In this document: positions 1-10,100 of the stretch, piece after piece
How positions within the stretch are numbered: position 1 is the stretch's first letter
Layout of the letters: each line of letters starts with the position of its first letter
Origin: a virus
Lineage: Duplodnaviria > Heunggongvirae > Uroviricota > Caudoviricetes
Virus record (IMG/VR): IMGVR_UViG_2693429634_000014
Location: 1 to 10,100 of that record
Length of the DNA: 10,100 bases
Direction: 5' to 3' (one strand)
Notes under the pieces: model-generated
Database searches by the model: none
What the model was told of the DNA's origin: nothing
Seen by the model: the letters and a program-made list of their open reading frames with translations, nothing else
Made by a program: the position numbers and the translations under genes

Positions 1-5443: not shown

Positions 5444-8400
5444 TCAGCTGATACTGATGCCTGCGGTGGCTTTCTTCATCACCACAACCAGCAAATCGCT
5501 GATACTTGCTGTGGGATACCAGTTATTCACCAGCCATGCTGATACCGAAAACTCCAGCGTCATGTGACCGTGACCGGCAGGCATATCAATAACGCCACTG
5601 TAAATCAGCGTATTATCCAGCGCGGTACGGTTATAAATTTCAGCACCGTTTTTCCGCACTATCAGACGGCATGAGGAGTAAATATCAGTATGCTCTCTCT
5701 CATGCTTAGCGCCACTGAATGCCACCGCCGGAATAACAATCTGCCGGTCAAACGGCTGATCGTCATAAACCCTGACGGTAATGGTCCCTGATGGCCACCG
5801 CTCCGGTGCACGGGAGTCCCGGGGGAAAGCTTTGCCCACTGTTTTAACGAGATCGCCTTCAATCTGGTTGGCGGACAGTTTTCCCAGAACCCGACAGTTC
5901 TCGTTAATCGTGACGTTGTTGAGCGTCCCGGAGTTCGCATTCACGTTACCGCTAATATCGGCATTTTTCGCCGTCAGCCGCCCGTCCGGTGTCAGGGAAA
6001 ATGCCGGAGGATTACCGCCGCTGGTAATGGTGGGAGCCGTCAGGCGTTTCAGGAACACGTCGTTCATGAATATCTGATCGCCCTGACCAACAAACATCGG
6101 CTTTGTGTTGCCATTCGCAGGATTAATCATCGCAATCCTGTCTGCCGCCAGCAGCACCTGACTCTGCATTCCTGCTGGCGTATTCTCAATACCGGCACCG
6201 ATACCCGCAATATAAAGGCGTCCGTCCTTCATCTGTTGCAGCTTCACAGCCCACATGCTGTTCAGATTATTATTTGTATCAACCTGAACCTTCTGTATCT
6301 GCTGAATTGCCGCACTCTGGTCTTCCAGTTTCTTATTGACGGTCTGCGTGATTTCATTGCTGACATCCTTAATGGACGTCCTGATTTCAGCCAGGTCAGG
6401 CGCAAGCTGACCGTTATCAATCTGCGTCCACAGCTCCTGAGCCAGATGGGTTTTCCCTATCTCGCCTTTGAAAAAATCCAGATAACCGGATGCATCATCA
6501 CTCGGCTGACCAACAGCCTCCACGAATGCCGATTTGCCAACGGTGTTCACACTGCGAACGTAAAAATAATAATCATGGCCCGGTTTGATATTGATACTGG
6601 CGGCTATCCAGTACAGCCCCGTGCCAAGATAGCGCGCTGTGGTTTCAACCTTCCTGATATCGGTAATCCGCTTTTCCGAAAACCAGAACTCAAACTGTAC
6701 CGTCGGGTCATAAACGGCAAGATGCGGCGTGGCGGTTATCTGAAAATAGCCCGGCGTCAGCTCAATCCGCGACGGCGCTGCCGGTGCGGCAATCCGGAAC
6801 GATACCGACGCCGGATCGCCCAGCTGTCCCCACGCATTTACCGCCCGGACCGTCAACATGTAACGCCCCAGCGCCAGCTGCCTGAAGCGGTATGTGGTTT
6901 CCGTCGTCCGGGCCGTGCTGACCAGCCGCTCACTGCCATCGTCCGCTGTCACGGTCAGGCGAAGCAGGAAGCTCACGCCCTTCACCACCTTCGGCGTGTC
7001 CCAGCGGGCCAGTACCTGATACTCCCCGCTGTCTGCGGTGACTTCGGCAGTCAGGTGCTGCACCGCTGGCGGCGTGACACCATTCACCGTGCCGCTCTGG
7101 TCGCCGTCAAAGTGCGCCCCGTTATCCACGATGGCTTCTTTTTCCGGTACATGCTGCACGGCGGTGATGGCATACGTGCCGCCATCGTTCTCACGGATAC
7201 TCACGCAGCGGAACAGGCGCTGGCGCAGCGTCGGCAGCTTCAGCCCCCACACGCTGTATTCGGCAACGCCGTCAGGAACACGGCTCACTTTCACCTTCAC
7301 GCCGTCGGTGACGGACTGGACCTCCACGCTGACCGGATTCCCCTGTCCGTCAACCAGGCTTATCAGCGTGGTGCCGGAGGATGGCAGCGTGATTTCACGG
7401 TCGAGCGTCAGTGTCCGCGTCTGGCTGTTCACCGCCAGCACGCGCCCGCCGATGCTGATACCGGCATAGTCATCATCACAGATTTCAATGACATCGCCCG
7501 GTACATGGCGAAGCCCTTCTGCACCCACGCTGAAGTCCACGGTCTGCGTTTCCAGCAGCTCCGTTTTAATCAGCCACAGCCCGGCGCGGTGTGCCTGCCC
7601 CCGGCTGGTACAGCCAAAGGCATCCATCTTCGTGACGTTACGACCGTAACGGGCAATGGCCTGCGTATCTTCAACAAGCTCTGTCGCCGTCTCCCAGCCG
7701 TTATCCGGGTCAATCCAGTTCACCTCAACGGCATTATGGCGGTCCTTCAGGGCGCTGAAGCTGTAGCGGAACGGCGCGCCATCATCCGGCATCACCACAT
7801 TACTGCGGTTATAGGTCCACACCTTATCCGACGGTCGGTCCTGCACGAACGTCAGCGTCTGCCCGTTCCATACCGGCATACAGCGCATCGCCGAACAGAA
7901 ATCACTGAGCACATCCCACGCCTTACGCTGTGTGGTCAGGTAAGCGTTACAGGTGATGCGCGGCTCCGTGCCACCAAAGCCATCCGGCACTGACTGGTCG
8001 CAGTACTGGCCGATGACATACAGCGCCCATTTGTCCACATCCGCCGCACCAAGACGCTTCCCCATGCCGTAGCGTGGATGGGTCAGCATATCCCACAGAC
8101 ACCAGGCCATGTTATTGCTGTATGCTGGCTTAAACGTTCCGTCCCAGATACCGCTGTATTGCCGAGTCTGCGGGTTATAGTTCGACGGCACCTGCAGAAT
8201 ACGCCCGCGCAGATGATAATTACGGCTCACCTGCTGGCTGCCGAACTGCTCCGAATCCACCTGTACGCCGACCAGTGCCGTGTTCGGGTAGCACTGTTTC
8301 ACATCGATGATTTCGGTGTATGACGACCAGAGCGTTTTGTTCTGCAGCTGGTCTGTGGTGCTGTCCGGCGTCATCCTGCGCATCCGGATATTGAACGGGC

Positions 8401-8923
8401 GCGGCGGCAGGTTACCCACCACCACCGATGCTAGATACTGTGAGGTGGTTTTGCCTTTAATGGTGATGTCTTTTTCCGTCACCCAGCCACCATTACGCTG
8501 TATCTGAACCAGCAGGCGGACTTCCGACGGATTCCGGTCCCCCTTTGAGGTGGTTTCCACCAGTGCCTGCACACCGAAGGTAAAGCGCAGACGGTCGATG
8601 TTTGCCGACGTGATGGTCCGGGTAATCGGCGTGTCGTACTTCACTTCCGTACCCAGCACCGTCTCGGAGCCGGAGGATTCAAATCCCTCCGGCGGTGTCT
8701 GCTCCTGCTCACCGGCCCGGAACACCACCGTGACGCCGGATATATTGGTATTCCCCTCACTGTCCAGCACCGGCGTACTGTTCAGCAGCACGCTTTTTAA
8801 TCCATCCACCGGACCTTCAACCGGCCCTTCGCTGATGGCATCGATCACACTCAGCAGCTGCGTGGACTTCAGGTTGTCCTTCGCTTCGCGCGGGGTATGC
8901 CCCTTACTGCTTCCTTTACCCAT
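5444..8923 (-). CDS. J: Host specificity / central tail fibre protein J (tip attachment protein), 1159 aa
   Basis: Translation begins [34 protein letters not shown]... and is near-identical to lambda J for roughly the first 820 residues as I recall it, then becomes mosaic and divergent over the C-terminal receptor-binding region. GAGG ribosome-binding site 6 nt before the ATG at 8923. The 585-aa plus-strand ORF 6236..7993 is antisense noise. Confidence 0.95.
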
Positions 8924-8940
8924 TCCTCACACTCCATAAA

Positions 8941-8965
8941 CAACAAAGCCGCCCAAAAGGCGGCT
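8941..8965 (-). terminator. Rho-independent terminator downstream of the lipoprotein gene, just upstream of J (minus strand)
   Basis: Seen in sequence: AGCCGCC (8947..8953) caaaa GGCGGCT (8959..8965); on the minus strand the hairpin is followed by TTGTTGTTTAT. About 25 nt after the lipoprotein ORF stop. Confidence 0.5.
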
Positions 8966-8989
8966 CATGAGTTACGGCAGGATTAACTA

Positions 8990-9328
8990 TTATTTACATG
9001 CATTAACACTATCAGCAAAAATTTTTGGCGTTAATGCTGGTACACGTTCATAAAGAGTAAAACTACTGCCATTTCCTGCTTTTTTGATATCAAGCACAAC
9101 ATCATATCCCCCCATAGCCTGTGGAACTAAAAGGCTTACCTCATTCTCAATAGGAAGGGATGTTATAGGTGTTCCATTACCAGCCCATTGTCTGGATATG
9201 CAGCCTGACAATTCATCAATATTTTTTAATGAATTACCTTCCATTACAGGTTTTCCGGATTTTACGTAATCCAAAGATTTACATCCTGTTAAGGCAATAA
9301 TCGTGCAGAATAAAATCGTTTTGTTCAT
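8990..9328 (-). CDS. Small predicted outer-membrane lipoprotein (112 aa precursor, about 97 aa mature) inserted between tail genes I and J; function unknown
   Basis: Seen in sequence: ORF 8990..9340, with the internal ATG at 9328 giving MNKTILFCTIIALTGC-KS..., a classic signal peptide plus lipobox (L-T-G-C) with Lys at +2 (not the Asp inner-membrane retention signal). Two further Cys in the mature part (SGCISRQW and C-terminal NACK). Gene and flanks are visibly AT-rich against GC-rich tail genes; it has its own downstream terminator. Lambda has no gene between I and J, to my recollection. Confidence 0.6.
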   Translation of the reverse strand: MNKTILFCTIIALTGCKSLDYVKSGKPVMEGNSLKNIDELSGCISRQWAGNGTPITSLPIENEVSLLVPQAMGGYDVVLDIKKAGNGSSFTLYERVPALTPKIFADSVNACK

Positions 9329-9400
9329 ATAGCTAACCAATAGAATAATTATCAGTGTTCGATATAAATATTAAATCAGTTAGAACATGAGTAAATAATA

Positions 9401-10042
9401 TTACCGCCCAATTACCACAACCTGACCACCATCCCCTTCATCTGCCGTGCTGATCTCCTGAGATGCCACACGTGACCCCACGCGCATTTCACCGTACAGA
9501 ACAGGCAGGACATTGCCCTGGGCAACCATGTTATCCAGTGAGGAGAAATAGGTGTTCTGTTTGCCGTTATCCGTTGTCTGTGTACGTGGAGTTTTGGGTT
9601 TAGGGGCCAGCATCTGTGCGACACCACCAAGCGTCATCGCTGCCCCCATAGAAAAGAGAATGTTACTGAAAGCGATACTGATTCCTGGCATCCAGATTGC
9701 CGTAGCAATCAGCGCCGCACCCAGCACTGCCTGAAAAACACCACCACTTTTGGCACCCGCCAGACGCGGTACGATGTGGATCACGGCACCATTTGCCAGC
9801 GGCTCATTAAGACGGGCAGATAATTCGTTTTCGCCTGCATCACGCCCGGCAATGCGCACCTGATACCAGCCCTCATTCAGTTTCTGGCGAAACGCCGGGA
9901 GCTGTGTGGCCAGCGCCCGGATGGCTTCGGCCCCCGTTTTCACACGAAGGTCGATGCGGCGACCAAATCGTTGTAAATCCCCGTAAAGGCAGATGCGTGC
10001 CATGCCTGGTGACGCCAGAGGGAGTGTGTGCGTCGCTGCCAT
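9401..10042 (-). CDS. I: Tail assembly protein I, 213 aa
   Basis: Translation MAATHTLPLASPGMARICLYGDLQRFGRRIDLRVKTGAEAIRALATQLPAFRQKL...KTPRTQTTDNGKQNTYFSSLDNMVAQGNVLPVLYGEMRVGSRVASQEISTADEGDGGQVVVIGR is near-identical to lambda I at both ends as I recall it, with a diverged and shorter central hydrophobic segment. Confidence 0.9.
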   Translation of the reverse strand: MAATHTLPLASPGMARICLYGDLQRFGRRIDLRVKTGAEAIRALATQLPAFRQKLNEGWYQVRIAGRDAGENELSARLNEPLANGAVIHIVPRLAGAKSGGVFQAVLGAALIATAIWMPGISIAFSNILFSMGAAMTLGGVAQMLAPKPKTPRTQTTDNGKQNTYFSSLDNMVAQGNVLPVLYGEMRVGSRVASQEISTADEGDGGQVVVIGR

Positions 10043-10100
10043 TTGTCGGTGTACCTCTCTCGTTTGCTCAGTTGTTCAGGAATATGGTGCAGCAGCTCGC
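9964..10100 (-). CDS. K: Tail assembly protein K, C-terminal fragment (5' end off-window), overlapping the start of I in another frame
   Basis: Seen in sequence: minus-strand frame open from the window edge (…ELLHHIPEQLSKRERYTDKWQRRTHSLWRHQAWHASAFTGIYNDLVAASTFV*), ending at TGA 9966..9964 and overlapping the I start by about 80 nt. Lambda K and I overlap similarly. Identity inferred from position; I cannot confirm the K C-terminal sequence from memory. Confidence 0.5.

Follow-up and report, generated by a model that had tools for sequence, protein, structure and literature searches.

The J protein encoded on the minus strand of this E. coli prophage DNA (the window, all 10,100 nt of the stretch analyzed) is a three-part mosaic in which a lambda/21/434-type body is followed by a phage-21-type shaft and prism and by an Sp15/1A2-type tip. 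The tip is nearly identical to that of gpJ 1A2, a published protein whose receptor has been measured, and this near-identity suggests that OmpC, not LamB, is very probably the receptor of the window tip.

J is a three-part mosaic

J is an intact member of the lambda-type tip attachment proteins (central tail fiber; Table 1), and BLASTP gave 83% identity to lambda J overall. The lambda J gene is J02459 15505-18903 and the protein P03749. The Pfam domains of J, all far above their cut-offs, run in the order FNIII-A_GpJ, Phage-tail_3, Ig_J, Ig_J_second, Phage_Tail_Tip, Ig_GpJ_C, corresponding to the lambda-type succession of hub, two FNIII/Ig domains, helical shaft, beta prism, and Ig-like receptor-binding domain. 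E. coli TB354 carries an identical gene, annotated as gpJ (WP_053893783.1). The gene context is likewise of the lambda type: I (9401-10003), J, lom, and stf (3399-4718) are in the window, lom lies directly downstream of J as it does in lambda, and genes L, K, and tape-measure were read upstream of J in the identical TB354 locus. The sole departure from the lambda-type order is an additional lipoprotein ORF that separates I from J.

A reading made from the sequence only had flagged positions 5444-6463, which are exactly codons 821-1159 plus the stop. It proposed that J is lambda-like up to about residue 820, breaks following GYLDFFKG, and contains a lambda-like island past the break, and it named alignment with lambda J as the check. 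The alignment bears out this outline. Residues 1-819 are 96.9% identical (794/819) and gap-free; identity falls to 18.6% (13/70) over residues 820-889, which also contain 28 extra residues, reaches 77.7% over residues 890-1010, with 96% in the sub-stretch 951-1000, and is 41.6% (62/149) over residues 1011-1159, so the C-terminal domain is not essentially identical to that of lambda. The divergence that the sequence-only reading saw in the last ~150 residues is thus real, but its phrase "only distantly related" is somewhat overstated: Ig_GpJ_C (PF12421) scores 128 bits over aa 1029-1159 (cut-off 26), and the modeled tip matches the lambda fold with TM scores of 0.75-0.78. A contrast as large as 97% vs 42%, together with the indels, goes well beyond what chance would give, and the same pattern appears in the DNA identities and in G+C content (body, 0.60-0.66; 3′ third, 0.48-0.55).

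At the DNA level, positions 6601-8923 are 95.0%, 95.7%, and 95.4% identical to lambda, 21, and 434, respectively, and just 75.8% identical to VT1-Sakai J. Between ~6480 and 6061, identity is 90-98% to phage 21 and 92-100% to VT1-Sakai vs 2-78% to lambda, and from 5880 to 5444 only VT1-Sakai is similar (92-100%). Phage 21 J (OL657228) is near-identical in body, long shaft, and prism (94-98% from 8923 to ~6060, bar two intervals of 90-92%) but differs in its tip, which is 64% identical. VT1-Sakai (Sp15) J shares the long shaft but differs in its body, only 76% identical in DNA, and is itself split by mutation.

The shaft, which in lambda comprises residues 809-861 (Ge & Wang, PMC11101478), is 95-98% identical in DNA to phage 21 and 92-95% to VT1-Sakai; its two extra blocks are present in all three and absent in lambda and h434. 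The prism is 78% identical to lambda, with an upper part that is 21-like (90-98% in DNA) and a lower part common to all J proteins compared. Relative to the window, lambda J (PDB 8XCK/8XCJ) thus matches in body, domain order, and tip fold, but has a shaft 28 residues shorter and a LamB-binding tip with loop indels.

We propose that the 3′ third of J, the fiber and tip that would choose the host receptor, was put together by recombination from three sources. A lambda/21/434-type body (aa 1 to ~808) would have been joined to shaft and upper-prism sequence of the phage 21 type (aa ~809-950), which exceeds that of lambda by 28 residues. The stretch aa 951-1000, kept in all these J proteins, probably acts as the crossover point, beyond which the Ig-like receptor-binding domain (aa ~1011-1159) would derive from the class found in VT1-Sakai (Sp15), many long-tailed Stx phages, and gpJ 1A2.

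Table 1. J, its parts, and two neighboring genes, in positions of the window
Feature	Positions	Strand	Basis
J (gpJ), tail tip attachment / central tail fiber protein, 1159 aa	5444..8923	minus	intact ORF, translation
Hub domains and two FNIII/Ig domains, aa 1-808, lambda/21/434-type body	6500..8923	minus	96.9% aa identity over 1-819
Alpha-helical shaft (AHS), aa ~809-889, long allele	6257..6499	minus	19% aa identity to lambda
28 residues beyond lambda/434 in two blocks within the shaft (aa 836-856, 860-866)	6326..6418	minus	alignment
Prism of beta sheets (central straight fiber), aa 890-1010	5894..6256	minus	Pfam Phage_Tail_Tip PF09327, aa 872-1000
Conserved junction (aa 951-1000; identity to lambda 96%)	5924..6073	minus	alignment
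Ig-like receptor-binding domain of the Sp15/1A2 class, aa 1011-1159 and stop codon	5444..5893	minus	Pfam, AF2, homology
Predicted distal loop 1, aa 1032-1045, hypervariable with indels	5789..5830	minus	column entropy and model
Predicted distal hairpin 2, aa 1072-1083, hypervariable with indels, contains R1076	5675..5710	minus	entropy, model, alignment
Predicted distal hairpin 3, aa 1096-1109, hypervariable	5597..5638	minus	entropy and model
Predicted distal loop 4, aa 1128-1143, hypervariable with indel	5495..5542	minus	entropy, model, alignment
lom (Ail/Lom outer-membrane beta-barrel)	4777..5376	minus	Pfam Ail_Lom E = 3e-123; TB354 annotation
Low-GC lipoprotein ORF, 112 aa, lipobox MNKTILFCTIIALTG/C, between I and J	8990..9328	minus	translation

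Class and predicted structure of the tip

By tblastn, the tip is 98.6% identical to that of VT1-Sakai, 64% to phage 21, and ~40% to 434, and the tips of long-tailed Stx1a/Stx2a phages and PPompW prophages are 98.6-99.3% identical to it. Of 5426 complete E. coli genomes, 3385 (~62%) contain its class, and so do VT1-Sakai and many Stx phages with long tails. The tips of 434 J and the phi330 type belong to the same family but to a separate class (~40% tip identity). Phi330 uses OmpC (PMC12502783); we considered it as a direct OmpC precedent and dropped it, its tip being of the 434/WGPS6 class and ~40% identical.

We modeled the tip with AF2 from database homologues (mean pLDDT 82). Foldseek matched the model to A8 gpJ (9wca/9wcb, OmpC; TM 0.72-0.76, with 0.76 for 9wcb) and to lambda (8xck/8xcj; TM 0.75-0.78, with 0.78 for 8xcj). 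The best PDB sequence match, ahead of lambda gpJ, was "A8 gpJ 713" (E = 2.5e-128). The entry titles describe 9WCB as [quoted passage not shown] and 9WCA as A8 gpJ 713 alone. This OmpC binder is the best-scoring solved relative of the window tip and has the same fold, but it is 64% identical, with an L1 that is 4 residues shorter and an L2 that is 5 residues longer. In both sequence and fold, the window tip belongs to the Ig_GpJ_C family of lambda, 21, 434, A8, and 1A2.

Column entropy and indels among 26 homologues define four hypervariable segments, which sit at every second turn of the up-down sandwich; at its other end the turns (DQPFD, NG, MPAG) are conserved. We assigned the variable segments to the distal end from strand order rather than coordinates; loop 1, for example, lies between model strands 1025-1031 and 1046-1054, and the up-down order of the strands would place it facing the receptor. 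The four segments agree with the four bottom loops (L1-L4) of the lambda tip, and we infer from the model that they are the contact loops.

The receptor of the tip

In the engineered protein gpJ 1A2 (Brödel et al., Nature 2024, PMC11338833), residues 1-964 of lambda J are followed by a C-terminus that occurs naturally in an E. coli prophage. Lambda residue 964 is equivalent to window aa 992, and the graft point (ADISG/N in the BLASTP alignment) thus falls within the conserved junction that the window also has. Exact 5-mers shared with the 1A2 DNA as printed, read in three frames (Brödel et al. supplement), cover 172 of the last 191 residues of window J, and the count rises to 177/191 after the substitutions R982K, R1076K, and S1157T. 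The printed DNA was available as OCR text with indels, in which 14-19 of the 191 residues are illegible. R982 lies upstream of the graft point; the other two substitutions are in the tip and give the residues that VT1-Sakai has. Over the ~150 legible tip residues, these two are the only differences between the window and 1A2. Protein motifs and six 17-19-nt segments of window DNA had no match in the supplement, where 1A2 is printed as DNA with different codons and with OCR errors. Beyond the equivalent of lambda residue 964, then, window J is nearly identical to the 1A2 donor segment and belongs to the 1A2/Sp15 class. Its sequence is not that of the lambda class of LamB-binding tips: the variable segments differ in sequence and length, and identity over the tip is 41.6%.

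In the published experiments, 1A2 delivers efficiently only with EDL933 OmpC as compared to K-12 OmpC, whereas A8 works with both (PMC11338833). Particles carrying 1A2 transduced 95.6% of MG1655 cells with OmpC-EDL933 (E. coli O157) at an MOI of 26, and 5.2% of wild-type MG1655 (K-12; LamB+, K-12 OmpC) at an MOI of 50 (PMC11338833 source data). Lambda J particles transduced 97.7% of wild-type K-12 at an MOI of 174 and 59.5% at an MOI of 19 (PMC11338833). 1A2 works on many OmpC alleles. Two differences separate the constructs: 1A2 keeps the short shaft and the prism of lambda where the window has the long 21-type shaft, and the receptor of 1A2 was measured (OmpC of EDL933, not of K-12) where that of the window is deduced from near-identity. 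We consider it very likely that the window allele, with R1076, S1157, and the long shaft, would act as 1A2 does.

The sequence-only reading had also concluded that the phage uses a receptor other than LamB. Its conclusion is supported by the 1A2 experiment, not by the divergence argument from which it was drawn. Divergence alone is a weak predictor of receptor, because the tip of phage 21 is about equally far from lambda's and yet its owner is reported to use LamB. Circumstantial support for OmpC use, with K-12 not used, comes from the deposited records of six temperate, ECOR-derived phages whose tips are of this class: each names E. coli C or ECOR13 as host, and none names K-12.

We hypothesize that the tip, as a trimer at the tail end, most likely reaches with its four variable distal loops into the openings of the OmpC trimer. 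It would discriminate between OmpC alleles, accepting the O157/EDL933 type and refusing the K-12 type, and binding would set off the same rearrangement of shaft and prism that opens the lambda tail.

The alternative that weighs most concerns not the receptor but the state of the prophage: J may be a relic in a decaying element that recognizes nothing now and serves only to donate tail modules, by recombination, to other lambdoid phages. We regard this as a serious possibility, though not the expected one. The TB354 copy, 100% identical, has a tape-measure gene annotated as frameshifted, with IS3-family and ISCro1 elements and a truncated EspO gene beside the tail-fiber genes, and IS3-family remnants are found at 851-1656 of the window. 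Against this, J is intact at 1159 aa and has equal length in 4 of 6 other sampled prophages, and the tape-measure gene is outside the window, its frameshift having been read in the TB354 copy alone. The prophage may be defective and J perhaps not in current use. We note that such decay would concern present use rather than what the tip binds, and is thus compatible with an OmpC-binding tip.

It is improbable that the tip instead binds a porin with a specificity unlike that of 1A2, be it other OmpC alleles or OmpF, by way of R1076 and S1157 or the long 21-type shaft. R1076 does lie within the most variable hairpin of the family, where other members carry HERENN, HEKEHT, or HERENS, and porin use has been altered by single substitutions in lambda and phage 21. 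However, a mere 2 of ~150 legible tip residues differ from 1A2, both conservatively (K/R, T/S); many Stx phages with 99.3%-identical tips bear one or other of the R1076/S1157 residues; and the grafted segment, outside which the shaft lies, sufficed for the receptor switch.

Very unlikely, finally, is that the tip still binds LamB, as is reported for the divergent tip of phage 21, whose J has the window's long shaft and prism (90-98% in DNA) and a tip 64% identical, and whose LamB use (reported as native by the Meyer laboratory) means that 42% identity to lambda cannot by itself exclude LamB; the near-identical 1A2 tip, by contrast, reached just 5.2% of LamB+ wild-type K-12, far below the 97.7% of lambda J at its higher MOI, and depends on the OmpC allele supplied.

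As a separate observation, R1076, at the apex of predicted loop 2, might change which OmpC alleles are preferred. In the J family the choice of receptor changes readily: phage 21 is reported to use LamB natively, to acquire OmpC through a single mutation, and to take up OmpC and then OmpF through a few (Meyer laboratory).

The adjoining lipoprotein and the significance of the tip

The lipoprotein ORF between I and J encodes a lipobox signal peptide, has a G+C content of 0.38, and matches phrog_914, a family without assigned function. It had no match in Pfam or PADLOC and no tblastn match among 50,697 phage records, whereas 337 of 5426 E. coli genomes carry it. Among six sampled prophages it adjoins a 1A2-class tip in five and an A8-class tip in one, these two classes being the commonest in any case. 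The sequence-only reading had held receptor choice to be relevant to this gene, a tentative connection. Cor and Llp are receptor-blocking superinfection-exclusion lipoproteins tied to FhuA-binding phages. By analogy, the ORF could encode a superinfection-exclusion factor that masks OmpC from phages with OmpC-binding J tips, although we consider this improbable. If true, lipoprotein and OmpC-binding tip would travel together, matched like a "key and lock-cover".

The tip itself belongs to a common, characterized class, and the finding is real but ordinary; as a discovery it carries little weight, because ~62% of complete E. coli genomes carry the class, the receptor is already known from experiment, and a structure on OmpC exists for a sister class. 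For annotation, its use is that an EHEC or EPEC prophage J with this C-terminus would be described as OmpC-directed and allele-selective, not as "lambda-like, LamB". One tip class rides on two J bodies with a mere 76% DNA identity, and the window is a clean case of lambdoid host-range swapping, with crossover in a conserved stretch that immediately precedes the tip.

Mosaic structure of J

The minus strand of the window carries the distal tail genes of a lambdoid prophage, among them J, which encodes the central tail fibre attachment protein. The sequence-only reading described a J protein that follows lambda up to about residue 820 and then becomes mosaic, a part (5444-6463) that comprises exactly J codons 821-1159 and the stop. 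Aligned to the reference lambda J (J02459), residues 1-819 are indeed 96.9% identical (794/819) and gap-free. Beyond them, identity falls to 18.6% over 820-889, where the window has 28 extra residues. It returns to 77.7% over 890-1010, with the lambda-like island predicted in that reading at 96% (951-1000), and drops to 41.6% (62/149) over the receptor-binding tip, 1011-1159. The last ~150 residues are thus as divergent as proposed, and the C-terminal domain is not essentially identical to that of lambda. At 0.48-0.55, G+C in the 3′ third is lower than in the J body (0.60-0.66), consistent with that third having another origin.

The C-terminal part of lambda gpJ consists of two FNIII domains, an alpha-helical shaft (809-861), a beta-sheet prism and an Ig-like receptor-binding domain, which inserts four loops at its bottom (L1-L4) into LamB (Ge & Wang, PMC11101478). 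Mapped onto these domains, the window's J first diverges from lambda in the shaft, has its lambda-like island in the lower prism and ends with the receptor-binding domain, its final ~150 residues. The Pfam matches (Phage_Tail_Tip, 872-1000; Ig_GpJ_C, 1029-1159, 128 bits) agree with this assignment.

We then compared DNA identities by segment among J of the window, lambda, phage 21, lambda h434 and VT1-Sakai (see table). At this level, J is a three-part mosaic: its body is of lambda/21/434 type, its long shaft and prism are of 21 type, and its tip is of the type found in Sp15, the VT1-Sakai prophage. Unlike the window, lambda and 434 J are without the 28 extra shaft residues. The occurrence of one tip on two bodies just 76% identical in DNA is direct illustration of module exchange at the conserved stretch. 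In VT1-Sakai, whose tip belongs to this class, the J annotation (L005 1475-4947, the VT1-Sakai locus) consists of two overlapping CDSs, 'truncated by a mutation', consistent with reports that this prophage is defective.

Features of the distal tail region and DNA identity of J segments to other J genes
Feature	Position (nt)	Strand	DNA identity
I	9401-10003	-	
Small low-GC ORF (lipoprotein), between I and J	8990-9328	-	
J, 1159 aa	5444-8923	-	
J body	8923-6601		95.0/95.7/95.4% to lambda/21/434; 75.8% to VT1-Sakai
J shaft and upper prism	~6480-6061		90-98% to phage 21; 92-100% to VT1-Sakai; 2-78% to lambda/434
J lower prism	6060-5941		78-98%, all four J genes compared
J tip	5880-5444		92-100% to VT1-Sakai only; 33-83% to phage 21
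lom	4777-5376	-	
Side tail fibre gene, collagen repeats	3399-4718	-	

Receptor of the tip

Tip classes were sorted by tblastn of the last 148 J residues against 50,697 phage records. The window's tip is 98-99% identical to those of VT1-Sakai, Stx2a_WGPS2, JLK-2012, many long-tailed Stx1a/Stx2a phages, PPompW prophages and several ECOR-derived phages; ~58-64% to phage 21 and relatives, some long-tailed Stx phages among them; 42% to lambda; and ~40% to 434, mEp460 and WGPS6. The 450-nt tip has matches in 3385/5426 complete E. coli genomes (at least 95% identity in 2289 records), and is already known and very common. Phage phi330, which uses OmpC (PMC12502783), was considered as a precedent, but concerns the 434/WGPS6 class and so has no direct bearing on the window.

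Brödel et al. (Nature 2024, PMC11338833) joined natural prophage C-termini to lambda gpJ after residue 964. Their chimera A8 uses OmpC of both MG1655 and EDL933, and 1A2 gives efficient delivery only with EDL933 OmpC. In the source data, 1A2 reaches 5.2% at MOI 50 on wild-type MG1655 (LamB+, K-12 OmpC) and 95.6% at MOI 26 on MG1655 with OmpC-EDL933; lambda J reaches 97.7% at MOI 174 and 59.5% at MOI 19 on the wild type. As measured on the chimera, the 1A2-class receptor is OmpC, allele-selective, and not LamB.

The 1A2 gene is printed in the supplement of that paper as recoded DNA with OCR indels, which we read across three frames. Exact shared 5-mers cover 172 of the last 191 window J residues, or 177/191 after the changes R982K, R1076K and S1157T, and the gaps that are left fall at OCR frameshifts. 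R982K lies upstream of the graft point, K being lambda's own residue; VT1-Sakai likewise carries K1076 and T1157. Of the two differences from 1A2, R1076 is placed at the tip of the second predicted hairpin. This match assigns the window's tip to the 1A2 class. The receptor-switching graft corresponds to residues 993-1159 (nt 5444-5947); as this segment is enough, the divergent shaft is not needed for specificity.

We therefore consider it very probable that the window's tip binds OmpC rather than LamB. The earlier proposal of a receptor other than LamB gains its support from near-identity to 1A2, not from distance to lambda; divergence alone does not predict a new receptor. The remaining doubt is the allele preference of the window's exact tip variant. 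All six ECOR-derived phages with this tip class (PhiR5_1, R55_1, R46_1, R47_1, R49_2 and R40_1) have E. coli C or ECOR13 as deposited host, and none K-12, in circumstantial agreement with the failure of 1A2 on K-12 OmpC.

The closest solved relative by sequence is 'A8 gpJ 713' (9wca/9wcb, E = 2.5e-128), with lambda gpJ ranking behind; 9wcb is titled 'Open state of A8 gpJ 713 central tail fiber with OmpC G17 from E. coli EDL933'. Residues 985-1159 were modelled with AF2 (mean pLDDT 82, 26 database homologues), and Foldseek aligned the model to 9wcb (TM 0.76, 64% identity) and to lambda 8xcj/8xck (TM 0.75-0.78, 48% identity). Among the 26 homologues, variability and indels are concentrated in 1032-1045, 1072-1083, 1096-1109 and 1128-1143. 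The model's up-down strand order makes these every second turn, all on the same side of the domain; opposite them lie conserved turns (DQPFD, NG, MPAG). By topology rather than coordinates, the four variable segments would correspond to lambda L1-L4.

The lipoprotein gene and the surrounding prophage

The ORF between I and J (112 aa, 38% G+C) begins MNKTILFCTIIALTG followed by C, a typical lipobox. RefSeq annotates 84 codons in E. coli TB354 (28 too short) and 112 in other genomes. It matches phrog_914, a family of unknown function; it had no Pfam or PADLOC match, nor a tblastn match among the 50,697 phage records. In 337/5426 E. coli genomes it occupies this place between I and J; homologues with 49-58% identity occur in Kluyvera, Klebsiella, Enterobacter and Jejubacter. 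A Cor/Llp-like superinfection-exclusion role is a lead only. The ORF adjoins a 1A2-class tip in 5/6 sampled prophages and an A8-class tip in one (O55:H7 CB9615); both classes bind OmpC but are commonest anyway, so this is no evidence for a lipoprotein-tip link.

Window 916-10100 is 100% identical to the chromosome of TB354, from chicken meat, except for TB354's ISCro1 insertion, and the TB354 copy of J is annotated gpJ. This IS66-family element (TB354 locus L002, 5373-7988) splits a small tail-fibre C-terminal ORF and is absent in the window, at about 3260-3270, which makes a close relative of TB354, and not TB354 itself, the source of the window. Window 1-915 has no match to TB354 at this locus. 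The prophage may be defective and J mainly recombination stock: the TB354 annotation records a frameshift in the tape-measure gene, and the fibre genes there have IS elements beside them. The J ORF itself is intact and equals in length J in 4/6 other sampled prophages.

The side tail fibre gene includes a 64-67% G+C stretch rich in alanine, serine and glutamate with collagen-like (G-x-y) repeats; long ORFs on the opposite strand or in other frames (3264-4022, 3629-4489, 4001-4345) most likely result from this composition. Beyond the side tail fibre gene come an NleB2-like effector gene and IS3-family remnants. The former, within a 33-37% G+C island, encodes an NleB-family type III effector arginine glycosyltransferase (326 aa, 1971-2951, minus strand). 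NleB- and NleC-like genes likewise follow stf in the h434 region of lambda h434 imm21, which makes this cargo position an old and shared one. In the IS3-family element (851-1656, minus strand), orfA (1330-1656) is intact and the orfB ORF (851-1330) ends early. This remnant and a partial EspO gene (about 1712-1891, plus strand, transferred from the TB354 annotation) point to decay at this end of the prophage.

Variation in the tip family

Within the 1A2 class (5444-5893, minus strand, and six sampled prophages, L006-L011), differences are few and cluster in predicted distal loops: HEREHT/HERENN/HEKEHT/HERENS, AGHGH/AGRGH/AGSGV and LVNNW/WVNGW/LVNDW. The pattern resembles diversifying selection against OmpC alleles. 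Phage 21 J has the window's shaft and prism in common, with a tip 64% identical to the window's. LamB is reported as the native receptor of phage 21, with OmpC and then OmpF use gained by few mutations; that report concerns a laboratory stock, and the J compared here (OL657228) may not be that stock's. The J tip family moves among LamB, OmpC and OmpF.

Follow-up and report, generated by a model that had tools for sequence, protein, structure and literature searches.

What is a small lipoprotein gene doing between two tail genes that lie side by side in related prophages? The question is posed by a 10,100-nucleotide stretch of DNA from the caudoviral record IMGVR_UViG_2693429634_000014 (hereafter the window), in which the tail genes I and J, both on the minus strand, are separated by an interval of 477 bp (8924-9400, minus strand). 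Gene I (9401-10042), listed with 213 codons where RefSeq picks a shorter version in relatives, matches Lambda_tail_I (PF06805, E = 4.3e-24) and is annotated as a tail assembly protein in the identical TB354 locus, while the 1159-codon gene J (5444-8923) is the tail tip or host specificity gene according to the open reading frame list and the TB354 annotation. Insert-free E. coli prophages have an I-J spacer of only 60 bp, and a three-way alignment of the I-J junctions hence indicates that about 430 bp of the window (approximately 8970-9400, minus strand) are extra DNA that replaces about 17 bp. The lipoprotein gene has a GC content of 0.36, its 2-kb flanks one of 0.57; in 200-bp windows the values range from 0.29 to 0.40 across the insert against 0.55 to 0.60 outside it, in agreement with the AT-rich insertion between I and J that had been described in the initial annotation of this DNA. 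Of the 987 genomes with the same J start, only 331 have the insert, and its E. coli copies are 95-100% identical over their whole length. Thus, extra DNA between genes adjacent in relatives and a base composition unlike that of the neighbors, two features by which a moron is recognized, are both seen here, with the same compositional trend recurring in nearly all inspected phage-borne relatives. The insert is best explained as an accessory cassette, loosely speaking a moron, in a lambda-like E. coli prophage, and the identity of its gene as a lipoprotein moron is nearly certain. The first moron to be described was gp15 of phage HK97. The same end of the prophage also carries lom and a gene for an NleB-family effector, with EspK encoded in the identical TB354 locus. 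The surrounding prophage is full of IS and intron insertions.

On the minus strand the insert begins with a 72-bp AT-rich leader (9329-9400) between the stop codon of I and the lipoprotein ATG, from which an open reading frame of 112 codons plus stop extends (8990-9328; a TTG start is possible four codons upstream), its TAA (8990-8992) being followed by an in-frame TAG. The translation begins MNKTILFCTIIALTGC and continues KSLDY. Signal peptides described by the PROSITE PS51257 rule have a positively charged N-terminus, a hydrophobic core and the lipobox [LVI][ASTVI][GAS]C, with the cysteine at about position 15-35. Codons 1-15 (MNKTILFCTIIALTG; 9284-9328) follow this layout, with K3, the stretch TILFCTIIAL and then the lipobox L-T-G preceding Cys16, and a PS51257-type regular expression matches residues 6-16. 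Judged by its sequence, the product therefore carries a Sec/LspA-type lipoprotein signal peptide, as had been annotated for this 112-codon frame, and Cys16 would be the acylated first residue of a mature protein of 97 residues (codons 16-112; 8993-9283). In E. coli the Lol avoidance rule directs lipoproteins that lack Asp at position +2 to the outer membrane. The +2 residue is the previously noted Lys and not Asp, and outer-membrane sorting is accordingly the predicted fate of the protein under this rule. No member of the family has D there, the residues found being A, S, T, K, V, G, E, L, M and Y. The lipobox is found in 114 of the 123 family members, homologues at about 50% identity keep the signal peptide, and the Pfam lipid-attachment model LPAM_1 matches 6 of the 38 members scanned (alignment A2). 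RefSeq sometimes starts the lipoprotein at an internal methionine, thereby hiding the signal peptide.

The protein is matched over its full length by PHROG 914 (E = 1.3e-30; residues 1-112 against positions 1-118 of the 118-position profile), a family of about 119 cluster representatives at E <= 1e-3. This match, together with signal-keeping homologues at about 50% identity and a low dN/dS, confirms at the sequence level that the open reading frame is more than a chance occurrence. A profile search of the genome contigs recovered one locus only. The window protein has no family match in Pfam (E <= 1), NCBIfam or PADLOC, and the scan of 38 family members gave only LPAM_1, a weak VirB7 signal-peptide match and scattered weak unrelated matches (best E about 0.005). 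Likewise, the family profile returned no match at E <= 10 among 177,635 PDB sequences. The earlier statement that the mature sequence belongs to no named family hence holds for Pfam, NCBIfam, PADLOC and the PDB sequences, and the cluster names of ten distant members are all 'hypothetical' or 'putative lipoprotein'. A JGI label of 'YceK' on one relative from a second database search was taken to reflect the signal peptide, and the long repeat proteins P0079, P0111 and P0121 among the matches in the representative library were judged spurious, being repetitive and compositionally biased.

One annotated relative is gp19 of the Klebsiella phage phiKO2, which its depositors called a 'putative moron gene product'. 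It is reached through a chain of similarity, with the window protein sharing 30% identity with a protein of phage Fraca, and the latter 48.6% with gp19 over its full length. Like the window protein, gp19 has about 111-112 residues, a lipobox, two further cysteines and a place inside the tail-tip block, and its gene is likewise followed by a hairpin, annotated by the depositors as a terminator; it differs in lying between K and I rather than between I and J. Beyond Fraca and phiKO2, relatives recur in the tail modules of prophages from Klebsiella, Enterobacter, Kluyvera, Yersinia and Hafnia, the hosts of such tail-module members ranging from Escherichia to GC-rich bacteria. Within siphophage tail modules the family occupies the I-J slot, the K-I slot, which is the commonest, and the slot between the chaperone and tape-measure genes, the last being that of the Enterobacter members; some members are instead placed at the prophage end beside the integrase. 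The genes are always on the strand of the tail genes and usually have a lower GC content than their flanks, and the J proteins of these loci range from 1067 to 3433 residues. One relative, in Shimwellia, is a chromosomal gene outside any prophage and adjoins ecotin.

In the mature domain, alignments of 38 diverse members show Cys16, Cys43 and Cys111 to be invariant, exactly two further cysteines are present in 109 of the 114 lipobox-bearing members, and the conserved motifs are MGGYDVVLD and YER. K35, W48 and the MGGYD loop are conserved at the surface. The AF2 model (pLDDT 83) has two helices and an antiparallel-sheet domain, and predicts a compact alpha+beta fold in which Cys43 and Cys111 are placed to form a periplasmic disulfide. 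In structure comparisons the closest solved fold is that of Flpp3 (DUF3568), deposited as a Francisella tularensis virulence determinant; other neighbors are the BamC N-domain, KA1, DUF302 and the helix-grip lipid-binding folds START, Bet v 1, CoxG and Aster. Nevertheless, Flpp3 and the BamC N-terminal domain share only 6-9% identity and no motifs with the window protein, and neither it nor the 38 family members gave a Pfam match to DUF3568. Given that folds of this kind are common (KA1, DUF302, START-like), no function follows from the fold. The lipoprotein is under purifying selection, with a family dN/dS of 0.1-0.28, well below 1. Among 60 loci with E. coli-type copies, 56 are intact and 3 frameshifted, and the alleles differ by single residues only; the allele of the window has Glu63, seen in 2 of the 60, where at least 90% of the family has Gly.

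The signals around the gene bear on when it might be expressed. Downstream of it a hairpin with a T-run (8936-8966, minus strand) resembles an intrinsic terminator; the hairpin proper (8946-8966; GAGCCGCC-TTTTG-GGCGGCTT, then TGTTGTTTAT on the coding strand) has a 9-bp stem and the element precedes the start codon of J by 13 nt; the 63-nt stretch in which it lies has an MFE of -22 kcal/mol (z = -3.65). While a hairpin with a T-run does lie 3' of the gene, as it does in nearly all phage-borne relatives inspected, the initial annotation was only in part right in calling it the gene's own terminator, since a hairpin homologous to it, with a compensatory G:C to A:T change, precedes J at the corresponding position in insert-free I-J spacers (L084, L085), and it is hence not specific to the insert. 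A consensus scan of the leader (9329-9400) detected no minus-strand promoter at threshold, a scan that weak or non-sigma-70 sites could escape; the best match, TTTACT-16-TAATAT (8 of 12 positions), is equalled by 60% of shuffled sequences. No recurrent promoter was found upstream of the gene in 16 family loci, and in several relatives only about 32-40 bp separate K from the lipoprotein gene, too little to accommodate a promoter of its own. The Shine-Dalgarno sequence of the window gene is poor (ttggttagctatATG), a weakness common to all E. coli copies, whereas most relatives have clear GGAG-type ribosome-binding sites. Given the orientation on the late-operon strand and the lack of a detectable promoter of its own, the gene is probably expressed with the tail proteins at least during lytic growth; expression in the prophage state, which protection of a lysogen would need, finds no support, since no sigma-70 promoter above chance precedes the gene here or in relatives.

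To relate the lipoprotein to the receptor specificity of the phage, we compared its distribution with that of the J C-terminal types, based on a sample of 35 complete J genes. The N-terminal 400 residues of J travel with the lipoprotein gene, but the C-terminal receptor-binding end does not: lipoproteins at least 97% identical accompany four J C-terminal types, which share 51-69% identity or nothing detectable. Conversely, the J C-terminal type of the window is present at 95% identity or more in at least 52 phage records, whereas a protein search of the same phage collection recovered only one distant (30%) relative of the lipoprotein and no copy of the window's form; among complete E. coli genomes at least 2269 have this J type, as against 337 with the lipoprotein gene. 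The test for co-variation of the gene with the J C-terminal type, which had been suggested in the initial annotation, is thus negative both ways. Tape-measure identity among the loci with the gene is 60-100%, which speaks neither for nor against co-variation with the tape measure. In phage Fraca an annotated cor gene is present alongside the distant lipoprotein relative. As most prophages with the same J type are without it, the gene is dispensable, and since it does not track the receptor-binding domain it is probably a general add-on gene rather than a mask for the phage's own receptor.

Taking these observations together, we tentatively favor, while regarding it as falling short of probable, an exclusion function, in which the protein would be an accessory, periplasm-facing outer-membrane lipoprotein that blocks phage entry independently of receptor type. 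It would be made with the tail proteins, at least in lytic growth, and once in the envelope would most likely bind a host envelope component or a component of the incoming tail tip in the periplasm, thereby hindering the entry of other siphophages. The lack of co-variation with J suggests that the blocked step would be independent of the surface receptor of J, as for gp15 of HK97 and unlike Cor or Llp. Small phage lipoproteins encoded in structural clusters have repeatedly been shown to exclude phages, as with Lpp021 and Lpp010 of the mEp phages (PMC11893012), and Llp and Rtp45 are further phage-excluding lipoproteins (PMC12685063). An exclusion function is consistent with the mobility of the gene within tail modules, the slot shared with HK97 gp15, the independence from the J end and the coexistence with Cor in Fraca; against it count the lack of any match of the mature domain to Cor, Lpp010, Lpp021 or, by sequence, a PDB chain, of a PADLOC match and of a sigma-70 promoter above chance, the generic fold, the chromosomal homologue of Shimwellia, the dispensability of the gene, its poor ribosome-binding site and the Gly63Glu allele. 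A more specific version, which we consider very doubtful, is that the family forms a new class of phage-encoded outer-membrane lipoproteins that block siphophage genome delivery at a periplasmic step independent of the receptor, for instance by capturing the emerging tape measure or the tail-tip assembly beneath the outer membrane. Lambda-like phages would then be excluded broadly, irrespective of their receptors, and the presence of the gene in tail-tip modules together with its indifference to the J end would be explained.

A functional parallel to the favored exclusion reading, HK97 gp15, is a proven exclusion moron that blocks entry rather than receptors and is encoded between the chaperone and tape-measure genes (PMC3594210), the same slot as that of the Enterobacter members of the present family. 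Both gp15 and the window gene encode small envelope proteins from inserts within the tail operon, and both have homologues outside phages, namely YebO for gp15 and the Shimwellia gene for the window family. However, gp15, a member of the YebO family, resides in the inner membrane, is not a lipoprotein and has no sequence relationship to the window protein, and its expression from the prophage and exclusion activity have been demonstrated, whereas those of the window gene are putative.

A different role, as a lysogenic-conversion or bacterial fitness factor, for instance one that, like Bor, helps against serum or stress, or an envelope protein that binds lipids or other ligands and changes the properties of the outer membrane, is unlikely but merits consideration. 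The prophage also carries lom, the NleB-family effector and, in TB354, EspK; the closest solved fold is that of Flpp3, deposited as a virulence determinant, with many helix-grip lipid-binding neighbors; the Shimwellia homologue is chromosomal; and some members adjoin the integrase at the end of the prophage, where conversion genes classically lie. However, the fold similarity is generic at 6-9% identity, there is no promoter evidence for expression in the lysogen, and neither Lambda_Bor (PF06291; no match at E <= 1 for the window protein, nor among the 38 members) nor another Pfam family is matched. Moreover, the recurrence of the gene inside tail modules across hosts suggests a role related to the phage rather than to the niche of the host.

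Its packing in the late tail operon, tight and on the same strand with no promoter detected, could also point to a helper of the phage's own lytic cycle, which might condition the envelope for lysis or release or neutralize a host factor in the periplasm, and would do nothing in the lysogen. We think this quite unlikely: the gene is absent from most close prophages with the same tail genes and so cannot be needed for growth, only a single locus links it to lysis genes, and we know of no precedent for a lytic helper encoded in tail modules.

The position directly upstream of J had led to the suggestion that the lipoprotein masks the outer-membrane receptor recognized by the J protein encoded next to it, which would protect the lysogen or stop progeny from re-adsorbing to debris. 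T5 Llp and Cor mask FhuA in this way, and Rtp45 masks LptD. Known receptor-blocking lipoproteins are indeed encoded beside the genes for receptor-binding proteins (PMC12685063, PMC11893012), and late-operon transcription would suit the protection of progeny at lysis. Cor of phi80, N15 and HK022 and the mEpimmI proteins Lpp021 and Lpp010 are, like the window protein, lipobox lipoproteins from a structural cluster near J (PMC3594210, PMC11893012), and all three have been shown to exclude phages (PMC3594210, PMC11893012). Yet their precursors have 72-82 residues and their genes lie downstream of J, those of Lpp010 and Lpp021 on the opposite strand, and they act on the receptor of their phage group (FhuA, OmpA, LamB), whereas the window gene does not track the receptor-binding end of J. 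With hhalign, no similarity of the mature domain to Cor, Lpp010 or Lpp021 was found beyond 17-28 columns, which span the signal peptide and the lipobox and extend in the case of Cor by about a dozen residues. The mEpimmI exclusion lipoproteins were hence rejected as members of the same family, given their other positions and strands and an alignment confined to the signal peptide. T5 Llp and Rtp45 are siphophage lipoproteins of the outer membrane that face the periplasm and prevent both re-adsorption and superinfection, and complexes have been solved, LptDE-Rtp45 being deposited as 9RPS (PMC12685063). The receptor-blocking model for these proteins implies linkage to the cognate receptor-binding protein, and the window gene shows none; in the copy of the PDB searched with the family profile (177,635 sequences, E <= 10) no chain was matched. 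With 97 residues, the mature window protein is also larger than Rtp45, whose mature form is about 6 kDa (PMC12685063), and than other known blockers. Add to this that the same lipoprotein goes with four J C-terminal types, one unrelated in sequence, that the window's type outnumbers the gene at least 7 times in E. coli genomes and is known from at least 52 phage records as against one distant relative of the lipoprotein, that most relatives have the gene away from J (K-I or chaperone-tape measure), and that Fraca has Cor as well, and masking of the receptor of this J becomes decidedly unlikely.

It is very improbable that the window gene is a decaying passenger, functional in the family but poorly expressed or impaired here: its ribosome-binding site is weaker than those of relatives, the rare Gly63Glu change (2 of 60 loci) affects a glycine that at least 90% of the family retains, frameshifts are seen in 3 of 60 related copies and IS and intron insertions surround it, but the frame itself and 56 of the 60 copies are intact, E. 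coli alleles differ by single residues, the weak site is common to all E. coli copies and the family dN/dS is well below 1. As K-I is the commonest slot, the possibility that the lipoprotein acts as an inhibitor of, or provides immunity to, the NlpC/P60 protein K was also entertained, and set aside because adjacency to K is broken in the window and in Enterobacter; nor is protein K known to be present in mature lambda tails.

The family to which the gene belongs was already known as PHROG 914 and from phiKO2 gp19, and the window gene is a member in the I-J slot, in a lineage mobile between tail slots. The gene is present in 337 of 5426 complete E. coli genomes, with 347 copies in all; among them are the O104:H4 strain 2009EL-2071 and the type strain of the species, and the copy of E. 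coli DSM 30083 (ATCC 11775) is 99.7% identical. If it is a host-fitness factor, it would be one more cargo gene of effector-carrying prophages. If instead it is a receptor-independent blocker of entry, as we tentatively favor, it would be a lipoprotein counterpart to HK97 gp15, and would bear on the prediction of host range and on phage therapy against Enterobacteriaceae.

The window covers the tail end of a lambda-like E. coli prophage on the minus strand, and the interval of 477 bp at 8924-9400 is precisely the gap between tail genes I (9401-10042, minus strand, PF06805) and J (5444-8923, minus strand, 1159 codons). The initial annotation had noted an AT-rich ORF in this interval, and this observation holds: a minus-strand ORF of 112 codons (8990-9328; translation MNKTILFCTIIALTGCKSLDYVKSGKPVMEGNSLKNIDELSGCISRQWAGNGTPITSLPIENEVSLLVPQAMGGYDVVLDIKKAGNGSSFTLYERVPALTPKIFADSVNACK) has a GC fraction of 0.36, as against 0.57 in its flanks. 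In E. coli prophages with the same J start that lack the insert, the I-J spacer is 60 bp long. When the window is aligned with two such prophages, the sequences are identical as far as the I stop codon and again from about 8969 on; hence, about 430 bp (roughly 8970-9400) substitutes for about 17 bp.

The initial annotation had further proposed that the gene carries its own terminator. A hairpin with a 9-bp stem and a T-run does follow the gene (8946-8966, minus strand, 13 nt ahead of the J start codon; element 8936-8966), but in the window this is only partly right, because a homologous hairpin is already present at the same position in the insert-free spacers and thus belongs to the I-J junction as such. 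The insert-free form reads AAACCGCC-TGCG-GGCGGTTT and that of the window GAGCCGCC-TTTTG-GGCGGCTT, the two differing by a compensatory G:C to A:T exchange. This conservation with and without the insert (window 8936-8966 versus 1525-1585 in the insert-free junctions), along with the compensatory change in the stem, suggests that the pre-J hairpin itself is under selection, either as a terminator or as an RNA-processing/stability element inside the late operon. Among the phage-borne relatives inspected, nearly all, in whichever slot, have a GC-rich hairpin and T-run within about 10-40 nt after the gene, and in phiKO2 it was labelled a terminator by the depositors.

Downstream of J lie lom (4777-5376, minus strand) and a side tail fibre gene with a collagen repeat (3399-4718, minus strand), in which a long collagen-like Gly-X-Y block with GC up to 0.71 separates N- and C-terminal prophage tail fibre domains; its counterpart in strain TB354 is broken by an IS66-family element. 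These are followed by a full-length gene for an NleB/SseK-family type III effector, an arginine glycosyltransferase (1971-2951, minus strand; PF24688, E 1e-170), in DNA of 28-39% GC, a position downstream of tail fibre genes being a typical effector cargo locus. Next is an IS3-family transposase (851-1656, minus strand; orfA 1330-1656, orfB 851-1330 with 159 codons only) with an ALIL frameshift pseudoknot (1259-1375; Rfam RF01497, 119 bits); the same element is intact in TB354 (1214 nt), where it has espK on one side and an espO fragment on the other. Positions 1 to about 850, which adjoin the truncated orfB, are 100% identical to the 3' portion (ltrA reverse transcriptase/maturase region) of a group II intron, and the intron therefore appears to have inserted into the IS element. 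Of the 5426 complete E. coli genomes, 2567 have this intron, on chromosomes and plasmids alike.

The lipoprotein signal noted earlier in the ORF is borne out by the PROSITE lipoprotein rule, which the N-terminus satisfies with Lys3, a hydrophobic core and the lipobox L-T-G-C16. The whole signal peptide and the GCKSLD motif are kept in homologues of about 50% identity from Klebsiella, Enterobacter, Kluyvera and Jejubacter; hence, the ORF is correctly read as 112 codons, and RefSeq, whose 84-residue version in TB354 (12091-12345) begins at Met29 and is devoid of a signal peptide, has mis-started it there. RefSeq disagrees with itself on this gene, with a full 112-residue call (WP_001332187.1, 9091-9429) in O104:H4 strain 2009EL-2071; in addition, 134 truncated 'partial' entries of 85 residues form a cluster. 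Across the family the lipobox is found in 114 of 123 members, none of these 114 has Asp at +2, and 109 of them have exactly two further cysteines. This pattern points to an outer-membrane lipoprotein with one disulfide in its periplasmic domain, the Lol sorting and the putative Cys43-Cys111 disulfide being what we infer from these residues.

A profile search of 1.84 billion representatives recovered 119 clusters at E <= 1e-3, nearly all of 105-125 residues; three long repeat proteins among the matches are spurious. In an alignment of 38 members with 21-55% identity to the window protein, only Cys16, Cys43 and Cys111 are invariant, while Pro27, Lys35, Trp48 and Gly63 are kept in at least 90% of members. 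Pairwise dN/dS values are 0.1-0.28, with dS saturated. No Pfam, NCBIfam, PADLOC or PDB-sequence match was obtained; the sole matching family is PHROG 914, of 'unknown function' (E 1.3e-30, full length), and one relative, phiKO2 gp19, was termed a 'putative moron gene product' at genome deposition. Lipoprotein morons close to tail genes are already familiar from phages, and this family has already been noticed and catalogued but never characterised.

The E. coli form (DNA 95-100% identical) occurs at 347 places, 346 of them chromosomal, in 337 of the 5426 complete genomes, with the I-J position in every locus examined. Our context sample comprised twelve contig look-ups and 69 IMG/VR loci and was not exhaustive. 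In it the commonest arrangement places the gene between K and I, as in prophages of Klebsiella, Kluyvera, Hafnia and Yersinia, the phages Fraca, LMessi and phiKO2, and several metagenomic contigs with identities down to about 26%. Enterobacter prophages have it between the genes for the tail chaperone T and the tape measure, where HK97 carries gene 15, the original moron (PMC3594210); a single distant member is found next to integrases at the end of a prophage. From this spread over tail-module slots it follows that the gene is an accessory cassette that is mobile and strongly prefers the tail-tip modules of siphophages. A chromosomal member in Shimwellia blattae (CP001560.1, locus positions 6001-6339; 37% identity) has a YidB-like gene and ecotin as its neighbours, copCD-yebY close by and no phage genes in the vicinity; host genes of this sort may have given rise to the phage copies. 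Accessory insertions appear to concentrate at the K-I-J junctions: in several relatives, small unannotated ORFs of 89-94 codons lie directly beside the lipoprotein gene or I (L001 5725-5994; L096/L097 4655-4939; L010 1158-1439), and in Yersinia a whole Arc/Bro/antirepressor block lies between K and the lipoprotein gene.

With respect to function, the protein and its contexts show a lipoprotein precursor whose +2 residue is not Asp and whose conserved alpha+beta domain has two cysteines, along with purifying selection and movement between slots of the tail module. Our best guess, put forward tentatively and by analogy with HK97 gp15, is that it would interfere with the entry of incoming siphophages at a step independent of receptor type; the likeness to gp15 is one of logic, and the lipoprotein would act from the outer-membrane side. 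The experimentally proven exclusion proteins compared, Cor, Lpp021 and Lpp010, the latter two from mEpimmI and excluding OmpA- and LamB-dependent phages respectively (PMC11893012), are precursors of 72-82 residues encoded after J, whereas the window gene precedes J, and their alignment with the family is confined to the signal peptide. Llp and Rtp45 were compared by sequence only, the family profile matching no PDB chain (PMC12685063 cites the LptDE-Rtp45 deposition).

That the gene is a host-fitness or conversion factor is an unlikely alternative. A true moron is recognised by its expression in the lysogen (PMC3594210), a trait that this gene may share. A consensus scan of the coding strand found no sigma-70-like site reaching threshold; in the 72-bp leader, the sequence nearest to consensus is TTTACT-16-TAATAT (8/12), a score equalled by 60% of shuffles of this AT-rich stretch. 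Likewise, the consensus-based search found no recurrent promoter ahead of the gene in 16 family loci, and several of these leave only about 32-40 bp after K. The ribosome-binding site in the window is poor (ttggttagctatATG), those of most relatives being GGAG-type. It can safely be said that the gene is transcribed together with the late tail operon. That its product serves as a late helper in the phage's own cycle seems improbable.

A mask for the receptor of this J, as suggested in the initial annotation, appears slightly more improbable still. Co-variation of the lipoprotein with the J C-terminal type, the check named there, was examined both ways and did not emerge. For 35 loci in which a lipoprotein gene of at least 97% identity precedes a complete J, clustering of the final 200 J residues gave four groups (24, 6, 3 and 2 loci) with 51-69% mutual identity or nothing detectable (the unrelated end of a J of 1084 residues); over its first 400 residues J is nearly always 97-100% identical, a reflection of simple linkage. 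Conversely, at least 52 phage records, among them VT1-Sakai, PPompW and many Stx2a phages, have the J C-terminal type of the window (>=95% identity), while a protein search of the same 50,697-record collection with the lipoprotein returned only Fraca, at 30% identity. Similarly, the last 603 nt of J are matched at >=95% in at least 2269 complete E. coli genomes, versus 337 with the lipoprotein gene. Thus, one lipoprotein accompanies four J types, and this J type mostly occurs without it. Moreover, relatives are encoded apart from J, beside J proteins of 1067 to 3433 residues, and Fraca has an annotated cor downstream of J in addition to its own family member. These observations speak against a mask made to fit the receptor of this J; they do not disprove an exclusion function as such.

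Least probable is the reading of the gene, in this window, as a decaying passenger. It draws on codon 63 (9140-9142), which encodes Glu here and Gly in 56 of the 58 copies that read through it and in at least 90% of the wider family; Glu63, in a turn between two predicted strands, is shared by only 2 of 60 loci, and the window allele may be mildly impaired. Among those 60 E. coli-type copies 56 are intact, three are frameshifted and one is cut.

The negative co-variation leaves room for receptor-independent exclusion, which would be a more interesting mechanism, in a family that is widespread, without a Pfam name, sometimes mis-annotated and easy to test.
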